Shown here one piece after another: positions 1 to 64,000 of a stretch of DNA of 64,000 nt. The notes beneath the pieces are model-generated. The model had not been told where the DNA came from. It did not search any database and saw only the letters and a list, made by a program, of their open reading frames with translations. Position 1 is the first letter of the stretch. The number at the start of each line of letters is the position of its first letter. The position numbers and the translations under genes were made by a program. Source of the stretch: Candidatus Bathyarchaeota archaeon (GTDB lineage Archaea > Thermoproteota > Bathyarchaeia > 40CM-2-53-6). The stretch lies in contig VBBP01000044.1 of NCBI GenBank assembly GCA_005884195.1, forward strand, positions 27,151 to 91,150. The letters run 5' to 3'.

Positions 1-258
1 AAGTTCCTTCCAAGACTTTGCGCCTCGCACGATGGGCAACGGAGTCTCGTGCCGCAATTGCTGCAGAACTTCCAACCGGAGGACTGTACATGACCGCATA
101 ACGGGCAAGTCTCCTGCGGCTGAGGCGGTACTAGAAGTAGCAAACCCATTGTTGACGCCGACTGCATAGCCTGTCCGAGAGGAGTCTGCGCTGTTACCGA
201 AGTCGGCTGGTGGACGTGCATTCCTGTCATAGATGGCTATCCTCCGGCTCAAATAGAT
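1..258 (-). CDS. possible partial ORF running off the left window edge (hypothetical, Arg-rich)
   Basis: Manual reverse-complement translation of 1-400 gives an open minus-strand frame with no stop from the stop at 400-402 down to position 1 (>130 codons). The first in-frame start (TTG) is near 256. Not in the ORF track, presumably because it is edge-truncated. No recognisable motif. Confidence 0.2.
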   Translation of the reverse strand, partial: MYLSRRIAIYDRNARPPADFGNSADSSRTGYAVGVNNGFATSSTASAAGDLPVMRSCTVLRLEVLQQLRHETPLPIVRGAKSWKEL

Positions 259-369
259 TCTTGATCCCTCCCACTCCTTTCCGCGTAATGGTTCAGTGAG
301 CAGATTCGAGCGAAAGCAGTCCCGAGCGCGAATAACGGTAACACGAGACTTACGATTGACGTATGAGTC

Positions 370-810
370 GTGAACAAAGCGTCGTGCCTTGGCATGAGTT
401 CAGAGGATGACGCGTCTTTTGAGGACCGATTCTCTGATCAGGCGCGCAAGAAGGCGCTGGAAATGTTTGAGCACCAGCCCATACCAGCGGGAAAAGCATC
501 TGACTTTGGAGAACTGTTCACCAGAATACTTTGGGAAAAAGATTGGACCGACAAGCTCGAATCAGTCGCCGTCAAGATCCGAAACCTGTTCCGTATCCGC
601 AACACGGATACAAAACTCTCGAAGGAGTTGAAGGCGCTCATCCCTGACATGAAAGAGGTGGCGAAGGCGTATGATGAGATGACAACCCGCTACAAGGAAT
701 TCATCCAGACCGTACTCGATGCAAAGCAATCGCCCTCTAGCCAGACAAGAAAGAAGACTGGGTCGGGCAATAACGCCAAGTTATCAAACCATTCTGTACG
801 TCACAAGTAA
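370..810 (+). CDS. hypothetical protein
   Basis: 146-aa ORF with a GTG start. Charged, coiled-coil-like composition (KELKALIPDMKEVAKAYDEMTTRYKEFIQ). No recognisable family. Confidence 0.4.
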   Translation: MNKASCLGMSSEDDASFEDRFSDQARKKALEMFEHQPIPAGKASDFGELFTRILWEKDWTDKLESVAVKIRNLFRIRNTDTKLSKELKALIPDMKEVAKAYDEMTTRYKEFIQTVLDAKQSPSSQTRKKTGSGNNAKLSNHSVRHK

Positions 811-865
811 GCTATCACAAAATACGATGTCTCGCATTTCTCTGGCGAACCAGCCTTTATCCAAC

Positions 866-881
866 CCGGATTCGAATCCGG
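866..881. promoter_or_regulatory. perfect 16-nt palindrome CCGGATTCGAATCCGG between the 370-810 ORF and the permease gene (candidate operator or hairpin)
   Basis: Sequence read directly: CCGGATTC/GAATCCGG is perfectly self-complementary. It sits about 55 nt after the upstream stop and about 18 nt before the permease GTG start. Confidence 0.3.
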
Positions 882-898
882 ACCTTGCTTGATGGGCT

Positions 899-2158
899 GT
901 GCCAGAAGGTACCCCGGGTCTACGCAAAGCAGTGACGATGCGTTACGCTGTCGCATTGTACATGAGCTCGGTTCTCGGCTCGGGGGTCTTGGTTCTTCCT
1001 GGGCTGGCGGCCCAGATTGCGGGACCAGCCTCGCTGATCGCATGGCTCATACTCTCATTAGCCAGTTACCCGCTCGCTTACACCTTCGCAAGTCTGTCAG
1101 CGCGCAAGCCGGAATCTGGAGGGGTCTACGCATTCGCTCGCGAAAGCTTCGGACAGTATTGGGCTGACGCGGTGGGCTGGCTGTTCATCGTCTGGTATGT
1201 GACTGGCGCTCCGGTCGTAACCGTCATCGCTGCTTCCTATCTTTCGTACGCGATTCCGCTGAGTAAAGAGATGATCTACTTTGTTGCGGCGCTGATAATT
1301 CTAGGAACCTTCCTGATCAATTATCGAGGCATTGTGATTAGTGGAAAAGTTCAGCTCGCGGTGATAGTCGCGATCGTTGGATTACTGCTCACTGCCGTAA
1401 TCGCGTCTGCTCCCCTTGTTCGACTCGAGAATTTCTCTCCATTCTTCCCGAACGGAGTTCTCCCAATAGGCACGGCAGCCGCTCTCATATTCTGGTCCTA
1501 CCTTGGTTATGAGAACGTGTCCAATGTTGCGGAGGAGTTCAAGAACCCAGAACGAGACTTCCACCGAAGCATCATCCTCAGTGTTATCGTGATCAGCGCT
1601 TTGTATTTCTCGGTCGCCTTTGCGACAGTTGGAACCCAGGCCTACAAGGCTGGAGGCAGTGTCGCTCCATTCGCCGCGATTCTCTCGAACGCTCTCGGCG
1701 TTTACGGTGCCGTTAGCACTGGAGTTCTCGCGGTTTTCATTATCTTCGGAACAGTCAACGCTTACACGACCGGTATGTCTCGTGTCATCTATTCTGTCGC
1801 GAAGGAGGGAGGCCTTCCACGAGCGATAGCTCGAATCAACAGCACGACCGGTGTTCCTCATCTTTCGCTCGCGTTATTGACTGGCTTGGGAATGATCACT
1901 CTGGCCGTGTCCTATTTTCTGAGCATCGATTTGCAGACGGCGCTCTTGATTCCGAGTGGCGCGGCAATCCTCGTCTACGTGATCGGTTCCGCGTCAGGGA
2001 TCAAACTGCTCAAGGGAGGCCGAGCAAAGTTGTTTCCATGGATTTCGCTCGTTGTCTCGGTTATCATGCTGCCCTTCGTAGGGCCGGTGCTCGTTGTCAG
2101 CGTCGCAGTTGCGTTGCTCGGCTTGTACTACCGAAGACTCCGGGGATTACGCCGATAA
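899..2158 (+). CDS. APC-family amino acid permease
   Basis: 419 aa with about 12 predicted TM helices. The N-terminus has the GSGVLVLPG...ESGGVYAF...WY pattern and is about 420 aa, typical of amino acid/polyamine/organocation transporters. Alternative ATG at 938. Confidence 0.8.
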   Translation: MPEGTPGLRKAVTMRYAVALYMSSVLGSGVLVLPGLAAQIAGPASLIAWLILSLASYPLAYTFASLSARKPESGGVYAFARESFGQYWADAVGWLFIVWYVTGAPVVTVIAASYLSYAIPLSKEMIYFVAALIILGTFLINYRGIVISGKVQLAVIVAIVGLLLTAVIASAPLVRLENFSPFFPNGVLPIGTAAALIFWSYLGYENVSNVAEEFKNPERDFHRSIILSVIVISALYFSVAFATVGTQAYKAGGSVAPFAAILSNALGVYGAVSTGVLAVFIIFGTVNAYTTGMSRVIYSVAKEGGLPRAIARINSTTGVPHLSLALLTGLGMITLAVSYFLSIDLQTALLIPSGAAILVYVIGSASGIKLLKGGRAKLFPWISLVVSVIMLPFVGPVLVVSVAVALLGLYYRRLRGLRR

Positions 2159-2197
2159 ATACCAAGAGGAAGCATTCGTGGAATTTGAGAAACGTCC

Positions 2198-3154
2198 TTG
2201 AAGTTCGGTGTTCAGATCGAGAACCATCTGGGGATAAGCTACAACGGGGTCCGGAAGGTGGCTTTAGAGGCTGAGAAGTCAGGGTTTGACGGCGTCTTCA
2301 TCTGCGACCATTTGATGGGAAGAAACGAAGAGACGTACCGGCAGCCGTGCGTGGACCCTTGGGTGACGCTCGGGGCTCTCGCCCAGGCCACGAAGAAGAT
2401 AACGCTCGGCACGCTTGTCAGTGCTATCGGGTTCCGCTATCCGTCCCTGTTGGCGAAGATGGGAGCGACACTCGACCATGTCAGCGGCGGGAGGTTGATG
2501 TTGACTCTTGGCGCGGGCTGGCACGAGCCCGAGTACAAGGCGTACGGTATACCGTTTCCACCGACAGGAGTTCGTATGCAGCAGCTACGGGAGGCAGTCC
2601 AGATCATACGCGCGATGTGGACCCAGGACCATTCAACGTTTGAGGGGAAGAACTTCAAGATCGACGGAGCCTGGTGCTACCCGAGACCGGTGTCGCCTAA
2701 GATCTGGCTTGGAGGAAGCGGGGAGAAGATGTTGATGCGGATTGTCGCTGAGCTTGCCGATGGATGGAATGCTGTCGGGTTGAGTGTTGACGAGTATGCC
2801 CGCAAGGTCGAGGTTCTGCGGAGGTTCTGTGAAAATGCTGGTAGGAAGCTGAACACCATCGAGAGATCCTACTATGGCTCGTGCGTGGTTGGCGGAACGG
2901 AGGGCGAGTTTCGCGAATCCTTCAACAAACACTATGGTCAATATCGGAAGCCCGAGGAGTCAGCGGAAACTTTTGTGGAAAGAATGCGATCCACCCGACC
3001 GCTCATCGGGACAGCGGTTGAGGTAGCGGAGAAAATGAAAGGTTTCCAAGAGCTCGGCGTATCGTATTTCATCCTCTACTTCCCTGACAAAGAGGGATTG
3101 GGCTTGATGCATAGGTTCACGGATCTAGTGATGCCCCGATTCACTGTTACGTAG
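2198..3154 (+). CDS. LLM-class F420-dependent oxidoreductase (luciferase-like monooxygenase family)
   Basis: 318 aa. MKFGVQIE...FDGVFICDHL...LGTLV...RLMLTLGAGW...KIWLGGSG and a C-terminal ELGVSYFILYFP are hallmarks of the bacterial-luciferase-like TIM-barrel flavin/F420 oxidoreductases. Confidence 0.75.
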   Translation: MKFGVQIENHLGISYNGVRKVALEAEKSGFDGVFICDHLMGRNEETYRQPCVDPWVTLGALAQATKKITLGTLVSAIGFRYPSLLAKMGATLDHVSGGRLMLTLGAGWHEPEYKAYGIPFPPTGVRMQQLREAVQIIRAMWTQDHSTFEGKNFKIDGAWCYPRPVSPKIWLGGSGEKMLMRIVAELADGWNAVGLSVDEYARKVEVLRRFCENAGRKLNTIERSYYGSCVVGGTEGEFRESFNKHYGQYRKPEESAETFVERMRSTRPLIGTAVEVAEKMKGFQELGVSYFILYFPDKEGLGLMHRFTDLVMPRFTVT

Positions 3155-3365
3155 AAAATTGTGCGGGTTTAGGAAAATTGGAGACGGACGAATAGTAGCC
3201 CGAGCAGGAAAAGGCCCATCGCAATAGTAACGAGTCCGCGCGAGAGACACTCGTCTCCCAGCGATAGGAATCGTAGAGTCATATCCAGTCGGGAATGGAA
3301 GGACTGGAACTTATTCGGAATATCTCTAGAAAGGGGGGAGTTTGGGTTGGACATCGACCATCATC

Positions 3366-3866
3366 TTAGCTGGTGAGAGGTACGATCAGGGCTTGCGCGC
3401 GCATCGTGGTGGTGAGCGAGCCTGTGCCTGTGAGCGTCAGGGTTACGGTTGTTGGGCCGGTCCATCCTGAGGTGACTGTGGTGCTGCCGCTGAGTCCAGG
3501 AGCGAGACCGACGACCGTGACTGCTGGAGCGCTGCCGGCGCCATGGTATGCGATCGTGATGGTGAAGTGCGTGCTGTCAGTGATAGCGAAACCTGTTGCG
3601 GTGACGTTGGTGACAGTGCTGATTGCTCTGAAGCTTAGCGAGGACCCGCCGTCACGGTCCCAGCCAGGCGGTCCGGCCCCCCTCAAACCGGACCACTGGC
3701 CGTTGGTGGTTGTCGATGTGGTTTGTGATGGATTGGTAGCTGCAAACGCGTTGTTGAGCCCGTAGCCAACTGCTCCTGTGCCGAGTCCGACGAGCAGTAT
3801 CACTAGGACCACGGTGCGTATTGAGATGCCTCTCCGCGTTGTCGATTGAATGTCTTGCTGCGACAT
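3366..3866 (-). CDS. secreted/surface protein, Thr/Gly-rich, N-terminal signal anchor
   Basis: The N-terminal RRGISIRTVVLVILLVGLGTGAVGY hydrophobic segment is followed by a T/S/G-rich beta-rich region with NxT sequons. This resembles archaeal cell-surface proteins. Confidence 0.5.
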   Translation of the reverse strand: MSQQDIQSTTRRGISIRTVVLVILLVGLGTGAVGYGLNNAFAATNPSQTTSTTTNGQWSGLRGAGPPGWDRDGGSSLSFRAISTVTNVTATGFAITDSTHFTITIAYHGAGSAPAVTVVGLAPGLSGSTTVTSGWTGPTTVTLTLTGTGSLTTTMRAQALIVPLTS

Positions 3867-4035
3867 TTTCTCTTCAAGACATACGATGCTCGAGGTGAAG
3901 ATGGTGGTTCTCCTAGGAATTTGTTTAAGTTCTCAAAAACATGGGCTCGCCTAAGGACTGTTTCGACTTGTAGGAGCCTGGAATAGATTCGGGCTCCTCT
4001 GCCCATGATATCCATCCAGACCCGAGAGCAAGGGC

Positions 4036-4260
4036 ATGTCCAATATGACCGTTCAGGAAGCGGGGGTCGGGACAGAAGCGGGCAGGCTCCAAGAGGACCT
4101 CCGAGGCATCTTCAGCAAGATGCTGAGCCACGCTCGGACCATTGACATGACTCTAATCTTAGGAGACAACACGGAGGCGCTGGGACGGATCAGAGAACTC
4201 GAAGCCTATCTCGAAAGGGGTCTCGAGGTTTTGAGCAGGCCCCTGAGCCGCGAATCCTAG
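4036..4260 (+). CDS. small hypothetical protein (74 aa)
   Basis: ORF only. Helical, charged composition. No family recognised. Confidence 0.25.
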   Translation: MSNMTVQEAGVGTEAGRLQEDLRGIFSKMLSHARTIDMTLILGDNTEALGRIRELEAYLERGLEVLSRPLSRES

Positions 4261-4354
4261 AGTTCTTGGACTAGACAGCGAACCGAACCCCGCCGTCCGT
4301 GCTTTCTCGTTGCCCTCCGAAACGATTTAGGCTCGGGATTCATCTCCCGGGATT

Positions 4355-5164
4355 ATGGTTGAGAACAGAGTAGTTCTCATCACAGGAACATCCTCTGGAT
4401 TCGGCAGAGAAACGGCACGATTGCTGTTGGGTCGTAGCTTCAAGGTGTACGGTACAAGCCGGAATCCATCAGCAAAGCCTCAGGAGTCAGGTGTCGGTAT
4501 GATCGCGCTTGATGTGGACTCTGACGACTCTGTCCAGAATGGCGTGAAAGATCTTCTTGACGAAGCGGGACGTCTCGATGTCTTGGTGAACAATGCAGGC
4601 TACGTGCTGACTGGCGGTGCTGAGGAAACGGCGATTGAGGAGGCTAAGGCGCAGTTTGAGACAGACTTCTTCGGCCCAGTCAGAATGGCAAAGGCTGTAC
4701 TGCCGACGATGAGGAAACAGGGCTCAGGCCAGATCATCAACATTTCCTCGATGGCAGCGATTCTTCCGGTTCCGTTCGAGGGCTACTATGCTGCCGCGAA
4801 AGCCGCGTTGCTAGCGTGGTCTGAGGCGTTGCGGCACGAGGTAAAGAGATTCGGGATCAAAGTCTCCGTCATAGAGCCAGGATTCTTCAAGACCAACCTG
4901 GGCAATACCAGGAAAATCGCGAGATATACGATACGAGATTATGACGAGCTGCGGGAACGAGCTATGTCAACGTTGGATGATGATTTCAGGAATGGAGCAG
5001 ATCCCAAGATTATGGCAGAGACTGTTTTCCGAATCATCACCAGCAAGAATCCGAAGCTAGAGTACGCGGTTGGCAGCGAGAGGCGTTACAAGACGCTAAA
5101 ACACCTGATGCCTCAATCAACTATCGAGAATGGTGTGAGAAGACACTGGAAACTGGATGGATAG
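4355..5164 (+). CDS. short-chain dehydrogenase/reductase (SDR)
   Basis: N-terminal VVLITGTSSGFGRETAR (TGxxxGxG Rossmann motif), NNAG, S-x12-YAAAKAAL (YxxxK catalytic dyad). 269 aa. Confidence 0.85.
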   Translation: MVENRVVLITGTSSGFGRETARLLLGRSFKVYGTSRNPSAKPQESGVGMIALDVDSDDSVQNGVKDLLDEAGRLDVLVNNAGYVLTGGAEETAIEEAKAQFETDFFGPVRMAKAVLPTMRKQGSGQIINISSMAAILPVPFEGYYAAAKAALLAWSEALRHEVKRFGIKVSVIEPGFFKTNLGNTRKIARYTIRDYDELRERAMSTLDDDFRNGADPKIMAETVFRIITSKNPKLEYAVGSERRYKTLKHLMPQSTIENGVRRHWKLDG

Positions 5165-5202
5165 AATTCCCTGTTACAGGTACCAACTCTAGTTGATAGT
5201 AT

Positions 5203-5790
5203 TTGCCGGTCTTCGCCTCAAGTCTCGGCCTCGTCCTGTTCGACTTTAGCTTCTTTGTCTGGATTGCGAGTGAGATCTTCGGGGCAGCATTAGTTCCACG
5301 TCTTCGGCGCCGGGGCGCAGTCCGCGTCAAGAGAGACCGGGGCTCCCGAGCCCTAATCACGGTCGCAATACTCTTCTCGATGCTCATCGCCTTCTACTTC
5401 GGATACGCAGGCGTGGGGGCGCTTCCAGACTGGATTTTCTATGCCGGGATATTTCTGATGTTTCTTGGGGTTTTGGTTCGTCAATATGCAATAGCGATTC
5501 TGGGCCGCTTCTTCTCGCTATCAGTTCAGATTGCTGAAGACCACCAGGTCGTCGATAAGGGTCCGTACAGGCTGGTCCGCCACCCATCTTACACTGGAAT
5601 CCTGATCACGTTCACTGGACTAGGCTTGGCGGTGCAGTCCTTGGGTGCGGTGTTGGTACTGCTTCTCTTCTTCGGGATCTCGTTTGGATATCGAATGAGC
5701 GTGGAGGAGCGGACCTTGTTGTCGGGGCTGGGCTCGGACTATGCCAGTTATATGAAAAGGACAAAACGGCTCATACCTTTCATCATCTAA
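5203..5790 (+). CDS. isoprenylcysteine carboxyl methyltransferase (ICMT)-family / phospholipid methyltransferase-like membrane methyltransferase
   Basis: 195 aa, multi-TM. C-terminal GPYRLVRHPSYTGILITFTGLGLAVQS...EERTL matches the ICMT/PEMT family signature (RHPxY...EE). Confidence 0.7.
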   Translation: MPVFASSLGLVLFDFSFFVWIASEIFGAALVPRLRRRGAVRVKRDRGSRALITVAILFSMLIAFYFGYAGVGALPDWIFYAGIFLMFLGVLVRQYAIAILGRFFSLSVQIAEDHQVVDKGPYRLVRHPSYTGILITFTGLGLAVQSLGAVLVLLLFFGISFGYRMSVEERTLLSGLGSDYASYMKRTKRLIPFII

Positions 5791-5860
5791 GATGATACTA
5801 TCGGGTAGCACTCTGAGTCATATGGGATAGTGCATCCCGATAGGTTTCGAAGAGTGTTCT

Positions 5861-6181
5861 ATGGGACGTACGATTCCTTCGTGGAGGCTGGTTGTGAACG
5901 ATGAGCTTGACCGGATTGGAAGGTTCAGGGAATTTCTCAGAGTCGAGGACAAGGAAATATTCGACGATCTTCTACGCCAGTGCAAACACTACGCACCATA
6001 CGCGAGCACAATGGCCTCAACGATAAAAGAGGTCCCGCTAATGTTCTCAATGCTGTTCGGCCAACACAAGATGATATTTGAACTAGAAAAAAGACTGTCA
6101 AAGCTGGAAGCCAATCAAACACAGATGTCCGCGCGCGCGAGTCAAACCTCGACGTGGAAACGTATCTACCCGATGGAGTAG
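5861..6181 (+). CDS. hypothetical protein
   Basis: 106-aa ORF. No motif recognised. Confidence 0.35.
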   Translation: MGRTIPSWRLVVNDELDRIGRFREFLRVEDKEIFDDLLRQCKHYAPYASTMASTIKEVPLMFSMLFGQHKMIFELEKRLSKLEANQTQMSARASQTSTWKRIYPME

Positions 6182-6472
6182 CTACTGAATAATCTCCGGA
6201 ATGAACACGGCTAGCTCGGGTTCCGAGTCTTCACTTTTACAAGACCAGTTCATAGCATAGTAGGGGTATTGCTGCGATTCTTAGAGATCTACTCCGGAAA
6301 TACTGGCTGGAAGCGTTGCTTCTTGTTATGGCGGCTGTAGAAACATGGGCTCTCATCATGATTCTATATCCGCCTTGGTCTGGAGGCCAGAGCGTTCCTC
6401 GTCTTGCGTTGTTCTAAACGCGTGCTAGAACCGCCTTGGCAGAAGTTCGAGCATGGGTAGGATTGTGAACTT

Positions 6473-7390
6473 GTGGTGTCGAGTCTCGCGGGTGGGTATC
6501 GACGACACTGGTTGAAAGTGGTGCTCCTGATGCTACTGATCGCGGAGTCTCTATCACTGTTTGTTTTGGTCCTCGAGAATTATCGACAAGAGTGGTCCTA
6601 CGGAAGCTTTCAGTACGGGTGCTCAAGCCTTCAAGCCTCACCGGCGGCTTCGAATGACTCGTTCGTCCGCTGGGTAAGGCTCACGTGTCCCAACGGACCT
6701 TCCGTCAGGATGTCGCCTTCCGGGTCCTGTGGAGTACGTGAAAATCCCTGCACCCATATTTTCCCCATCTTCACTCCTCCCACAGGCCTTCTGGGCCTAT
6801 ACGCTGTAGACCACGCAAACCCGACGTGTCCCGATAATTCACCGTACGCTGGGTATCTTATGGTGAATGGTGTCGGCGAGATCTATGGTTCCTTTGGCTT
6901 TCCTGCGACCGACCTCGACTATTGCGCGGTAACGACGGCGTCGGGCGGAACGATGGACGAGTTTAGCGTGCGATGGTCTCTAGGCTATGGTGTGTTGAGT
7001 CCATGGTTTCGCTCTTCATTTCCGTCCAACGTTACCGTTACGCAAGGTGGGACAGCGACGTTTACAATGACATTGACCAGCTATAACCCCTATTCCGGAA
7101 ACTTGTCGTTCGCCACAGGCCAAGTGTCGAATGAATATGCTGGTTCTCCGATTACCCCTCCTACCCTATCGTTCAGCCCGCGGAGCGTGATCTTGAAGGC
7201 AGATGGTTCGAACTCGACCCTGGTTACGATTCACGCCGCACCGAACACGAATCTTGGATCTTGGCGTGCTCAACTGTTCATGACACCTGTGTACGGGCTA
7301 TGGTACTACGGCGGCTTTACGCCAGCTCCGTATGCCAGCGCCAACGGCACCTCATCGTATCAGACGAGTACGATAGTCTACGTGACATGA
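6473..7390 (+). CDS. secreted glycoprotein-like surface protein
   Basis: An N-terminal hydrophobic anchor (VVLLMLLIAESLSLFVLVL) is followed by a Cys-containing domain and a T/S/N-rich beta region with many NxS/T sequons. Confidence 0.5.
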   Translation: MVSSLAGGYRRHWLKVVLLMLLIAESLSLFVLVLENYRQEWSYGSFQYGCSSLQASPAASNDSFVRWVRLTCPNGPSVRMSPSGSCGVRENPCTHIFPIFTPPTGLLGLYAVDHANPTCPDNSPYAGYLMVNGVGEIYGSFGFPATDLDYCAVTTASGGTMDEFSVRWSLGYGVLSPWFRSSFPSNVTVTQGGTATFTMTLTSYNPYSGNLSFATGQVSNEYAGSPITPPTLSFSPRSVILKADGSNSTLVTIHAAPNTNLGSWRAQLFMTPVYGLWYYGGFTPAPYASANGTSSYQTSTIVYVT

Positions 7391-7540
7391 CAGAGACGAA
7401 TTTATCCAAATCATTTGGCGCCCTGTTCCAGAACGGCGGCTCGCAAGTCGAGGTTTTCATCGCCGGTAGGAGGACCACTGAACAGTCTATTTTTTATCGA
7501 TGATTCCTCGTTGTCTTGTGAGGGTTGCGAGGGATCCTGA

Positions 7541-9148
7541 TTGTTAGTCTCTAGACTGGATAAGCTGGAGGAAGAAGTCTTCCACCATGCCTTCAAGCTG
7601 AGTCCACGGCAGGCTGTGATGCTAGGCCTGCACGACTATGACGGATTGTTGCCTGACATTTCGCCAGGCGGGTTGAAGGCGTGGACGGACAAAGCGGACG
7701 GGTTGCTTGAACGGGTCCGTAGCGAGAGCCACGGCCTCGACAAAGACGGAAGACTGGACGCGCTATGCATGGAGACAATGCTGGAGCGAATGCTGTTCGA
7801 CATCCAGGATCTTCGAGGTTACGAGACTCGGCCGAACATCTACTCGCTGCAGTTGAGTGCGACGCCGTACATTTCCCGGGAATACGCGCCTGTCGATGCT
7901 AGAATCGGAGCTGTGAATAAGCATCTGGCCAGGATCCCGGTTTTTCTGGACCAGGCTTCGCGGAACTTGGATGGGACGTTGGCGCAATCGATTGTTGATG
8001 TTGCGACCAAGCAGGTGCAGGGCGTTCTACGGGATCTTGATGGGAACGCGACGCAGGAAGCTGGGAAGGCATCCGCGGCCGTCCATGAGGAGTTTGAGAG
8101 GTTGAAAGGAGAGGCTGTAGTCGAGATGGTTGCATTCATCGAAGAACTCAGCGAGGAACACTCACTCTCAACCGATTTTGCCCTCGGAAGGGAGAGATTT
8201 CAGAAACTACTCTGGGTGAACGATCGGATCAACAAACCGGTAGAAGAGGTCTTGGCTATGGGACTGCAAGATCTCGAATCGAACCTGAAAGCGTTGCGGG
8301 AGCTTGCGGAGAAGATTGCACCGGAACAAACGGTCAAGAGTGTCATTGATGGGATTCAAGAGAACCATCCTACGTCTCATCGCTTGATCGATGAGACCGC
8401 CGAGGGATTGAGGGATCTGGAGCTATGGTTGAGAGAGCACGATCTCATCTCAATTCCGGCGGGAACGCACGTCCGGGTGGTACCTACTCCACAACATATG
8501 CGCGCGACTACGACTGCGGCGATGTCATCGCCGGGACCATTTGAGAAAGAAGGCTTGGAGGGACTGTACTATATTACGCCGCCGGAGGATTCGTGGGACG
8601 CGAAGACCCGGGAGGAATGGCTGCGGCATCTCAACTACGTGACGTTGAAGGATATCTCGATCCACGAAGTCTTTCCAGGACACTACACTCACCGTGTGTT
8701 TCAGAGGGAGTTTGGGAATTCGATGACTAGGAAGGCGTACTGGAACTATGCGTTCGGGGAGGGCTGGGCACACTACTGCGAAGAAATGATGCTGGATGAG
8801 GGTTACGGGAATGAGCAGTTGCGATTGATACAGCTGAAAGAAGCGTTGTTGAGGGATTGCCGGTTTATCGTCTCTTTCTGGATGCACACGCAGAGCTTAG
8901 GGGTAAACGAGGCACGACAGTTTATCATGGAAAACGCGTACATGGAGACACTGCCGGCGGAGCGGGAGGCGCTGCGTGGAACCTTCGACCATTCGTACTA
9001 CGGGTACACCCTTGGGAAGCTGTACATCAAGAAGGCCAGAGAACGCTTCTTCCATGAACACCCCTCCAAGTCTGCCAAAGAATTCCATGATAAGCTACTG
9101 GGGCTTGGAGGCGCCCCGGTCGGTCTCTTAGAAGAACTCATCATCTAG
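7541..9148 (+). CDS. DUF885-family protein (putative metallo-hydrolase)
   Basis: 535 aa. Contains HEVFPGHY (the HExxPGH motif typical of DUF885) followed by GEGWAHYCEEMM. The N-terminal LSPRQAVMLGLHDYDGLLPDISPGG resembles the DUF885 N-terminus. TTG start directly after an in-frame stop. Confidence 0.7.
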   Translation: MLVSRLDKLEEEVFHHAFKLSPRQAVMLGLHDYDGLLPDISPGGLKAWTDKADGLLERVRSESHGLDKDGRLDALCMETMLERMLFDIQDLRGYETRPNIYSLQLSATPYISREYAPVDARIGAVNKHLARIPVFLDQASRNLDGTLAQSIVDVATKQVQGVLRDLDGNATQEAGKASAAVHEEFERLKGEAVVEMVAFIEELSEEHSLSTDFALGRERFQKLLWVNDRINKPVEEVLAMGLQDLESNLKALRELAEKIAPEQTVKSVIDGIQENHPTSHRLIDETAEGLRDLELWLREHDLISIPAGTHVRVVPTPQHMRATTTAAMSSPGPFEKEGLEGLYYITPPEDSWDAKTREEWLRHLNYVTLKDISIHEVFPGHYTHRVFQREFGNSMTRKAYWNYAFGEGWAHYCEEMMLDEGYGNEQLRLIQLKEALLRDCRFIVSFWMHTQSLGVNEARQFIMENAYMETLPAEREALRGTFDHSYYGYTLGKLYIKKARERFFHEHPSKSAKEFHDKLLGLGGAPVGLLEELII

Positions 9149-9209
9149 AGGGTCCCGTGTCAACTCGTTAAAGTGCCGGTAGCCTCGAATCGTCAAGGGG
9201 TCCTCGCTC

Positions 9210-9578
9210 ATGGAGAGTAGGCTCGATTCAGGCCTCGAGATCAGACGAATCCTACTGTTGACGAGGTTGAAGGATGTCGAGAAGGGCATGACGATGCCGC
9301 AACTCGTCAAGGACTGCGGGAAAGTCTCGGGATGGAATATTCCCGGGAAGACTGCATGGGAAGTTGTCCAGCACGTCGTTCAGAGCCTTATTGATGACAA
9401 GCTTGTTGAGCTCGGTACCCGATTTGTGGCGACAGTGAAGGGACACGAGTACTTGGCGGACCCGCTGAAATGGCGTATTGACGAGAGAACGACGGAGGAG
9501 CTGGCGGACAACATGTTCTGGAAGGAAATCTACGACGTATTCGACAAAGCCTACCACCGACTAAAGCCGAAAAGCTAG
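9210..9578 (+). CDS. putative winged-helix regulator, candidate AbiEi-like antitoxin partner of the downstream nucleotidyltransferase
   Basis: 122 aa. Central helix-turn-helix-like segment (MTMPQLVKDCGKVSGWNIPGKTAWEVVQHVVQSL). Lies 65 nt upstream of, and co-oriented with, the AbiEii-like ORF. The assignment is by context only. Confidence 0.35.
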   Translation: MESRLDSGLEIRRILLLTRLKDVEKGMTMPQLVKDCGKVSGWNIPGKTAWEVVQHVVQSLIDDKLVELGTRFVATVKGHEYLADPLKWRIDERTTEELADNMFWKEIYDVFDKAYHRLKPKS

Positions 9579-9642
9579 ACCCTAAGAACCAGCCCGCAGT
9601 AGAATCGGACGTTTCCAAGAAAAAAACTCGGCGTAATCGAAA

Positions 9643-10374
9643 ATGATGAGCCAAACCGGATACCTGACCGCGCGTGAGACGGAGATCATAAGGATCCTTA
9701 GGGTACTGAACGAAGCTACAGATGGCTTCGTGGTCATCGGAGGATACGCTGTCAACGCCCACGGACAGCACCGGTTCTCTGCTGATTGCGAACTGGCAAC
9801 CAACCGGGACAACGTTCCGCTCATAGACTCGACACTCCTCGGAGAGGGATACGAGCTAAGAAGAAGTGAGGTTCGCCCGCCGATAGGCGTGACGATCAGG
9901 GAATACGCCAAATCGGTCGGGGGAGAAACAGCCTCCATCGAGCTCCTCGTCGACACCGTCGTTAACACAACAACCCGGGGAATCTGGACTTACAAGTTCA
10001 TACGGGAGAATTCTTCAGAGGCGATTGTGGTGGGAACAACAGACTCAACCCCGTCCAAAGTGGCGCAGAGAAACCTGCTGGTCGCGATGAAGCTGCACTC
10101 AGGTGAGACCCAAGACTTCGAAGACGTTGTGATGCTATCAGAAAGGGTTGACTGGAAGACGGTTGCAAGATGTGCGGCCTGCGGGTCAAAACAACAACTG
10201 ATAGACCAGATAGATTATGTGATCGGAGAGATACCTTCCGCGAAATTCGCATCGGAGCTGAAATCCATCTTTTCCATGCGCAGCGATCCCATGATCCTGA
10301 TCAAGCAGGCGAATCTCGGCCTCCGCACGCTCAGAACACTCGTAACTCAGGAAAAATTCAAAGATTCTCTGTAG
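9643..10374 (+). CDS. AbiEii/DUF1814-like nucleotidyltransferase (type IV TA / abortive-infection toxin family)
   Basis: N-terminal GFVVIGGYAVNAHGQHRFSADCELATNRD matches the GGxAxxxxG..RxSxDxD nucleotidyltransferase signature of AbiEii/DUF1814 proteins. 243 aa. Confidence 0.5.
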   Translation: MMSQTGYLTARETEIIRILRVLNEATDGFVVIGGYAVNAHGQHRFSADCELATNRDNVPLIDSTLLGEGYELRRSEVRPPIGVTIREYAKSVGGETASIELLVDTVVNTTTRGIWTYKFIRENSSEAIVVGTTDSTPSKVAQRNLLVAMKLHSGETQDFEDVVMLSERVDWKTVARCAACGSKQQLIDQIDYVIGEIPSAKFASELKSIFSMRSDPMILIKQANLGLRTLRTLVTQEKFKDSL

Positions 10375-10413
10375 GCAAAAATTACCGTGGGCGTTGCTTC
10401 TGCAGTGTATCGT

Positions 10414-10950
10414 CTAGTTTTGTGAGGTTGAGGACGGACCTGTCCGTGTCTTGGGGCGCATAGAGTGGAACGCTACTGCTCCACCAACGCCTAGGGTTGC
10501 GGCAACGAGTGCGAGTTCTATCCAGGTGTTTGTCGTAGTGCTAGCTGGTGAGGCAGCGACTATATAGCTGAAGTAGTTGCCGCTGTTATTGTTGACCTTC
10601 TTGTTACCGTTGCCATCGAAGGCCACAAGATAGTATTGCACATGACCTCCGTTGTATTGCGGTGGTATGTGAGCTGTGGCTAGCTGGCTTGTCGAATTGT
10701 ATGATGCCACAACAGTCGTATTGGTGGCCTTCCAACTGTCAGTTGAATATACCAAGGTCACGTTGAGAACTCCTGAGTTTCCGGCGGTGACCGTTGCTGT
10801 TACTGTGACCTGGTCATTGGGTCCTGGGGAAGAGGGTGTGATGCTGGGGGTGGTTATGTTCGGTGCTGGCGGCGCAGCAACGAGAGCGACAGCCGGTAGG
10901 AGGAGTAGGAGCGCGATGACAAACGCCAAATGCGCTGTGAATCGAGACAA
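10414..10950 (-). CDS. surface protein with signal peptide, N-glycosylation sequons and C-terminal TM anchor
   Basis: N-terminal signal (LAFVIALLLLLPAVALVAA), a T/N-rich Ig-like middle with multiple NxT/S, and a C-terminal hydrophobic helix (WIELALVAATLGVGGAVAF) followed by a basic tail. This is the archaeal surface-anchor architecture. Confidence 0.5.
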   Translation of the reverse strand: MSRFTAHLAFVIALLLLLPAVALVAAPPAPNITTPSITPSSPGPNDQVTVTATVTAGNSGVLNVTLVYSTDSWKATNTTVVASYNSTSQLATAHIPPQYNGGHVQYYLVAFDGNGNKKVNNNSGNYFSYIVAASPASTTTNTWIELALVAATLGVGGAVAFHSMRPKTRTGPSSTSQN

Positions 10951-11047
10951 TGTTTTTCGCTGAAGTATACTGTGGGGGCTGGAACAAACCCTTCTTGTAA
11001 CCGCTGGATGCCGATTAGAGAAATTCTAAGCGTCCGCAAAGTCTTGG

Positions 11048-11398
11048 CTATGCTATCCAGAAAGCTTTTCTGACTTTAATTGCAGAGGCTACCCGTTCTC
11101 CTAGCGTCCCGTCAGTATTGAGGAAGCGATAGTGTTCTCCACAGTCAACTACAGATCTCCAATGGACGTAAGGAACCTTCACCGGGCCCTTCTCCGTGGA
11201 CATTGTCATGAAGAAGACATCGCCCGGCTCGAAAATGTCCTTACCATCATGCTTCTTACGCTCCGGCTCCGGCACAAGGTGGGCTTTCCGGACTAACTCC
11301 AAGTGCTCGGCTCTGATAGTCTCTTCCGCATGGAAAACGGTGTCAGCTATCTTCCAGGGCTTGAGGCGCTTCCCATCAGCCTTCATCGTAATCTTCAT
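11048..11398 (-). CDS. hypothetical protein (possibly cupin-like)
   Basis: 116-aa ORF. The upstream in-frame region is open for about 35 codons but has no start codon. Weak beta-rich character. No firm family. Confidence 0.35.
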   Translation of the reverse strand: MKITMKADGKRLKPWKIADTVFHAEETIRAEHLELVRKAHLVPEPERKKHDGKDIFEPGDVFFMTMSTEKGPVKVPYVHWRSVVDCGEHYRFLNTDGTLGERVASAIKVRKAFWIA

Positions 11399-11703
11399 CG
11401 AACTCTCTTCCCATACTAGCGGTGGAGCTACGAGGCTCTTAGCCGAAGTGAAACTCTCAGCCCAGTAGGCGCGGACAATTTCGTGCCGCAGGGTTGGATT
11501 TCAAGACCGACGCCGACTACTCTGGAGGCTCAACCCAGCAGCAGCATGCTTCCAACCGGCAACTTGGGCACTCCGTCGCCGATTTCGAGCCTCGACACTC
11601 TTCAGGTGAACAGTCGCAGTCAGCACAAATAATCCTCAAAAAAACTCTCCAACATATTCAACTCGTTGTGAGGTATATCTACTGTGCTTTTGGATAGAGC
11701 GGA

Positions 11704-11970
11704 TTACTGGTTTGCTAGGAGGGTGTGAGGAACGTCCGATAACGACGCTATGAGGCTTGTCGGGTTCTCTAGAGAACCCACACCGTACCGAATGACCCTG
11801 CGCGAAGAGAAGATTTTGTCTTCGTCAAATGTGGAGCAGACATACTCATTAACGGACTGAAGACAGACCTCAGGGCCGAAGCTCGATGTCCAGTATGCGG
11901 GAAAATCACCCTTTTCCACATCGACAATAGGCGAATCGAAGATCTTGCCCCTGGCGACTCGACGCTTCAC
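11704..11970 (-). CDS. hypothetical protein
   Basis: 88-aa ORF. No motif. Confidence 0.3.
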   Translation of the reverse strand: MKRRVARGKIFDSPIVDVEKGDFPAYWTSSFGPEVCLQSVNEYVCSTFDEDKIFSSRRVIRYGVGSLENPTSLIASLSDVPHTLLANQ

Positions 11971-12286
11971 GTCGTCGAACTCGAATTGGGGCCTGAACGC
12001 CTAGGCATCAAGTGTGAATCTACCCACATTTTTGACAAGAAAGATTGCCTCGCCAAATGGCTCGCAACTATACCGGAAAGCAAGGCTCAGTAATATCACT
12101 ACCCGAATACATGGGTTCTCTGAACCAGCGGCTTCCAAAGAACGTATTACCAGCATGAACTTCATTCGATTAGAAAACACGGTCAAGTCAAGCGAGTATA
12201 ACGTTAAGGACCGCCATCCCCCTAGTCGAGGGACTTCAAGCAGAGGTTCAGATTTGGCTCCTAGAGAGCGAGAACTCTTGACTGGA

Positions 12287-12469
12287 ATGGGCAACTGCTA
12301 TGCCTCATGCCACGAGGATTTTGAACATACTGTAGAAATGGTCGGCGATGCTCGGGGTTTGACCGTTGAACAGGTAAAGAAGCTGCTGGAGGATATTCGG
12401 GGCAAATACGGAGCTGATGCTGATTACCAGAAGCTTCGTGGTCGATTGCCTAAGGACTTCCCGATCTAG
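12287..12469 (+). CDS. small Cys/His-containing protein (60 aa), first gene of a putative three-gene operon
   Basis: An internal ATG at 12287 gives MGNCYASCHEDFEHTVEMV.... The longer 12014 ORF has a low-complexity N-terminus and is probably not translated. The downstream gene starts 10 nt later. Confidence 0.35.
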   Translation: MGNCYASCHEDFEHTVEMVGDARGLTVEQVKKLLEDIRGKYGADADYQKLRGRLPKDFPI

Positions 12470-12478
12470 AGGTCGATA

Positions 12479-13381
12479 TTGATGACGAAGTGTCCTAGTT
12501 GCGGGGTAGGTTTTCAGAAACACAATGACTTCGATGATCTCGCGGGTCATTTTGTTGCTGAAGCGGGACGGAGCGATGCGGGACATGTGATGTGGCTGAA
12601 CCGGAACATCACCAAGAACAAATCCGATCGAAAGACGCTGTCGAAACTACTGGCTGGATTCTTTGAACTGGAGGGTCGGAGTTTAGAGTCGTGGGTCAAA
12701 CGGCGTTTTATCGAGAAATTCTATGGACAGAGTCCGCACCCGTTTGTGGTGGCGTTGCAGCATCCTTCACGTGCTGTATTACTCGGCTATGTTGTTGAGC
12801 ACCAGCATTTCCTCCGTCAGTGGGTCCGGTCCTGCGCCTTCATCATGGCCCGGGCGGGCGAGTTGGAGGTGGTCTGGTATGAGGCGGATAATATCTTCAC
12901 GGAGATGGTTGGTGAACCTAGTAAGCCCAGCCATTATGAGTTGTTACTTAGGATGGGTGAGAGTCTCGGGCTGGATCGGAAGAAAGTCAAGCGGACACCT
13001 CCCTTGCCTGACACACAGGAAGCGATTCGGGTCTGGGACGGCATCTGTCAGGATGACCACTGGACAGAAGCGATGGCAGCGATGCACGGGCTGGAACTGA
13101 TAGCGAACCGAAAATTGAAGGCTGAGGGTGCGAGCATCGGATATTTTGACCCGGTGATCTTGAAGAACAGGGAAATATCGAAAGAAGCGAAAGCCTTCCT
13201 GCGGGAAGGGTACGAAGCGGATGTGGGGCATTCTGAAGAAGCCCTGGGTCTTGTGGAGAAATATTCCAGAAAATTGGGGAACTTGGATGATGTCCAAGCC
13301 ACGTTTCTTCGATCGATTGACTACTTCGACCGGTACTTGATGGCGCGCTTGGAGAGGAGTAGACAGTTTGAAAGTAGCTGA
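12479..13381 (+). CDS. heme-oxygenase-like fold redox enzyme (Haem_oxygenas_2 / CADD / PqqC / TenA superfamily) with N-terminal CxxC zinc-ribbon
   Basis: N-terminal MMTKCPSCGVGF...H...H. The core has YVVEHQHFLRQWVRSCAFIMARAG, SHYELLLRMGESLGLD and AMHGLELIANRKLKAEG...ISKEAKAFLREGYEADVGHSEEAL, which matches the helical iron-containing redox enzyme family (Y..hQYHF / H.eL..fa..LG / EE..H pattern). Confidence 0.55.
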   Translation: MMTKCPSCGVGFQKHNDFDDLAGHFVAEAGRSDAGHVMWLNRNITKNKSDRKTLSKLLAGFFELEGRSLESWVKRRFIEKFYGQSPHPFVVALQHPSRAVLLGYVVEHQHFLRQWVRSCAFIMARAGELEVVWYEADNIFTEMVGEPSKPSHYELLLRMGESLGLDRKKVKRTPPLPDTQEAIRVWDGICQDDHWTEAMAAMHGLELIANRKLKAEGASIGYFDPVILKNREISKEAKAFLREGYEADVGHSEEALGLVEKYSRKLGNLDDVQATFLRSIDYFDRYLMARLERSRQFESS

Positions 13382-13664
13382 GAAAGGCTGCGCAATCTGC
13401 CAGGCAACGTGGGGCCACTACTGGGAAGAAATCGAGGGACAACGCATGTTCTTCTGTTGCGATATCTGCGCGGTCGAATTCAAGAACATGATCAATGAGG
13501 TGAAGAAAAAAACAGGATGGAAAACCGTAGATGAGATCAAGATGACGGGTAACTATCGAGGACGCGAATGCACAGCATTGCATGGAGGTAAAAAATACAA
13601 TTTCTCAATCCGGTTTGACTCGAAGGGCGGAATAGACGCTTTCAGTGAACGTCAAGATCTCTAG
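13368..13664 (+). CDS. Ta0938-like Cys-rich zinc-binding protein
   Basis: 98 aa. CAICQATWGHYWEEIEGQRMFFCCDICAVEFKNM (CxxC...CCDxC) resembles the Ta0938 family zinc-binding fold first described in Thermoplasma. Overlaps the upstream gene stop by 14 nt, which suggests coupling. Confidence 0.5.
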   Translation: MKVAEKGCAICQATWGHYWEEIEGQRMFFCCDICAVEFKNMINEVKKKTGWKTVDEIKMTGNYRGRECTALHGGKKYNFSIRFDSKGGIDAFSERQDL

Positions 13665-13876
13665 CCCTTCCAAATGCCTATTGCTAGGCCGACTAGGAAG
13701 GCTGCGGAGGTTATCGGTAGGATGGTTGCTAGACCGGAGGCCTGGCTAGCGATAGTGGGGAATTGCGAGGCGACTCTGTAGATTGTTGTCTTATTGTTGT
13801 CGCTCAGCGTGAGGTTGATGTAGCCTGTTGCGACCAGAAGGCCGACGAGGGATACTATGGCGAGTCCGAGCTTCAC
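13661..13876 (-). CDS. small membrane protein (two TM helices). The true start is probably upstream.
   Basis: GTG start at 13876. The in-frame upstream 38 codons (to the stop at 13991-13993) encode another hydrophobic helix (SGLVVSALIVLAIGFLVGVVL) but contain no ATG/GTG/TTG. Confidence 0.4.
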   Translation of the reverse strand: MKLGLAIVSLVGLLVATGYINLTLSDNNKTTIYRVASQFPTIASQASGLATILPITSAAFLVGLAIGIWKG

Positions 13877-14064
13877 AGTTTTCTTGAGAACTACCCCGAC
13901 TAGGAAGCCTATTGCCAGAACGATTAGCGCGGAGACGACTAGACCCGATCCGAGATCAAATGAGAATGCCAGGGATGTTCGATCATATACTCACGTTTGG
14001 GACTCTTAAGTTCATCCCATAACAAACACTCCGCGGTCATTCGGGATTCGTCTGCCGAGAAGTA

Positions 14065-14748
14065 CTACAGCTTGGCTAGCGAGTGGAAACCTAGTGTTCC
14101 GAGGTGCTTGTCGTAGAATGTGAAAATAATACTGATCCCATGCGCCCTACGCAGGGTTGCAATCGTGCAGTCCGTGAAGCTGAATTCCACATCGCTCCTC
14201 TGCTTGTAAGGGTTCCAAAACCGCTCCAACGTTTCCCCGTCGAGCTTCCGGAGAACGATAGTCTTGGAAGAGAAGATATCAGTTCCCAGTTGAACCGAGA
14301 GTTTGTGATTCCTTGTTCGGGCTCGACAATTAGTAACCGCCTCATCCAACACGTAATCTGAAGTGTACAGCTTGGTGTATTCCGTATTGTTCTCGGAGAT
14401 TCTCTCGAAGGGTTCGAGCACGGTCAGATGGTCGCTATCTCTTGTTGCAATAGGCCACAATTGGTCCCGTGTCGAGCAAGAGCTTCCACGACTACTTGCC
14501 ATACAAAATCTCGTCAACTTTCTCTCGAAGCCCTTTCTGCACCCTTTCCCCAGTCCTGAGCCTTGCGCCGACCGAGCGCAAGTGTCAAAAATCGGGTCCT
14601 TCGGATCAATGCCGGACTCCTCGTAGGTCCAGCGGAGAGCAGTCTCACGCAGTGCCTCCTTGATCGTGAGACCCTTCTTCTCCGCTACCCTGACCAAGGC
14701 TCGATACTCTTCAAGGCCCAGCTCGGTTCGGGCTACTTTCCGAGGCAT
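14065..14748 (-). CDS. RHH-antitoxin-like N-terminus fused to a PIN (VapC-like) nuclease domain in a single ORF
   Basis: N-terminal MPRKVARTELGLEEYRALVRVAEKKGLTIKEALRE... is a ribbon-helix-helix/CopG-like segment. C-terminal ...VLDEAVTNCRAR...SFTDCTIATLRRAHGISIIFTFYDKHL matches the PIN C-terminal motifs (D..IAAtA....lvT.D). The middle about 40 aa is low-complexity, so either a genuine fusion or a VapBC pair joined by loss of the antitoxin stop. Confidence 0.45.
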   Translation of the reverse strand: MPRKVARTELGLEEYRALVRVAEKKGLTIKEALRETALRWTYEESGIDPKDPIFDTCARSAQGSGLGKGCRKGFERKLTRFCMASSRGSSCSTRDQLWPIATRDSDHLTVLEPFERISENNTEYTKLYTSDYVLDEAVTNCRARTRNHKLSVQLGTDIFSSKTIVLRKLDGETLERFWNPYKQRSDVEFSFTDCTIATLRRAHGISIIFTFYDKHLGTLGFHSLAKL

Positions 14749-14830
14749 GGGTTTTCCACGCAGAATTACTTGTTGCAGATGTGTAAGCGTTTCGGCAGAC
14801 AGGGATTTAGCTCGCCTAAAGCGAATGCTA

Positions 14831-14983
14831 TTTTCCCAGACCGTTCATTATTTCCCGGTATCGTTCATATCTTCTCTTATCCGTATAGCTACTGTAGCTC
14901 AGTTCTAGGATTCTGTATCCTCTACTCCTTGGTAGGGTCCGAATCTCGGTTTCCGTGGAGGTGAGGGAACGAATAAGTAGTAC
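14831..14983 (-). pseudogene. degenerate copy of the 3' end of a DUF559-like endonuclease gene (no start codon)
   Basis: Minus-strand translation ...RGYRILELSYSSYTDKRRYERYREIMNGLGK* is homologous at nucleotide and protein level to the 3' end of the 15663-15844 ORF (RGYRILELSYSGYSDRKRDELYREMMSIIGN*). Stops upstream and no start codon. Confidence 0.35.
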
Positions 14984-15010
14984 CTATGGTCAGGTACTAC
15001 TTGACTCTTT

Positions 15011-15238
15011 ATGACAGAGGTCGTCGTGACTAGAAAGGGACAGACCACAATCCCTGTGGATATGCGACGGAAGTACAAGATTGAGGAAGGGTCCCGACTT
15101 GAGGCTATTGACACCGGTAGCGGTATTCTGCTGAAGCCGGAATTGACAACGGCTGACCTTGCGGGTTCTGGGAAGAAACACGCGAGCGTCTCGGAGATGA
15201 AACGTCTGCTGGACCGGATGCGAGCAGAGGATGCCTAG
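15011..15238 (+). CDS. vapB: AbrB/MazE/SpoVT-type antitoxin (VapB-like)
   Basis: 75 aa. N-terminal VVTRKGQTTIPVDMRRKYKIEEGSRL is the swapped-hairpin AbrB/MazE DNA-binding fold. Overlaps the downstream PIN gene by 8 nt. Confidence 0.7.
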   Translation: MTEVVVTRKGQTTIPVDMRRKYKIEEGSRLEAIDTGSGILLKPELTTADLAGSGKKHASVSEMKRLLDRMRAEDA

Positions 15239-15620
15239 GGCAACCTACGACACACGTTTCTTCGTTGAACACTATTACTCTGGCGACGCCCAGGTTACCG
15301 GCTCAACCACTAACGAGATTCGAAGGGAAAAGGAAAAGGCCATCTCCTCAATAGTTCTGCACGAGGTTTACAGGCTGACTCTTCAGAAGGACGGGCGGCA
15401 GACTGCTCGCCTCCGCACCGGGCTCCTGAGAAAAGATTTCAAGGTCATTCCAGTTGACGAGGAATTAGCTGTCACCTCTGCGGAGCTAAGACAAGAGTAC
15501 CACATTTCAATAGCCGACAGTATCATCGCAGCCACAGCTTCGTCCCTACGGGCAGTCTGCGTCACCGACGACCCCCATATCCGAGGCATCCGAGAAGTCA
15601 AGACCCGATGGATAACCTGA
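15231..15620 (+). CDS. vapC: PIN-domain ribonuclease toxin (VapC)
   Basis: 129 aa. N-terminal YDTRFFVEH (first Asp), HISIADSIIAATA and VTDD motifs of PIN domains. Immediately follows the AbrB-like antitoxin. Confidence 0.75.
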   Translation: MPRATYDTRFFVEHYYSGDAQVTGSTTNEIRREKEKAISSIVLHEVYRLTLQKDGRQTARLRTGLLRKDFKVIPVDEELAVTSAELRQEYHISIADSIIAATASSLRAVCVTDDPHIRGIREVKTRWIT

Positions 15621-15662
15621 CCTTCTTAAGATCCTTTATCGGGTCAAAGGTCTGCTAGCATA

Positions 15663-15844
15663 CTAGTTTCCGATGATACTCATCATTTCCCGGTATAACT
15701 CGTCCCTTTTCCTATCCGAGTAGCCACTGTAACTCAGTTCTAAGATCCTATACCCTCTTTTCCGTAATAGCGTTTGTAGTTCTTCGTCTTTCATCATCTG
15801 GGCGGTCTTCAGGTGGACCGGGCCGTCAACGAACACGATCAATG
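15663..15844 (-). CDS. DUF559-like (Vsr/restriction-endonuclease-like) domain protein, short (59 aa from a TTG start), possibly truncated
   Basis: Manual translation: L(TTG)IVFVDGPVHLKTAQMMKDEELQTLLRKRGYRILELSYSGYSDRKRDELYREMMSIIGN*. The VDG..H...D..R...L...GY.VLR pattern is typical of the DUF559 endonuclease-like domain. Missed by the ORF track because it falls just under 60 aa. The open frame extends to the stop at 15902-15904. Confidence 0.4.
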
Positions 15845-15987
15845 GTCGAGATTCTAGCGGGAAGTAGAAGTCGGCAGTGGTTACAGGTATCTCGACTTGC
15901 GTTAGATAGTTTATTCCTTCATCCTATACTCTCAAGGCCAGTTCGTGTTCCATCCGTGCAGGGCCTTTTGCCAGTCTTTCATTGCCC

Positions 15988-16326
15988 CTAGCGCGAAGAA
16001 GGTGACTCGTTTACATCTCGGTGCCAGAGCGAGGGTAGGTTTGTTAGTTTTTCCCATCCTCGACCCGGGTCTCCGATGTCTTCGACGGTGAGATTGTCAA
16101 AGTAATCGTCGAGGACTGCAGCCCTCTCTTGCGCGAGAGGTGGAATACAATAGTCCTCTTCTTCCCATAGAGCAGACCCATCCTCCCGGCGCTTTGCGTT
16201 GACAAGTCCATTTTCAAGCGATCGTCCGAACGGATGCATCCTCGAAATCTCCCGGGAGTCAAGCCTCCTCCTCAACTCGCCAAGCCTTTCGACCCGAGGC
16301 TTTGCTGTCACCAACCAGAAGACCAT
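15988..16326 (-). CDS. hypothetical protein (could be the frameshifted N-terminal part of the DUF559-like gene downstream)
   Basis: 112-aa ORF ending 84 nt upstream of the DUF559-like frame, in a different frame. No motif. Confidence 0.3.
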   Translation of the reverse strand: MVFWLVTAKPRVERLGELRRRLDSREISRMHPFGRSLENGLVNAKRREDGSALWEEEDYCIPPLAQERAAVLDDYFDNLTVEDIGDPGRGWEKLTNLPSLWHRDVNESPSSR

Positions 16327-16494
16327 ACGCTCGCAGACCCTTATGTCAATACTAAAGATGGGGAATAAAGGGATGTCCGTTTACAAATTGTACAAAGCCC
16401 GAAGCCATCTTAATGGTGAGGGCTGTTCAGTGGAAGCGACCAAACAACATTCTCTTTAGGCGGGCTATCATCTCGGGAAATCAGGCGATGCGGT

Positions 16495-17245
16495 ATGGCA
16501 AGTCAAATGTCTGCGATTGGTTTTCCAGTCGCCACTCCAGCCGATTTTGGCAATCTCACTGTGCAATCCGCAAAGTCAGCCCAGCAAAATTTCGGTGTTC
16601 CCGGAGTAGGGTCTTACCGACTATGGTCGCCAGGAAATGGAGTTGAACTTTGGGCCCAACTCGATCAGGAAAACAAGCTCATCGGACTGAACCCTCATTT
16701 CAGCGGACGAGCCCGGATGCAGATTCAACTGGTGAAACATGTAGCCCATCCAAAGGACACAGTTCTCGACGGTGCGTTTTATGCCTGGGCGAATCATCAC
16801 GGCGCGACCACAACAGGTGGCGACTATCCATTTTGTTTGTTCTCCTGACCATCGTTTGCATGACAATTTGAAACTCCCCGCAGAGGCATCAGTGCAACTG
16901 GCCGCCTTTCCCGACCGGCTCTATGCCTACGATGATCAGAAACAGATGCGCTCCAGCGGACATTGGACGAAGGATATGGCGCCTGAATCGTGCATTCCGA
17001 GTGGAACCTTCCATCCCAAAACCGGGATTCTTGACCCGCCTAATCCCGACATCATGTTTTGCGGCAAAGTGCAAGAAGTGTCGAAACTCACAAATTCAGT
17101 AACTGCTCAGCAATTTTACTGGGCGCTTGTTCGAACCCTGGGTGGAGAATTAGATGTGGTAGCCGACCCATCAATTGTCACTGGAACGATCAAGGCTGGA
17201 GGAATAGTAGGGGCTAGATCTTGGATGTCAGGCCGACTCAAGTAG
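16495..17245 (+). pseudogene. hypothetical protein split into two overlapping frames (possible frameshift or two overlapping genes)
   Basis: ORFs 16495-16848 and 16772-17245 overlap by 77 nt in different frames. Both translate to plausible non-repetitive protein. No family recognised. Confidence 0.3.
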
Positions 17246-17589
17246 ATGTTCTCGCCGTCTACCAATTCTCGTGAGCACCCTCGCAAGCCATGGCAGCTAT
17301 CGAAGAATAGGCGGGGCAATTCATCGGATGGCCTGCGTACAGATTCCTCAACAAGAAGAAACTACAACCTGCTAGCACACAAGGTGTGGAGCCAGGAACG
17401 CGATCAAAGGATTCCAGCTAGGTCTAATCATGCAGGTCTGAAAGATCTTGGAGTATGCCAGTGGACGCGAGCCTGGGGCTGGTTCTAGAGATCGTTTGAA
17501 ACGTCTGAACTACAGCGAATATCACAACGAGGAGCGACCGAGAGACTACGGCTAGCCTTTTCAGCCCTATTCGAACGCGTCTAGGGTTC

Positions 17590-18030
17590 ATGTTTCCGGG
17601 CAAGGCCAAGATGGTTAGAAACGCGAATGCGCTCTTGCTCATACTAGCTGTCGCACCCATCATGTATATGGTGACGGCAGCTCCAGTGACGTTTGGAAAG
17701 GGAGGCCTAGCGAGTGATACAAGCATCGTTCCTGTGCTGTTCTTCGCTTTTGTGGTCGTCTCTCTAGTGAACATCGGTACGATGGTCTTCTTCCAGACTA
17801 GCAAGAGCATCATGTCAGAAAGAGGCCGTTCTGACCCGGTCGGCCGGACTTATCTGATAATGTCAACAGGCGCAATTCTAGCGGAAGCACACGCGATATA
17901 CGGTCTCGTCCTAACCCTCCTGTCAGGCTCGATATTCTACGCGATCGGATTCTCTCTCGTCGCGTGGGCATGTCTCTGGTGGGTCAGAGACAAATTCAAG
18001 ATGAGTCTCGGAAAACTACCAAACGCATAG
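17590..18030 (+). CDS. membrane protein (4 TM)
   Basis: 146 aa with four hydrophobic helices. Confidence 0.45.
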   Translation: MFPGKAKMVRNANALLLILAVAPIMYMVTAAPVTFGKGGLASDTSIVPVLFFAFVVVSLVNIGTMVFFQTSKSIMSERGRSDPVGRTYLIMSTGAILAEAHAIYGLVLTLLSGSIFYAIGFSLVAWACLWWVRDKFKMSLGKLPNA

Positions 18031-18092
18031 TCTCCAGCTTTTTTCCCTGCAAATTCAGATAACTATCCTCCAGATGATAACTAGATCCGGCT

Positions 18093-18461
18093 ATGTTGTT
18101 GAAAGCTGCCAAGATTGCACCGGTCAGACCAGCCATATCTATCGATCTCTTGAACAAGATCGACATTAGAGTAGGCACCATCGAGCTCGTAGAGGACATT
18201 CCTAGTTCAGAGAAGCTGGTCAGGCTTATCGTGGATTTCGGGGACCACAAGAGACGGATACTTGCTGGTATGAAACGGGAACGCTCCAACCCCAAAGAAG
18301 TCGAGGGAAAACAGGCGTTGTTCGTGGTCAACCTGGAACCGAAACGGATCATGGGAGAAGTCTCCGAGGGTATGCTGTTCGACATCGGATACGCTGACGG
18401 GATCACACCAGTACTAGCAGTCCCTGAGAGGCCGGTCCCCAGCGGCACGAGAGCAGGCTAA
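18093..18461 (+). CDS. tRNA-binding domain protein (Trbp111/CsaA/MetRS C-terminal-domain-like OB fold)
   Basis: IDIRVGTIELVEDIPSSEKLVRLIVDFGDHKRRILAGMK...KQALFVVNLEPKRIMGEVSEGMLF matches the Myf/EMAP-II-like tRNA-binding domain (LRVG.I......P.adKL....VD.G...r.I.sG......gk.v.vv.NL.P.k..G..S.GMl). Confidence 0.75.
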   Translation: MLLKAAKIAPVRPAISIDLLNKIDIRVGTIELVEDIPSSEKLVRLIVDFGDHKRRILAGMKRERSNPKEVEGKQALFVVNLEPKRIMGEVSEGMLFDIGYADGITPVLAVPERPVPSGTRAG

Positions 18462-18725
18462 TCACAGCAACACAACACCGAGCGGCAAGGACAACCGCCC
18501 ACGCAGCCTTTTTTCTCTAAGAGAAAGTAATGGCGCAGCGACTGGCTAGCTTCAGCCTAGTAGCCTCTCATCCGTTCATCGTCGGGCCTCTCTCTGTGGT
18601 TCAGATACGATCAACACGCGTTCTCAACAAGGAAGCACCTGCTCCCGGCAACTACGACCTGATCCCCGGGTATCAACTGGGTACGCCAACCAAATGTAAA
18701 TAGTTGAACCAACCAATAATACGAC

Positions 18726-19013
18726 TTGAGAAACATGGCCCCGCGTAGACAGCGCCTGAGCGATACGATCTCTCCCGAACTGCTACGGGAGGCTCGGACC
18801 AGACAACGAGACGAGAAATGGCTTAGCTCAGCCTCCACCCCTATCTTGCGAAGATATCATGGAAAGTACGTGGCTGTAAAGAACAGGAAGATACTAGCCT
18901 CCAGTCTCACCATGAACGGCTTGTACGAAAAGATCGACAAACTCAACCCTGGAATGGTCCTAATAACGAAGATCGAGAAGCCCTCGCTTCTGGTATATGT
19001 CGAGCTTCACTAA
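18726..19013 (+). CDS. hypothetical small protein (DUF5678-like?)
   Basis: 95 aa. GKYVAVKNRKILASS...LYEKIDKLNPGMVLITKI resembles small archaeal proteins of unknown function. Directly upstream of the retropepsin-like gene. Confidence 0.35.
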   Translation: MRNMAPRRQRLSDTISPELLREARTRQRDEKWLSSASTPILRRYHGKYVAVKNRKILASSLTMNGLYEKIDKLNPGMVLITKIEKPSLLVYVELH

Positions 19014-19072
19014 GAGCTGGATGAGGCAAAAGACTCACACCGGGACCACTTTTTCGTCCCACAGTAGATCTG

Positions 19073-19416
19073 GTGTTCAAAGAGGAGAAAAACTACAACC
19101 TTTACTCCTTCATCGTAGACAGCGGTAGAGACGTCTCGCTTGTCCCCGCCAAATGGCAGAACGCATCCCCCTCAACTGGGCAAGAGGCTCGAGAATAAGC
19201 CTGACAGGGATCTCTCCCAGACCAGAATGTTCGGTTGACGGTCGAATCCAAGAAGCAGCTGCATTCCTCCCCGATCTCGCACTCAATCTGACTCTACCAA
19301 TATGCTTCGCTGACGGCGAGGCACCATACCTGATTGGACGAGAAGGATTCTTCGACCGGTTCAGCATCACCCTCGACAAGAAGAAGCGACGAACCCTTTT
19401 CAGATCTACACGCTAG
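19073..19416 (+). pseudogene. retropepsin-like aspartic protease, apparently frameshifted
   Basis: Frame A (GTG 19073 to TAA about 19196) encodes MFKEEKNYNLYSFIVDSGRDVSLVPAKW with the D-S-G active-site motif. Frame B (ATG 19153 to 19416) encodes the typical C-terminal part ...PYLIGREGFFDRFSITLD. The two frames overlap around 19153-19196, which implies a +/-1 frameshift or indel error. Confidence 0.5.
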
Positions 19417-19428
19417 GACCTACAATGC

Positions 19429-19800
19429 TTGAACAAGATACTAGCTGGCGATCTAGACAGCGACCAGGTCACTTCTCTCGTCGAGTTCTTGACGGCCATG
19501 TCCAGTGGCCAATTGGTCTTGCGTGGTAAGAGTATCGAGGTCACCGGTCTCTCTAACAAAAGGGTCAAGTTCTTACTCCACAAATTCCTCCGCATCAACC
19601 ACTTGTCCGAGTACGGTGTTCTCGATACCGGTGGAACATTCGAGATAGTTCACATCAGACCAGATGCGAAACGGACAGAAGATGAGACACGGAAGAACCG
19701 GACGCCGTTCGTGCCCATACATCCTCCACCCACTGCGGTCGAGCCTTCCCTCGTCATCGAGTGGCAAGGAAAACCCCCCACGAAGAAGACACGCACCTAG
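19429..19800 (+). CDS. hypothetical protein
   Basis: 123-aa ORF. No motif. Confidence 0.35.
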   Translation: MNKILAGDLDSDQVTSLVEFLTAMSSGQLVLRGKSIEVTGLSNKRVKFLLHKFLRINHLSEYGVLDTGGTFEIVHIRPDAKRTEDETRKNRTPFVPIHPPPTAVEPSLVIEWQGKPPTKKTRT

Positions 19801-20057
19801 AAATGACATCAGCATGCCAGGTGCTCGCAGAGCTTTCTTTTTCAGTAACGAATGTAATTCCTAGTTGCTTTGGCCCAGGAAGTCCGCTGGAATGCCTTGC
19901 CTACGAGCCACTGGGGGGTCATACTAGATTATCTGTTCTGGGCGGAGCTCTCCTTCGGTATTCTCACACTGGCTCGTTGGATTCGTGCTCGCGGAACCTG
20001 ACGACTTCGCAACCACTCCGATAGTTCTAACTATTCCGTGTTCCCGTCACGGGTCAA

Positions 20058-21932
20058 ATGATTCCCACACCCGCCTCGAAACTGGCCAGCGACGCTATCA
20101 ATAGCCCGTCGAGCCCTACCAATCGTCCGTTGGACATCGACACGCTCTACTACACGCGTTCCATCTACGCTCTACGCTGGTCGGTTGACAACGAGCATCT
20201 CTATTTCGAGACAAACATTACCGGCCGATACAACATCTGGCGCGTCCCTAGCACCGGCGGCTGGCCCGTCCAGCTAACGGTCAACGAGGAGAAGACAGAT
20301 CTCGCAGATCCCAGCCCAGACGGCCTTCATCTTCTCTACTCTCAAGACTATCAGGGTGACGAGAAGCCCAACCTCTACCTCCTCGATCTAACAGAGTACC
20401 AGACCCGGAACATCACCAACACGAACAAGAGAGGCCATAGAGACATGAAATGGAGCCCTGACAGCCGCTCCCTCGTCTACGCGGCCGAGCGCGATATTCC
20501 CGGAACCTACCCAATCTTCCAACACGACCTCGCGACAGGAACAGTCAAGAAAATAATCAGCAGCGAGACAGGCGACTGCGAAGCCGTAGAATTCAGTCCT
20601 GACGGGAAAAAACTCGCTTTCTCCAGAACTAGAAACTACCAGTACAGCGGCGTCAGTGTCCACGATCTAGAAACGAGGAGCGAAACCATCCTCGCACCGA
20701 TAGATGATCGCGCTACCAATATCGTCGGCGGCTGGACGCGGGACAACAGACGCGTCTACGTTACCAGTAATGCTAACGATAAGGGAATGGAGGCTGTGGC
20801 TTTACTTGACATCAAGGAAAACGCGGAGTTTCAGTGGCTCACCCTTCAGGACTGGGATAGCCAGCTCGCAGACGTCAGCCCAACAGAAGACAAGTACGCA
20901 TACATCGTCAACGAGGCTGGGAATATCCATCTCTACATCCGCGATCTGAAAGGAGAGCAGGAAGAGATTCCGCCTGGCCATGGAGTCATCCGCGGCGCCC
21001 GGTTCTCTCCAGACGGCAAACAGCTCGCGATAATACATGGATCAGGAGATAGTCCCCATGAAATCTGGGTCTACGATCTCAAACAGCGCACCCTCAAACA
21101 AATCACATACTCGCTAGTCGGGGGATTAAACCAGGACAACTTCGTCCAACCCCACCTGATCGTCTATCCAGCCCAAGACCAGACCCCAATCTCGGGCTTC
21201 CTCTACGTCCCCGCCAACATCAAACCTGACCGATCACACCCGGCCATCGTCTATGTCCACGGCGGACCCCAGTGGCAACACTTCAACAGCTGGTATCCCA
21301 ACATCCAACACCTCACGAGTCTCGGATATCTCGTCATCGCCCCAAACTATCGCGGGTCAACCGGTTTTGGACGCGAATACATGGAATCCCTACGCAAAGA
21401 CGCTGGCAGAGGCGATCTCAACGACCTCGTCAGCGCAGTCGACTACCTCAAAACCACCGGTTATGTTGATCCAAAGAAGATCGCGATAATGGGTGGGTCC
21501 TGGGGAGGATACCTAACCCTGATGGGGTTGACGAAGACCCCTGAGATATGGGCAGCCGGCGTCAGCATCGTCCCCCTTGCCAACTGGTTCACAGCCCACA
21601 TGAACGAAGATCCCGTCCTCCAGAAGAATGATGAGTGGTTGATGGGAAACCCTGTCCAAGATCGCGAGCTATGGCACGACCGCTCACCACTATTCTTCGC
21701 GGACCGTATACGCGCGCCCCTCCTTTTACTCGCCGGCCAAAACGACATCCGATGCCCGGTAGAGGAAACACAACAGATGGCCGAAGCAGCACGGAAAAAC
21801 GGGGTAACAGTCGAGGTCAAGATCTACGAGAACGAGGGCCACGGGTTCGTCCGGCGTGAGAACGAGATAGACGCGTTCAAGCGAGCAGCAAGATTCCTAG
21901 ACACGCACGTCGGACAAAAGAGATCTGCCTGA
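20058..21932 (+). CDS. S9-family serine peptidase (prolyl oligopeptidase / acylaminoacyl-peptidase-like) with N-terminal beta-propeller
   Basis: 624 aa. The N-terminal repeats are beta-propeller-like. C-terminal HGGPQWQ, GGSWGGYLT (GxSxGG nucleophile elbow), and D and H in ...NDIRCP...GHGF. Confidence 0.85.
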   Translation: MIPTPASKLASDAINSPSSPTNRPLDIDTLYYTRSIYALRWSVDNEHLYFETNITGRYNIWRVPSTGGWPVQLTVNEEKTDLADPSPDGLHLLYSQDYQGDEKPNLYLLDLTEYQTRNITNTNKRGHRDMKWSPDSRSLVYAAERDIPGTYPIFQHDLATGTVKKIISSETGDCEAVEFSPDGKKLAFSRTRNYQYSGVSVHDLETRSETILAPIDDRATNIVGGWTRDNRRVYVTSNANDKGMEAVALLDIKENAEFQWLTLQDWDSQLADVSPTEDKYAYIVNEAGNIHLYIRDLKGEQEEIPPGHGVIRGARFSPDGKQLAIIHGSGDSPHEIWVYDLKQRTLKQITYSLVGGLNQDNFVQPHLIVYPAQDQTPISGFLYVPANIKPDRSHPAIVYVHGGPQWQHFNSWYPNIQHLTSLGYLVIAPNYRGSTGFGREYMESLRKDAGRGDLNDLVSAVDYLKTTGYVDPKKIAIMGGSWGGYLTLMGLTKTPEIWAAGVSIVPLANWFTAHMNEDPVLQKNDEWLMGNPVQDRELWHDRSPLFFADRIRAPLLLLAGQNDIRCPVEETQQMAEAARKNGVTVEVKIYENEGHGFVRRENEIDAFKRAARFLDTHVGQKRSA

Positions 21933-21953
21933 TATCGATTGCTCGAACCCGTC

Positions 21954-22241
21954 TTACCTGAATGGTATGGACAGCCATAGGTCTAGGGTCACGATAATCG
22001 CGCCGAACCCGATTAGAGTGTAATTCATCTGGTCCTTTCTGATGATTCGCGATCCAAGGACCCCGGCTACGGCGAGCATTAGACCAAACCAGGCCACTAG
22101 ATGAATCAGGAACCCAACAACTGTTGTTGCACCGCCAAGCCAGCGAGGAACAAATCCCACAATACCATTGTAAACCTCTAGAACTATCGCGCCTAGGATT
22201 ACCCCGATTAGAAACCAGCCAAGACGCCCGGTAGAGGCCAA
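21954..22241 (-). CDS. small membrane protein
   Basis: 95 aa, three hydrophobic helices. Confidence 0.4.
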   Translation of the reverse strand: MASTGRLGWFLIGVILGAIVLEVYNGIVGFVPRWLGGATTVVGFLIHLVAWFGLMLAVAGVLGSRIIRKDQMNYTLIGFGAIIVTLDLWLSIPFR

Positions 22242-22322
22242 GACGATTCGTGGTTCGCCAACGTGGTCCCGCCTGGTCTTTAATCAGATGTGACCCTAGT
22301 CGCCATTCCGCATTAGCTGCTT

Positions 22323-23498
22323 TCAGAGTGATCTTGGAAAGAACATGGGGAAGAACAAAGCTTGTGTTGCCGGGGTTGACGGGTAACTCGGTGCGACTCC
22401 GGCTCCTCTCGGCTTTCTTCGGAGGAGGAGGAAAGCAACCAGAGCCGCGACGACCGCGGCAATGCCAACTCCTCCGTAGAGGAGAGGCCCCGACAGGGTG
22501 CTTGCGGGTTGAGTCGGTACCGGGCCGGGGCTCACAGTAACGGCGAGTGGCGTGCTATGCTTTGAGTATCCTCCATTTCCCTCGACTATGATAGTATACG
22601 TTCCCGGGGAACCCCTGCACGAGAGCGTCGATGTATCCGGGCCTCCCATCGTGAGACTGTTTGGAGAAACCGAACAAGAGACTCCGCTGGTCGATGGGGT
22701 AGCTGATAGACTGACGGTTGCAGAGAAACCGTATAGCCGGTGGAGGGTTATGGTTGAATTGGCAGGAGTATTTCCTGTAGCATTGACCGTCGTAGGGTCT
22801 ACGCTGAGGTCAAAATCGGGCAAGTGAGCGGTCCCCCAGATATTATTGTCGACCATTCCTATCGCAAAATCCAGTTCTAGGATCCCGGTCACATTGGTTC
22901 TAAGGGAGGAGTTGATCTCGATGAGAAAACCAGAGGATTGGTCAAACGTAAAATTGAACGATTGCAAATACCCGACTCCCATGTAGGAGCCTGGAACCGT
23001 ATAATTGAGCAGGTTTACGTTTCTCAGAGAGCCCACGACCATCTCGCTTATCGTCTTGTTAAGGGTCGGAGCTGAGAGAGTATTCCAGATATGGTCATGA
23101 GCAGCGAGCCCCCCCGCGAGTACGAAAAAGTCGTTGGCGCCCAGAGAGAAAGCTGTAATGTTAGACGCACCCGTCTCGACATTCACAAGTCCTCCTACAT
23201 GTCCCCCGGTCCCGTTCTTGTATACCGAGATGAGCTGTAAAGTGACTGATGGACTGGAGACTCCAACTATCTGAATCGCGGCGTACGTGGTATCGTTCAG
23301 GCTAGTCTCGAACGACTGGCAGATTTGGGGGAGCGCGGACTGGCAGGAATACTTGAGAATCTTGTACTGGGCAAATTGTCCAGATTTAACCGAGGGGACG
23401 TATGGAAAGACCGCGCGAGTTGAAGGTAATACCGGAGAGAGAACTAGGGCAACAAGTGTGATGCAGAATACGACATTCGATAAATTAGATTTGCGCAC
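22323..23498 (-). CDS. cell-surface glycoprotein-like protein with signal peptide and C-terminal TM anchor
   Basis: N-terminal signal (ITLVALVLSPVLPS), many NxT/S sequons, and a C-terminal PGPVPTQPAS linker followed by GVGIAAVVAALVAFLLLRRKPR membrane anchor. Confidence 0.55.
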   Translation of the reverse strand: MRKSNLSNVVFCITLVALVLSPVLPSTRAVFPYVPSVKSGQFAQYKILKYSCQSALPQICQSFETSLNDTTYAAIQIVGVSSPSVTLQLISVYKNGTGGHVGGLVNVETGASNITAFSLGANDFFVLAGGLAAHDHIWNTLSAPTLNKTISEMVVGSLRNVNLLNYTVPGSYMGVGYLQSFNFTFDQSSGFLIEINSSLRTNVTGILELDFAIGMVDNNIWGTAHLPDFDLSVDPTTVNATGNTPANSTITLHRLYGFSATVSLSATPSTSGVSCSVSPNSLTMGGPDTSTLSCRGSPGTYTIIVEGNGGYSKHSTPLAVTVSPGPVPTQPASTLSGPLLYGGVGIAAVVAALVAFLLLRRKPRGAGVAPSYPSTPATQALFFPMFFPRSL

Positions 23499-23549
23499 GA
23501 GGTTCAGGGAAGAGTAAAGGAATTGGCTATTTAGACAGTACGCAAAGAT

Positions 23550-23783
23550 CTAGCTGTCTGGTTGGTCTAGTTCTGCTTCTTCAGCTTCTTCTTCGAGCAT
23601 CGAGAAGACGTCGTCTACTATCTCGAATAGCAATCGGGTCTCCTCATAATCTTCTGGCAGAGCGGCGGGGTTGACCTCTACTCGCCCATCTTTGTTTAGT
23701 ATGAATCTGGTCTTGAGTGTTGATTCGGCGAGCTTCTTGTTAGCTCTCTCCCACCATGTGCCCGATTTTTCAGACGCGTTCAA
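23550..23783 (-). CDS. hypothetical protein with acidic C-terminus
   Basis: 77-aa ORF. Confidence 0.3.
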   Translation of the reverse strand: MNASEKSGTWWERANKKLAESTLKTRFILNKDGRVEVNPAALPEDYEETRLLFEIVDDVFSMLEEEAEEAELDQPDS

Positions 23784-23866
23784 ATAGTAAACACTTCAGT
23801 GAGAGCGGTGTCGATTGACAGTAAGAAAAAGGTTTGGCGATGGCTCAACAGATCAAGGCTTTGGCT

Positions 23867-24469
23867 TTATGATCCCGCAAAGCTCTCAATTCTTGCCTCC
23901 AGCCCCTTTTTTATTGTAGGCCATTCCTCGGATATTATCGAGTAAAGCATCGAATCCCGGATAGAACCATCCGGTCTGATCCCGTGATTCCGCAGCCTTC
24001 CCTCAAACTTGGCCCCAAGCTTCATGATCGCCCGCTGCGAATGAACATTCTTGACGTCAGTTTCCAGCTGCACACGAATCGCACCCCAATCCTCGAAGGC
24101 ATGTTTCAAGAGAAGATACTTGCATTCCGGATTCACAACCGTTCCCTGAACATCGAGCGAGTACCAGGTCGAACCGATCTCAGCGATCTTCCGCTTGGGA
24201 GCGACCTCAAGATAGGATGTACTGCCCACCAATCTATTCCCCGCATTCAGAAAGACGGCGAACGCGTGCTCGGCCTTTCGCTCCTCCGCGTTCAACCTCT
24301 CCGTGATCCGTCGATCAACGTCCTCCCTCGACCGCAGCGCTCCAAGCATCCAACCCCAATCCATCCCTTTAGCAACTTCCCATAGAGCAGCCGCGTGGTT
24401 TGCTCGAAGAGGCTCCAGCCTCACGAATCTTCCATCAAGGGCGATTGGCCCGAGATCGCTGGTACTCAA
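23867..24469 (-). CDS. GNAT-family N-acetyltransferase (RimJ/RimL-like)
   Basis: 200 aa. Acetyl-CoA binding-like V..QRAIMKLGAKFEGRLRNH segment and overall RimL-like layout. Confidence 0.7.
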   Translation of the reverse strand: MSTSDLGPIALDGRFVRLEPLRANHAAALWEVAKGMDWGWMLGALRSREDVDRRITERLNAEERKAEHAFAVFLNAGNRLVGSTSYLEVAPKRKIAEIGSTWYSLDVQGTVVNPECKYLLLKHAFEDWGAIRVQLETDVKNVHSQRAIMKLGAKFEGRLRNHGIRPDGSIRDSMLYSIISEEWPTIKKGLEARIESFAGS

Positions 24470-24525
24470 GAGAACCAGACTCGATCAGTCCAAAGTGAGC
24501 TGGAATCAAGCAGATGCTGTGCGCA

Positions 24526-24855
24526 TCAGGTGGAGGTTGCCACTATTGGGCTTTCTGCGATGATCTCGTGAAGCTCAAGCTTGCTCGGGGCGGTGAACGC
24601 TTCCTTCGGCGGCGTATTCGCGTGTGCTTCCATGAACGCCTGGCTCTCAGTCCACTTATCGAAATCCTCTTTCGATCTCCAGTAAGTCATGACAACATAG
24701 TGATCGCCTTCCATCGGCCGCAGGACTTCAGTTTTGATGAATCCTGGAGATTGTGCAATGTGCCATTTTCGTTCCTTCCATCTCTTCTCGAAATTCTCTT
24801 CCCAGCCCTTCGCGACCGATATTCTGTTCGAGACGACCAAGACCATGGGGAGCAA
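24526..24855 (-). CDS. antibiotic-biosynthesis-monooxygenase (ABM) / Dabb ferredoxin-like fold domain protein
   Basis: 109 aa. FEKRWKER...GFIKTEVLRPMEGDHYVVMTYWRSKEDFDKWTESQAFMEAH matches the ABM domain pattern. Confidence 0.6.
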   Translation of the reverse strand: MLPMVLVVSNRISVAKGWEENFEKRWKERKWHIAQSPGFIKTEVLRPMEGDHYVVMTYWRSKEDFDKWTESQAFMEAHANTPPKEAFTAPSKLELHEIIAESPIVATST

Positions 24856-25017
24856 TGACAGTCGGTTTGTATTTTAGCAATACGGGCTAGACTTCTCTCC
24901 ATCTCGCCTTCTCAGCAACCAACAGCGAGAGACCCGAGACTGAGGGCAACGAGAACGGTCCAGGCCAGCGCCGAGCGGCGGAGAGGCTTAAGCGCAGGCG
25001 CTCTGACAAAAACTTGC

Positions 25018-25509
25018 ATGACAGCCGTTACATTGATCAAAGGGTATGGAAAATATGGGTGGGCCATACTCTTCGTCTTTTGGGCCCTCCACCTGGTCCT
25101 GTCTGCTCGCGACTTTCTGCCTAATCTGCAAGATGTATGCCTCGCGTGCGCTTCAGGCGCGCAAACCCCGATACAGGCCGTAACCGGTATTACTTGGGGC
25201 CGGCTGGTGTCCTCGAATCCCAAGTTCGCCAGTTTCCTAGCTTCCACTCTAGTCGATGACGGTATTTCCGGCGTTGGTCTCGCGGTCTTCGGAATGGTCG
25301 TTTCTCTGACCGGTTACAGGAAGGGCGAGAAATGGGCATGGTACGTTTCATGGTCTATGCCGATCGGAATACTAGCTGCTCAGCTCAACGTATACACACT
25401 CACGGGGTCAGTCATGGTGATCTATCTCGCTGCGGTGTTCACCATCATGTCCGTTCTAGCGCTTCTTCTTCCATACAGGCAATTCTTCCCGAGAAAGCCA
25501 CCCAGTTAA
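25018..25509 (+). CDS. membrane protein (hypothetical)
   Basis: 163 aa with 4-5 hydrophobic helices. Confidence 0.4.
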   Translation: MTAVTLIKGYGKYGWAILFVFWALHLVLSARDFLPNLQDVCLACASGAQTPIQAVTGITWGRLVSSNPKFASFLASTLVDDGISGVGLAVFGMVVSLTGYRKGEKWAWYVSWSMPIGILAAQLNVYTLTGSVMVIYLAAVFTIMSVLALLLPYRQFFPRKPPS

Positions 25510-26183
25510 TGGTGACTGCGACTCCGTCTTGGGACCCGATGGGAGTAGAGGGCTCTGATGCGTTGGACGAAGAATGTCGCGGCCCAGAGGTAGTATCGGA
25601 GGCTTGTACCGCTTACCTCGGTCCAGAACACCGGGAGAATTGATACGAAGAAGATCGCTGTGATAATTATCTCAGCGTTCCTTATCTGCCGATAGCTCCG
25701 GAGGAGGTCGGGTGCTAATAGCTTCTTCTCCTCTATAGTTAATACGTGAGTAAAGGCTGCGAGTATGGCCCAGATCCCACCTATGTCTAGAGCGTAAGCG
25801 GTTGATGCAATGTCCTGTGGAAGGGGAGCAACAATGCTGAAGCCGAAGGAGATCTGGTTGAACAGGTATGGTTCGATGGCGACGAGGAAGAGCATCGCTG
25901 TGTTTAGAGCGCGGGTCCTGCCTGTCTCAACAGGCAGCACCGACATGACTTCTGTATAGCGGAACCAGACGAAGATCAGGATTAGAAAGCTGAAGCCGAA
26001 CGTCGCAATGCTCCCGAATAGTATGGATGTGTCGGTTGGTTTACTCGTGATCAGATTCAATGCGCCAATCGATAGGGCGAGCCCGAAGATCAGATCCGAC
26101 AGCGACTGAATCCGTGGCCGAGGACGCTGAACCGTGTCCTGAGGTCGGCCCTTAGTCTCGGACAACTTTTTCCAACTTCCCAC
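25506..26183 (-). CDS. DUF1211/TMEM175-like membrane protein (putative K+ channel family)
   Basis: 225 aa, 6 TM. The N-terminal RIQSLSDLIFGLALSIGAL resembles the R..xFSDGvfAIaiTLL signature of DUF1211/TMEM175. Confidence 0.45.
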   Translation of the reverse strand: MGSWKKLSETKGRPQDTVQRPRPRIQSLSDLIFGLALSIGALNLITSKPTDTSILFGSIATFGFSFLILIFVWFRYTEVMSVLPVETGRTRALNTAMLFLVAIEPYLFNQISFGFSIVAPLPQDIASTAYALDIGGIWAILAAFTHVLTIEEKKLLAPDLLRSYRQIRNAEIIITAIFFVSILPVFWTEVSGTSLRYYLWAATFFVQRIRALYSHRVPRRSRSHH

Positions 26184-27123
26184 GAAGCCAGTTGATCTCG
26201 AACTGGTCGTCTGGAGCCGCGTCGATCTTAGCTTCTTTGAGTATGGATTGGGCGCGCTGCAATAGAATGCGGGACCGGTCCTTGTTTCCTCGAACGAATT
26301 CGAAGGCAGACCGGTAGAGGTGAGTCATCGCATTACCGTATGGATCATTCTCTGATCCGAGTCTCTCTGATTCGGCGAAGTAGCGTTCGCCTGAGTCGAT
26401 ATTTCCGGGATGGATCTCGACGAGGCCTAGATTTTGCAGCTCTGCCCTCACCATTCCTTGGTCGTTGATCTTCCGATTGAGGTCGAGGCTCTGCTCGAAC
26501 AAGGCCGCTGCGTGATCGTAGTCACCAGTCATCCGGGTTGCCTGGGCGTGAAGGAACAACGGCGCCTGTCCCATCGCCAGATCCAGGTTACGTGCGAACT
26601 CTCTGGATTTGACGGCAAGGGTGAGGGATTGGGCATAGTCGCCATCCTCAAACTCTAATCGGCTCAGCGCAAGGTATGCAAGTGTCAATGCTTCTCGATC
26701 ATTGACCGCGAGTGCTGCGTCTAGAGCTGCTCGGCTCCTTTGCCGTGATTCCTCAAGTTTCCCCTGCCTGAAAGCCAAGAGAGCGTCACCGTATGACGCA
26801 AGTGATCTGGCTCGAGCTTTCTTCTCGCCCGTGTCTAGCACGTCAGCGAGAAACGCTCGTCCACCGTCGAGGTCTCGCGCTACCGCCCAGAGCCGCCAGG
26901 CGTTTGAAGCGATCTCAGCCGCGCCGTCCTCGTCTCTGTTCTCCAATAAGACACGTGCTGCGTTCGCATAGGATTCTCGCTCCTCGACAGCTTGCTCAAC
27001 CCGCTGGCTCGTGGCGTGGCCTTTGATGATCGGAGTTCCTTGGGAAGAAGGGAACGCCCAGTTCAGTTCGCGGGATCCGGCGAGCAGTTGTCTTGCTTTC
27101 TCGTCGGTCATTTCTTGAAGCAT
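26152..27123 (-). CDS. TPR-repeat protein
   Basis: 323 aa of repeated 34-residue helical hairpins with the W-LG-Y/A-F-A-P pattern. Overlaps the downstream membrane gene by 32 nt. Confidence 0.65.
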   Translation of the reverse strand: MLQEMTDEKARQLLAGSRELNWAFPSSQGTPIIKGHATSQRVEQAVEERESYANAARVLLENRDEDGAAEIASNAWRLWAVARDLDGGRAFLADVLDTGEKKARARSLASYGDALLAFRQGKLEESRQRSRAALDAALAVNDREALTLAYLALSRLEFEDGDYAQSLTLAVKSREFARNLDLAMGQAPLFLHAQATRMTGDYDHAAALFEQSLDLNRKINDQGMVRAELQNLGLVEIHPGNIDSGERYFAESERLGSENDPYGNAMTHLYRSAFEFVRGNKDRSRILLQRAQSILKEAKIDAAPDDQFEINWLRGKLEKVVRD

Positions 27124-27163
27124 GTCGGCAGCTCCTATTTCGCGCCATAGTTGTTTGACTATC

Positions 27164-27769
27164 TTAGGCTTCTACTGAAACGTTGGCGATGCTGGACGAG
27201 AATTGTGATCTCAAGACTCCGTCGAGTTTGTCCGCCCACTGTCGCATGTATGTTCTCTCCAGCCTCTGAACCATGCCCTCCTCAACATACCGAGCCAATC
27301 TTCTCTGCTGGAACTTCACGTGCAAGACCTCGTGGATGAGGGTAGAAATCGCGGCCGTGGCTATTTCCCCGATAAGCTTCCTCTGCCCTAGAGATAGTTG
27401 GCTGAGAGAGTATGCAAAGAGTTCTGATCCTTCTCTTCGAATCCGGTCCTTGCTGATCCTTAACGGGTATAGGCTGATTTGCGCGAGAGTGTGACTGTAG
27501 CTTCCGTATAGTATTCTGGAAGGTTGTCGTCTCAATTGTTTTGCGGGGAAGATCATAACACGCAAGTCAATTGATCGATCTGAACGAATCCCTTCAGCGG
27601 CAACAAGCGCGCTTAACAGTTCTCTAATCTCCCCTGAAAGAATCAGTTTCAAGATGAAATTGGCATAGCTGAGAAAGAACGCTCGTTCGTAACCTGGAAA
27701 TTTAATGAGTACATATTCCGGAGGCTTGGCTAGCCGTGCTCTTATCCGGATTTGAGAAACAGAACTCAT
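27164..27769 (-). CDS. putative HExxH zinc metallopeptidase (ImmA/IrrE- or SprT-like, unresolved)
   Basis: 201 aa. Contains STLIHEVLHVKF (HExxH) with downstream Glu residues. Upstream gene of the TPR / TMEM175-like operon. Confidence 0.4.
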   Translation of the reverse strand: MSSVSQIRIRARLAKPPEYVLIKFPGYERAFFLSYANFILKLILSGEIRELLSALVAAEGIRSDRSIDLRVMIFPAKQLRRQPSRILYGSYSHTLAQISLYPLRISKDRIRREGSELFAYSLSQLSLGQRKLIGEIATAAISTLIHEVLHVKFQQRRLARYVEEGMVQRLERTYMRQWADKLDGVLRSQFSSSIANVSVEA

Positions 27770-27845
27770 GCTCTTCTAGTCTCGGTCAAAGGGTCTCTGA
27801 AATATCTAGTGCTGAAAGTAATGGTCCAAGATAGCCAGTTCTAGA

Positions 27846-28250
27846 TTACTCTGCCTTTGCAATTTCTAGAACTTTTTTCTCAATCTCGTTCCTAATCTTC
27901 CGGACCTCCTCAATCGATCTGCCCTTTGGATCGTCCAAGTTCCAGTCTACCAGCTTCTTTTGCATCGCCGCCACGATCGGTTTCGGACACGCTTCCTCGA
28001 CTGAGCAGCCCATCGTAATTACTAACCGTGCGTAGTTGATCATATCTGAAGTCAGCATCTTTGGTGATTTCCGGGAGAGGTCTATTCCCCGCTTTCGCAT
28101 CGCCTCGACCACGACCGGGTTAACGAGGCTGGAAGGAACGGTCCCTGCACTCGAAGCTCGCAGCCCAAATTTCTCAGCAAACGCTTGGGCCATCTGGCTA
28201 CGCCCAGCGTTCTCGACGCAAACAAACAGAATCTCTCCTTGTATGGGCAT
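27846..28250 (-). CDS. low-molecular-weight protein-tyrosine-phosphatase / ArsC-type arsenate reductase family
   Basis: 134 aa. N-terminal ILFVCVENAGRSQMAQAF is the CX5R(S) P-loop of the LMW-PTP/ArsC family. Confidence 0.8.
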   Translation of the reverse strand: MPIQGEILFVCVENAGRSQMAQAFAEKFGLRASSAGTVPSSLVNPVVVEAMRKRGIDLSRKSPKMLTSDMINYARLVITMGCSVEEACPKPIVAAMQKKLVDWNLDDPKGRSIEEVRKIRNEIEKKVLEIAKAE

Positions 28251-28370
28251 TATTGTTCACTGTAAGTGACGGGTCACGGTCAAAGGGACAGGGTTAACGG
28301 ATGCTAAAAAACGCCACATTGTTAGCGTAAGATTTAGAGGAGTCTCAGCGCGTTAGGAAGATGACAGCTA

Positions 28371-28556
28371 ATGGGAAACGCTCCGATGAAGAAGACGCCC
28401 TTCAAGTCCACGCACCAGTCTCGAAAGGTAACTTGTGAAAAGTGTGGAGAAACCTTTGACCGGTTCTTCTACGAGAAGATTCACAAAGACGTCTGCGGCG
28501 GGAAAGCAGCCTCAGCGCTGACACCGTCGACAAGATGGGTTCGCGGAAAACCCTAA
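28371..28556 (+). CDS. small C2H2-like zinc-finger protein
   Basis: 61 aa. CEKCGETFDRFFYEKIHKDVC. Confidence 0.3.
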   Translation: MGNAPMKKTPFKSTHQSRKVTCEKCGETFDRFFYEKIHKDVCGGKAASALTPSTRWVRGKP

Positions 28557-28923
28557 GACCAACCCCAGAATCACGGCTAACACCCATTTTGCGCCCTGAT
28601 CTCGATTCCAAGCCCGAGATTTCTAGACGCGGATTTTCCACGCTGATCCCAAGGGGAACACACGGGTATCTAGAAACCCGAGACAAGCCCAGAACACCGC
28701 TTCCTCAAGAAAACCAGCCCAAATCGGTTTCAGACAGAAAGAGGATCTGGGAAATAAATTCGTATAACTTTTGCAGGAACCCCGTATGCGAGAGCGGCCC
28801 TCGCCGGACGCAGTTGAAAGTAACCCCTGCGCGTGTTACATGAAAGGTTCTTCCAAGAAGGCCTCCTCGGGGAATTTCCCCCGAATTAAGGTTGAAGTGG
28901 GACCCTAGCAATTCACCGTTCTC

Positions 28924-29751
28924 ATGCAGGCTACAGTCGAGCCGTTCGCCAAGCTGAACAATGGAATAATGATTCCGCGTCTCGGCCTCGGAGTATACCA
29001 ATCGCCTCCCGGAGAGGTAACTCAGGGAGCAGTAGAGTACGCTCTGAAGGTCGGATACCGCCACATCGACACCGCACGAATCTACGGTAACGAGTCAGAT
29101 GTCGGTGCTGCACTCTGCAAGAGCGGGATAAAACGCGAAGACATGTTCATAACCACCAAGCTCTGGAACAGCGACCAGGGCTACGAGACAGCGCTGAAAG
29201 CCTGCGATGACAGTCTCAAGCGGCTCGGACTGAAATATCTCGATCTCTATCTAATCCACTGGCCAGTCCCGGAGGTCAGGAACGAGAGCTGGGACGCGTT
29301 AACCAAATTATTGAAGGATGGGAAATGCCGGTCTATCGGTGTCAGCAACTACACCATTCAGCATCTGACCGAGCTTCTCGAAGATGCAGATGTGGTTCCG
29401 ATGGTGAACCAGGTGGAGTTCAGCCCCTTCCTCTACCAGAAACAACTCCTAGACTACTGTGAGAAGAACAAGATACAGGTTGAAGCGTACAGCCCCTTAA
29501 CACAGGGCGCGAAGCTCAACCATCCAACGATCCAGCAGATCGCTAAAAAACACGGCAAGACCCCGGCTCAAGTGTTGCTGCGCTGGAGTCTCCAACACAA
29601 CCTGGTAACCATACCCAAATCGGTCAGAGAAGAGAGGATCAAGGAGAACAGCCAGGTGTTCGACTACAACCTCACAAGCGAGGATATGAGAGTACTTGAT
29701 TCGCTGGACGAGAACTTTCGAAACTCTTGGGACCCGACAAACGCGCCCTGA
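28924..29751 (+). CDS. aldo/keto reductase (2,5-diketo-D-gluconate reductase-like)
   Basis: 275 aa. GLGVYQ, YRHIDTARIYGNE, the LWNSD catalytic tetrad context, IHWP, GVSNY and PKSVREERIKEN are all classic AKR motifs. Confidence 0.9.
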   Translation: MQATVEPFAKLNNGIMIPRLGLGVYQSPPGEVTQGAVEYALKVGYRHIDTARIYGNESDVGAALCKSGIKREDMFITTKLWNSDQGYETALKACDDSLKRLGLKYLDLYLIHWPVPEVRNESWDALTKLLKDGKCRSIGVSNYTIQHLTELLEDADVVPMVNQVEFSPFLYQKQLLDYCEKNKIQVEAYSPLTQGAKLNHPTIQQIAKKHGKTPAQVLLRWSLQHNLVTIPKSVREERIKENSQVFDYNLTSEDMRVLDSLDENFRNSWDPTNAP

Positions 29752-29756
29752 CAATC

Positions 29757-29772
29757 TCGATTTTTTCTTTCT
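29757..29772 (+). terminator. oligo-T tract downstream of the AKR gene (archaeal-type terminator candidate)
   Basis: cgaTTTTTTCTTTCTcc begins 6 nt after the AKR stop. Confidence 0.3.
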
Positions 29773-29818
29773 CCGATCTCTATCCTACTTATCCACCGAC
29801 CAACCCGCCAATCCTCCT

Positions 29819-30046
29819 ATGATATGCGCCGAGTGTCTCAGAGACCTCCAAGACGTGGTCAAAGCCGACGACTCCAACCTCTACCTCTGCGGACTTTGCC
29901 ATGAAAAAGAGAGAGTCCACTGGAAAATACTCTTATCGACAGATATGGAAGAACAAGCGTTCCTCGCCAATACGCTCAGAGTGATCGAGCGAGCCGACCA
30001 GTCCCGGCCGAAGGACTATGGAAGACCGCCGTCTAGGCCGAGCTAA
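29819..30046 (+). CDS. small zinc-binding protein (CxxC...CxxC)
   Basis: An internal ATG at 29819 gives MICAECLRDL...LCGLCHEKERVHWK. 75 aa. Confidence 0.35.
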   Translation: MICAECLRDLQDVVKADDSNLYLCGLCHEKERVHWKILLSTDMEEQAFLANTLRVIERADQSRPKDYGRPPSRPS

Positions 30047-30089
30047 GGAAGACCAGGAATCAGACTAGTCGAAGCTCCAAGGACATAGT

Positions 30090-30656
30090 CTAGAATGGTT
30101 TGCCGCAGGACCCGCAGAACCGAGTCCCAGCCGCGTTCCGTGCTCCACACTTGTTGCAGACAAGTCCCTGCATCTGAGGAGGTTGTTGCTGGAGCATAGC
30201 AGCCGTCGGCATTGCCGGCGCCATTCCAGCATAGCCCGTTGAGAACGGAGTCTGGAACCGTGAGATGTTCGATCGTATGATCCCGTAAGCCTTCTCCGCA
30301 TCACTGTTCGGGAGATCGTTGAGATTCAACGGATCACCGCCAAACCTTAACGTAATCTTCACAGTTGACCGGAGTATTCCCTTGTCAAGAATCGCGTTAG
30401 CAACATCCGTATAGTTGAAATCTGTAAAGTCCTTCTTCAAACCCAGAGCATGAGGGTGACGCAGAATAATCCGCTGAGAGGTCAAAACCACAGAATCAAT
30501 GTTGATCTTTGGATGATAGATCTTCTGCTGGATAAACAACTCAACCTGCTCACCAGGCCCAAGTATCTGCGCAATGTCAGAAGGGACGTTTCCCAAGACC
30601 AGAACCTTCCAGCAAGCTTCAAGGATAATCGGCAATATCTGTTTTTCAGTACCCAA
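30090..30656 (-). CDS. PH-like (bacterial PH / GRAM-like) domain protein with C-terminal zinc ribbon
   Basis: 188 aa. The N-terminal about 120 aa have bPH-like beta-sandwich character (LTSQRIILRHPHALGLKKDF...). The C-terminal CNKCGARNAAGTRFCGSCGKPF is a classic Zn-ribbon after a Gln/Pro-rich linker. Confidence 0.45.
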   Translation of the reverse strand: MGTEKQILPIILEACWKVLVLGNVPSDIAQILGPGEQVELFIQQKIYHPKINIDSVVLTSQRIILRHPHALGLKKDFTDFNYTDVANAILDKGILRSTVKITLRFGGDPLNLNDLPNSDAEKAYGIIRSNISRFQTPFSTGYAGMAPAMPTAAMLQQQPPQMQGLVCNKCGARNAAGTRFCGSCGKPF

Positions 30657-30815
30657 CTATCTGTCCTGAAAAATCAGAATTCAGGGGATCCGGCACTCCG
30701 TTGAAGCAACACTTTCACAGAAACCGGGATTCATAGTCCCCTCACGATACCATAGACGACCCCATTCTTCCAACGATTAAATAGACCGAACAGAGCTCGG
30801 GCTCTTGAACCAATA

Positions 30816-31241
30816 ATGCAAGCTCAAACTCAGATGTCAAAAGGCGAACTATTACTAGAGATGCAAGGCAAAACAGTATCGCGCACAATCAAAGAGATCA
30901 GCCCAATGGGCGTCAGAATGCAGATCAACGACGAGGGACAAGCAACCGGCAAGTTCAACGCAAACACAATCAACACAGTCAACGTCTTCCTCAAGACCGA
31001 CGGCACCAACGAATGGGAGTCCAAAGGACTCCAGACCACCAAGGAAGGCGATATGATCGTCGTCAGCAGCCGCGGAACCGGCCGCATGGCCAACCCTACC
31101 ACAGGTACATGGCAAGGCGACGCAGTCTTCATGACCCAGTCTCCGAGACTCGCATGGCTCAACAACACCAAGGGCTGGATAGAAGGCAGCGGCGACATGG
31201 CCCAAGGCACCTATCACGGCAAAATCTACGCCAAGAAGTAG
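30816..31241 (+). CDS. hypothetical beta-rich protein
   Basis: 141 aa. The antisense ORFs covering the same region look like translational noise (A/G/L/V/C-rich), so the plus strand was preferred. Confidence 0.4.
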   Translation: MQAQTQMSKGELLLEMQGKTVSRTIKEISPMGVRMQINDEGQATGKFNANTINTVNVFLKTDGTNEWESKGLQTTKEGDMIVVSSRGTGRMANPTTGTWQGDAVFMTQSPRLAWLNNTKGWIEGSGDMAQGTYHGKIYAKK

Positions 31242-31342
31242 CAAACTGACAGTATTCAGTCAAACCTCAATTATTCTTTTTCTTGCGAGACCAGGCAGAC
31301 GCCCGGCCCGACCGAACCTACAGAGTGCGCTGTAGACCACGA

Positions 31343-31582
31343 TCACGCTAAGAGGCTAGCTGTAGCTTTCGTAAGCTTCCGGATCTCCTCTTCTAACGGA
31401 TCCAGCTCGATCTTCTTGTACAAGAAGGGAACACCGACCACCATGCAGAACCATTCAGCCATCTCCCTCGCATCAGGGAAGATGAAGACAGTCCCGTCCA
31501 CAGTCGTTACCGTCCAGCCATTCTCCACCTGATCAATCTTGTAAGACAACTTTATCGTCCGAATACTAGAAAACTTGTCCAA
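31343..31582 (-). CDS. hypothetical protein
   Basis: 79-aa ORF at the distal end of the minus-strand operon. Confidence 0.35.
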   Translation of the reverse strand: MDKFSSIRTIKLSYKIDQVENGWTVTTVDGTVFIFPDAREMAEWFCMVVGVPFLYKKIELDPLEEEIRKLTKATASLLA

Positions 31583-31782
31583 GCTTACACACGTCCCCCA
31601 AGGTCAATCTACGAGCTCCAGAACAGCTCGACAGACCGGTCGCCTTCGCCTCACGACAGGACTCGCTCAACCGGCAATATGAGAATGGTGTTCCCCACTC
31701 CATCGTGGCCAAAGAACCCGCCTTGGAGCTAAGACGCGAGAAGGAGACTTCAAGGAACCCGGAAGCCCGAAAGTAGGCACAA

Positions 31783-32256
31783 TTACCCGCGTATTCTCTC
31801 GATGCTGAGCGGCTTCAGTTTCCCCTCAAGCCATAAGCCTGCATAGTTCTCTTCCCGTGGAACCCACTCTAGCTTAACCCGGCCTAACTTCTTGCTAGAG
31901 TCCCTCGCCTCCTCGCTCAGCTCGATGAGTTTGGAATCCTCAACCCGCCATTCTCCATTGACCTGGTTCACCACGAGCTGAGAGTCCGAACGAATCAAGA
32001 TCTCACCGATGCCACCTTGGATTCTTCCAGTTGCTTTGTCTGCCCACCGCTCCGTGATCAGCGCTAGTGCCTTGAGCAACGCGTAGTACTCTGCCTCGTT
32101 GTTAGTCCTGTCTCCAATAGGCTGCCAGTAGATCCTGAACTTGCCAGGCTCGATCGTATCGGACGAGTCCGCGTAGGCGATCGCAATCCTCGCATTTCGA
32201 GGCAGACTATTCTGCTCGTTCCCCCGACTCTCCCCATCGATGTAGAAGATCGGCAA
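31783..32256 (-). CDS. rnhA: ribonuclease HI (RNase H type 1)
   Basis: 157 aa. YIDGESRGN (first Asp), TNNEAEYYALLKALA (Glu), IRSDSQLVVNQVNGEW (Asp) and a C-terminal region consistent with RNase H1 catalytic residues. Confidence 0.75.
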   Translation of the reverse strand: MPIFYIDGESRGNEQNSLPRNARIAIAYADSSDTIEPGKFRIYWQPIGDRTNNEAEYYALLKALALITERWADKATGRIQGGIGEILIRSDSQLVVNQVNGEWRVEDSKLIELSEEARDSSKKLGRVKLEWVPREENYAGLWLEGKLKPLSIERIRG

Positions 32257-32284
32257 ATTCGAGTCCGGCCCAAAGGATACTTGG

Positions 32285-33892
32285 TTAGAAGGTCCAGCCG
32301 AACATCTTCATGATAAACGGCGTAACATCAGCCTCGATCAAGCCCGCTATGAAGAAGAGCGGTGCAAGCCCTACGACAACGTAGACAGCCAGCCTCATAG
32401 TTTTTGAAAGGTACGCATCACTTTCCGGCCCAGGTCGAAACTTGGTCTTAAGAGCCGCATATCCCAGTCTCATCCCAGCTGATCCTGCCAAGAGAAACGA
32501 TGGAATCTCGATAATTCCATGCGGCAAGATAGCCGCAGAGAACATTGTCAAGCTCGGCGAGAGCTGTGGACCCACCAGAACTCCAAGCGTGAAACCTGTG
32601 AACATTATCGAGATGAAGCTTGGAGCCGCGAACCCCAGCCCGGAAAACGCAGTTGCAAAAGAGACGAACCAATTGTTGAGAAAAATAGCGACGCCGTCAA
32701 CGGGTGTCGCGGCCGTAAACTGTCGGAAGTCAGGGTTGCCGTGTCCTGGTTGAGCGCCAAGGCCCAAGAGACTGCTTCCCACCCCGCTAACAGACACGTT
32801 GTAACCTAGGTAGATTCCTATAGCAAGAGCTGCAAAAGATGCAGCATGAAAGGGAAGATTTCTAGGTCCAACAACAAACCTAAGCCCTTCCCCTAGCCCA
32901 GCTCTAATCTTAAGCCAGACTGCACGCGGCAACCTACGCATTACATCTCGCCAAATGAGGTTGGAGATCTGGAACGGGGTCTCCCTAACCGACTGTCCTG
33001 CGTGGTAGTATATCATCGACTTTGTCAGGTGAAGGATCGGCGTTAGGATGAAGCTCAAGGTCACCACGATGAAGGCCGTTGAAAGTGAAGCCGCCACTCC
33101 TAACCCGTTCGCCAGGTAAGTAACGAGGAGGAGAAGACCTTGGAATATGATTCGGACAATCGAGTAGGTCAAGGTGAGCCCGAGATTGTGGCTTGCAACT
33201 CTGAAGCTCCGGCGGACGGCTCCCATGCCAGAGGCCCCATCCACAACTACTGCAGGGTACGAGTACACAGTGAACACAGACAATATTAGAGATGCAAAGA
33301 AGAGCGGTTGAAACGCGTAGGAAGCGGCAAGAAGTGCAACCACTCCTGCTGGACTGTTTATGTTCGCGAGCGAAGCTACTATCAACCCGAGACCTATCGC
33401 TGCAGGACCCCAGGTAACAAGGTTCGAGACTAGCAGAGTCCACGCCATCGACATCCACCTCCTGGAGCCATTAGATACAACTGCAGAGATTGGGATGCTC
33501 TCGCTGTTCCAGGCTTCCAAGTATGTTCCATATTCGGAAGAGTAAACCCAGCCTCCTCCCAGAAGCGCGACAAGAATCAGTGCGACAAACACTCCTGTTG
33601 ACAACGGTATGTTCGTGAACCAAAACGCGGGGTTCAGAAGAACGCCTAGCAATCCCCCTGACCTCGAGCTGATCATAGCGGCGAAGAGTCTTGCCAGCTG
33701 AGTGTCTGCAGGCTCACTGATGAGGAGAAGCATCACAGCCAGAGTTATGACAGACTGAAGAATGAGCGATAGCCCACTCTGGAGCATTGACGGAACTATG
33801 ATTGCCGGATGTTTCCTCCAAGTCCAATAGGATCTAAGAAAGATCCTGTCAAAGAAGATCCTCTTCAGACCGAGGAGTGCGTTTCTTGACAT
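32285..33892 (-). CDS. large polytopic membrane protein with C-terminal DUF95/SpoIIM-like domain
   Basis: 535 aa, at least 12 TM. The C-terminal third (...ILPHGIIEIPSFLLAGSAGMRLG...FFIAGLIEADVTPFIM) matches the stage-II-sporulation-protein-M/DUF95 signature (ilPHGiiEipa...liEAfvtp). Confidence 0.55.
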   Translation of the reverse strand: MSRNALLGLKRIFFDRIFLRSYWTWRKHPAIIVPSMLQSGLSLILQSVITLAVMLLLISEPADTQLARLFAAMISSRSGGLLGVLLNPAFWFTNIPLSTGVFVALILVALLGGGWVYSSEYGTYLEAWNSESIPISAVVSNGSRRWMSMAWTLLVSNLVTWGPAAIGLGLIVASLANINSPAGVVALLAASYAFQPLFFASLILSVFTVYSYPAVVVDGASGMGAVRRSFRVASHNLGLTLTYSIVRIIFQGLLLLVTYLANGLGVAASLSTAFIVVTLSFILTPILHLTKSMIYYHAGQSVRETPFQISNLIWRDVMRRLPRAVWLKIRAGLGEGLRFVVGPRNLPFHAASFAALAIGIYLGYNVSVSGVGSSLLGLGAQPGHGNPDFRQFTAATPVDGVAIFLNNWFVSFATAFSGLGFAAPSFISIMFTGFTLGVLVGPQLSPSLTMFSAAILPHGIIEIPSFLLAGSAGMRLGYAALKTKFRPGPESDAYLSKTMRLAVYVVVGLAPLFFIAGLIEADVTPFIMKMFGWTF

Positions 33893-34747
33893 CTAAGCAA
33901 CCCCAGCGCTGGTACTGGTACCATCAGGTAGCGCCCGAAGTATGTCGGCTTCGAGTTTAGAATGGTAATGGAAGTGGCCTGTTGGGTCTCGGATGGATAG
34001 GTCGATCCAGAAGATGGAAAACGCCCCGATGGTCAGATAGACCAGAATAAGAGCGCCAGCGGCGCCCAGCACGAATGCCGAGAAAAGTTCGATCACCGAA
34101 CAGATAACGACGATGATGCCCAGAGTATCGTGTGGACGAACTGGAGCATATCTGACGGGAATGCCTTGCATCCCTATGCTTCGAAGCGTCCTGTCAACGT
34201 CCTCGAAGACCAAACCCTCCAGGCGGTTGTGGTTCGCGAGATCTCGTGAGAGGCGCAGTTGTGCCACGGCAAGGAAAATCCAGCCAACGAAAGGAATCAG
34301 GGACAGGAGCGCCCAGAGAACAGCACTTCTCTCCCTCTCGACTTCCGCGAGTTTGTTGAAGCCTTCTTCAGCCGAGTTCAGGGGAAGTAGCGCTTGCGTG
34401 CCGGATATTCCCACCCGCGCTTCAAGCGCACTAAGAGCGCTTAAGAGTAGAGCCCGAGTTCTACTCGAATGCTCGTTTGCCCTATTCACCAATATGAACA
34501 CCAAGTAGGACCCTGCTGCGGATGCAGCCAACCCGAGGGTGCCTAGCCCACTGATAACGAGGGTCAGGTCACTTGTACCGAGACCCGCGCCATCTGACCA
34601 CCAGGCGACGGCAAAGACCGCCCACAGGAGATAGCTCGCGAGAGGCAACAACAACCACGCAATGGGAATTTCAATGTCTGTCCTCAACCTCATCTGAACT
34701 AGAGTTGAAAGAGAAGGTTCCTGGCCGACGAGTTGTGGAGAGGTCAT
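33893..34747 (-). CDS. 4-TM membrane protein, paralogue of the adjacent 34773-35594 gene
   Basis: 284 aa. Shares with its neighbour the layout 2 TM, cytoplasmic helical domain, 2 TM, and the motifs [IL]V.R.N.H, GW[IF]. and C-terminal DP..HF (IRDPTGHFHYH versus VTDPNNHFQQQ). Confidence 0.45.
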   Translation of the reverse strand: MTSPQLVGQEPSLSTLVQMRLRTDIEIPIAWLLLPLASYLLWAVFAVAWWSDGAGLGTSDLTLVISGLGTLGLAASAAGSYLVFILVNRANEHSSRTRALLLSALSALEARVGISGTQALLPLNSAEEGFNKLAEVERERSAVLWALLSLIPFVGWIFLAVAQLRLSRDLANHNRLEGLVFEDVDRTLRSIGMQGIPVRYAPVRPHDTLGIIVVICSVIELFSAFVLGAAGALILVYLTIGAFSIFWIDLSIRDPTGHFHYHSKLEADILRALPDGTSTSAGVA

Positions 34748-34772
34748 AATGACACAGACGGAATTTCTCGCC

Positions 34773-35594
34773 CTAGATTGGGGGTGGTGCAGGAATCGGG
34801 GCTGGAGACAGTGCGGCAGACAGCTGAGCCATGATTGTGTCCTCCATCAACATTTGTTGTTGGAAATGGTTGTTAGGGTCAGTGACTAGCACGTAGACCC
34901 AATAGACCCCGAAGATGCTTCCGGTTATCAGGGTCAGGACAAAGTAAAGCGCAAAGCTTCTTTCTGGTATCGGCGGGTTTCGGTAGGGGAAATTCATCGG
35001 AACTCCCAGAGCATTAAAGGTTCGAAGCATGTCGTTGATGAATAGATCTTCTCTCCTCTCGTGTTTGAAGAAGTCCTTCATGAGGAAATAGCCGGCGTAA
35101 AACCAGCCGAACGGGCCGATGATCGCGTATAGGGTTGCGTTCTTCTCCATTTGTTCAAGCCGCGTCTCTTTCACGCTTCTGTCCATGTTGTTAAGGAGAA
35201 TTGAGATGTCAATACCCTTCTTCGCCGCGAGCTCCCTGGCCATGCTCACTGCGTCTTCATAGAGGAGAATCTGCCGGTTGAAGTGGGTGTTGCGACGACT
35301 CACTAGTTTGAAGACCAAAACGGAGACCAAGACGAGCACGATGAAATAAGTGAGATATGAGAGAATTAGTGCCCCAAATAGAGCTACAATCAACGGTCCT
35401 ATTGTTGTGATTGTGGAATTTGTGGGGGTGGTGGTCCGAGGAATGCTGGCTATTACCGCGAAAAGGATTATGGTTGCCGCTATTCCCCCGATAATAGGGA
35501 GTAATGGAACAATCGCCCAGGCGCCTGACATGTGCTTGTCGCTTTCGAGCCGCGTTCGAAGATCACGCCTCAGGTTCTCAAGTGGGATGCTCAA
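34773..35594 (-). CDS. 4-TM membrane protein, paralogue of 33893-34747
   Basis: 273 aa. See the paralogue. Pro-rich C-terminal tail. Confidence 0.45.
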   Translation of the reverse strand: MSIPLENLRRDLRTRLESDKHMSGAWAIVPLLPIIGGIAATIILFAVIASIPRTTTPTNSTITTIGPLIVALFGALILSYLTYFIVLVLVSVLVFKLVSRRNTHFNRQILLYEDAVSMARELAAKKGIDISILLNNMDRSVKETRLEQMEKNATLYAIIGPFGWFYAGYFLMKDFFKHERREDLFINDMLRTFNALGVPMNFPYRNPPIPERSFALYFVLTLITGSIFGVYWVYVLVTDPNNHFQQQMLMEDTIMAQLSAALSPAPIPAPPPI

Positions 35595-35717
35595 GATTGT
35601 GACTCCTCTGAAATCGGGCAGGCATCGATTTTTCTATTTAAGACAATAGAATGTCTCTCATTTCTGCTTGTGCAGTCGGGAAAGCCTCGCTCATCGGCTC
35701 TTTGGCTTGCTCAGTCT

Positions 35718-35724
35718 TTAAATG
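35718..35724 (+). promoter_or_regulatory. TATA-box-like element TTTAAAT upstream of the tRNA gene
   Basis: Located 28-34 nt upstream of the tRNA 5' end (35752), the expected archaeal TATA position. Confidence 0.4.
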
Positions 35725-35751
35725 ACCCGGGCCTTTTGGGGTTCGATTTGT

Positions 35752-35873
35752 GCGGCCGTGGTCTAGCCTGGTCTATGATATCAGCCTGCCATTGCTAGGC
35801 TTAGCAGAACGCTGACGACCCGGGAAACCGCCTCAACAGCGGTTCGGGAATTCAAATCCCGGCGGCCGCACCA
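35752..35873 (+). tRNA. tRNA-Gly (anticodon GCC) with two introns: an 18-nt intron at the canonical 37/38 site and a 26-nt intron in the T-arm (53/54). Genomically encoded CCA.
   Basis: Acceptor stem GCGGCCG (35752-58) with CGGCCGC (35863-69), 7/7 bp, A73, CCA. D-arm GTCT-AGCCTGGTCTA-TGAT. Anticodon stem TCAGC (35781-85) with GCTGA (35811-15), 5/5 bp. Loop CTGCCA|C with a hairpin-forming intron TTGCTAGGCTTAGCAGAA. T-stem CCGGG (35820-24) with CCCGG (35858-62) and T-loop TTCAAAT after removing the hairpin insert AAACCGCCTCAACAGCGGTTCGGGAA. The spliced length is exactly 75 nt plus CCA. Confidence 0.7.
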
Positions 35874-36132
35874 TCAACGATGGACCTGTTTGTGAGATTG
35901 TCTTGATTCGAGCAAATTCGATTAGAGTCCCATGCTGTTGATTACGTTTGCAGAGTTTCCGTCCAAAACAAGGATAATCTTGTCGCCTTTTCGTATCTTG
36001 ACGACCTTATCGAAATATGCGACAGCTCGGCGTCGGAACAGACCTCCTCAGAAGATAGCGCAGAACTCCTCTCCAATGCCCACATCTGCTCAGAAAAGTA
36101 GATATTCGCCAGATTGAATCTCAAACACTTCA

Positions 36133-36528
36133 ATGAACGATCCAGAATTCCTCAGAGCGTTCCATGAATCTACGCTCTCATCTGGCGATTTCAGACACCT
36201 TGGACATCTTAGGCTCGCGTGGCTCGTTCTGAGAAGACATAGTCTTGAAGATGCATTGCAGATTGTTTCTCTTGGAATAAGGCAGTATGCGAACTCCAAA
36301 GGGGCTGGTGGCATGTATAATGAGACCCTTACCCAGTTCTGGATACGCATCGTGAACCACGCCATTCAAGCACATCCGTCTGCTCAAGAATTCGAACAGT
36401 TCATCGACACTTTTCCGATCCTGCTGGACAAACAGCTTCCGTTCCATCATTGGCGACGAGAGACGCTTGGTGGCAGCCGTGCCCGTTCCAACTGGCTGGA
36501 ACCAGATTGGCGGCCACTCCTGTTCTGA
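36133..36528 (+). CDS. hypothetical protein
   Basis: 131-aa ORF. No motif. Confidence 0.35.
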   Translation: MNDPEFLRAFHESTLSSGDFRHLGHLRLAWLVLRRHSLEDALQIVSLGIRQYANSKGAGGMYNETLTQFWIRIVNHAIQAHPSAQEFEQFIDTFPILLDKQLPFHHWRRETLGGSRARSNWLEPDWRPLLF

Positions 36529-36650
36529 GCCGGTACAAATTTGAGCCGATAGTTCTAGGAACAAAGGTCTCTCACAATACACCCCGAACTCGGTCCATCA
36601 AAACGACAAGGGCTCAATCCTATTACCTCCGGTTGGAGTATTGTGGTAGC

Positions 36651-37685
36651 ATGCCCAATCCCTTAGTCATGCACCACGAGAGCATGGGTGCTCGGCTTGA
36701 ACAAGGCCGGATTCCGCTGTCTTATACTACTCCGGTTGAAGAGTACTGGGCTATTCGAAACCACTCAGGCATAGCTGACGTTTCGCACCTAGGTCTGCTA
36801 CAAGTAACTGGAAAGGAAAGACTATCCTTCCTCAACGGACTACTCACGAACGAGATCTTGAAGCTGACTGAAGGGACAGGCATCCGCTCAGCACTTCTCA
36901 ACACAAAAGCCAGAGTCCTGGCGGACCTCCACCTCTATGCGAGAGAAGATGACCTTCTCATAGATACCGGCGATGTCCCGGGAGCTAGCGTTAGAGATAT
37001 CCTCGAACTTTTCATCATCACGGAGGACGTACAGGTCAAAGACATTACTCCTGGATTCGTTCATCTGACATTGCAAGGACAGCAAGCCTCCCAGAACGCA
37101 AGAGAGCTGTTCGGGGTCACCTTTGCAGACATGAAGCCACTTCAGCACAAGATGCTAGGGCCTACTATGATCGTTAATCGCGACAGAACCGGTCAACTTG
37201 GATACGATTTGTTAATTCCAAACGGCGAGGCGGAAGCAGTCTGGCAAAGCTTCCTTCTCAAGGGAGTCACACCTGTCGGGCGAGAGGCTCTTGAAATTCT
37301 CAGGCTTGAAGCAGGATACCCGAGATACGGGATCGACGTGGACGAGAACACCATTATTCTAGAAGCTGGATACAAAGACGCCATAAGCTTCAACAAAGGA
37401 TGCTATCTTGGGCAAGAAGTCGTGGCCAGAGCCACTCACATTGGTCGGGTCAACAAGAATCTGATCCAGTTCCAAACGGACTCAGACAATGTACCGAGTG
37501 TGAAATCGAAGTTTATCTCAAGTGGTAAGGAAGCAGGATATGTCACTAGCGCTGCTTTCTCTCCAGGGCTGAAAGTAGTAGTGGGTCTGGGTTACGCCCA
37601 GAGAGATTTTGCTAAGGAAGGAACCAAGCTCGTTATAGAATCAGAGAACGGCCCACTGCCGACGGTAATAACCAAACTGGCCTAG
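36651..37685 (+). CDS. YgfZ/GcvT-family folate-binding protein (aminomethyltransferase-like)
   Basis: SHLGLLQVTGKERLSFLNGLLTNEI and GREALEILRLEAGYPRYGID are the GcvT/YgfZ signatures. The start was chosen at the internal ATG 36651 (MPNPLV) because the upstream part of the 36450 ORF is low-complexity. Confidence 0.7.
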   Translation: MPNPLVMHHESMGARLEQGRIPLSYTTPVEEYWAIRNHSGIADVSHLGLLQVTGKERLSFLNGLLTNEILKLTEGTGIRSALLNTKARVLADLHLYAREDDLLIDTGDVPGASVRDILELFIITEDVQVKDITPGFVHLTLQGQQASQNARELFGVTFADMKPLQHKMLGPTMIVNRDRTGQLGYDLLIPNGEAEAVWQSFLLKGVTPVGREALEILRLEAGYPRYGIDVDENTIILEAGYKDAISFNKGCYLGQEVVARATHIGRVNKNLIQFQTDSDNVPSVKSKFISSGKEAGYVTSAAFSPGLKVVVGLGYAQRDFAKEGTKLVIESENGPLPTVITKLA

Positions 37686-38314
37686 TTCTTGTTGCCCAAC
37701 TGCTTGAAGCAGGGCAGATGCCAGACCTCTAGCTGAGTAGACGGTGTTTTCCTAAAAACAACTGTTTGTGTATCGAACGAAATATTCTTTCGGCATCCAA
37801 CGCAGAAACCCCCGGCTATGTTCGGGGTATTTGTGAAAGTAACCCGCATGTTTTCGGACTCTTGCCCGAGCTTTTGCAACTTGCTGTCAATGTAGGCTCT
37901 GAAGGCAGTAACCTCATTGTTATGGGGGTTCACCTGCAATATCTCGTTAATCGCCTCCTCAGCATCTCCTAAGACCTTGACGATTTCTTGGAATCGGCCA
38001 AGCATCTGATTCGTCATGGCCCCATCAACCATTAGCACACCCTCTCCTAACGGCTGAATTGGTTGCGGCAATGTGCTCAGCTCACTGCTTATGCTATCTG
38101 CAATCTTGTAGCAAAAATATGATCGGAGAAAGAGAAGACCTTCAGAAGCAGGATGGGCGTTCAATCCGTCATTGACAACTTCTAAGGCTCCGGTAAAGTT
38201 GAAGCCTTCAGCCTCCTTCATAGCCGGTTCAACAAAGTGCTTAGTTTCTTCGGGGGTGCACTTCAGCGGAACGTTGAAGGCGCCTGCAGTCGCTGCCAAG
38301 GACGAACAAACCAT
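37682..38314 (-). CDS. hypothetical protein
   Basis: 210 aa. C-terminal Cys cluster (CVGCRK...WHLPC). Confidence 0.4.
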   Translation of the reverse strand: MVCSSLAATAGAFNVPLKCTPEETKHFVEPAMKEAEGFNFTGALEVVNDGLNAHPASEGLLFLRSYFCYKIADSISSELSTLPQPIQPLGEGVLMVDGAMTNQMLGRFQEIVKVLGDAEEAINEILQVNPHNNEVTAFRAYIDSKLQKLGQESENMRVTFTNTPNIAGGFCVGCRKNISFDTQTVVFRKTPSTQLEVWHLPCFKQLGNKN

Positions 38315-38425
38315 ATGACGAGCGGAGCGAAAAAATGTCTTCCGTGCCTAAGAACCCACGCCTAGAGTACTACGGGTCCGCGTGGATTGTCCACGAAGAA
38401 TCCGTGAAGACTCCCGCGACGAGTG

Positions 38426-38926
38426 CTAACTCGACGATTGCCGAAGTTTCTCCTCAATGCTCTTGAGCTCGCCGTGTTCTCTTATCCTAATCTTCACATC
38501 CATACTAAACGAGAGCCCGAGTCTCCGGAGAAACGAATACAACTCCTCTCCGGATATGGGTCCTCTCAGCCTTCCTTCCGCGACGAGGGAAGCGATGCTC
38601 GACTCTAACCGTTCGATTTCAGCAGGATAGTATCTGCGAGCAGTCTCCATCACTTCGGCGCCCCTACCTGCTAGGATTTTTCGAACGGTGTCTCGTGGAG
38701 ATTCTGGCGGCTTTGGGGAAGGAGCTGCAGCCGGCTTGCTCTGGGACTGTAGCAACTTCCGGCGGAGTTCCAGAACTCGCTTTTGTCTCTGAAGTTCCAA
38801 ATCGGAGGACATCAGGCTAGACCATTCGAGAAGCAATTTCCGGCTTGGTCTACATAAGGCTAGTTTTGGGAGGAGTCCCGCTAAGTGCAATCGTCCGCTC
38901 GTAGTCGTAGATTGCTCTCGCAACAA
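38426..38926 (-). CDS. PDCD5/TFAR19-like dsDNA-binding domain protein (second paralogue), tentative
   Basis: The C-terminal ILAGRGAEVMETARRYYPAEIERLESSIASLVAEGRLRGPISGEELYSFLRRLG follows the IL.pEA..RL.....PE.a..vE..li.la..G.l...iseE.l pattern of the PDCD5 family. The N-terminus is coiled-coil. Overlaps the Nep1 start region. Confidence 0.3.
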   Translation of the reverse strand: MLREQSTTTSGRLHLAGLLPKLALCRPSRKLLLEWSSLMSSDLELQRQKRVLELRRKLLQSQSKPAAAPSPKPPESPRDTVRKILAGRGAEVMETARRYYPAEIERLESSIASLVAEGRLRGPISGEELYSFLRRLGLSFSMDVKIRIREHGELKSIEEKLRQSSS

Positions 38927-39557
38927 CTGTCCACGCCTCTAAGCCCTGGTTGTGAATCTGGTATGATTCCTTTGTCTTCGAGAGAGTTTCCTTCGAGAAG
39001 TGTCCCTTTGGGAATCCTCCTACCAACATTACCGGGTCGTCATGTTCTGCCAATCTCGAAGCTACATCGTCCATACGTTTGGGAAGCCCCTTTGTTGTAA
39101 GCGCTATAACGTCCCCTGAGATTTCGTCGAGTAGCTCTCCAATGTGCCCGGGCTTGATTGACAGAAGAGGTGGTCCTGTTGGAGGAACGACTCTTGCCTG
39201 GTAGAGTTGTTCGATTAGCGAAGTGAACCGATCAGTGTTCCTCGGAAGTCGTGTCTTCGAATCGACTTTGATGATATTGTTATCTCTCGTATGAATGTAG
39301 CATCTGAGTCCTCCTGTCAAATTGAGCGGGGAACCTAGGGCCAGGAGCAATGAGAAATGAGGGATGTCTGGACGGCCCCTCCCAGTTCCACCGGGTCCCA
39401 GCCTGAGAATAGCTGAGTGATGGTACGTCTGATCCAAGACAAGCGTGCGCGGGTCTCTTCTCTTCTTTTGCGCCCATTTCAATATTGCAGGGTGGCGAAC
39501 CAGTTCATTAGGCACAAGCTCTATCGAGGACTCTGCGAGGACTAGTGACAGGACCAA
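38850..39557 (-). CDS. nep1: ribosome biogenesis protein Nep1/EMG1 (SPOUT pseudouridine-N1 methyltransferase)
   Basis: 235 aa. VLAESSIELVP...HHSAILRLGPGG...NIIKVDSKTRLPRNTDRFTSLIEQL...VIALTTKG...PVMLVGGFPKGHF matches the Nep1 family. Confidence 0.75.
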   Translation of the reverse strand: MVLSLVLAESSIELVPNELVRHPAILKWAQKKRRDPRTLVLDQTYHHSAILRLGPGGTGRGRPDIPHFSLLLALGSPLNLTGGLRCYIHTRDNNIIKVDSKTRLPRNTDRFTSLIEQLYQARVVPPTGPPLLSIKPGHIGELLDEISGDVIALTTKGLPKRMDDVASRLAEHDDPVMLVGGFPKGHFSKETLSKTKESYQIHNQGLEAWTVVARAIYDYERTIALSGTPPKTSLM

Positions 39558-39591
39558 ATGCTGTTCAATCTGATACTTCAGGTGCTAGGTT

Positions 39592-39942
39592 ATGAATTTC
39601 ATGGGAAGTAGGTCCACGAGGCGAAACTATGGAAAGATGCGTTCGGCGGTAACCGCTGTCGCGCGTGAACGGATTGAACTTCTCCTTAGCCAAGCCATTG
39701 AAATCCTTCCTCGGGAGGCTGACTTGGCCAAGAGATATGTTGGACTTGCACAGAGAGTCTCAACGCGAACTAAAGTCCGAATACCGAAGGACATGAAGCA
39801 TTACCTCTGCAAGAACTGTGGCCAGCCCTTGATTCCCGGGAAAAACGCGCGAATTCGGCTTCGGTCCGGTAACTCGAGAATCATCATTTCATGTCTCAGC
39901 TGTGGCTCGTTTCGAAGGTATCCGTACAGAAAACTAGGATAG
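39592..39942 (+). CDS. rnp4: RNase P protein component 4 (Rpp21/Rpr2)
   Basis: 116 aa. N-terminal helical RERIELLLSQA followed by C..C...C..C zinc ribbon (CKNCGQPL...CLSCGSF). Confidence 0.75.
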   Translation: MNFMGSRSTRRNYGKMRSAVTAVARERIELLLSQAIEILPREADLAKRYVGLAQRVSTRTKVRIPKDMKHYLCKNCGQPLIPGKNARIRLRSGNSRIIISCLSCGSFRRYPYRKLG

Positions 39943-40028
39943 CTAACGCATTTTTCCGTGAAGCCTTATATTACGCTGTCCTCGCCTTCCCGACGAAAAT
40001 CTAGAAACAACCGAGGACGACACCAGAA

Positions 40029-40481
40029 TTGCCAACAGTTTTCGAGGTTCCGGCTGAGGAACTCATAAACAAGCTAGCCAAGCACTTGAAAGAAAGTATG
40101 AGCGACATCACACCCCCGTCCTGGGCTGAGTTCGCGAAGACTGGCGCTCACAAGGAGCGGCCACCCCAGAACCCTGATTGGTGGTACTTCAGATGTGCTT
40201 CCCTTCTCCGAAAGATGTACGTACGAGGACCGGTCGGAGTGTCACGATTGCGGGTCCAGTATGGAGGGCGTGCGAGTCACGGGAATCGGCCAGCTCACCA
40301 CGTACCCGCAGGAGGCTCCGCCATTAGGGAGCCCTTGCAACAGCTTCAGAAGGCTGAACTTGTCGCCATGGATGGGAAGAAAGGCCGGAAACTAACTAGG
40401 GAAGGAATGGCGCTTCTAAACCGCACGGCAGCTGAGGTTGTCAAAGAATTGAAGGCCCGGCCTCAAGAGGCCCCAAGTTAA
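40029..40481 (+). CDS. rps19e: 30S ribosomal protein S19e
   Basis: 150 aa. PDWWYFRCASLLRKMYVRGPVGVSRLRVQYGG...GSAIREPLQQLQKAELV is the S19e signature. Confidence 0.85.
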   Translation: MPTVFEVPAEELINKLAKHLKESMSDITPPSWAEFAKTGAHKERPPQNPDWWYFRCASLLRKMYVRGPVGVSRLRVQYGGRASHGNRPAHHVPAGGSAIREPLQQLQKAELVAMDGKKGRKLTREGMALLNRTAAEVVKELKARPQEAPS

Positions 40482-40825
40482 TGTCTAATGGAGACTACAC
40501 GGACGAAGAGCTTGAAGCATTACGTCGACGAAGAATGGCCGAGCTGCAAAGATCAGCCTACGATGAACAACGTCGTTCGCAAGCTCAGCAGCAAGTGGAC
40601 CGCCAAAAACAATCAATCATTCGCCAGATCCTCACGCCCGAAGCGAGACAGCGACTTGCCAATATTCGAATGGTGAAGCCTGAGTTCGCCGAGGAATTGG
40701 AAATGCAACTCATACAGCTCGCTCAGTCAGGAAGGCTCCAGACACAGATCACGGATGAGCAGCTGAAGAGAACGCTGGTCCAACTACAATCGCAGAAAAA
40801 AGAGATCAAGATCAGGAGAGCGTAG
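40481..40825 (+). CDS. PDCD5/TFAR19-like DNA-binding protein
   Basis: 114 aa. EELEALRRRRMAELQ...ILTPEARQRLANIRMVKPEFAEELEMQLIQLAQSGRL. Its start overlaps the S19e stop (TAATG). Confidence 0.7.
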   Translation: MSNGDYTDEELEALRRRRMAELQRSAYDEQRRSQAQQQVDRQKQSIIRQILTPEARQRLANIRMVKPEFAEELEMQLIQLAQSGRLQTQITDEQLKRTLVQLQSQKKEIKIRRA

Positions 40826-40981
40826 ATGGCGCGCAACAAACCCTCCGGAAAGAAGAAGCACCTATCGCACGCTCTGAAACAGGCCCAACCGGTCCCATCG
40901 TGGGTTGTAGCCAAAACCGAGGGTAAAGTCCGGCGAAACCCGAAGCAGCGACACTGGCGAGAAACAAAGATCAAAGTGTAA
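40826..40981 (+). CDS. rpl39e: 50S ribosomal protein L39e
   Basis: 51 aa, translated manually: MARNKPSGKKKHLSHALKQAQPVPSWVVAKTEGKVRRNPKQRHWRETKIKV. Below the 60-aa ORF-track cut-off. Confidence 0.8.
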   Translation: MARNKPSGKKKHLSHALKQAQPVPSWVVAKTEGKVRRNPKQRHWRETKIKV

Positions 40982-40986
40982 TGTAA

Positions 40987-41442
40987 ATGGCAAGAAAACA
41001 AGTCGCGACTGAAGACGATTCTGACATAGAACCATCCAGGGAAACAGAACTCGCCGAGCCAGGGGAAGGGAAGCCGGAAATCGCAGAGGAAGAAACTGAA
41101 GAGCTAGAAACCGAAGCAAAAACACCAGAGGCACCCAAGGCTCCTGGAACTGAAGAAGCGGTTGAGGAAGAGGAGGAGATAGAGATCGTTGAAGAGAAAT
41201 TCTACGACCTGAATCTTCGGCGTATTTGGACGGCTCCGAGAGAGAAACGAACACCTCGAGCCGTAAGATACGTCAGACAGTACGCAGCCAATAGAATGAA
41301 AACGGATAATGTTTCTTTAAGCGAAGAGACGAATAGTCTTCTCTGGAATCGCGGAATCAGCAAACCCCCGCGAAAGATTAGGATTCGCGTTGTCAAAGAC
41401 AAAGAAGGCAAGGTTATCGTGTTTCCAGGTGAGGGAAAATGA
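40987..41442 (+). CDS. rpl31e: 50S ribosomal protein L31e (with acidic N-terminal extension)
   Basis: C-terminal FYDLNLRRIW...PRAVRYVRQYAANRMK...NSLLWNRGISKPPRKIRIRV is L31e. The N-terminal about 60 aa are Glu-rich. Confidence 0.8.
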   Translation: MARKQVATEDDSDIEPSRETELAEPGEGKPEIAEEETEELETEAKTPEAPKAPGTEEAVEEEEEIEIVEEKFYDLNLRRIWTAPREKRTPRAVRYVRQYAANRMKTDNVSLSEETNSLLWNRGISKPPRKIRIRVVKDKEGKVIVFPGEGK

Positions 41443-41445
41443 ATA

Positions 41446-42111
41446 GTGCCGATCATTCTCTCTGATGTTTTCGGGGACCCGAACGTCGGAATTTTCTCTT
41501 TCGCGAACGATAACATAGCAATCCTGCCTGCAGGCCTTTCTCACAAGAAGATCAGTAGCTTCCGCGACACGTTGGGAGTTGAACCCTGCTCGGTAGGAAT
41601 CGCAGATTCAAGACTTGTCGGAATCTATGTCACAGGTAACTCCAACGCCATCCTTGTCCCCTACATTACCACGGATGATGAGCTAAAGCAACTCCGCTCG
41701 ACAGGGGTACACATAGAGATTCTAAGAGAGAAACGAACGGCACTGGGCAACATAATACTCTGCAACGATCACGGCGCGATAGTCGACCCTCGACTCCAAC
41801 ACAATACAGTCACAGCACTCGAAGAAACACTAGACGTCCCGGTCCGACCCTCTACAATTGGAGGACTTCCCCATGTTGGGGCACTAGCCACCGCCTCAAA
41901 CAAAGGGGTCCTAGTGAATCCGATCATCACTGACAATGAGAGTAAGACCATCTCGAGTGTTCTTGGCGTTCCAGTCTCGAAGGGGACCATCAATTCAGGG
42001 GTTCCATACCCCAAGGCTGGGCTAGTTGTAAATTCTAGAGGCGCGATCGTTGGGTCCCACACTCTGGGATCCGAACTTATCACTCTAAGCAACGCTTTCC
42101 AAACGGATTAG
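41446..42111 (+). CDS. eif6: translation initiation factor 6 (aIF6)
   Basis: 221 aa. Five-fold pseudo-symmetric repeats with the GNSNAILVP and NDHGAIV motifs of IF6. Confidence 0.85.
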   Translation: MPIILSDVFGDPNVGIFSFANDNIAILPAGLSHKKISSFRDTLGVEPCSVGIADSRLVGIYVTGNSNAILVPYITTDDELKQLRSTGVHIEILREKRTALGNIILCNDHGAIVDPRLQHNTVTALEETLDVPVRPSTIGGLPHVGALATASNKGVLVNPIITDNESKTISSVLGVPVSKGTINSGVPYPKAGLVVNSRGAIVGSHTLGSELITLSNAFQTD

Positions 42112-42163
42112 GTTAAGTACCGCCCATTCGCGAACTCCCGTGTTCTAGGGCCAGGCTGCTACG

Positions 42164-42367
42164 ATGAGTCAGGTAAGATTGTTCAAGATAACTGGTGAAC
42201 TGCGCAAGGGAGGGGACAAACTCCCGTTCACCAAGAACATCAGGGCAGTCAAGAAAGAAGATGCGTTACAACACCTCTACTCTGACATGGGAAGCCGCCA
42301 CAAAGCACGAAGGTTCGAAATAACAGTCAAACAGATCGAAGAATTACCTGAACCAGAGGCCGTTTGA
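42164..42367 (+). CDS. rplX: 50S ribosomal protein LX (L18Ae/L20A family)
   Basis: 67 aa. VRLFKITGELRKGGDKLPFTKNIRAVKKEDALQHLYSDMGSRHKARRFEI is typical of archaeal LX. Confidence 0.7.
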   Translation: MSQVRLFKITGELRKGGDKLPFTKNIRAVKKEDALQHLYSDMGSRHKARRFEITVKQIEELPEPEAV

Positions 42368-42837
42368 TGGCGAGCTCCAAAAAGCAGCTGGCCGCTCCCC
42401 GCAACCTAGACGAGGAAATGCGTCAACTCCTTGTCGAGATCAGAATGCTGGAAGGGTCAGCCCGAGTTCTCTCATCGAGACTTGACATCGTAACTGGGGC
42501 CCTCTCTGAGACGCAGACCGCAAAGCAAACTCTGGAGGGCACGAAAGAGGCTGGAAAGGACGTTCAGATGCTGATTCCAATAGGCTCCGGCTCATTTGTG
42601 AAGGCGAAGCTGGAAGATCCTCAACACATCATAATCGGAGTTGGGGCGGGAGTCTGTTTGGAAAAAACCGTGGAGGACTCAATCAAGGATCTCAACTTGA
42701 GAGCCACCGATCTGGACAAGGCACGGATCAACGTTACGCAACAGCTGAACCAGATCATTAACCAAACCGAGGACTACAGGGCCCGCCTTGAGGATCTAGC
42801 TCGCAGGAAGGGCGGTGGGCCAGTAGAGCTTGTTTGA
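42364..42837 (+). CDS. pfdA: prefoldin alpha subunit
   Basis: 157 aa coiled-coil, beta-hairpin, coiled-coil. Length and position (between LX and FtsY) fit the alpha subunit. Start overlaps the LX stop. Confidence 0.8.
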   Translation: MMASSKKQLAAPRNLDEEMRQLLVEIRMLEGSARVLSSRLDIVTGALSETQTAKQTLEGTKEAGKDVQMLIPIGSGSFVKAKLEDPQHIIIGVGAGVCLEKTVEDSIKDLNLRATDLDKARINVTQQLNQIINQTEDYRARLEDLARRKGGGPVELV

Positions 42838-43735
42838 CAAGCTCAGAGCCCAGTTCTCCAGCTTCTACGACCGCGTAACCAAGACAGAGCTTCAAGGAAA
42901 GGATCTAGACAAAGTTCTCGAGGAATTCCAACTCTCACTCGTGGAAAACGACGTCGCAGTCTCAGTAGCAGACTACGTCGCCAACGAGCTAAAGGAGAAA
43001 CTGAGAGACGTCCAGTTCGCACGCTTCTCCGATCCACGAAAAGGAGTCAAAACCATTCTCGGCGATGTGCTCCTATCAGTCTTAGACAGAGCCGGCAGAC
43101 TCGACCTGTTCGACTTTATCGAAAAGAAACGAAAGGCCGGGGAACCAGCGGTAATCGTTTTCGTGGGAATCAATGGTACGGGAAAGACGACGAGCATCGC
43201 CAAGCTTGCGTATGTTCTCCAGAAAAGAGGCCTGACATGCGTACTGGCCGCCAGCGACACCTACCGATCGGGAGCGATAGAGCAACTCGCCGAACACGCG
43301 CGCAGGATTGGGGTGAGAATGATCCAACACCAATACCAGGGAGACCCCGCAGCGGTCGCGTATGACGCAGTCAACTACGCCCGAGCACACGGGGTCAACG
43401 CCGTTCTCATCGACACGGCAGGCCGAATGGGTACAAACACGAACCTTCTCGAAGAGATGCGGAAGATTGTCCGGGTCACGAAACCCGACCTGACCATACT
43501 GGTTGTTGACGCGCTCACAGGGAACGATGCGGTCGAGCAAGGAAAAGTCTTCTCACAAGCGGTAAAAATAGATGGGATAATCCTGGCGAAGCTCGATGCC
43601 GACATCAAGGGAGGAAACGCGATATCATTGTCCTACATCATGGGTCGACCAGTGACCCTCGTTGGCACCGGACAAGGATACGATGATCTAGAGCCGTTCC
43701 AACCGCAGAACATCGTCAAGAATCTGATCGGATAG
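42830..43735 (+). CDS. ftsY: signal recognition particle receptor FtsY
   Basis: 301 aa. NG domain with GINGTGKTTSIAKLAY (G1), DTYR, DTAGR, KLD. There is no M domain, so FtsY rather than SRP54. Confidence 0.9.
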   Translation: MFDKLRAQFSSFYDRVTKTELQGKDLDKVLEEFQLSLVENDVAVSVADYVANELKEKLRDVQFARFSDPRKGVKTILGDVLLSVLDRAGRLDLFDFIEKKRKAGEPAVIVFVGINGTGKTTSIAKLAYVLQKRGLTCVLAASDTYRSGAIEQLAEHARRIGVRMIQHQYQGDPAAVAYDAVNYARAHGVNAVLIDTAGRMGTNTNLLEEMRKIVRVTKPDLTILVVDALTGNDAVEQGKVFSQAVKIDGIILAKLDADIKGGNAISLSYIMGRPVTLVGTGQGYDDLEPFQPQNIVKNLIG

Positions 43736-44264
43736 ATTCTACCCAAGATCGGCTGAGTCCGTTTGTCGGACCAGCCATCGCGACAAGCTCGGTCCTTGGA
43801 GCGCGAGCAGGACGCGTTCGGGGTCCGGCTTGGGTCTCTCCACGTCCTCTCCAGTGATCACGGTTTTGAACCAATGTTTGACCTGTACCCTCTCAAGCAC
43901 TGCGTTGAACCATGGATGTATCCGGGATGGAGGCTACTAGGGCCATTGGCCTGTCAGCCTTTCTGAGCCTCTCCAACAGGTCCCTCATGCCTAGGAAGAC
44001 CTTTACCATTTTCAGGTTGGCGTGAAGGCATCGTTTGTAGATGTCTAGAGCGCGCTCGAAGTGGTCCCCCGAAGTTTGGAGTGCCAGCTTTCGAATAGTA
44101 TCAGTTTCATGGGGTCCCCCAAGGGATCTGGTTTTGATTGGGGGCCCTCCCCAAGAGTCTCTTAGCAACCTCACGGGTGCATGAACCATAAGACGGTCTC
44201 TATCTACAGTGGTCCCGTCATGGTCGAAGATTATCCCCTTGATGGATTCGGGGAACGGGCGCAA
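43725..44264 (-). pseudogene. HAD-superfamily hydrolase, frameshifted
   Basis: The 44264-43893 frame encodes the N-terminal GIIFDHDGTTVD (motif I DxDGT). A second frame directly downstream (43892-43725) encodes ...VITGEDVERPKPDPERVLLALQG (HAD motif II/III region). The two halves are in different frames. Confidence 0.45.
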
Positions 44265-44344
44265 CCCGAAACCGTACCATGGCCTCAGGCAGATATGGAT
44301 ACTGTCTGGATCCTTGGGATTATCGCGAATCTGTCTGACAGTTG

Positions 44345-44626
44345 TTACATTGCTGACTGCGTCGGAGTGTCTAGTTGCATCGTGAGCTTGGTGTCGAGCT
44401 GTTTCTTGATCTCATCCAGTGTCGGGAATCGGCCCGCTTGGTTCTTTGAGAATATCAGTTTGCCATCCAGAATTACGTCGAAGACTCCCTTGTCCGCAGG
44501 CTTCAGCGCAATGGAGAGTTTCCGGTTGAGAGGCATGCCATACGCTGCGAGAAGCTGGCTAACCATATCCACGGCTCGGGGCTGGTGCCCACATGGCTGG
44601 CAGTAGGTTATCTCCAGATCAACCAT
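44345..44626 (-). CDS. SelW/SelT/Rdx-family thioredoxin-like protein (CxxC)
   Basis: From the internal ATG 44626: MVDLEITYCQPCGHQPRA...FDVILDGKLIFSKNQAGRFPTLDEI matches the Rdx (SelW-like) family. The longer ORF upstream of this ATG overlaps the argF promoter region and is unlikely to be translated. Confidence 0.55.
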   Translation of the reverse strand: MVDLEITYCQPCGHQPRAVDMVSQLLAAYGMPLNRKLSIALKPADKGVFDVILDGKLIFSKNQAGRFPTLDEIKKQLDTKLTMQLDTPTQSAM

Positions 44627-44753
44627 TTCCGATCGACCGTCAAAACCACGCTGGCGGGATTTAAACCCGCTTATTCGAGGACAGAGATTCAACGAGTTCT
44701 TATAACATGCCAGGTCTCGATCCTCAAATCCTCGAACGGAGCTAGCGAACCTT

Positions 44754-45677
44754 TTGCCAGGCTTGAAAGGAAGAGACATTCTTTCTTTGGTCGAATTATC
44801 CTCCAAAGAGATCAACCTGATCCTCCAACGATCAGCCCTTATTGCAAGACAGAAGAGAAGCCCACAACAGTTGAAGGGTAAGACTGTCGCGCTGATATTC
44901 CAGAAACCCTCAACGAGAACACGGGTCTCTTTCGAGACCGCTGTCGCGCATCTGGGCGGCCACCCGATCTATCTGAGCTGGAACGAGATGCAGCTCGGAA
45001 GAGGGGAGACCATCTCGGACACTGCTAGGGTTCTGGAGAGATATGTTGACGCGATAGTGGCTAGAGTGTACTCGCACGAGGACTTGGTCACTCTCGCCGA
45101 GACCGCCGATGTTCCAGTTATCAACGGTCTATCCGACAAGGCTCATCCATGCCAGATACTAGCGGATCTCCTCACACTTGTCCAGTACAAGAAACGATTG
45201 AAAGGTCTGAAGCTGGCCTACATCGGTGACGGAAACAACGTCTGCAACAGCCTTCTCGTAGGCTGCGCCAAAACCGGAGTCAACATAACAGTTGCCAGAC
45301 CACAAGGCTACGGTCCTGATCCTGAAGCGATCAGAAACGCGAAAAAGGCCGCAGAAGAATCAGGCTCAACAGTCGTTATCACAGAAGATTCCGCAGAAGC
45401 CGCAAAAGACGCGGACGCGATCTACACCGATACCTTCGTGTCAATGGGCATGGAAAAAGAAAAAGAAACCCGACTCTCGACATTCATTCCAAAGTATCAA
45501 GTCAACAAAGAACTACTCCGGCTCTCTAAGCCCGGCGCAATATTCCTACACTGCCTCCCAGCACACCGAGGAGATGAGGTAACAGAGGAAGTCATCGACG
45601 GACCACAGTCAGCCGTCTGGGACCAAGCCGAAAACAGACTGCATACCGCCAAAGCACTTCTTTCGCTCATCGTATAG
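44754..45677 (+). CDS. argF: ornithine carbamoyltransferase
   Basis: 307 aa. STRTR (carbamoyl-phosphate binding), HPCQ, DGNNV, HCLP motifs. HPCQ plus DGNN favours OTC over ATCase. Confidence 0.8.
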   Translation: MPGLKGRDILSLVELSSKEINLILQRSALIARQKRSPQQLKGKTVALIFQKPSTRTRVSFETAVAHLGGHPIYLSWNEMQLGRGETISDTARVLERYVDAIVARVYSHEDLVTLAETADVPVINGLSDKAHPCQILADLLTLVQYKKRLKGLKLAYIGDGNNVCNSLLVGCAKTGVNITVARPQGYGPDPEAIRNAKKAAEESGSTVVITEDSAEAAKDADAIYTDTFVSMGMEKEKETRLSTFIPKYQVNKELLRLSKPGAIFLHCLPAHRGDEVTEEVIDGPQSAVWDQAENRLHTAKALLSLIV

Positions 45678-45744
45678 TCAACCGTTGATTGCGGCCCGGA
45701 ACATCGAGGCTGAAAGGCGCCCAGGCTGCTAGCCACTAGCATAG

Positions 45745-45752
45745 TTAAAATA
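45745..45752 (+). promoter_or_regulatory. TATA-like element TTAAAATA upstream of the secE-nusG-rpl11 cluster
   Basis: About 48 nt upstream of the SecE ATG. Confidence 0.3.
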
Positions 45753-45799
45753 GGGAAGGCCGGCTCCGTCGCACTCCGTTCAGCAAGATAGGGTATCTC

Positions 45800-46003
45800 A
45801 TGGGCATTGGGAACTTCCTTCAATCGGCGAGACGTCTATTTCACGTAGCCCAGAAGCCAGACTGGCAAGAAACAAAACTCAACATCAAAATAATCCTAAT
45901 AGGAGTAGCCATAGTCGGAGGCATAGGGTTCGTCCTCAGAATCCTCTTCTGGGTAGTCGGACTATACCAGCTGCCCGCTAGCCAAGTTACTCCGACACGT
46001 TAG
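45800..46003 (+). CDS. secE: protein translocase subunit SecE (Sec61 gamma)
   Basis: 67 aa, single C-terminal TM, immediately upstream of Spt5/NusG as in the conserved secE-nusG-rpl11 cluster. Confidence 0.7.
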   Translation: MGIGNFLQSARRLFHVAQKPDWQETKLNIKIILIGVAIVGGIGFVLRILFWVVGLYQLPASQVTPTR

Positions 46004-46014
46004 AGAGAAAGATC

Positions 46015-46512
46015 TTGGCAACCCAGACCCAGAAGACCTCGATATACGCAGTCCGCACAACGAGCGGCCAAGAGAGAACTGTGGTCGATCTCATGGCCAG
46101 CAGAATCCAACCGAAGAAGCTTCCCATCGTAGCTATTCTCGCGCCAGAGGTCATCAAAGGATACATTTTCGTCGAGGCAATGGGACCACACTTCGTTGAC
46201 GAAGCGATAGCCGGGACGAGACACGCAAGAACCAGAACAAAGGGTGTCGTCTCGCTTGCGGCGATAGAACGATTCATAGTAACGAGACCCGTAATCGAGG
46301 AATTGAGCGTTGGAAATCTCGTCGAGGTTGTCGGTGGACCCTTTAGAGGTTTGAAAGCAAAGATCACACACGTCGACAAGGTCAAGCAGGAAGTGGTCAT
46401 CGAGCTTCTCGAAGAAGGATTCGCAACGCTTCCAATAACAGTGCACGCGGACTACGTCAAGCTCGTGAGCAGAGGAGAGGCAGAGGAAGCTGGCCGACAA
46501 GAAAACAGTTGA
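46015..46512 (+). CDS. spt5: transcription elongation factor Spt5 (NusG homologue)
   Basis: 165 aa. NGN domain (IYAVRTTSGQER...KGYIFVE) plus KOW motif (GNLVEVVGGPFRGLKAKI). Confidence 0.85.
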   Translation: MATQTQKTSIYAVRTTSGQERTVVDLMASRIQPKKLPIVAILAPEVIKGYIFVEAMGPHFVDEAIAGTRHARTRTKGVVSLAAIERFIVTRPVIEELSVGNLVEVVGGPFRGLKAKITHVDKVKQEVVIELLEEGFATLPITVHADYVKLVSRGEAEEAGRQENS

Positions 46513-46546
46513 CGCGATAATAGACGGCGGCAAAGCCACAGCAGGT

Positions 46547-46981
46547 GTGCCCCTTGGTCCTCAGCTAGGACCACTAGGAGTAAACATCCTGCAGATCGTC
46601 AACAGGATCAACGAGCTCACAAAAGCTTACGCGGGAATGAAGGTCCCCGTAAAGATTCTCGTTAACGTCGAAGACAAGAGCTTCGAAGTCGAGATCGGTA
46701 CGCCAACCACCTCTGCCTTGATAGTCAAGGAACTAGGTATCGAAAAAGGATCAGCAACACCCAAAGCCACCAAAGTCGGCAACCTGTCCCCTGAACAGAT
46801 TGTGAAAATAGCCCAGATGAAACGGACGGACAGCTATTCACGGACCCTAAAGTCGGCTGTGAAAGAAGTCGCAGGCGCATGCGTAAGCATGGGCGTCACA
46901 GTAGACGCCAAAGAACCGAAAGAGTTCATCAAGAACCTCGACGCAGGCCAGTATGACGCAGCGCTAAAGGAATTACAATAG
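46547..46981 (+). CDS. rpl11: 50S ribosomal protein L11 (annotated from the first canonical start; conserved N-terminus extends upstream to about 46499)
   Basis: PLGPQLGPLGVNI...TP..SALIVKELG... is L11. The in-frame upstream codons KKTVDAIIDGGKATAG (46499-46546) carry the conserved L11 N-terminal GGKATAG motif but no ATG/GTG/TTG occurs between the stop at 46466 and 46547. Confidence 0.85.
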   Translation: MPLGPQLGPLGVNILQIVNRINELTKAYAGMKVPVKILVNVEDKSFEVEIGTPTTSALIVKELGIEKGSATPKATKVGNLSPEQIVKIAQMKRTDSYSRTLKSAVKEVAGACVSMGVTVDAKEPKEFIKNLDAGQYDAALKELQ

Positions 46982-46993
46982 GAGAACGCTAAG

Positions 46994-47656
46994 ATGCCCC
47001 TGTCTAAGGATTCAATCACAAAGGCACTTGCTGACGTGAGGAGCAAGACGGAGAAGAGGAAATTCACTCAGGCAATCGAACTATCAGTCAAGCTTCGCGA
47101 GTTAGACCTGAAGAAGCCTGAGGCAAGAATCAACGAGAACCTCGAACTCCCAACAGCTGCAGACAAGGACTCGAAAGTGGCAGTGATAGCTGGCGGCGAC
47201 CTTGCTGTTAGAGCCAAGAACGCAGGAGCCGATATTATCATCGGGCGCGAGGATCTCGACAAGCTAGGTCGAGCGAAAAAAGAAGCTCGGAAGATCGCCC
47301 AGAACTACGACTTCTTCGTTGCAGAAGCTCCACTGATGCCGCAGGTCGGGAAGTCCCTTGGGCAGATTCTCGGACCCAGAGGCAAGATGCCGACACCTAT
47401 TCCTCCGACCGCGCCGATTGACGATATCATCAAGCGCCAGCGCCGCAATGTCCGGCTCAAGATGAAGGATCAGCCAGTGATTCAGGTCAAGGTAGGGACA
47501 GAAGACATGTCAGACGATGTTCTAGTACAGAACATCCAGACAGTCATCTCAAGATTAGAGGCCAAGCTGGAGAAAGGTCCTAAGAACATTAAAGGCGTCT
47601 CAATCAAAGCCTCAATGGGACCGCTAGTAAAGATACCGCTGGCAACGGCGACATAA
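46994..47656 (+). CDS. rpl1: 50S ribosomal protein L1
   Basis: 220 aa. KRKFTQAIELSVKL, FFVAEAPLMPQVGKSLGQILGPRGKMP motifs. Confidence 0.9.
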   Translation: MPLSKDSITKALADVRSKTEKRKFTQAIELSVKLRELDLKKPEARINENLELPTAADKDSKVAVIAGGDLAVRAKNAGADIIIGREDLDKLGRAKKEARKIAQNYDFFVAEAPLMPQVGKSLGQILGPRGKMPTPIPPTAPIDDIIKRQRRNVRLKMKDQPVIQVKVGTEDMSDDVLVQNIQTVISRLEAKLEKGPKNIKGVSIKASMGPLVKIPLATAT

Positions 47657-47660
47657 GACA

Positions 47661-48536
47661 ATGTCAACGACCCGCAAGGTAGCAGCATGGAAGAAGGAAG
47701 CAATAGCCCAACTGCAGGTTCTCTTGGAGAAGTATCCAGTCATAGCAGCCGCCGACCTGACCAAGGTCCGATCATCCCAGATCCACGAACTCCGTAAACG
47801 TCTACGGGACAAGGTCGCCATGGTGGTGACCAAGAACAATCTACTACGGAAGTCAGTCGAACTATCAGAATCCAGCCATGGGAGGGTCGGGGAGTTCGTC
47901 AAAGACCTCCAAGGCTCGAACATCTTACTGTTCACCGATGTCAATCCTTACTCTTTGATCATACTGCTCGAAAAGAGCAAGGTCAGAGTACCCGCGAAAG
48001 CTGGAGACATCGCAACAGGCGAGATCATGGTCCCGGCCGGAAACACCGGACTTCCCCCAGGCCCAGTTATTAGCGAATTTGGAGAAATCAAGGTCCAAAC
48101 GAGAATCGAGGGAGGAAGCATCTGGGTCGCAAGAGACTCGGTTGTCGCTAGAAGAGGAGACCTAATCACACCCAAAATGGCCTCCGTTCTTTCCAAACTT
48201 GGGCTCAAGCCAATGGAGGCCGGGCTCACGCTAGCTACCGCGTACGATAATGGAACCATACTCAGAGCCGACGATCTAGTCCTCGACATCAGCGCCTATC
48301 GAAAAGACGTTTTCCAAGCCATTAGCAACGCGTTCGGCCTCTCAATCGATGCGGGCTATGTGACTCCTGAGAACGCCCCGAGAATTCTAGGAAAGGGAAT
48401 GAGAGAAGCTCTAGCGATTGCCGTTGAAGCAGGTTTCCTTGAAAGTGGCACGATAGAGCCTGTCCTCAGACGCGCCGTCATGAACGCGAACGTGCTGAAA
48501 CAGAAGATTCCTACCGCAATACCCGGAAACCCTTAA
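47661..48536 (+). CDS. rpl10: 50S ribosomal protein L10 (P0)
   Basis: 291 aa. N-terminal KVAAWKKEAIAQLQVLLEKYPVIAAADLTKVRSSQIHELRKRLRD is the P0/L10 signature. Confidence 0.9.
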   Translation: MSTTRKVAAWKKEAIAQLQVLLEKYPVIAAADLTKVRSSQIHELRKRLRDKVAMVVTKNNLLRKSVELSESSHGRVGEFVKDLQGSNILLFTDVNPYSLIILLEKSKVRVPAKAGDIATGEIMVPAGNTGLPPGPVISEFGEIKVQTRIEGGSIWVARDSVVARRGDLITPKMASVLSKLGLKPMEAGLTLATAYDNGTILRADDLVLDISAYRKDVFQAISNAFGLSIDAGYVTPENAPRILGKGMREALAIAVEAGFLESGTIEPVLRRAVMNANVLKQKIPTAIPGNP

Positions 48537-48597
48537 GTGCAAGAATTGACGCTCGACTAAAATCCAAACAAATCCTGAGCAAAGAGGAAAAAGCCCA

Positions 48598-48900
48598 ATG
48601 AAGTATGTTTACGCCGCACTACTGCTGCACTCATCAGCGCAGCCTGTAACAGAAGAGAACGTGAAGAAAGTCGTAACCGCAGCAGGCAGCCAAGTCGAAG
48701 AGGCTCAAGTTAAGGCCTTGGTAGCGGCATTGTCTGAAGTCAACATTGACGAAGCCCTAAAGTCAGCCAGCGTAATGGCGGCACCCGTCGCAGCGCCCGC
48801 GGCACCAACAGAGTCGAAGAAGGAAGACAAGAAACCGGCTGAGGAAGAGAAGAAGAAGGAAGAAGAAGCCCTAGCCGGACTCGGGGCACTATTCGGTTAG
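48598..48900 (+). CDS. rpl12: 50S ribosomal protein L12 (P1 stalk protein)
   Basis: 100 aa. [11 protein letters not shown]..., Ala-rich hinge, and C-terminal [19 protein letters not shown] are typical of the archaeal P1/L12 acidic stalk protein. Confidence 0.85.
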
Positions 48901-49024
48901 AGGAAGAGCAAGGAGGTTCGCGGTATAGCTTCGCACAGTCTTCTCCTCGAATCGACAATCGTCTAGAACGCTAGGTCACTCAAAGCCTCTATATTTCCCG
49001 AGTAATCGTGGAGGGACACGATAG

Positions 49025-51817
49025 ATGCCAGAGATTAATCCGGAAGAATTTGCCCTCCCGTACTTCCGAGAAATCGGCTTCATTCGAAGAAAATGTCCAT
49101 CCTGCAAAAGTAACTACTGGGCGGCTCCCGATCAAACTACTTGCGGTGAAGTCCCGTGCGCACCGTATTCTTTCATCGGAAACCCCCCCACAAAACAGAG
49201 CTACAGCCTGGCAGAGATGCGCATTCAATTCATGGACTATTTCGCCGAACGAGGGCATACCCGAATCAAACCATATCCGATCGTGGCCCGCTGGCGTAAC
49301 GACGTATACCTCGTCGGCGCATCAATCTACGACTTCCAACCATACGTAACAGAAGGGAGCATGCCCCCTCCAGCAAACCCGCTGGTCATCAGCCAGCCCT
49401 GCATCCGCTTCACAGACATCGAATCGGTTGGCGCTGCAGGCCGACACATGTCCATCTTTGAAATGGGCGGAGCACACGCATTCAATTACCCGAACAAGGA
49501 AATCTACTGGAAAGACCAGACGGTAAGCTACCACCACAAATTGCTAACAGACGTGATGGGTGTCCCGTCTGAATCGATCACATACAAAGAGCACTTCTGG
49601 TCAGGAGGAGGAAATGCGGGCCCCGATTTGGAAGGAATCGTCTCTGGACTGGAAATATCGACACTTGTCTTCATGCAGTACAAGGTCCAAGGCGAAGAAC
49701 TCATGGCACTACCGATCAGGACAGTGGACACAGGCTATGGGATGGAAAGGTGGGCCTGGCTGTCCCAAGGCTCCCCAAGCGGATTCCACGCAGTATACGG
49801 CCCACTGCTCACCCATGTAATGGAACTAGCAAAGGTCGACCTCGACGAGAACACACTATCCTCCCTGACGAGGGCAGCCGGAATCTATGGAGCCGGCAGT
49901 CGAGCGGCAAGAGAAGCGTACATCGAAGCGACAGCATTGGAGACTGGTCGCGACAAAAACGCCTTCCGCTCCATCGTCCAGACCATAGAAGCCGCGTTCA
50001 CAATCACTGACCACACGAAGGCGATTTCCTTCCTACTAGCCGAAGGCGTCGTCCCTTCCAACGTAGGTGAAGGCTACCTAACCCGACTCATCATCCGCCG
50101 AGCAGCAAGGTTCGCCCGACAACTAGGAATCCTTCAGGAACTCCCCGGCATAATCGAGGGACAGATCAAAATGTGGGGCGGAGAATTCCACCTCCTCCGA
50201 GAGATGAGAGGAGAGATACTGGAAGGCCTCCAGATCGAGGTAGAGAAATACGAGGAGACGATCAGCAAGGGATCAGAAGCAGTCCTCAGACTCTCAAAGG
50301 AACTCTCGAGTCAAGGCGTTCGAAAGATCCCGACAGATCAGCTCGTTCTGCTCTACGATTCTCAAGGCCTCGCTCCCGAGATCGTGCAAGAAAGCGCGGA
50401 GAAGGTCGGAGTAGAGGTCGAGATTCCCGAGAACTTCTTGACGCTAGTCGCAGAACGACACTCGAAGCCGACCACCAGTCTCGAGGGACCCTCCTCCGAG
50501 CCTGAATGGGAAGCGCAGCTGAAGGATCTTCCAGCGACCCGTGCGTTATACTACGACGATGCCTACCAGACGAGTTTCCGGGCGAAGATAGTCGCGAGAG
50601 TCGCGGAAAACGCGGTCGTGTTGGACCAGACCTGTTTCTATCCTGAGGGAGGTGGACAGCTTAGCGACCACGGCGAGTTGCGATTTGCTGACCGGAAGGT
50701 GAAGGTCACGAACGTCCAGAAGGCCGGAAACACGATCGTTCATTTTCTTGACCAGCCCATCAGTCAGGAAAACGATCTGGTTGAAGGAGAGATCGACTGG
50801 CAGCGCCGCGTGAACCTGATGCGCCACCATACCGGCACTCACGCCCTGATCGGCGCTGCGCGCAGGGTCCTAGGCGAACACGTCTGGCAAGCTGGCGCGC
50901 AAAAAGAGGTGGAGAGCAGCAGGCTAGACATCACGCACTACCGAGAGATTACTCCGAAGGAAAGGGAACGGATTGAACGCCTAGTCAACCAAGTAATCCT
51001 ACGAGACCTACCAGTACAAGTGGCATGGATGGCTCGCGAGAAGGCAGAGGCAAAGTACGGATTCAGACTCTATCAGGGCGGCGCAGTCCCGGGATCCAAG
51101 ATCCGAGTGGTCAGAATCCAGGGCTGGGACGCTGAAGCTTGCGGAGGAACACACTGCAAGAGAACTGGAGAGCTAGGAGTGTTCAAGATCGAGAAAGCTG
51201 GCAAGCTCCAAGATGGCGTGGAGAGGATTATCTTCTCAGCAGGAGAGCCCGCGCTGAGACGGATTAATCAACAGAGCGAAGCACTTGCAAAAGCGAGCGA
51301 GCTCCTGAAGACAAGCCCTGAGAAGCTTCCAGAGTCTATCAAGGCGATCGTGGCTGAAAGAGACTCTCTAGAGAGAGAACTCGAAAAGGTTCATGCTAGG
51401 ACTACCGAGTCCCACGTGAAACAGCTCGCGAAGAAGGCAATCGCTCTCGGAACAGTCAGAGTCGTACTATCCAAGACGGCCAAGAGAAAAGGTATCGACA
51501 TTGTTGAGGTTGCAAATCGGCTCAAGGAATCAGACCCCAACATCATCGCGGTAATATTCGAAGTGTCAGAGCGGGTCCAAGTGGTTGCCGCAGCGGGCGA
51601 CGAAGCCGTCAAAGCAGGCGTTGACGCAGGCCGAATCGTCTCAGAGGCCTCCAAAATCCTAGGCGGAGGCGGAGGCGGTAGGCCATTCTTTGCTACCGGC
51701 GGCGGATCCTCTAAAGACAAAGCAGACGAAGCGCTGAAGATCGCAGAACAAACTATTACAAAACAGCTCAACACGGTGGTCCCAGCGGAGGGAATTAGCA
51801 ACGCCAGTCAAGCTTGA
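49025..51817 (+). CDS. alaS: alanine--tRNA ligase (archaeal type)
   Basis: 930 aa. The N-terminal catalytic core (FREIGFIRRKCPSC... with class-II motifs), the editing domain HxxxH...CGGTH (HHTGTHAL...CGGTHC), and the C-terminal DHHA1-like domain ending GGGGGRPFFATGGG. Confidence 0.95.
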   Translation: MPEINPEEFALPYFREIGFIRRKCPSCKSNYWAAPDQTTCGEVPCAPYSFIGNPPTKQSYSLAEMRIQFMDYFAERGHTRIKPYPIVARWRNDVYLVGASIYDFQPYVTEGSMPPPANPLVISQPCIRFTDIESVGAAGRHMSIFEMGGAHAFNYPNKEIYWKDQTVSYHHKLLTDVMGVPSESITYKEHFWSGGGNAGPDLEGIVSGLEISTLVFMQYKVQGEELMALPIRTVDTGYGMERWAWLSQGSPSGFHAVYGPLLTHVMELAKVDLDENTLSSLTRAAGIYGAGSRAAREAYIEATALETGRDKNAFRSIVQTIEAAFTITDHTKAISFLLAEGVVPSNVGEGYLTRLIIRRAARFARQLGILQELPGIIEGQIKMWGGEFHLLREMRGEILEGLQIEVEKYEETISKGSEAVLRLSKELSSQGVRKIPTDQLVLLYDSQGLAPEIVQESAEKVGVEVEIPENFLTLVAERHSKPTTSLEGPSSEPEWEAQLKDLPATRALYYDDAYQTSFRAKIVARVAENAVVLDQTCFYPEGGGQLSDHGELRFADRKVKVTNVQKAGNTIVHFLDQPISQENDLVEGEIDWQRRVNLMRHHTGTHALIGAARRVLGEHVWQAGAQKEVESSRLDITHYREITPKERERIERLVNQVILRDLPVQVAWMAREKAEAKYGFRLYQGGAVPGSKIRVVRIQGWDAEACGGTHCKRTGELGVFKIEKAGKLQDGVERIIFSAGEPALRRINQQSEALAKASELLKTSPEKLPESIKAIVAERDSLERELEKVHARTTESHVKQLAKKAIALGTVRVVLSKTAKRKGIDIVEVANRLKESDPNIIAVIFEVSERVQVVAAAGDEAVKAGVDAGRIVSEASKILGGGGGGRPFFATGGGSSKDKADEALKIAEQTITKQLNTVVPAEGISNASQA

Positions 51818-54725
51818 CTGGCACGCCCTCGAGAGAAAGTGGCAGAAGAAGTGGAACTGGCGCAAGATCTACGATACGGACCCGGACCCTCGCAAACCCA
51901 AGTACTATGCGACAGCCGCCTATCCTTACCCTAACTCTCCCCAGCACATAGGCCACGCAAGAACATACACCATCGCCGACGTCAACGCCCGATATCACCG
52001 GATGAAAGGCTACAACACCCTCTTCCCAATGGGCTTTCACTACACAGGCACCCCACTGTTCGCCATGAGCAAACGCCTGCGAGAAGGCGACCCCGAGATC
52101 CTCAAGACCTTCACAAAGGTCTACGGCATTCCGCCTGAAACGTTGGAGAAGCTGAAGGACCCGAAGTCGATGGCCTCCTACTTCCGCGAGGATATTAAGA
52201 AAGGAATGATCGAGATCGGGTTCTCGATCGACTGGCGACGAGAGTTCACGACTATCGACCCTCTGTACAATCGCTTCATCGAATGGCACTTCCAGACATT
52301 GAACCGGAAGGGGCTGATCACTAAGGGTACGCATCCTGTCGCCTGGTGCCCCAACGACAAGAGCCCAGTAGGGGTCGTAGACACTCAGGGTGATGTGGAG
52401 CCTGACATCGGAGAGTCCTACCTTGTCAAGTTCCAGAAAGAGGGCGTGTCCTATCCAACCTCGACTCTGAGGCCGGAGACGATCTTTGGAGTTACCAATC
52501 TCTGGGTCAATCCTGACGCCACCTACGTTAGAGCCAGGGTGGACGGCGAGCTTTGGATCGTCAGCAAGGAAGCGGTCGAGAAACTTCAGCACCAAAACCA
52601 CAAAGTCACAATGGAAGGTGAAATACCGGAAAGCGAGTTGCTGTGGAAGACCGTCCAGAACCCAGTCACCAACAGCGAAATTCCAATCCTACCCGGAAGC
52701 TTCGTGGAGCCCGACAACGGAACGGGCGTCGTCATGTCTGTTCCAGGACACGCTCCCTACGACTATCAAGCCCTAGCCGATCTCAAACAAAGGTATACGG
52801 ATTTAGCGGGGCCACAACAGGTCCTGCAGGACACCACGCCGATATCGATCATCCGGCTAGAAGGCTTCTCCGATCTCCCGGCCGCAGACTTGATCGAGAA
52901 ATTCAAAGTCAAAGACCAGAACGACCCACATCTAGAACACGCAACACAGGAACTGTACTCGAAAGAATTCCACGACGGCATAATGAAAGAAAACACAGGC
53001 AGTTACTCAGGAATGCCCGTCGCCAAAGCTAGAGAGGCCATCGTTCGAGAACTCACTAGTCAGGGAAAAATTGAGACCTTACTCGAACTGAGAAACGCGC
53101 CCGTAATCTGCCGCTGCGGAACCAAGTGCTTAGTCCACATCCTGGAGAACCAGTGGTTCATCAATTATGGGGATCCAGAATGGAAGAAGCTCGCACACAA
53201 ATGCCTAGATCAGATGACTATCCTGCCGGAAGATTTACGAGGAGAATTCAATTACACGATAGACTGGTTGAGAGAGAGGGCCTGCGCACGCGCTGTGGGT
53301 CTAGGGACGAAGCTTCCATGGGACCAGAACTGGATTATCGAAGCCCTTTCGGATTCGGTCATCTACATGGCCTACTACTTACTGTCCAAGTACTTCACCA
53401 AAGACTGGGTAGTCTTCAAGAAATTCGAAAGAGACACGTCGAGGCTACCGGACGCTTTCTTCAACTTCACGCTACTCGGAGACGGAACCATTGATACGGT
53501 TGCGGAGCAGACCAAGATTCCAAAGAGAATCCTGAACGCCATCCGAGCGGAGTTTCAATACTTCTACCCTGTCGACATGCGCCACTCTGCCCGAGACCTC
53601 GTCTCCAACCACCTATCCTTCTACATCTTCCACCACACAAGCTTATTTCCCGAGAAACAGTGGCCAAAAGGAATCGTGGCCAACGGGTTCGTGCTGATGG
53701 AAGGCGCGAAGATGTCAAAATCCCTCGAGAACATCATACCGCTACGCCAAGGAATTGCCAAGTTCGGAGCCGATCCCGTCCGGGTAGGAGTGATGGCGAC
53801 AGCTGAACTGGGTCAGGACACTGATTTCAGCGAAATGCTTGCCCTGTCGATTCATGAAAGACTATCCGCACTGATAGGACAGGCTAGAAAACTGGGCACG
53901 AAGAAAACAGCTGGGAAACCGAAACTCTCCACACTGGATCGGTGGATGATCAGCCGTCTGAGCAACGCGGTCCAGAGCGCCACAAATGCACTGGACCGGC
54001 TGAGAGTCAGGGAAGCCATCAACATCATAGTCTATCAACTCGACAACGACATCGCATGGTACAAGCGAAGACTGGGGCCCAAAAAACCTAGGTCCGACAA
54101 TCGCGACCGAGTCCTACGAAGAGTTCTGGAGACTAGGACAAGAATGATGGCTCCACTCGCACCCCATACGGCGGAAGAGATCTGGAGCCGCATTGGAAAC
54201 AAGGGATTCGTAGTTCAAGCCGATTGGCCTGAAGAAAGCGAGAATGAGAAAGACGCCGTAGCAGAACGGGCAGAGGCACTCATTCGACAGGCGTTAGAAG
54301 ATACCGGTGAGATCTTGAAAGCCACAGGCATCACCCCGAAGCGAATTGCCTACTACACTGCATCAGACTGGAAATGGGAAGTCTATCTCAAAGCATTGAA
54401 GGCGGCCAAGGAGAAGATGAGACAGGGCGATTTCATCAAGGACGTCATGGGAGATCCCCGGTTACGATCTCTAGGCAAGGCTGCTGCTGATTATGCTGCT
54501 AAGGCGATTCAACAGGCAAACCAGATGCCGGACGAGATGAAACAGTCACGTTTGCGAGACGGGGTTACAGCCGAGAACACTATCTTCGCTGACTCAGTCG
54601 ACTTCTATCAACGAGAATTCAAATGCACTGTCGATCTTTGGAATGAAGGAGATCCAAGCATAAACGACCCCAAGGGACGGGCTAGAATGTCTGAACCGTA
54701 CCGGCCAGCAATCTATCTAGAATAA
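51813..54725 (+). CDS. leuS: leucine--tRNA ligase (archaeal type). The start is unresolved: the conserved N-terminus lies upstream of the first ATG at 52002.
   Basis: The frame open from 51738 encodes ...LDWHALERKWQKKWNWRKIYDTDP...AAYPYPNSPQHIGHARTY (HIGH motif) before the first ATG (52002). There is no in-frame ATG/GTG/TTG between the stop at 51735 and 52002. The KMSKS motif (AKMSKSLEN) and the archaeal-type CP1 editing domain are present. 51813 is a nominal start where the conserved region begins. Confidence 0.9.
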   Translation, partial: LDWHALERKWQKKWNWRKIYDTDPDPRKPKYYATAAYPYPNSPQHIGHARTYTIADVNARYHRMKGYNTLFPMGFHYTGTPLFAMSKRLREGDPEILKTFTKVYGIPPETLEKLKDPKSMASYFREDIKKGMIEIGFSIDWRREFTTIDPLYNRFIEWHFQTLNRKGLITKGTHPVAWCPNDKSPVGVVDTQGDVEPDIGESYLVKFQKEGVSYPTSTLRPETIFGVTNLWVNPDATYVRARVDGELWIVSKEAVEKLQHQNHKVTMEGEIPESELLWKTVQNPVTNSEIPILPGSFVEPDNGTGVVMSVPGHAPYDYQALADLKQRYTDLAGPQQVLQDTTPISIIRLEGFSDLPAADLIEKFKVKDQNDPHLEHATQELYSKEFHDGIMKENTGSYSGMPVAKAREAIVRELTSQGKIETLLELRNAPVICRCGTKCLVHILENQWFINYGDPEWKKLAHKCLDQMTILPEDLRGEFNYTIDWLRERACARAVGLGTKLPWDQNWIIEALSDSVIYMAYYLLSKYFTKDWVVFKKFERDTSRLPDAFFNFTLLGDGTIDTVAEQTKIPKRILNAIRAEFQYFYPVDMRHSARDLVSNHLSFYIFHHTSLFPEKQWPKGIVANGFVLMEGAKMSKSLENIIPLRQGIAKFGADPVRVGVMATAELGQDTDFSEMLALSIHERLSALIGQARKLGTKKTAGKPKLSTLDRWMISRLSNAVQSATNALDRLRVREAINIIVYQLDNDIAWYKRRLGPKKPRSDNRDRVLRRVLETRTRMMAPLAPHTAEEIWSRIGNKGFVVQADWPEESENEKDAVAERAEALIRQALEDTGEILKATGITPKRIAYYTASDWKWEVYLKALKAAKEKMRQGDFIKDVMGDPRLRSLGKAAADYAAKAIQQANQMPDEMKQSRLRDGVTAENTIFADSVDFYQREFKCTVDLWNEGDPSINDPKGRARMSEPYRPAIYLE

Positions 54726-54731
54726 TCTGTA

Positions 54732-55025
54732 CTAAAGGACCCTGACTGCGACGTGGCAGGATGGGCAGAACTGGTAGATGGTGAAAATGTCAGAGGCTGC
54801 TTCTTTTCCCTCCTCGATATTATGGACCATTATTGCCACCATCTCTTCCATGCAAGGAGAATGGTGTGAGTCTTCCATCGGTGTAACTTCCACCTTCGCA
54901 CCCTCAGGCATGTTCTTCTCTAAAACCACTACCAAGTCTTCCGACCTCTTCAATGGAAACTCGTCGAATGGCATGTGGGGGAAACCGTTGAGTAGCTGAG
55001 GGCTTTTCTTAGCCGTCTTTTTCAA
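54732..55025 (-). CDS. hypothetical protein (Cys/His-containing)
   Basis: 97-aa ORF. C-terminal CPSCH. Confidence 0.35.
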   Translation of the reverse strand: MKKTAKKSPQLLNGFPHMPFDEFPLKRSEDLVVVLEKNMPEGAKVEVTPMEDSHHSPCMEEMVAIMVHNIEEGKEAASDIFTIYQFCPSCHVAVRVL

Positions 55026-55174
55026 TCCATATCCCGGAATTCTGTGTCTTCTATAGGTATTCGAATTGTAGCCTGCGAAAGACCCGGTTTAAGCCTTGAG
55101 TTACTCTCACGGAAGAGAACCGGTCTAATCGAAACCGAAACACGAGAAAATGAGCTTACGAATTAGTATTCCGG

Positions 55175-55378
55175 TCAAAATCGACGCTTGAACTTGCGAA
55201 TTGGGTGTGATTTCTCGATGGAAAACCAGTCTCCTCCGCAACCATTGGGGCAGGCCTTCTCGTCAAGCTGCAGCATTTCTCCCTCAGAATAGTTGAGCTG
55301 TCTTCTCCTCTCCTCGAACGTCCGCTCAAACATAACCGCGCATTTCACGCAACGAAGCTCCAAGACCACTCGAACCAC
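55175..55378 (-). CDS. small zinc-finger protein
   Basis: 67 aa. CVKC...CPNGC. Confidence 0.35.
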   Translation of the reverse strand: MVRVVLELRCVKCAVMFERTFEERRRQLNYSEGEMLQLDEKACPNGCGGDWFSIEKSHPIRKFKRRF

Positions 55379-55457
55379 CGCGGGGACCTTTCTTCTCCAG
55401 AGCCAAAGTCAAGGGTAATTAAACCAGAAAGCCTCCCAACAGTAAAGCGACGACCCA

Positions 55458-56615
55458 TTGCTTCTAGAACTTCCCGAGAGACGGCTGCAACTTGATCCAG
55501 AACTGGATCACCGCCTCCGTGACGTCTACGGCCAACGAATCGACGGCGTTCTATCTGCAATGCAGGCGATGCCTTCGCGATACTATTTCAGGATAAACAC
55601 GCTGGAAGTTGAACGAGAAATCGTCATCCAATCGATGATTGCCGATGGTCTGCGCGCCGAGCCTCACAAGCAGCTCGAAGATGCCGGGTTCCTCCATCCT
55701 CGCCCCTCCAGAATAGAAACTGATTGCCACACTGTGGAAGCGGACAGGGTCGCCGCAGAAGCCGTTCAACTAGGAGCGCATCTCTACGCGCCGGGCGTAA
55801 AGCGATGCCACGGGTTGAGGCCCGGCATGAAAGTAACGGTGGTCGATGAGACCGGAACGCCAGTCGGCTCCGGCGTTTCCCACCAGAGCGAGACGAGCGT
55901 CTTGACCTACCGACAGGGTGTAGCGGTGGAAATCAAGATTAGCAGAACGGGTTTGCCGAGCATTATGGAAACCTCGTGGTACGCCAATGGACAGATCCAC
56001 CTCCAATCGCTGCCAGCAATTCTTACAAGCCATATTTTAGATCCGAAACCGGGAGAGACCATTGTCGACCTCAACTGCGCACCTGGCGGCAAGACAAGTC
56101 ACATCAGCCAGTTAACCCGAAATCAGGCTCGAATAATCGGCTTCGACCGCAACAAACACAAGATCCTGAAAGCAGAGGAACTCATGCACAGAATGGGCTG
56201 CGCTAACTACCAGTTGATATCGCACGACTCCAGATATATCCACCTTGATTACAACATCAAAGCCGACAGAGTTCTAGTGGACCCTCCTTGCACCGCTCTC
56301 GGAGTAATCCCGAAGCTTGCAATCGAGACAACCATGCGGAATGTCGTGAACTCAGCGGAATATCAGAGGCAGTTTCTAACTGCCGCTTCAGGTATAACCA
56401 AGAGAGGCGGAACAGTGGTGTACAGTGTCTGCACGATTAGCAAGGAAGAGTGCGAAGACATTGTCAGTTTTGCAGAGAACGAATTGGGGCTGGAGCTAGA
56501 AGAACAAACTCCGTTCCTAGCTGAAGCCGGGTTTGATCCAGATCATCTCACGCAGAGGTTCAATCCCGACATTCATGAGACAGGCTATTTCATAGCCCGG
56601 TTCATCAAGAACTGA
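55458..56615 (+). CDS. NOL1/NOP2/Sun-family RNA (cytosine-C5)-methyltransferase with N-terminal PUA-like domain
   Basis: 385 aa. SAM-binding DLNCAPGGKTSHISQL, the catalytic RVLVDPPCTALGV (PC motif) and VYSVCTISKEE (TC motif). Confidence 0.8.
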   Translation: MLLELPERRLQLDPELDHRLRDVYGQRIDGVLSAMQAMPSRYYFRINTLEVEREIVIQSMIADGLRAEPHKQLEDAGFLHPRPSRIETDCHTVEADRVAAEAVQLGAHLYAPGVKRCHGLRPGMKVTVVDETGTPVGSGVSHQSETSVLTYRQGVAVEIKISRTGLPSIMETSWYANGQIHLQSLPAILTSHILDPKPGETIVDLNCAPGGKTSHISQLTRNQARIIGFDRNKHKILKAEELMHRMGCANYQLISHDSRYIHLDYNIKADRVLVDPPCTALGVIPKLAIETTMRNVVNSAEYQRQFLTAASGITKRGGTVVYSVCTISKEECEDIVSFAENELGLELEEQTPFLAEAGFDPDHLTQRFNPDIHETGYFIARFIKN

Positions 56616-56626
56616 GACAAGGACCT

Positions 56627-57811
56627 ATGGAAGGTCTTCAGGGTTTCCTGAACAGATTACAAGCTACAGCGTCTGCTGTTCGGGAGTCCGGTATCCGAGA
56701 AGCTGTTGTTCTCCACCACGACGAGGCAGATGGGCTCACATCGGCTGCACTGACCAAACTGGCCCTGTCAAGTCTTGGGCTTGAGACGAGGCTAATCTGC
56801 CTCGACAAGTTGTACCCGGAAGTTGTCGAGGACGTCGAAACAGGTCGTCCTCACGTCGTAGCGTACGTCGACTTGGGTTCCGGGCATATTGATTGGTTGA
56901 TCAAAGCAAATAGCGCCCGATCCCTAATCCTCGCTCTGGACCATCACGACACATCTTCGATCCAGGATCCAATGCTCCACAACCTCAACCCTGAACTCTA
57001 CGGTTTTTCAGGCGAGAAAGACGCCTCCTCCGCAACAGTAGCCTATCTCTTCTGCAAAGCAGTTGACCCAGGATTGTCAAGATATGCTCACCTGGCGACT
57101 GTAGGGTCGCTAGAACTACCCGGTGAGATGCAAGGACTCAACTTGATCGCAATCAAGGACGCGAAGGATCAGGGTCTTCTCCGGGATTCTGGCAAGGGGG
57201 ACCTAAGAATCGAGGCTACGGGCATGAATCTGACAAGAACACGAGCCTCCAGCCTCCTCAACGTCCTAGGCTCAGTTGGATACTACCGGAACGGCCCTGA
57301 GATGGGCATCGAAGCGTGCACAACAGGTTTCAGCGAAGAAACAATCGAGCGGGCCAAGGCGTTCGAAGAAGAACGAAAACAAGCCAACCGAAACATGCTC
57401 TCAAGGATAAAGAAAGATGGGCTGTCTCAGAAGAAGAACATTCAATGGTTTCACGCAGGGGACGCCTACAAAGGCATGGGAGGAAAAGTGGTCGGAAGCT
57501 TCTGCTCATACTTACGCTACCAGCGAGTCGTCAATCCCGTAAGGTACTTGATCGGAATGATGAATGTCTCACCGGACATTCCCGGCTGGGGAAGCCTACC
57601 TTCCTCGATGGTAAAGGTCTCAGGAAGAGCCCCTCAAATCCTTACGACGCTGATCGAGAAAGGTACCAAACCTCCGCTCTCGAAGATCCTCCCTGAATCA
57701 TGCTCGAAGATCGGCGGGTTCGGTGACGGACACTCCGTCGCAGCCTCAGGAGTCTTTCCAGTCGGAAAAGAAGAATTGTTCCTTGACGAGATAGATCGTT
57801 CGGCAGCCTAG
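56627..57811 (+). CDS. DHH/DHHA1-family phosphoesterase (archaeal RecJ-like / nanoRNase-like)
   Basis: 394 aa. VVLHHDEADGLTSAA (motif I-II), LALDHHDT (DHH motif) and a C-terminal GGFGDGHSVAASG (DHHA1 GGGH motif). Confidence 0.75.
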   Translation: MEGLQGFLNRLQATASAVRESGIREAVVLHHDEADGLTSAALTKLALSSLGLETRLICLDKLYPEVVEDVETGRPHVVAYVDLGSGHIDWLIKANSARSLILALDHHDTSSIQDPMLHNLNPELYGFSGEKDASSATVAYLFCKAVDPGLSRYAHLATVGSLELPGEMQGLNLIAIKDAKDQGLLRDSGKGDLRIEATGMNLTRTRASSLLNVLGSVGYYRNGPEMGIEACTTGFSEETIERAKAFEEERKQANRNMLSRIKKDGLSQKKNIQWFHAGDAYKGMGGKVVGSFCSYLRYQRVVNPVRYLIGMMNVSPDIPGWGSLPSSMVKVSGRAPQILTTLIEKGTKPPLSKILPESCSKIGGFGDGHSVAASGVFPVGKEELFLDEIDRSAA

Positions 57812-59388
57812 GCGTCTTTGACGATAGTCTGGGCTTGCTCGTGCATGAACTCTAGCAGATAGTATGGCCCGCCAACTCCTTTGCCTGTAGCTCCACTTCC
57901 TTTCCAGCCGCCGAAGGATTGAGAGCCTGGCCATGCACCAGTTGTCGCGCCACCTTTTCTGTTTGCATATGTGACGCCGAAATCGATGTTCTTGAAGAAG
58001 TTGTCAACTTCATTCTGGTCATTACTGAAGATTCCTGCGGTCAACCCGAAGTCCGTATCGTTCGCTTTCTTCAACGCCTCGTCCAAGGTCCTGACCTCCT
58101 CAACGACGACGAAAGGCAAGAAGAGTTCCTCCTTCAAGAGACGGTCCTTGGATGGAAGCCCTGTGACCACGGTTGGTTTGACATAGTAGCCTTTGGATAG
58201 TTTCTTGTCTTCAGGCAGGCCGCCTCCAGCTAGTATCTTGCCGCCGTCTTTCTTCGCGAGTTCGAGATAGCGCTGATATTTCTTCACCGCCTTCTCGTTA
58301 ATCACGGGTCCGACGAAAGCGTCCTTGTCTCTGGGGTCCCCGACTTTGAGATGGTCTACTTTGTCCTTGAGAATCTTGAGAAAGTCGTTCTTGATCCCTT
58401 TCTCTACGTAGACTCGTGATGTGGCGCTGCATTTCTGGCCGCTGTACCCGAACGCTCCTCGTACGACACCTTCCGCAGCTTTCTCAAGATCGGCCTTTGA
58501 GGTGATGAGGGCGGGATTCTTGCTACCCATCTCAGCAATGAAGGGTTTCGGATATGGCTGCTTGTTGACGAAGTCGCGGTAGAGTTTCATGCCAACATCT
58601 TTTGATCCTGTGAAGGCGATGCCGGCAACGTCCAAGTTCCCGGTGACTTCGTCGCCGAAGTACTCGCCTGGACCCGTGAGATAGCTCAGTGCTCCAGGTG
58701 GCACTCCAGCGTTGATGAGCGTCTCGTACAACCTTAGGCCTGACAAAGGTGCGGCGCTGGTGGGGTGAAACACCACTGTGTTGCCAGTGACTAGCGCGGA
58801 TGCGACCATGCCGGCTGCCAGGGCGAGCGGAAAGTTGAACGGTGAAATGACTGCCCATACTCCGTAGGCGCGAAGAACGCTTTTCGAGACTTCCCCAGGC
58901 GCGCCTGGCTGCATGGGCTTCACATACCCATCATTCTGTTCCATCAGGTCAGCGTAGTAGTCAAGCATGTCGATGGCTTCGCTCGCTTCAGCGACAGCCT
59001 CGTACCGGTTCTTCCCGACCTCGTAGGTGATCAGCGCGGCTAGCTGGAACCGATCCTCCTCCATCAAGTCCGCTGCCTTCCGGATGATTGCAACTCGCTC
59101 TCTCCACGGCTTCATGCTCCATTCCTGAAACGCGTCCTTGGCCGCTTCGATCGCTTTCTTGGCGTACTGGGATGTTCCTTTCTGGAAATAGCCGAGGAGT
59201 ATCTTGGTGTCTAGAGGGCTTCTAGCATCAAATTCTCCGTCTCCCGCGAGAACTTTCCGGCCGTTGATGAACATCGGATGGTGTTTCCCAAAATCGGCTT
59301 CAACCTGTTTCAGAGCCGATTCATACTTCGGATGAATGCTCGGGTCAGCGAGCAACGTAACATAGGTCAACTTTGTTTCAGGACTCAA
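57808..59388 (-). CDS. aldehyde dehydrogenase family: L-glutamate gamma-semialdehyde (1-pyrroline-5-carboxylate) dehydrogenase-like
   Basis: 526 aa. ALDH glutamate box region, FTGSKDVGMKLY, catalytic Cys context GQKCSATSRVYVE, EEV/ELGGK-like motifs. The N-terminal extension is typical of PruA/RocA-type P5CDH. Confidence 0.85.
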   Translation of the reverse strand: MSPETKLTYVTLLADPSIHPKYESALKQVEADFGKHHPMFINGRKVLAGDGEFDARSPLDTKILLGYFQKGTSQYAKKAIEAAKDAFQEWSMKPWRERVAIIRKAADLMEEDRFQLAALITYEVGKNRYEAVAEASEAIDMLDYYADLMEQNDGYVKPMQPGAPGEVSKSVLRAYGVWAVISPFNFPLALAAGMVASALVTGNTVVFHPTSAAPLSGLRLYETLINAGVPPGALSYLTGPGEYFGDEVTGNLDVAGIAFTGSKDVGMKLYRDFVNKQPYPKPFIAEMGSKNPALITSKADLEKAAEGVVRGAFGYSGQKCSATSRVYVEKGIKNDFLKILKDKVDHLKVGDPRDKDAFVGPVINEKAVKKYQRYLELAKKDGGKILAGGGLPEDKKLSKGYYVKPTVVTGLPSKDRLLKEELFLPFVVVEEVRTLDEALKKANDTDFGLTAGIFSNDQNEVDNFFKNIDFGVTYANRKGGATTGAWPGSQSFGGWKGSGATGKGVGGPYYLLEFMHEQAQTIVKDA

Positions 59389-59489
59389 AAGAGATTCCTA
59401 CAAGCTATCAGATTACAGGCCAAAGATAAGACTACGGCTCTAGAGAAAGCTCGCGCTCGGGGAGGCTGCTGCTTCCTCGAGGTCCGAAG

Positions 59490-59912
59490 TTATGCCGGCA
59501 CGTGACGGGAAGCGGTTCTATACACAATTGCCAATAGTCCGCCTAGTATCCCAAGGACCGATCCGACTCCAGTGAGGAAGTTGCCGCCCGCAAAAAGTCC
59601 GACCACGGAGAATACAAGGATGATGGTTCCCCACAGAGAGTATTGGTGAGACCTGAAACTCATTACGACTGCGCTGACCAGGACCAGAATCCCTGATAGG
59701 ATCAGTATGACGGCGGAGATCTTCGCGCTGGATACGGCAAGGCCGAAATTGGTCGACCGAACGCTGTTCCCGACGAAATTGTTGAAGGTAGCTCCTGAAG
59801 CTGTGTATTTGATGATCCCGCTCGTAGAGGCTTTTGCCAATCCACCGATGAAGGTCAATATTCCTGCGAGCAACGAGATCGCATAGGCGGGAGCCCGGTC
59901 CTGAGCGGACAA
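59490..59912 (-). CDS. membrane protein (hypothetical, 4 TM)
   Basis: 140-aa hydrophobic ORF. Confidence 0.4.
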   Translation of the reverse strand: MSAQDRAPAYAISLLAGILTFIGGLAKASTSGIIKYTASGATFNNFVGNSVRSTNFGLAVSSAKISAVILILSGILVLVSAVVMSFRSHQYSLWGTIILVFSVVGLFAGGNFLTGVGSVLGILGGLLAIVYRTASRHVPA

Positions 59913-59978
59913 TGTTGAATCCTTCAGTCTGGAATCTTTGGTTAGCTGAGAAATAAGCGTTGCCTGAGGCTTGGCGGG

Positions 59979-60197
59979 CTAAGCGGTAATCCTAGCTCTA
60001 GCTCTCTTGGATACGTTGCGTGCGGTTCGGGGTCTTCTTGGAGATCCGCCTGAGTGGGAGCTTTCGTCCTTCCTCATCCAATCCGGGACGATAACGGCTC
60101 TGATCAGTTCCTGCATTGTTATGCCTCTCTCCTTCGCCATCTTCCGGAGCTCCGTGTAGACCATCGGGTCGAGTGACTGCATAAACTTGGTCGGCAT
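59979..60197 (-). CDS. ribbon-helix-helix (CopG-like) DNA-binding protein
   Basis: 72 aa. The N-terminal beta-strand followed by two helices (VYTELRKMAKERGITMQELIRAVI) fits the RHH fold. Confidence 0.5.
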   Translation of the reverse strand: MPTKFMQSLDPMVYTELRKMAKERGITMQELIRAVIVPDWMRKDESSHSGGSPRRPRTARNVSKRARARITA

Positions 60198-60302
60198 CTA
60201 TCTACGTTCCCCGTATACCGGACGCATCCGTAGGATATAATTGCACGCTTTTGACTCGGATGATATCTCCCTCCATCCTTCTATTCCGTTGGTTGAGGGG
60301 GC

Positions 60303-60917
60303 TCACTGCTTTGCCACAGGCAATAGCTCTACTAGAGATCGTAGAGGGACTCCTTCAATACTTTCTTTCCCGCTCTTATTCGCGAGCACGACGACTCCAA
60401 CAGGCTTTGCCTTCACTCCTGTAAGGGTCTCGATAGCCGCCCTGATCGTCTCTCCCATGCGGAGGATTGTGTCGACAATCAGCACTTTCTTGCCTTCGAC
60501 TCTTGAGAAGCTCGGGTTTACTGCGCCGGCGACTTTCTTCTCGCCGAGTCTCTGCGGTCGCACCGATGCAATGGGCTTGTTCAATGATCTTGCAACGATG
60601 AGTCCAAGGGCCATTCCACCGCTCTCGATTCCAGCAACAACTTCAGGCTCTTCCATCAGTCCGGCTTCTATGGCTTCGCGAACCATGTCTGCCATTGCTC
60701 GACCGACGAGGGTTAGGCGTCGAACGCTTGATCCTATCGGGTTCCAGTTGACATAGACATCGTAGGCCTCTTTTGTCTTAACTCCTTCTTTGCCGTGAAG
60801 TAACAGCCACACAACCGTGTCCGCCTGAACTTTCAGCTCGTCAGCTATCTCGTACGTGGACATGCCGCGTTCTTTCAGTTCGCGGGCGCTCTTCGCGAGC
60901 TCTTCCAGTGATCTCAT
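60303..60917 (-). CDS. gfcR: GfcR-like transcriptional regulator (N-terminal HTH fused to a PRTase/PyrE-like domain)
   Basis: 204 aa. The N-terminus has the HTH (GMSTYEIADELKVQADTVVWLL). The C-terminus has the type-I phosphoribosyltransferase PRPP-binding motif KKVLIVDTILRMGETI. Confidence 0.7.
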   Translation of the reverse strand: MRSLEELAKSARELKERGMSTYEIADELKVQADTVVWLLLHGKEGVKTKEAYDVYVNWNPIGSSVRRLTLVGRAMADMVREAIEAGLMEEPEVVAGIESGGMALGLIVARSLNKPIASVRPQRLGEKKVAGAVNPSFSRVEGKKVLIVDTILRMGETIRAAIETLTGVKAKPVGVVVLANKSGKESIEGVPLRSLVELLPVAKQ

Positions 60918-61033
60918 GTCTAACTTCCCTCTATGTCGAGGGTCGTTGAACCTAGTTATAACTTGTCAGATGGTCTAAGCGAAATCGGTGGAAGGGTATC
61001 TCACCCTAACATTATAATTCGATCAAACGGAAT

Positions 61034-62254
61034 GTGATAATGACTAATTTGAGAAGATTCCAGGTAGCGACCGACGACGAGATCAAGAATGCAGAAACTA
61101 CAGACGTCTACTTCACGCGAACAAAAGAGATTCTCGCAAAGGAAGGGCTTTCCGATCTTAGAGTAACAGCAGAGATAACGACAGGGTCTCTTCCAAGGAA
61201 CTGGGAATGGGGCATTCTTGCCGGCGTTGAGGAAGCAGCCCATCTCCTAGAGGGTGTACCGATCGATGTTCACTCTTTTCCGGAGGGAACTCTGTTCCAC
61301 TCAAGTGATGTGCAGGGTGTAAGGGAGCCCGTTATGGTGCTGGAGGGCCGATACCCCGATTTCTGTCTCTACGAGACACCAGTGCTCGGATTTCTCTGTC
61401 AAGCATCCGGTATTGCCACCATGGCAGCACGGGTTAGGAGAGCAGCAGGCAAGAAGACTCTCCTCTCGTTTGGAATTCGCAGGGCTCATCCAGCTCTCGC
61501 GCCCATGATCGACCGGTCATGCTACGTCGGCGGCTTCGACGAAGTGTCGACTATCGTCGGCGCGAAGCTGCTCGGAAAGGATCCAGCTGGAACGATGCCC
61601 CACTCGCTGATAATTGCGATAGGAGACCAGGTTAAGGCATGGAAGAGCTTCAACAAACACATGCCGAAAAAAGTTCCGAGAATTGCTTTGGTCGATACTT
61701 ACTATGATGAGAAGACGGAATCTATCATGGCCGCTGAAGCTCTTGGAAAAGACCTCTACGGGGTCCGACTGGATACTCCCAGCTCAAGGCGTGGGAATCT
61801 TGCGGAGATTATTCGAGAGGTACGATGGGAGCTTGACTCTAGGGGATACAACCATGTGAAGATCTTTGTATCGGGCGGACTGAACGACGAATCGGTCGCT
61901 GAACTGTCCCCCGCCGGAGCGGACGGGTTTGGGGTCGGAACCTCCGTCAGCAACGCGCCCAGCATCGACTTCGCTTTGGACATTGTTGAAGCGAACGGAA
62001 AGCCGGTGGCGAAGAGAGGAAAGCTCGGGGGTAGGAAAATGGTCTGGAGATGCGACGACTGTCTGACAGAGAAGGTAACGAGTCCGACGACGGCCGCGCC
62101 CAATTGTCCTAACTGCGGAAGGAAAATGAGGAAGATGCTTGCCCCTCTGCTCTCTAAAGGAAGACTCTCAAAGGCGCTTCCATCAGCTGACAATATTCGC
62201 GACAGAGTGCTCGGCCAGCTCAAGCGACTGACCGTTTCCCCAAAGGAACGGTGA
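61034..62254 (+). CDS. pncB: nicotinate phosphoribosyltransferase (archaeal-type) with C-terminal zinc ribbon
   Basis: 406 aa. TDVYFTRTKEIL, FGIRRAH, LVDTY, GVRLDTPS, FVSGGL motifs of NAPRTase. C-terminal CDDC...CPNCGRKM Zn-ribbon. Confidence 0.85.
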   Translation: MIMTNLRRFQVATDDEIKNAETTDVYFTRTKEILAKEGLSDLRVTAEITTGSLPRNWEWGILAGVEEAAHLLEGVPIDVHSFPEGTLFHSSDVQGVREPVMVLEGRYPDFCLYETPVLGFLCQASGIATMAARVRRAAGKKTLLSFGIRRAHPALAPMIDRSCYVGGFDEVSTIVGAKLLGKDPAGTMPHSLIIAIGDQVKAWKSFNKHMPKKVPRIALVDTYYDEKTESIMAAEALGKDLYGVRLDTPSSRRGNLAEIIREVRWELDSRGYNHVKIFVSGGLNDESVAELSPAGADGFGVGTSVSNAPSIDFALDIVEANGKPVAKRGKLGGRKMVWRCDDCLTEKVTSPTTAAPNCPNCGRKMRKMLAPLLSKGRLSKALPSADNIRDRVLGQLKRLTVSPKER

Positions 62255-62271
62255 CTCGCCTCGCTAGGACT

Positions 62272-62280
62272 CAATTTTTT
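62272..62280 (+). terminator. oligo-T tract (TTTTTTTCT) after pncB
   Basis: Begins 18 nt after the pncB stop. Archaeal terminators are U-tracts. Confidence 0.3.
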
Positions 62281-62673
62281 TCTGTAGACATATTGTCGAC
62301 TAGGGATCGGCCTGGAAGAAACGCGCAAAGCGTGGTGCTCTCTACACTTCTGACTGCCTTGATGGAGAAGCCACCTTGACGATGACCTGGGCAAGCAATG
62401 CCCAGGGAGAGCGAGAGGGCCAAATGCCTTGTCGCTTTCAAGATGAATATTGATGAGTCGATTAATAAGCGAATTGGGACCGGGGTCCAGAAGAGAACTG
62501 GGGTCCCACTCCAAGCCAACCACTTGGAACCCTTCAGTCTAACGCCGTGAATGAGAACTTCGAGTGCAAAGATACTCGCGGGGTGGTTGAAATTATGTCC
62601 TCCGGAGATTAGCCTTCGGTTAAACAGGGCTTAAGAGGGATTTCACCCAATCCTGAATTGTGGTCGTCGAAAA

Positions 62674-62886
62674 ATGAGGAGACTAATGGTCCTCATCGGG
62701 GCAGTATTCGTACTGCTTGGGATTGCCGCTGAGAGCTTGTACATCGCTAGCGAGAAGGTCGCTTACAATGGAGCAACGATCTCTTTGAACGCGTACATGA
62801 TCTCGGGACTTTTCCTTATCCTCTTGGGATTTCTGCTGACCTTGTCAGGAGCAAGAATCTCTAAGATCCGAATTCCGCATGCTTAA
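62674..62886 (+). CDS. small membrane protein (2 TM)
   Basis: 70-aa hydrophobic ORF. Confidence 0.3.
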   Translation: MRRLMVLIGAVFVLLGIAAESLYIASEKVAYNGATISLNAYMISGLFLILLGFLLTLSGARISKIRIPHA

Positions 62887-62953
62887 CTGCAGATCGCGGA
62901 TTCGAGTCTTGGAATGAGGACTTAGCGCAGCACTTACACGTTTCGGAGGAGGT

Positions 62954-63529
62954 CTAGACTTTGGTCACGACACCAGGATCGATTCTGACCGGACGATGCC
63001 CTGATACTCCATGGGCAATGTCCCGAACTCCAACCGCAACCAATACAATTGCCATTATGAACGACAGACTCGTCTGACCCAAGGACGAGTCGAGGATTAC
63101 GAAAACAGAGAGAATAACCGTCAATACACCCACTATTCCGATCAGTCCTCGCACCCAAACCGGCGGGTGTTTCGCAAAACCTGCTGCTACAATTTCCACA
63201 ATTCCGACAACTAGGAGCGCGAACGCGACGAGAAGGGTAAGAAACCCGATGGCGAGTTGCGGGTCGATTATTACAACGATTCCGAGGACGAGGGCAATGA
63301 TTCCGCCTCCAGTATTGATCTCTCGAAACCAGGGTGCGAAATATCGCCCATAAATGCCGGCAAGGATTCGCGACAACCCTAGGATGAAGAGCCCGATTCC
63401 AAGGGTATAGGCGAGGACGGTGAGGGCAAATGATGAGTCAGCCAGCACGAAGAATGCGACTGCAAGAACAAGTACTCCGGCGAGTATCTCTAGAACGCGT
63501 AGCCAACTAGGGGTTCTCTTCTCAATCAA
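62954..63529 (-). CDS. HdeD/DUF308-family membrane protein
   Basis: 191 aa, 6 TM. Repeated G(I/V)xxIxLG(I/L)xx(I/L) helices characteristic of DUF308/HdeD. Confidence 0.55.
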   Translation of the reverse strand: MIEKRTPSWLRVLEILAGVLVLAVAFFVLADSSFALTVLAYTLGIGLFILGLSRILAGIYGRYFAPWFREINTGGGIIALVLGIVVIIDPQLAIGFLTLLVAFALLVVGIVEIVAAGFAKHPPVWVRGLIGIVGVLTVILSVFVILDSSLGQTSLSFIMAIVLVAVGVRDIAHGVSGHRPVRIDPGVVTKV

Positions 63530-63601
63530 GTTCGAGTCTCAGGCGATGTCGTCGACTCGGTATAGTAGCTTTCCTCTTGGTTTCTAGCCACGGTGGAGCG
63601 A

Positions 63602-64000
63602 TTAGACTCCGAACAGACGTATCAGGTAAGCTGCCAAGACAGTCGCGACGAGAGGAGCACCCAGAATCCCGGTCAGGCGCGCAACCGTTCCTATGTCGAA
63701 GGGCCAATCGTGCATCTGGTGGATCTCCCGTTTGATCGCGTCAATCGCCAAGAGTTCATTCACGAGTCCTTCGCTCAATGGTCCCTCTCCCACAGCCTCA
63801 AATTCACCCATTGCGCGACTATGTCGAAGTCCGATCAAGGCAGACTTTTCAGTCCTTACCTCTTGCATCTTCTTGTGAAGGCCAAAGAGCGGAACGAGGA
63901 AGAAGAATATGCCTGGCACCAGGAATATGGTTAAGCTCAGCTCGACCGCGAAATTTGGATAAAGAAAGGTCGGAAATGTCAGCAGTATTGCGAAGACATA
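63602..64000 (-). CDS. membrane protein, 5' end beyond the right window edge
   Basis: The ORF track starts it at GTG 63919, but the minus-strand frame stays open (hydrophobic: YVFAILLTFPTFLYPNFAVELSLTIFL...) to position 64000. Confidence 0.4.
   Translation of the reverse strand, partial: YVFAILLTFPTFLYPNFAVELSLTIFLVPGIFFFLVPLFGLHKKMQEVRTEKSALIGLRHSRAMGEFEAVGEGPLSEGLVNELLAIDAIKREIHQMHDWPFDIGTVARLTGILGAPLVATVLAAYLIRLFGV

Follow-up and report, generated by a model that had tools for sequence, protein, structure and literature searches.

What is encoded by the three closely packed genes at this locus of a Candidatus Bathyarchaeota archaeon, and do they constitute a functional unit that has already been described? 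The window, i.e. the whole stretch of 64,000 nucleotides analyzed here (GenBank assembly GCA_005884195.1, contig VBBP01000044.1), was read directly, and all three open reading frames, designated A, B and C, proved to be real and to lie on the forward strand (Table 1). No second copy of the module was found within the window. In the preliminary description gene A began with the ATG at position 12287, but this start has been replaced by a TTG located 33 nt upstream (12254), which makes the protein 11 residues longer, because the residues encoded by the 11 additional codons (x-P-R-E-R-E-L-L-T-G) are conserved in 78 sequences (Glu-5 and Leu-4 in all 78). A start codon is present at position -33 in 73 of these, and GGGGT or GAGGT occupies the place equivalent to the Shine-Dalgarno-like motif of gene A in related Bathyarchaeia loci. 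Concerning the spacings, the 14-nt overlap between the end of B and the start of C was confirmed, whereas the 10-nt gap reported between A and B was not: 12 nt separate the stop codon of A (ending at 12469) from the ATG of B, or 9 nt if the alternative TTG start of B (12479) is used.

Table 1 Features of the three-gene locus (positions refer to the window).
Feature	Position	Strand	Remarks
GAGGT Shine-Dalgarno-like motif, gene A	12243..12247	+	6 nt 5' of the corrected start of A; read from sequence
Gene A	12254..12469	+	71-aa small helical protein; TTG start, PRERELLTG N-terminal extension, CxxxC
GAGGT Shine-Dalgarno-like motif, gene B	12469..12473	+	8 nt 5' of the ATG of B; shares the last base of the stop codon of A; read from sequence
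Gene B	12482..13381	+	299-aa protein; two fused modules, a C2H2 zinc finger and a haem-oxygenase-like domain (TENA/THI-4/PQQC superfamily)
Zinc-finger domain of B, residues 1-61	12482..12664	+	Pfam zf-C2H2_9
Haem-oxygenase-like helical domain of B, residues 74-289	12701..13348	+	Pfam TENA_THI-4
GGAGAGGAG Shine-Dalgarno-like motif, gene C	13351..13359	+	Within the 3' end of B, 8 nt 5' of the TTG of C; read from sequence
Gene C	13368..13664	+	98-aa Ta0938-family protein; Pfam Ta0938

The conservation of the module was assessed in 80 loci from archaeal assemblies (one genome per species). Genes B and C are adjacent in every one of them, and C adjoins B in all 84 examined loci outside the window's own source. 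The complete A-B-C arrangement, in identical order and orientation, was found in 77/80 loci, and two of the three exceptions are truncations at contig edges; the suspected neighbourhood conservation of the triad is thus borne out. An overlap of B and C (4-17 nt) is kept in 70 of 74 loci, the most frequent A-B spacers in related loci measure 11-23 nt, and matrices of pairwise identity correlate between the three proteins (r 0.75-0.81). Co-conservation of all three genes extends over Bathyarchaeia, Nitrososphaeria, Thermoplasmata and two Asgard MAGs. Gene A is missing from five loci, crenarchaeal and others, which retain B-C and, since Sulfolobales, Caldivirga and Caldisphaera carry B-C alone, B-C is the core, universal unit and A is an add-on. 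The three-gene cassette of the preliminary description therefore holds for Bathyarchaeia, Nitrososphaeria, Thermoplasmata and Asgard archaea, but not for the crenarchaeal versions.

There is no conserved fourth gene, as no further ORF family occurs in more than 10 of the 80 loci within 4 kb. The 148 immediate neighbours represent 117 Pfam families (the commonest, Glyoxalase, with n=8), and neither a functional theme nor a substrate or pathway hint was found among these flanking genes of the 80 loci. In two Thermoplasmata MAGs an alpha/beta-hydrolase is fused to C; it is nowhere else a separate neighbour and therefore this fusion gives no general clue.

Protein C belongs, as had been proposed, to the Ta0938 family (Pfam PF11494; E 3.7e-38, 130.3 bits with a cutoff of 27), named after Ta0938 of Thermoplasma acidophilum, of which an NMR structure exists (PDB 2FQH); its residues 5-88 match 2fqh_A with E 3.4e-21, which clearly places it in this family. 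Five cysteines are invariant (C8, C11, C30, C31 and C34) and include two CxxC-type knuckles, C8xxC11 and C31xxC34. The pattern C11-x18-C30-x3-C34 resembles the TRASH spacing. Direct matches of C to the YHS (16 bits, cutoff 30.3) and TRASH_HVO_1752_C (15.7 bits, cutoff 27) models are below the thresholds. Tandem YHS proteins (P0391-P0393) matched both the YHS (E 6e-26) and the Ta0938 (E 4e-11) models over adjacent, partly overlapping stretches, the cross-match falling on the initial third of the Ta0938 model. Judging from these profile comparisons, C likely comprises an N-terminal YHS/TRASH-like zinc ribbon followed by a family-specific C-terminal domain. Only 51 clusters (50% identity) of the Ta0938 family occur in a set of 1.84 billion representatives, and the family is essentially confined to the B-C module.

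The large family of protein B (>770 sequence clusters) combines two domains. Its N-terminal metal motif had been described as a CxxC zinc ribbon; a CxxC-bearing zinc module is indeed present, but Pfam assigns it to the C2H2 finger zf-C2H2_9 (PF16293; E 1.6e-17, 63.6 bits, cutoff 29) and not to a four-Cys ribbon. C4, C7, H23 and H35 of the finger are invariant, with the spacing C-x2-C-x15-H-x11-H, and the same domain occurs in SSO2700 of Saccharolobus solfataricus. The remaining part of the protein matches Pfam TENA_THI-4 (E 1.2e-35) and Haem_oxygenas_2 (E 9.6e-14), and several comparisons concordantly support the haem-oxygenase-like fold of the HDO superfamily (haem-oxygenase-like dimetal oxidases/oxygenases). 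A significant match to this fold and the co-conservation of the genes, on both of which the preliminary description depended, were thus obtained. Besides the candidate metal ligands, the invariant positions of B include PHPF, W114, Y133, N137, Y152, R166, W185, W194 and YFDP.

Primary metal ligands of HDOs are three His and three (or four) carboxylates placed on core helices alpha-1 to alpha-3 (PMC13108848). An HMM alignment of B to CADD (1rcw) yielded the candidate ligands E141, H151, E205, D247 and H250, corresponding to five of the six CADD positions, a pattern in keeping with the HDO placement of ligands on core helices (PMC13108848). The sixth position (His174 of CADD, the first His of HxxxDxxH) is occupied in B by the invariant Gly243. 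Two other invariant residues, E242 and H202, lie near the candidate metal site and, as far as can be judged from the alignment, either could stand in for the lost His. Each of these residues (the five ligands, G243, E242 and H202) is at least 95% conserved in 79 B sequences. Because the canonical His is replaced by an invariant Gly, the predicted site may hold a single metal, be wired differently or lack catalytic activity.

Is B then an archaeal counterpart of the self-sacrificing pABA synthase CADD/PabS, serving folate-type cofactors in archaea that lack pabABC? We consider this quite unlikely. In a scan of B against NCBIfam (E up to 1), CADD (TIGR04305) was the only model matched, with neither a PqqC nor a TenA model found, but the score was 28.6 bits against a cutoff of 200, and B and CADD share 19% identity. 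In CADD, Lys152 is the sacrificial amine donor and Tyr27 the ring donor (PMC11965152). Of these two donors the alignment covered Lys152, which falls on a variable position of B (E215 in the window), and the invariant Gly stands at His174. Furthermore, CADD works without partner proteins, CADD and NePabS have neither the zinc finger nor the partner genes that B possesses, and no folate genes were seen among the 148 neighbours of the module.

JGI/KEGG annotation and the literature on Thaumarchaeota present B as a genuine PqqC (PQQ synthase). Pfam does place B in the TENA/THI-4/PQQC family, the profile of B matches PqqC structures (E 0.002), and the gene has been linked to abundant PQQ-dehydrogenases (PMC10640624). 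However, besides the missing NCBIfam match, no pqqA, pqqB, pqqD or pqqE was found near the module (80 loci; 25 commonest Pfam families of the 148 flanking genes), and protein A is devoid of the Glu-x3-Tyr motif. In the profile alignment (1otv/3hlx), R50, K60, R80 and H84 of PqqC (Klebsiella numbering), the conserved basic and His residues that bind the tricarboxylate substrate, are replaced in B by H107, S117, N137 and E141, respectively. Moreover, PqqC is not known to contain a metal, whereas B keeps CADD-type metal ligands. All this makes the PQQ synthase assignment extremely improbable. As for TenA, B matches only the umbrella Pfam family TENA_THI-4 and not the curated TenA/thiaminase II model; Cys118 of B is replaced in SSO2700 and therefore there is no family-wide candidate for the catalytic Cys of TenA. 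By these sequence comparisons, B is neither PqqC, nor TenA, nor a CADD-type pABA synthase.

Another candidate activity considered for B was the missing archaeal deoxyhypusine hydroxylase, which would need O2 and iron, and it was rejected because its distribution does not match that of B. Pyrodictium and Thermoproteus are strict anaerobes. Hypusine has been reported in both of these genera, and Thermoplasmales contain deoxyhypusine only (PMC5178350, PMC6105217).

Protein A represents a family of 363 members, which carry no Pfam domain and are without exception called "hypothetical". Its mean pairwise identity is 57%, and N3, C4, C8, F12, T15, M18, V19, R23, Y47, L50, R51, P55 and F58 (60-aa numbering) are invariant. 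Of the motif CxxxCHEDFEH, highlighted in the preliminary description, the two Cys are conserved, together with Phe12 and mostly Glu13, but His9 and His14 vary; what had been called a Cys/His mini-protein is instead a CxxxC helical protein. The AF2 model consists of four short helices (pLDDT 74), and a Foldseek search with this model gave nothing significant (best E 2.2). A PDB sequence search returned TALE repeats with E down to 3e-11 ("0 stretches"); such values arise from adding up weak matches along an extended "LTPEQV..." repeat array, and no homology is indicated. A PqqA-like precursor peptide was likewise rejected for A, on account of the lacking Glu-x3-Tyr motif and the absence of A from the Sulfolobales, Caldivirga and Caldisphaera that keep B-C.

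The properties of A and of the finger of B bear on whether the module could be a redox-, oxygen- or metal-sensing transcription regulator, in which the finger and/or A would bind DNA and the metal site would act as the sensor. Such a role would suit the presence of a zinc finger, the position of A as a first gene that is dispensable in some lineages, and the top Foldseek matches of A, which are non-significant but fall on HTH domains (homeodomain, sigma region 4), along with a weak match to Phage-MuB_C (E 0.025). On the other hand, A has no significant fold or HMM match, and the spacing within the B finger is not of the classical DNA-binding type. About 100 conserved residues line the helical bundle of B, which is typical of an enzyme, and 50-60% identity across phyla is rarely kept by regulators. 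B also bears the database label "TenA family transcriptional regulator", but this is inherited from Bacillus TenA, which is in fact a thiaminase and not a regulator. A regulatory function is thus very unlikely.

The hosts of the module include aerobes, microaerophiles and some anaerobes. Among them, Caldisphaera and Conexivisphaerales are described as anaerobes, and such hosts sit uneasily with an obligately O2-dependent role. This variety of hosts would be compatible with a defence against oxidative stress, in which B-C would work like a split rubrerythrin: the dimetal bundle of B would reduce O2 or H2O2 with electrons from a rubredoxin-like Cys4 iron in C, and no organic substrate would be involved. 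In rubrerythrin, a helical bundle bearing a carboxylate/His metal site is combined with a Cys-rich, CxxC-knuckle module. The two CxxC-type knuckles of C, the lack of pathway neighbours around a module that stands alone, and redox neighbours such as AhpC (Caldisphaera) and thioredoxin with rhodanese (Caldivirga) point in the same direction. These redox neighbours are, however, anecdotal and absent from the 25 commonest Pfam families among the 148 neighbours, and the unusually many invariant non-ligand residues of B suggest a specific substrate pocket. No peroxidase is among the HDO subtypes that PMC13108848 names as covered. The resemblance is by analogy only, no homology of B-C to rubrerythrin having been found in our comparisons: rubrerythrin is built on a ferritin-like four-helix bundle, with the Cys4 domain in the same polypeptide rather than encoded by a separate gene. 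We therefore regard oxidative-stress defence as unlikely.

The reading that we favour, and to which we give somewhat better than even chances, is that the module encodes a stand-alone O2-activating metalloenzyme (B) with a dedicated Cys-rich partner (C) and an accessory protein (A). B would be the catalyst, a seven-helix haem-oxygenase-like bundle in which E141, H151, E205, D247 and H250 would coordinate one or two Fe/Mn ions, with E242 or H202 probably replacing the missing His. With O2 it would oxidize a substrate, probably a small molecule, bound in the very strongly conserved pocket, and its C2H2 finger may be a structural or docking zinc module. C would be an obligate partner of B, made in a 1:1 ratio and coupled with it because the two genes overlap; its Cys-rich YHS/TRASH-type ribbon would hold a metal and deliver either this metal to B or electrons to the B site. 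The comparisons establish the gene structure, the co-conservation, the folds and the conserved ligand pattern; we infer the metal binding, the O2 chemistry, the roles of C and A, and a physical complex of B and C, possibly including A. The latter appears to be a lineage-specific accessory that joined the module in Bathyarchaeia, Nitrososphaeria, Thermoplasmata and Asgard archaea and may be a third subunit, an adaptor or a redox/metal-responsive modulator, although its role is a guess because the fold matches nothing significantly.

A bolder version of the proposed metalloenzyme, which we would give only a small chance, is that archaea use B-C (with A where present) to make an essential aromatic cofactor or its precursor by a hitherto unrecognized route, in which a rewired metal site would perform radical chemistry like that of CADD. 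The product could be, for example, pABA, used for folate- or sulfopterin-type cofactors by archaea that have no pabABC, or a protein-derived redox cofactor. Residues of B or of A (invariant Tyr47, Cys4 and Cys8) would possibly be consumed in the reaction.

The components of the module have been encountered before, but separately from any function. SSO2700 has a structure produced by structural genomics (PDB 4LQX, "TENA/THI-4 domain-containing protein", released in 2013), to which no function or paper was found attached; in contrast to the window, Sulfolobales have no gene A upstream. A list published in 2007 places both Ta0938 and Ta0939 ("PQQC") among proteins common to Thermoplasmata and Sulfolobus (PMC1852104). 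Literature searches (Ta0938, Ta0939, 4LQX, SSO2700, PqqC-like plus zinc finger, HDO plus archaea) returned only this phyletic list and one mention of "pqqC", and the words archaea, zinc and Sulfolobus do not occur in the 2026 HDO review; within the reach of these searches, the claim that the system is undescribed therefore stands. What is added here is that the Ta0938 family is the constant partner of a haem-oxygenase-like enzyme, and that its N-terminus is likely, by profile similarity, related to YHS/TRASH domains. The bacterial HDOs UndA, BesC, HrmI, SznF, FlcD, AetD and RohS are encoded within biosynthetic gene clusters, whereas B is archaeal and stand-alone. They have 3H/3C or 3H/4C ligands, or a mononuclear site without two alpha-3 ligands, while B lacks one alpha-3 His only, and the zinc finger and dedicated small partners are found on the side of B. 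To our knowledge, no characterized HDO has dedicated small partner proteins.

These results also concern the annotation of archaeal genomes. The names "pyrroloquinoline-quinone synthase" and "TenA transcriptional regulator" are in wide use for B, so that mislabelling is routine, and PQQ synthesis in Thaumarchaeota has already been inferred from the PQQ-synthase label, which the evidence presented here does not support. The module hosts include the genetically tractable Sulfolobus acidocaldarius, Saccharolobus solfataricus and Metallosphaera sedula and, as structures of two of the three components have been solved, its function is directly testable. Up to now the HDO superfamily has been charted in bacteria, for the most part within natural-product gene clusters (2026 review). 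B represents a large and very strongly conserved archaeal HDO-like branch, which differs in its ligand pattern, carries a fused zinc finger and has one or two dedicated small partners.

Genes A, B and C of the module are arranged head to tail on one strand, and GAGGT or GGAG motifs are located 6–8 nt before each of the three starts in the window. The 14-nt overlap between the end of B and the start of C, given in the preliminary description, was read again; the ATG at 12287 proposed there as the start of A had to be moved upstream. When the DNA preceding the gene was aligned for 78 sequences, the 11 codons before this ATG proved to be conserved at the protein level, with synonymous variation. 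The resulting N-terminal consensus of A is x-[T/D/N]-P-[R/K]-E-R-E-L-L-T-G-M-G-N-C, with Glu-5 and Leu-4 of the extension invariant, and a GTG, TTG or ATG is present at position -33 in 73 of these sequences. In many Thermoplasmata loci, the GAGGT/GGAG motif is replaced by a TATA-like element approx. 25–30 nt before the upstream start of A, which suggests that A transcripts are leaderless there. Automatic gene callers assign 60, 63, 71 or even 151 aa to A, and the longest version, called on near-identical public contigs, is over-extended, because conservation begins only at 12254.

Coordinates (window positions) of the module genes and of the neighbouring features
Feature	Position	Strand	Details
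Gene A	12254–12469	+	71 aa; TTG start
Gene A, longest call	12014–12469		151 aa; GTG start
Gene B	12482–13381	+	299 aa; ATG start; alternative TTG 3 nt upstream
Gene C	13368–13664	+	98 aa; TTG start
ORF converging on C	13661–13876	-	71 aa; 4-nt overlap with the C stop codon
ORF	14065–14748	-	227 aa
MazE/AbrB-type antitoxin and PIN-domain toxin genes	15011–15620		8-nt overlap; just downstream of the module

A pattern scan in which each GTDB species was represented by a single genome yielded 125 loci encoding a B relative; 80 were retained for the analysis. These belong to soil Bathyarchaeia, Nitrososphaerales, many Thermoplasmata and two Asgard MAGs (one Heimdall, one Thor). The locus nearest to the window is 95% identical, which identifies the window as a contig of soil Bathyarchaeia. 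The co-conservation of the triad, raised in the preliminary description, is borne out by these loci: C directly follows B in all 80 and A precedes B in 77, two of the misses being contig-edge cuts and one (L080) a true absence. The most frequent A–B gaps are 11–23 nt, B and C overlap by 4–17 nt (70 of 74 loci), and the three proteins vary together in pairwise identity (r 0.75–0.81). No other ORF family was found within 4 kb of the module in more than 10 of the 80 loci, and the 148 genes directly flanking it are spread over 117 Pfam families and reveal no common pathway. With SSO2700 as the query, the B family was found across all cultured Sulfolobales as well as in Caldivirga and Caldisphaera; in four genomes of this set B and C again overlap by 4–17 nt, no A gene lies within 3–5 kb of them, and B–C is therefore the universal core, to which A has been added elsewhere.

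Several loci deserve separate mention. The genome of locus L080 (CP009479.1, “Uncultured archaeon clone ASS_A1, complete genome”; L080:3606–3881) holds B and C without A; an unrelated 91-aa Cys-containing ORF lies upstream of B in the place of A, and the B of this genome is the most divergent among the 80 loci (52% identity). A complete A-B-C set, with B 71% identical to that of the window, was found in a MAG labelled only “bacterium” (L007, JAJPJY010000158.1), which is probably a misassigned archaeal bin. In Sulfolobus acidocaldarius (L084, CP046615.1, 78951–89865), B–C is located among two Amidohydro_2 genes and genes for a LigB-type extradiol dioxygenase, a flavin reductase, an IclR-type regulator and a molybdenum hydroxylase. 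The setting resembles that of genes for the catabolism of aromatic compounds, and none of this type surrounds B–C in S. solfataricus or elsewhere. In the window, the ORF converging on C has hydrophobic ends (possibly a small membrane protein), no Pfam match and no gene call on near-identical public contigs. The 227-aa ORF also lacks a Pfam match, and a shorter call at its position in a near-identical contig matches PIN weakly; the antitoxin and toxin were recognized with E 6e-9 and 8e-15, respectively.

Protein B comprises the Pfam domains zf-C2H2_9 (residues 1–61, E 1.6e-17) and TENA_THI-4 (residues 74–289, E 1.2e-35). The haem-oxygenase-like fold and the Ta0938 kinship of C, both anticipated in the preliminary description, were recovered by profile searches (Haem_oxygenas_2, E 9.6e-14, for B; Ta0938, 130 bits, for C). 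The alignment of B with 4LQX, an unpublished structural-genomics structure of SSO2700 from Saccharolobus solfataricus, extends from end to end and includes the finger (E 1.3e-92). For the AlphaFold model of B, 17 homologues were used and confidence is high (pLDDT 93.6); the comparison of B gave 39.6 for 4LQX, 19.5 for CADD (Fe/Mn 4-aminobenzoate synthase), 17.7–19.5 for TenA homologues, 17.8 for HrmI, 16.7 for both UndA and PqqC, 14.7 for BesC, 13.7 for FlcD, 11.7 for SznF and about 12 for true haem oxygenases.

When a profile covering the C-terminal half of the protein was aligned with CADD (1rcw), CADD residues E81, H88, E142, D178 and H181 corresponded to E141, H151, E205, D247 and H250 of B, and His174 to Gly243. 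Each of the six B positions is invariant in at least 95% of cases, and the same holds for the neighbouring E242 and Y244 and for H202, which precedes E205 by one helical turn; the geometry of this candidate site is drawn from alignment and helical periodicity only. According to a 2026 review, the ligands of haem-oxygenase-like dimetal oxidases/oxygenases are 3His/3carboxylate or 3His/4carboxylate sets located on the core helices, and a mononuclear variant lacks two alpha-3 ligands (PMC13108848). The candidate pattern of B fits none of these exactly.

A divergent 4-aminobenzoate (pABA) synthase is the second most likely of four alternative explanations; B scores 28.6 bits against the NCBIfam CADD cutoff of 200, and the position of Lys152, the amine donor of CADD (PMC11965152), is variable. 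Database labels for B include “pyrroloquinoline-quinone synthase”, “TenA family transcriptional regulator” and “thiaminase II/PqqC”. A true PqqC is the least likely alternative and the evidence argues against it: the substrate-binding residues R50, K60, R80 and H84 of PqqC are replaced by H107, S117, N137 and E141 in the alignment, and no PqqC or TenA model of NCBIfam matches B. The PqqC label has nevertheless been used to infer PQQ synthesis (PMC10640624). Given these replacements and NCBIfam results, B is not PqqC, TenA or a CADD-type pABA synthase, and it belongs to a separate branch of the haem-oxygenase-like metal enzymes. The missing archaeal deoxyhypusine hydroxylase was also considered and rejected, since B and hypusine, as far as the latter has been reported, differ in their distribution (PMC5178350, PMC6105217).

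Protein C, a clear member of the Ta0938 family, is similar to the NMR structure 2FQH (E 3.4e-21) and has five invariant cysteines (C8, C11, C30, C31 and C34). Solved structures exist for two of the three module components. Its direct matches to YHS/TRASH models are weak. However, proteins P0391–P0393, in which two or three YHS domains are arranged in tandem, likewise score above the Ta0938 threshold of Pfam, with Ta0938 matches adjoining or partly overlapping the YHS ones; the initial third of this model thus seems to be in effect a YHS/TRASH-type domain, that of C would be related to these metal-binding domains, and the two Pfam families appear to overlap. The Ta0938 family is very small: clustering at 50% identity gives 51 clusters in a set of 1.84 billion representatives. 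A Pro-rich linker joins the Ta0938 protein to an Abhydrolase_3 domain (HGGG-type esterase/lipase, E 8e-78) in two Thermoplasmata MAGs that are not closely related (L050:4887–6374 and L071; also protein P0356); the two hydrolase domains share just 51% identity, and no other locus has such a hydrolase as a separate neighbour.

Protein A has no match in Pfam or NCBIfam, and all of its 363 detectable relatives are named “hypothetical”. Its model consists of four short helices (pLDDT 74) and has no significant structural neighbour. Of the CxxxCHEDFEH motif noted previously, only the CxxxC pair is conserved, and the histidines at positions 9 and 14 of the 60-aa version are variable. Further invariant positions are N3, F12, T15, M18, V19, R23, Y47, L50, R51, P55 and F58.

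Most likely, the module constitutes one enzyme system, in which B would be an O2-activating Fe and/or Mn enzyme. The data show the gene structure, the joint inheritance, the folds and the ligand pattern, and from there we infer metal binding, O2 chemistry, complex formation and the roles of A and C. C would be the obligate Cys-rich partner of B, as its translation is coupled to that of B and it hardly occurs anywhere outside this module, and may act in metal delivery (by analogy with YHS/TRASH) or as an electron relay of the rubredoxin type, for which its two CxxC-type knuckles speak; A would be a lineage-specific third component. The leading alternative is a rubrerythrin-like O2/H2O2 detoxifier, and a metal or redox sensor-regulator ranks third, behind the pABA synthase. 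Approx. 100 residues of B are very highly conserved across phyla (mean pairwise identity 61%), which argues for a specific and constrained substrate. A 2007 list includes Ta0938 and Ta0939 together as a signature of Thermoplasmata and Sulfolobus (PMC1852104), no functional study of the module was found in the open-access literature, and the 2026 review mentions neither archaea, zinc nor Sulfolobus (PMC13108848). As a lead, the module is sound, well conserved and accessible to experiments.

Follow-up and report, generated by a model that had tools for sequence, protein, structure and literature searches.

How a locus of 122 nucleotides could give rise to a working tRNA, and to which one, is the question raised by positions 35752-35873 (plus strand) of the window, i.e., the whole 64,000-nucleotide stretch of archaeal DNA that was analysed. 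The locus begins with GCGGCCG and ends with CCA, and it is very probably a functional tRNA-Gly(GCC) gene of soil Bathyarchaeia that is split by two bulge-helix-bulge (BHB) introns. Exon 1 (35752..35791, +) covers tRNA positions 1-37 and includes the acceptor 5' strand, the D arm, the anticodon stem 5' strand, and C32 U33 G34 C35 C36 A37. It is followed by intron 1, TTGCTAGGCTTAGCAGAA, which is 18 nt long (35792..35809, +) and lies at the canonical position 37/38 with a relaxed BHB of the hBH/BHL type. Exon 2 (35810..35824, +; tRNA positions 38-53) carries C38, the anticodon stem 3' strand GCTGA, the variable loop CGAC, and the T-stem 5' strand CCGGG, and it adjoins both of the other exons in intron-less relatives. 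Intron 2, AAACCGCCTCAACAGCGGTTCGGGAA, is 26 nt long (35825..35850, +) and lies at the non-canonical position 53/54 with a strict hBHBh' motif. Exon 3 (35851..35870, +; tRNA positions 54-73) supplies the T loop TTCAAAT, the T-stem 3' strand CCCGG, the acceptor 3' strand CGGCCGC, and the discriminator A73; the terminal CCA is read in the sequence at 35871..35873 (+) and is genomically encoded.

When the 18 and 26 nt are taken out, 78 nt are left, and ARAGORN calls them as tRNA-Gly(GCC). The cloverleaf drawn for this product has a 7-bp acceptor stem, 5-bp anticodon and T stems, A73 as the discriminator, the T loop TTCAAAT, the anticodon loop CTGCCAC, and the terminal CCA. The initial annotation had given the same T loop, the anticodon loop CUGCCAC, and a length of 75 nt plus CCA, all of which agree with the ARAGORN product, but its statement that all stems are perfect has to be corrected, as in the ARAGORN drawing of the D stem U13 and U22 are mismatched and G10 and U25 form a wobble pair. 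The junction defined by the BHB motif produces the loop CUGCCAC, in which GCC occupies positions 34-36. The acceptor end of archaeal tRNA-Gly is typically A73 with G1:C72, C2:G71, and G3:C70, and that of the present gene is the same as in intron-less tRNA-Gly(GCC) genes from metagenomes.

Such intron-less genes were reached by scanning metagenomes for CGCTGACGACCCGGGTTCAAATCCCGGCGGCCGCA, the junction predicted after splicing, and at least 120 contigs matched; among the matches listed, most of the metagenome contigs carry a fully intron-less tRNA-Gly(GCC). The most similar of the matches listed, GCGGCCGTAGTCTAGCCTGGTCTAGGACATCAGCCTGCCACGCTGACGACCCGGGTTCAAATCCCGGCGGCCGCACCA, is identical to the predicted mature tRNA at 72 of 75 positions. 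This variant occurs in at least 11 contigs, differs only at three positions of the D arm, and is uninterrupted at either junction. The intron-less relatives have a 4-nt variable loop and read CCTGCCACGCTGA, i.e., the anticodon GCC. The canonical cloverleaf of the spliced product is thus backed by the ARAGORN call and by the 72/75 identity, and the glycine (GCC) identity first proposed for the gene is borne out by the spliced sequence and its intron-less orthologues together.

Archaeal splicing cuts after the second nucleotide of each bulge, and this rule is consistent with both introns, when so removed, yielding a perfect tRNA. The BHB spans the exon-intron boundaries, where a 4-bp helix stands between two bulges of 3 nt, one on each strand (PMC6379350). 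For the strict form, hBHBh', the definition cited in PMC7714728 asks for two or more Watson-Crick pairs in both outer helices, whereas the relaxed hBH, HBh', and BHL motifs are cleaved by the (alpha-beta)2 and epsilon2 endonucleases (PMC6379350). The hand-built structures of both introns have the BHB geometry. In intron 1, the central helix is formed by C32UGC35 (35786-35789) with GCAG (35804-35807, intron nt 13-16), and it is flanked by C36 A37|U (35790-35792) as the 5' bulge and by A A|C38 (35808-35810) as the 3' bulge. Its exon-side helix is the anticodon stem, and its intron-side helix consists of merely one U:A and one G-U pair, which places the motif among the relaxed hBH/BHL forms and outside the strict one. 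In intron 2, C48CCG51 (35819-35822) pairs with CGGG (35845-35848, intron nt 21-24), and the bulges are G52 G53|A (35823-35825) on the 5' side and A A|U54 (35849-35851) on the 3' side. The intron-side helix has 6 bp, AACCGC (35826-35831) with GCGGTT (35839-35844), and the exon-side helix has 2 bp, G45 A46 (35817-35818) with U55 C56 (35852-35853). Intron 2 is hence a strict motif, with A46:U55 and G45:C56 on one side and 6 bp on the other.

These structures alter part of what had been expected. The initial annotation proposed a relaxed motif at the T-arm junction and named the lack of any plausible BHB at 53/54 as grounds for refutation; folding finds a motif at this junction, so that objection falls, but it is the T-arm motif that is strict and the anticodon-loop motif that is relaxed. 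Likewise, the CGGGAA shared by the intron end and the flanking exon had been taken as a repeat typical of relaxed motifs, and this does not hold, as CGGG belongs to the central helix, whose intron strand it forms, and AA lies in the bulge and varies in relatives.

Local folding energies place both BHB folds no more than about 1 kcal/mol from the optimum (intron 2, -13.6 vs a minimum free energy, MFE, of -13.7 kcal/mol; intron 1, -9.8 vs -10.7 kcal/mol). The whole 122-nt precursor has an MFE of -53.3 kcal/mol in a fold which is not a cloverleaf, whereas BHB or cloverleaf-like folds reach about -34 to -37 kcal/mol, so that about 16-20 kcal/mol separate the BHB conformers from the more stable MFE fold. 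Since the precursor MFE is not tRNA-like, co-transcriptional folding or protein binding must pick the productive fold. The MFE fold joins intron 1 (GCTAGGCT) to the D arm (GGTCTAGC). This pairing was considered as a meaningful feature and set aside, as it is absent from orthologues with intron 1 AGCGTTCA, and it is probably incidental.

The strongest evidence on intron 2 is from its relatives. Species-representative genomes scanned with the pattern CCGGG-N(12-42)-TTCRAATCCCGGCGGCCGC gave 75 loci, mostly in metagenome-assembled genomes (MAGs) of soil Bathyarchaeia/Bathyarchaeota, and in 58 of the 75 a tRNA-Gly with the anticodon GCC or UCC is genuinely interrupted by an insertion between G53 and T54. 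The hosts of the 58 genes are mostly Bathyarchaeia, along with three Jordarchaeia, two Micrarchaeota, and one Aenigmatarchaeota. All 58 follow one template, namely A or T, a helix of 3-14 bp with a variable loop, CGGG, two variable nucleotides, and T54, with AGGG in place of CGGG in two genes; the invariance of CCGGG and the 3' exon among them is imposed by the search pattern. The AA of the 3' bulge appears as AG, AC, CG, or AT in relatives.

An alignment of 49 distinct sequences from genes with the 53/54 intron (A1) has 98% of cells paired in the proposed structure of intron 2. The intron-side helix covaries, as expected under selection on structure: double-sided changes occur in all six pairs (for example, G:C in 31 sequences vs A:U in 18), compensatory cells number 88 against 22.8 expected, none of 500 shuffles reaches the observed score, and the signal collapses when the partners are slid by 1-3 columns in either direction. 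RNAalifold, run on A1, independently finds the same helix. On the T-arm segment, RNAalifold pairs the intron CGGGA with U60-G64 and not with C48-G51, and the intron CGGG could equally pair with C61-G64, the T-stem 3' strand. With the exons fixed, in part by the search pattern, the central and exon-side helices of intron 2 show no variation, and C48-G51 is hence the modelled partner of CGGG on the basis of BHB geometry and the product rather than of covariation.

With the same geometry in 58 genes and a covarying helix, the second intron stands at 53/54 as first annotated. The accompanying remark that T-arm introns are rare and lineage-restricted does not fit, as one scan gave 58 such genes in this lineage and 53/54 is an already published non-canonical position (PMC4090602). 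The 53/54 intron is a long-lived feature common to tRNA-Gly(GCC) and tRNA-Gly(UCC).

Intron 1 has its own set of relatives. Among the genome and metagenome matches listed, there are 38 distinct 37/38 introns in tRNA-Gly(GCC), and every one (38/38) has a 4-bp helix with C32-C35, whose intron strand is GCAG, GCGG, GTGG, or GTAG, followed by two nucleotides and C38. The changes in this central helix are wobble only, central helices being unable to covary because their exon strands are fixed, and the intron-side helix ranges from 0 to 4 bp among the 38. The proposed insertion at the canonical position 37/38 is therefore supported by its BHB geometry and by its retention in these relatives.

Other arrangements occur around these two positions. 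The soil Bathyarchaeia genomes of L007, L060, L026, L034, and other loci also have a tRNA-Gly(UCC) with a homologous 53/54 intron (for example, L060 at about 528-650); within one genome, the UCC and GCC introns are identical at about 21 of 26 positions, and the differences are compensatory. The second intron of the UCC gene has as its central helix the D-stem 3' strand GGAC with GTCC, which gives a splice site at 27/28. An extra D-loop intron brings the number to three in L019, L069, and L074, while the tRNA-Gly of L014 has two introns, in the D loop and at 53/54; the genes with D-loop introns (L019, L074, L069, L014) reach lengths of up to 128-176 nt. Archaeal intron-bearing tRNA-Gly genes of the same type as in Bathyarchaeia are also found in L015 and L059 (JAJPJY01 'bacterium' Centralia_MAG_577) and in L041 and L068 (DASPWZ01 'Dormiibacterota'), and these bacterial-labelled MAGs are probably mislabelled or contaminated bins.

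Conservation around the gene was measured in 22 close orthologues that have both introns. Their exons are 99.5% identical, with three distinct sequences, while intron 1 exists in 17 versions and intron 2 in 18. Within intron 1, the last 6 nt are 95% identical vs 56% for the first 12 nt. The flanks are far less conserved (47% identity in the 25 nt upstream and 28% in the 25 nt past CCA). By comparison of these sequences, the exons and the splice-adjacent nucleotides are under strong purifying selection, and the recurrence of the gene with both intron positions in many genomes is far beyond chance. CCA is kept in 21 of the 22, and the encoded CCA first annotated at the end of the gene is confirmed. 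The upstream TATA-like TTTAAAT, proposed at about 30 nt from the gene, is present at 35717-35723 (-35 to -29 from the gene start). It is part of a putative archaeal promoter element, CAGTCTTTAAATGA (35712..35725, +), kept upstream of the orthologues and found at equal distance from the gene in about 20 of them despite the roughly 47% identity of the near upstream sequence. This supports the TATA-like box first proposed, which may act as the promoter. In tRNA-Gly(UCC) genes, a different shared element, AATCGTAAGGCAGAAAAGA, is seen about 25-45 nt before the gene instead of TTTAAAT (L007, L026, L027, L034, L037, L047, L048, L060, and others).

Synteny around the gene is conserved. Between 32.5 and 40 kb, the window matches, at 96.2% identity over 7.5 kb, L065 (VBBQ01000038.1), which belongs to Bathyarchaeota isolate BA_22, a soil genome assembled from a metagenome, and the neighbourhood is recognisable in about ten other loci at 65-82% identity. 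Archaeal proteins are encoded around the tRNA gene (Nep1/EMG1, RNase P Rpr2, PDCD5-like, and GcvT-like). On the upstream side of the tRNA, all on the minus strand, are an RNase H-like protein (RVT_3/RNase_H; 31783-32256), a SpoIIM-family membrane protein with DUF7847 (32285-33892), and a DUF4234 membrane protein (34773-35594). No integrase adjoins the tRNA among the window ORFs at 31.8-40 kb, and no second copy of the tRNA 3' exon exists in the 64-kb window, exon 3 being single-copy.

The gene is easily overlooked. ARAGORN reports no tRNA in the 64-kb window and, when run with intron options on the precursor, does not recover the tRNA-Gly(GCC) gene; Rfam over the whole 64-kb window gives nothing at the gathering threshold nor at E<=1. 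The view that standard finders would miss the unspliced gene is hence upheld by both tools. When the Rfam search is confined to 35650-35980, the tRNA family RF00005 scores 30.5 bits (gathering 29; E=1.2e-4) in a match that spans 35752-35870 and model positions 1-71, end to end, with insertions of 20 nt in the anticodon loop and 33 nt in the T loop. As the whole-window scans were blind to the gene, they are little informative on other disrupted tRNAs, and an intron-tolerant motif scan was therefore written, with the T loop, an acceptor complement, U8, A14, and GG as its criteria. The gene at 35752-35873 was its sole match in the 64 kb. Self-splicing group I and II introns have a catalytic core of hundreds of nucleotides; the present inserts have only 18 and 26 nt and no Rfam intron match, and no such core was found in them. 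tRNAscan-SE 2.0 in archaeal mode looks for non-canonical introns by default (PMC8450103).

Several other readings of the locus have to be weighed against the two-intron gene. The 26-nt insert might be retained in an unusual tRNA with AACCGC/GCGGTT as a long variable arm and a T arm shifted to CGGGA with U60-G64. The RNAalifold result from the 49 sequences lends itself to this, as it gives a pseudo-T hairpin, CGGGA/UCCCG with the loop AUUCAAA, next to the covarying hairpin, and in the motif scan TCGGG, located 2 nt upstream of the T loop, also came up as another T stem. Yet such a tRNA would have either G65 unpaired between the T and acceptor stems or a 9-nt T loop, its loop would change from UUCAAAU to AUUCAAA, and CCCGGG of the exon would be left single-stranded. 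Assignment to class II was considered on this ground and rejected, because what the fold provides is a 9-nt T loop or else a CGGGA/UCCCG stem with G65 unpaired. Moreover, tRNA-Gly belongs to class I and the intron-less relatives have a variable loop of four nucleotides, the exact 3-nt/4-bp/3-nt spacing of the BHB is seen in 58 of 58 genes, and the nucleotide next to the loop varies freely (A, G, C, T). Retention of the insert is therefore very improbable. The same low standing is given to a decaying pseudogene with two insertions, the working tRNA-Gly(GCC) being elsewhere in the genome. Although the silence of the standard finders would suit a decayed gene, decay is hard to reconcile with exons that are 99.5% identical in 22 syntenic orthologues beside flanks at 28-47%, with insertions that show compensatory changes and a fixed BHB geometry, and with a conserved promoter box and CCA; in addition, no scanned genome gave a second copy with the 53/54 intron.

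Two further readings are less credible still. With the T-arm intron alone removed beforehand, ARAGORN in intron mode calls tRNA-Cys(GCA), for which intron 1 is placed 2 nt further 5' (CATTGCTAGGCTTAGCAG). This placement forms just two of the four central-helix pairs and breaks the anticodon stem. Cysteine tRNAs carry U73, whereas the discriminator here is A73. The intron-less relatives read GCC, and all 38 relatives fit the splice sites of Gly(GCC). The cysteine isotype is thus scarcely tenable, and an alternative isotype, which the initial annotation had held up as a possible refutation, fails on the BHB geometry and the intron-less orthologues. The chance is equally slight that the 26-nt insert is an insertion or excision scar of a mobile element with CGGGAA as a target-site duplication. 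CGGGAA does stand both directly before the insert and at its end, and the tRNA-Gly genes of relatives are integration targets; however, the duplication is unconserved (AA is replaced by AG, AC, CG, or AT), the insert has been kept with compensatory changes in dozens of species of several phyla, and in size and structure it matches a BHB intron but none of the known elements.

For the two-intron tRNA-Gly(GCC) gene, a splicing pathway can be proposed in which transcription, cleavage, ligation, and their order are drawn from established knowledge of archaeal tRNA splicing. The conserved TTTAAAT box, some 30 nt before the gene, would direct transcription. Within the precursor RNA, C32-C35 of the anticodon loop would pair with GCAG close to the 3' end of intron 1, and C48-G51 with CGGG close to the 3' end of intron 2, which would block the T stem; the stem is unable to form before intron 2 is removed because the BHB of this intron occupies C49-G51. 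Each exon-intron pairing would create a 4-bp helix flanked by two 3-nt bulges, and the endonuclease EndA would cut after the second nucleotide of each bulge and release introns of 18 and 26 nt. An RtcB-type ligase would then join the three exons, with 5' processing by RNase P. The T stem CCGGG/CCCGG would form after the removal of intron 2, and steps that depend on the T loop would be possible only then. The expected product is a 75-nt class I tRNA with CCA already present. A broad-specificity EndA, (alpha-beta)2 or epsilon2, is required for relaxed motifs and non-canonical positions (PMC6379350), and the relaxed intron 1 and the non-canonical intron 2 would predict an enzyme of this kind, which is typical of TACK archaea (PMC7714728, PMC6379350).

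The position of the introns also bears on the use of tRNA genes as integration targets. Among the matches listed, 15 of 113 evaluable intron-less relatives are 3' fragments of tRNA-Gly(GCC) that start in the anticodon loop, as against none of the 58 T-arm-intron genes (Fisher p=0.003), a comparison heavily confounded by habitat, database, and lineage. In L076 and L095, the segment is present a second time a few kb away from the fragment (48-123 and ~3317-3368 in L076, where the copy is part of a full gene; 24-58 and 6357-6391 in L095), and an integrase ORF runs into the fragment. The integrase of L095 matches Pfam Phage_integr_3 (archaeal phage integrase, 1.7e-32), and that of L076 has the SAM-like N-terminal domain of phage integrases. 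Further target-like loci are L078, L089, L096, L101, L107, L126, L129, L139, L143, L183, L188, L191, and L192.

The two introns of the window interrupt exactly the segment that serves as the attachment site in these relatives. According to the proposal of Randau and Soll, as summarised in PMC4090602, introns shield tRNA genes from integration. It is conceivable, though rather unlikely, that the introns have been kept as a heritable integration defence, with the attachment (att) stretch of about 45 nt from the anticodon loop to CCA cut in three. In these sequence comparisons, a protective role would be a matter of correlation only. If the defence reading were true, its corollary would be the old 53/54 intron that is common to the GCC and UCC isoacceptors and has an equal position in Bathyarchaeia, Jordarchaeia, and DPANN genomes.

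Crenarchaeota, Nanoarchaeota, and Thaumarchaeota are already known for introns at 53/54 and for tRNA genes that hold two or three introns (PMC4090602, PMC8450103), and multi-intron tRNAs are likewise described for archaea in PMC6379350; in the literature searched, no description of tRNA introns in Bathyarchaeia was found. The closest likeness is with Thermoproteales (Pyrobaculum, Thermofilum, Caldivirga) and other Crenarchaeota, which also have short BHB introns at the canonical position as well as at non-canonical ones. In their multi-intron genes, the splice sites are likewise 3-nt bulges around a 4-bp helix, 53/54 is among the listed positions, and up to three introns per tRNA gene are described according to the summaries in PMC4090602 and PMC8450103 (Marck and Grosjean, 2003, and Sugahara et al., 2008). 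The present host differs as a mesophilic soil Bathyarchaeia, and its 53/54 intron is long-lived and not one of many recently transposed. Thaumarchaeota share with it a mesophilic host of the TACK lineage and a number of non-canonical introns whose detection requires a dedicated BHB model (PMC8450103), the clade-specific one of tRNAscan-SE 2.0 (PMC8450103), although the host here is of a different archaeal class. Similarly, the introns that disrupt the attB sites of SSV in Sulfolobus (Randau and Soll, 2008, as summarised in PMC4090602) lie inside the att stretch bounded by the anticodon loop and the 3' end, whereas here two introns split this stretch into three and protection is correlational only. 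Outside archaea, tRNAs of nucleomorphs and nuclear tRNAs of Cyanidioschyzon merolae have protein-spliced T-arm introns, sometimes plus a canonical intron, with BHB-like motifs as determinants, as is the case here (PMC4090602, PMC3728597); these hosts, however, are eukaryotic, their endonuclease composition is different, and some of the introns have only 3 nt.

The gene is thus a well-supported further example of a known archaeal structure and is not mechanistically new, so that knowledge of how such introns work is unchanged. With it, the range of multi-intron tRNA genes interrupted in the T arm comes to include an abundant mesophilic soil lineage. The genes with the 53/54 intron form a large natural collection in which BHB introns covary while their non-canonical site stays fixed, and this lineage along with its intron-less, targeted relatives forms a natural comparison for testing whether introns protect against the integration of mobile elements. 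The gene decodes GGC and GGU and is overlooked by common finders, and soil Bathyarchaeia MAGs would seem to be without tRNA-Gly unless an intron-aware archaeal mode is used.

Follow-up and report, generated by a model that had tools for sequence, protein, structure and literature searches.

Likely use of near-cognate CTG and ACG start codons, including in core genes, in a lineage of soil Bathyarchaeia

The window, by which we mean the whole analysed stretch of 64,000 nucleotides of soil Bathyarchaeia DNA, contains two co-directional gene pairs on the forward strand in which the downstream gene begins inside the end of the upstream one. In one pair, spt5 (positions 46015-46512, an NGN/KOW gene from the ORF list with a TTG start and a TGA stop at 46510-12) shares its last 23 nt with rpl11, the gene for ribosomal protein L11 (uL11; 46490-46981, 163 aa). 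The start column of spt5 holds TTG, GTG or ATG in relatives, and the syntenic gene in the relative L116 carries the Pfam domains Spt5-NGN and KOW. The other pair consists of alaS (49025-51817; AlaRS, 930 aa; TGA stop at 51815-17), which starts after an intergenic gap of about 125 nt, and leuS (51801-54725; LeuRS, 974 aa), which is overlapped by the last 17 nt of alaS. A small membrane protein of 103 aa is encoded on the minus strand (13661-13972), 92 nt from its neighbour and without an adjacent upstream gene. For L11, LeuRS and the membrane protein alike, the stretch from the upstream stop to the conserved N-terminus contains no in-frame ATG, GTG or TTG. A preliminary description of this DNA had placed the two TGA stops at the positions given above, had noted that L11 and LeuRS lack a canonical start ahead of their conserved N-termini, had named the membrane protein as a third likely case and had offered initiation at non-canonical codons as one of two explanations. 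Frame inspection bore out the first three points, the upstream transmembrane helix of the membrane protein indeed lying in frame without a canonical start, and the frames together with the start columns of relatives support the fourth.

The L11 frame is bounded upstream by an in-frame TGA at 46466-68, and the next ATG, GTG or TTG is the GTG at 46547-46549, from which the JGI and ENA calls start (144 aa) with the removal of 19 conserved residues. Positions 46499-46510 encode KKTV, and the conserved residues DAIIDGGKATAG follow at 46511-46546. Full-length similarity to solved structures, including the N-terminal domain, identifies the protein as uL11; residue 4 of the 163-aa form falls opposite residue 3 both of M. 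jannaschii L11 (5COL, E = 2e-54) and of the archaeal L11P chain 4V6U_BH, an N-terminal fit within a single residue, and the homologues carry Pfam PF03946 and PF00298. Alignment of the start column with relatives places the predicted start at the CTG at 46490-46492, 20 nt upstream of the spt5 stop, and directly upstream of it, inside spt5, lies a purine-rich Shine-Dalgarno-like (SD-like) tract (GAGGAGAGGCAGAGGAAG, 46472-46489). The same column holds CTG in 13 relatives, ATG in L011, L019 and L020 and GTG in L035, and the CTG persists as far out as relatives with about 70% AlaRS identity. The spt5 codon that overlaps the CTG is GCT, ACT, TCT, GAT or AGT among relatives, with the T always kept. 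Proteins at least 90% identical to L11 (90% cluster) begin VADKKTV or VTDKKTV, and in the annotation of the apparent source contig the GenBank protein TMI22025.1 (163 aa, MADKKTV...) starts at CTG 46490.

In the leuS frame the TGA at 51735-37 is followed by no ATG, GTG or TTG until the ATG at 52002-52004, and the HIGH motif and about 60 conserved LeuRS residues lie in between. This ATG is the start used in GenBank (TMI22030.1, 907 aa) and by JGI, giving a product without the HIGH motif. The enzyme was identified as a class Ia LeuRS by full-length similarity to solved structures, including the HIGH motif, and residue 4 of the 974-aa form is matched to residue 3 of P. horikoshii LeuRS (1WZ2, 1WKB; E about 1e-51), again a fit within a single residue. 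Here the start-column alignment points to the ACG at 51801-51803, 14 nt upstream of the alaS stop, and the resulting length of 974 aa equals that of homologues with canonical starts (MPAKLDW..., VPAKLDW...). A GGAGGG SD-like site inside alaS (51787-51792) lies 8 nt upstream of the ACG and is kept in all clade members; the adjoining upstream positions vary. Besides the window and L001, the column is ACG in L003, L004, L005, L006, L009, L012, L013, L031 and L116, and it is ATG in L002 and L008, GTG in L115 and ATA in L022. The junction in L115 reads ...GGAGGGAATCAGCA GTG CCGGCCAAGCTTGAC and that in L116 is identical except for ACG, while in L006 the open leuS frame upstream of the conserved domain is just 8 codons long. 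In-frame CTGs are found 8 codons upstream of the ATA in L022 and directly before the ACG in L005, so that the exact LeuRS start is ambiguous in these two relatives. The ACG is ancestral to the clade reaching L005 (81% AlaRS identity), and replacing it by ATG would leave the AlaRS sequence unchanged (AAC to AAT in alaS). Its replacement by ATG in L002, the window's sister in the AlaRS tree, and by GTG in L115 suggests that ACG is tolerated rather than optimal.

In the ORF of the membrane protein (13661-13990, minus strand), 38 codons that include the transmembrane helix precede the first canonical start, GTG 13876, and GenBank calls a protein of 71 aa. The predicted start is the CTG at 13972-13970. 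Across 63 metagenome loci this column holds CTG in 44, TTG in 5, ATG in 3 and CAA in 3, and in the other 8 it holds CTC, CTT, CTA or TTA followed directly by GTG. The three start-less stretches are coding, since their variation falls mainly at third codon positions: the variable sites at codon positions 1/2/3 numbered 3/0/11 for L11 (46511-46546, 16 sequences), 18/16/51 for LeuRS (51819-52001, 16 sequences) and 17/9/32 for the part of the membrane-protein gene upstream of the GTG (45 distinct sequences).

We then considered 25 start columns across relatives and searched for a canonical start from 10 codons upstream to 5 codons downstream. Of the 40 gene-genome pairs with a near-cognate codon in the column (CTG, ACG or ATA with few exceptions), 38 had no canonical start in range, whereas 20 of the 22 pairs with any other codon there did have one. 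Fisher's test gave p = 5e-12 for this dichotomy with the gene-genome pairs being phylogenetically non-independent, and p = 4e-4 after the pairs had been merged by hand into 14 and 14 events that are roughly independent. CTG and ACG also occupy the start position in relatives' alaS, L10, LX, secE and tenA, each time without a canonical start close by. The L10 column is CTG in L034 and L007 and ACG in L011, the LX column is CTG in five relatives, and secE in L035 and tenA in L053 and L054 are further near-cognate examples. The alaS column, which is ATG, TTG or GTG in relatives, is ACG in L004; this ACG directly follows an in-frame TAG (TAG ACG CCAGAG), and its start context (GGAGGG, then 8 nt) is the very one found in relatives that have ATG or TTG. 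Among related soil Bathyarchaeia, ATG, GTG, TTG, CTG and ACG appear to interchange at the start position of many genes, as a lineage-wide habit.

The codons that the preliminary description had proposed at the junctions (GTC, GTT, ATA or CTT) are not conserved as such, and they lie downstream of N-terminal residues shared with canonically started relatives. The motif CAGT[TC]..GAC that it had seen at both junctions was judged not meaningful: at L11 the sequence CAGTTGAC encodes T-V-D plus the spt5 stop, and at leuS the CCAGTC is unconserved, relatives having CCGGCC or CCAGCC.

Based on these comparisons we consider it likely that L11 (CTG 46490-92), LeuRS (ACG 51801-03) and the membrane protein (CTG 13972-70, minus strand) start at near-cognate codons in an SD-directed manner. 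Each of the three codons differs from AUG at exactly one position. The comparisons show where the start columns lie, which codons relatives have there and that the stretches behind them are coding, whereas we infer both the decoding of the codons as Met, most likely by the ordinary initiator Met-tRNA, and its efficiency. The small ribosomal subunit would be positioned by the upstream SD-like site, that is, by the GGAGGG before the ACG and by the GAGG-rich tract before the L11 CTG. Translation of spt5 and alaS may help L11 and LeuRS by opening the mRNA, and the starts could also be explained without such help. The SD duplex energies of 26 start regions were calculated with a 16S 3' tail that was assumed and may not match the host's own. 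With this assumed tail the leuS ACG region gave the strongest duplex of all 26 (-11.3 kcal/mol), a strength that only about 1-3% of random 25-mers drawn from the window reach; the tract before the L11 CTG gave -7.2 kcal/mol against a background mean of -4.6, and the match before the CTG of the membrane gene was weak. In E. coli the product of near-cognate initiation carries an N-terminal Met, and CUG initiates at 1-2% and ACG at 0.1-1% of AUG (10.1101/063800). A ribosomal protein and two aminoacyl-tRNA synthetases on CTG or ACG would need an efficiency far above that of E. coli, or compensation.

The preliminary description had offered termination-reinitiation as one explanation, in which ribosomes ending spt5 or alaS at the TGA back up and restart at a nearby non-canonical codon, so that the downstream genes depend on upstream translation. 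The L11 and LeuRS starts do fall within the upstream gene, 20 and 14 nt ahead of the respective stop, and PMC6728339 indicates that coupling of this kind exists in archaea. Known pairs are likewise co-directional, with the start within the end of the upstream gene (PMC6728339, PMC10666635), but their overlaps are 4, 1 or 8 nt instead of 23 and 17 nt. The overlaps in the window fall outside the range of -8 to +10 nt that is treated as predictive of coupling from haloarchaeal and E. coli experiments, and overlaps of more than 8 nt are rare (PMC10666635). Coupling in H. volcanii and E. coli was about 40-60% at a stop-to-start distance of 13-14 nt and near zero at 22-23 nt, these being downstream distances only (PMC10666635). 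Relatives with ATG or GTG at L11 keep the same 23-nt overlap, which is therefore independent of start-codon identity, and a strong internal SD-like site is kept before the leuS ACG. CTG and ACG are also used where no stop of an upstream gene is near, as in the membrane gene and in alaS, which has ACG in L004 and in the window follows its gap of about 125 nt, so reinitiation is not required and seems to us unlikely. C-to-U editing of the mRNA would turn ACG into AUG and CUG into UUG and make the translated starts canonical, as in plant organelles. It would fit the orphan start columns in that these are nearly all CTG or ACG, either of which becomes canonical by one C-to-U change, and in that the sole ATA case (L022) has an alternative in-frame CTG in its genome. 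No report of archaeal mRNA C-to-U editing was found in the literature searched, and C-to-U editing in archaea is, to our knowledge, described for tRNAs only. Both CUG and ACG also lie one mismatch from AUG, and one T-to-C transition is enough to derive them from UUG and AUG, respectively, so that the pattern needs no editing. The edited organelle genes likewise have a genomic ACG at the start of a conserved gene for which relatives have ATG (PMC12548569), but neither editing machinery nor transcript evidence is known from archaea, and a CTG would give UUG, not AUG. Editing therefore appears very improbable; if true, it would be start-creating C-to-U mRNA editing in an archaeon, so far known only from plant organelles.

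A sequencing or assembly artefact, either a base error or a homopolymer indel that destroyed the true start codons, had also been suggested. Three one-base indels within one gene distinguish the window from the near-identical contig L040, and a PIN-domain gene looks frameshifted, but the same CTG and ACG codons with their flanks recur across different projects and samples, in more than 20 independent assemblies. In addition, L001 matches the window at 99.95% identity over 5.85 kb, gap-free and with an identical junction, and the N-terminal regions of all 25 genes surveyed (39.5-62.3 kb) align with those of relatives in one reading frame, with every start column readable without a frame change. 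The GTG at 46508-10 or 51807-09 that had been put forward as the sign of a simple base error is present in no relative, and we reject an artefact as exceedingly unlikely. Recoding is just as hard to credit, whether as a +1 frameshift at the TGA that fuses Spt5 to L11 and AlaRS to LeuRS, as in prfB, or as a start at the out-of-frame TTG in TTGAC followed by a slip. Both junctions read N-TTGAC, the TTG overlapping the TGA as in a normal TTGA start/stop overlap, and a GGAGGG site is present upstream within alaS. The prfB frameshift takes place at the slippery CUU UGA C, with a Shine-Dalgarno sequence 3 nt upstream, whereas here the frames are GCT TGA C and AGT TGA C, without a slippery codon, and the distance from the SD-like site down to the final sense codon ahead of the TGA is 21-22 nt. 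Moreover, the TTG frame at L11 ends after three codons (TTG ACG CGA TAA), relatives have independent ATG or GTG codons at the CTG and ACG columns, and in outgroups leuS begins beyond the stop of a separate alaS. The notion that the proteins are N-terminally shortened and truly begin at the first canonical codon (GTG 46547, ATG 52002, GTG 13876) agrees with the JGI and ENA calls and, for LeuRS and the membrane protein, with those of GenBank. The skipped stretches, however, evolve as coding sequence and contain two elements that solved structures possess, the class I HIGH motif (LeuRS) and the conserved DGGKATAG(P/V)PLGP segment (L11), and no SD match was seen upstream of ATG 52002 (-1.5 kcal/mol with the assumed 16S 3' tail); the chance that these shortened forms are the true proteins is negligible in our view.

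Near-cognate initiation at the three genes, which we prefer, can be compared with several known systems. Translation table 11 permits a CTG start, and GenBank used CTG for the window's L11; ACG is not known to be a start codon of this table. The CUG- and AUU-class starts of bacteria (NCBI translation table 11; E. coli, Hecht et al., 10.1101/063800) are likewise one base off AUG, and their initiation is SD-led, as proposed here. In contrast to these, the codons in the window stand on a ribosomal protein and aminoacyl-tRNA synthetases, are clade-conserved and make up about 10% of the curated starts (3 of 26, with TTG accounting for 9), and the initiation factors are archaeal (aIF1, aIF1A, aIF2) and not bacterial IF3. 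The eukaryotic ranking of near-cognate codons prefers CUG and ACG, the same non-canonical codons as here. Near-cognate initiation in eukaryotes (CUG, GUG, ACG; PMC5666671, PMC4705826) is related in that archaea share homologues of eIF1, eIF1A and eIF2, but in the window the site would be set by an SD match without scanning, and the codons would be the sole starts of essential proteins rather than those of alternative isoforms or upstream ORFs. Reviews give only AUG, GUG and UUG as archaeal start codons (PMC4705826, PMC7531240), and the published literature searched yielded no account of ACG as a natural archaeal start codon. Ribosome profiling of the archaeon Haloferax volcanii placed about 30% of the putative alternative initiation sites at near-cognate codons, but that study put them aside as potential false positives, and they did not serve conserved genes as main starts (PMC7261190), whereas by comparative genomics the codons in the window are the only possible starts.

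If this interpretation is true, a whole soil-archaeal lineage takes CUG and ACG besides AUG, GUG and UUG for core genes (L11, L10, LX, AlaRS and LeuRS). Conserved natural ACG starts in essential genes would mean that the initiation machinery (aIF1, aIF2, initiator tRNA) is more permissive or has been re-tuned, and the lineage would offer a natural system for how start-codon stringency is set in archaeal and eukaryotic-type initiation. Proteins are cut short in annotation because standard gene finders take only ATG, GTG and TTG, and such truncations distort the protein families, completeness estimates and structure predictions of the clade. The 144-aa L11 call sits in a 90% cluster of 262 members that also contains full-length 163-aa calls, and many members of this cluster, including its representative, are shortened to 114-144 aa.

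Based on exact look-up, the proteins of the window map to a 116,275-bp GenBank MAG contig (locus tags E6H31_), and the organism is a soil member of Bathyarchaeia. A JGI soil-metagenome contig, L001 (L001, L002 and so on designate loci or contigs of relatives aligned with the window), is 99.95% identical to the window across 5.85 kb without gaps. An AlaRS query gave 38 matching loci in species-representative genomes, mostly soil Candidatus Bathyarchaeota MAGs, with AlaRS identities of 62-93% to the closer clade. A tRNA scan found none in the window or in 29 loci, and an RNA-family scan of the window gave no Rfam match.

The reading frame of L11 (rpl11) contains no canonical start (ATG, GTG or TTG) from the TGA at 46466-46468 to the GTG at 46547, and that of LeuRS (leuS) contains none from the TGA at 51735-51737 to the ATG at 52002. 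The upstream genes spt5 and alaS, on the plus strand, end at TGA 46510-46512 and TGA 51815-51817, respectively. The preliminary description of these two frames and their stops matches the sequence exactly, and the small membrane protein that it proposed as a third case is indeed one, as the first canonical start of its ORF (13661-13990, minus strand) is only GTG 13876. Starting from GTG 46547, L11 would lack its conserved N-terminal segment, and LeuRS begun at ATG 52002 would be without the HIGH motif, both of which are present in solved archaeal structures. Variable sites among relatives at codon positions 1, 2 and 3 numbered 3, 0 and 11 in 46511-46546 (L11), 18, 16 and 51 in 51819-52001 (LeuRS), and 17, 9 and 32 between the inferred start and GTG 13876 of the membrane protein. 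This clustering of substitutions at third codon positions indicates, at the level of sequence evolution, that the start-less stretches are translated.

The starts were placed by codon-by-codon alignment of the junctions from all relatives. For L11 the predicted start is CTG 46490-46492, from where the window reads CTG GCC GAC AAG AAA ACA GTT GAC and the predicted N-terminal peptide is (M)ADKKTVDAIIDGGK. At this column L011, L019 and L020 have ATG, L035 has GTG and 13 relatives have CTG, the range of CTG extending to relatives with about 70% AlaRS identity. L11 proteins from other metagenomes that are at least 90% identical begin with VADKKTV or VTDKKTV, which implies a GTG start. The protein read from the CTG has 163 aa, and in the alignment its residue 4 corresponds to residue 3 of M. 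jannaschii L11 (5COL). The first base of the spt5 codon overlapping this CTG changes among relatives, and its C and T are kept. Other codons near the junction were rejected as the L11 start, as ATA-ATA 46517-46522 is CTA, CTG, GTC or ATC in relatives and GTT 46508 encodes the conserved Val in KKTV.

Similarly, the predicted LeuRS start is ACG 51801-51803, where the window reads ACG CCA GTC AAG CTT GAC TGG, giving the predicted N-terminal peptide (M)PVKLDWHALER; GTC 51807 was rejected because it is GCC in relatives. From the ACG, LeuRS has 974 aa, equal to close homologues with canonical starts, and its residue 4 is matched to residue 3 of P. horikoshii LeuRS (1WZ2). A homologue search with the LeuRS N-terminus returned fragments for the most part and little was gained from it. 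ACG was found at this column in L003, L004, L005, L006, L009, L012, L013 and L031, ATA in L022, and ATG in L008 and in L002, the sister of the window in the AlaRS tree. In L006, the frame is open for just 8 codons before the conserved domain, and no near-cognate codon (one base from AUG) other than ACG is suitably placed. Two more JGI contigs have identical flanks, ...GCGGAGGGAATCAGCA followed by GTG or ACG and then CCGGCCAAGCTTGAC. In a more distant clade leuS starts at a TTG one codon further on, right after a separate alaS stop, and outgroups have a stop followed after 2-5 nt by TTG. Within the clade of the window, the TAG that ended alaS ancestrally (window 51796-51798, the context TTAGCA still being visible) is no longer in frame, and as a consequence alaS is 7 codons longer and overlaps leuS by 17 nt. 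The leuS ACG is ancestral to a clade reaching 81% AlaRS identity. Changing this ACG to ATG would leave the alaS product unaltered (AAC to AAT), and the replacement of ACG by ATG in L002 and by GTG in contig L115 suggests that ACG is tolerated at leuS and not optimal.

The membrane-protein start is predicted at CTG 13972-13970 on the minus strand, with the N-terminal peptide (M)AFSFDLGSG. Among 63 metagenome loci, the start column held CTG in 44, TTG in 5 and ATG in 3; eight had CTN or TTA followed directly by GTG, and the remaining three had CAA with no evident start. In these last (L096, L099 and L102) neither CTG nor a canonical codon was near, and the sole near-cognate was an ACG 10 codons upstream. 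The homologue could be a pseudogene or a further case of an ACG start. A CTTAAGAG motif lies 30 nt upstream of the CTG (14003-14010, minus strand) and, slightly varied, precedes the gene in most metagenome relatives. If this motif is a TATA-like promoter element, the mRNA would have a leader of just a few nucleotides, and a CTG start on such a nearly leaderless mRNA would be unusual.

Additionally, we curated 25 start columns (aligned start positions) from the 39.5-62.3 kb interval and recorded which codon each relative has there. The totals were 115 ATG, 77 TTG, 36 GTG, 22 CTG, 12 ACG and 1 ATA, to which a shifted L10 column adds 3 CTG and 1 ACG. Of 40 gene-genome pairs with a near-cognate (nearly all CTG, ACG or ATA) at the column, 38 had no canonical start nearby, that is from 10 codons upstream to 5 codons downstream; of 22 pairs with any other codon there, 20 had a canonical start in range. 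This dichotomy gave a Fisher p of 5e-12 for pairs as counted and 4e-4 once the pairs had been grouped by hand into 14 and 14 roughly independent events. We infer that CTG and ACG starts are a habit of the lineage and not two accidents. In L004, for example, alaS reads ...TGGAGGGATACGATAG ACG CCAGAG...; its neighbours share the in-frame TAG, and in them ATG or TTG follows it immediately. Further examples are L10, with CTG in L034 and L007 and ACG in L011; the gene for ribosomal protein LX, with CTG in five relatives; secE, with CTG in L035; and tenA, with CTG immediately behind a stop in L053 and L054. Genes that are canonical in the window and CTG- or ACG-started elsewhere with no nearby alternative were, besides these alaS, secE and tenA cases, L10 in L011, L034, L007 and L038, LX in L009, L013, L010, L022 and L005, and the homologues of the window genes at 56627 (in L014) and 60917 (in L008). 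The 26 curated starts of the window itself were 13 ATG, 9 TTG, 1 GTG, 2 CTG and 1 ACG; this usage is unusually rich in TTG (35%), and CTG is one transition from TTG.

Assembly error, offered in the preliminary description as a systematic artefact, is excluded, since more than 20 independent assemblies agree, and the simple base error also considered there is not borne out, as GTG at 46508-46510 or 51807-51809 occurs in no relative. A one-base homopolymer deletion (TTGGAC read as TTGAC) was rejected because the sequence is common to all relatives, and a frameshift fusion fails on sequence grounds. Both junctions contain TTGAC (46509-46513 and 51814-51818), in which TTG overlaps TGA as in a normal 4-nt TTGA overlap. 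The junction TTG is shifted by one base relative to the frame of the downstream gene, and as a start it was rejected: the TTG frame at L11 stops after 3 codons, TTG is absent in outgroups, and canonical starts fall in the CTG and ACG columns of the alignment. We judged the shared TTGAC to be a coincidence of a TGA stop with a preceding T.

Non-canonical initiation had been proposed before, correctly in kind but at other codons (GTC, GTT, ATA or CTT) than those of the start columns, CTG 46490 and ACG 51801. The termination-reinitiation proposed with it is probably not the mechanism; it may contribute for L11 and LeuRS and is not required. The 23- and 17-nt overlaps are outside the range taken to predict coupling in H. 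volcanii and E. coli (PMC10666635), CTG and ACG starts were found also without a near upstream stop, and the L11 overlap is unchanged in relatives with ATG or GTG. C-to-U mRNA editing, converting ACG to AUG and CUG to UUG, is an improbable alternative that fits the codon pattern; no archaeal precedent was found in the literature searched. Every non-canonical start codon seen was one mismatch from AUG, and the two-mismatch codons GCG, GTA, TCG and TTA, the products expected from single transitions of GTG or TTG, were never the sole candidate start; where GCG and TTA were present in start columns, a canonical start or CTG lay within a few codons. This restriction suggests that the normal initiator tRNA decodes these starts and would read CTG and ACG with one mismatch.

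Among the 26 starts, ACG 51801 had the strongest predicted anti-Shine-Dalgarno duplex (-11.3 kcal/mol), formed by GGAGGG 8 nt before it; the GAGG-rich tract preceding the L11 CTG gave -7.2, and ATG 52002 had no Shine-Dalgarno match (-1.5), all calculated with an assumed 16S tail. When random 25-mers were drawn from the window, only about 1-3% of them bound as strongly as the GGAGGG site, which is kept across the clade despite its position inside alaS. In E. coli, CUG and ACG give 1-2% and 0.1-1% of AUG initiation (10.1101/063800), whereas here the persistence of CTG at L11 and ACG at leuS among relatives argues that these codons cannot be strongly deleterious.

NCBI table 11 allows CTG as a start codon, and ACG is not known to be among its starts. 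The L11 CTG start is already on record in GenBank, where TMI22025.1 (163 aa, MADKKTV...) is annotated from it. Public records are inconsistent, as L11 is full-length in GenBank whereas LeuRS (TMI22030.1, 907 aa) and the membrane protein (TMI21973.1, 71 aa) are truncations. JGI and ENA calls in the L11 cluster are mostly 114-144 aa, and the JGI calls on L001 and another contig, L116, are truncated to 127-144 aa. Reviews give AUG, GUG and UUG as archaeal start codons (PMC4705826, PMC7531240), and in H. volcanii ribosome profiling about 30% near-cognates among putative alternative sites were discarded (PMC7261190). Our literature search on CTG and ACG starts in archaea and Bathyarchaeota found no description of them. 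What is new here is that CUG, and ACG in particular, are predicted to serve throughout a lineage as conserved sole starts of essential archaeal genes, which is of moderate biological interest and directly affects annotation.

Several frameshifted genes had also been suggested for the window. When 20 adjacent or overlapping ORFs were scanned against Pfam, none of the genes proved to be divided between two frames, and the sole frameshift-like case was a PIN-domain toxin gene. It belongs to a VapB/VapC-like pair (14065-14844, minus strand) that reads as a single fused ORF; the PIN N-terminus (LLLDTGPIVAYCNKR*) is in another frame, around 14440, and the toxin gene therefore looks frameshifted. Relative to contig L040, which is 99.7% identical, the window has three one-base indels (14737, 14586 and 14580), all inside the toxin gene. 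An ORF of 94 codons without ATG, GTG or TTG (55211-55495, plus strand) was rejected as a fourth start-less gene, as relatives have stops in frame. On the opposite strand, 55175-55378 encodes a 67-aa zinc-ribbon-like protein (CxxC...CxxxC).
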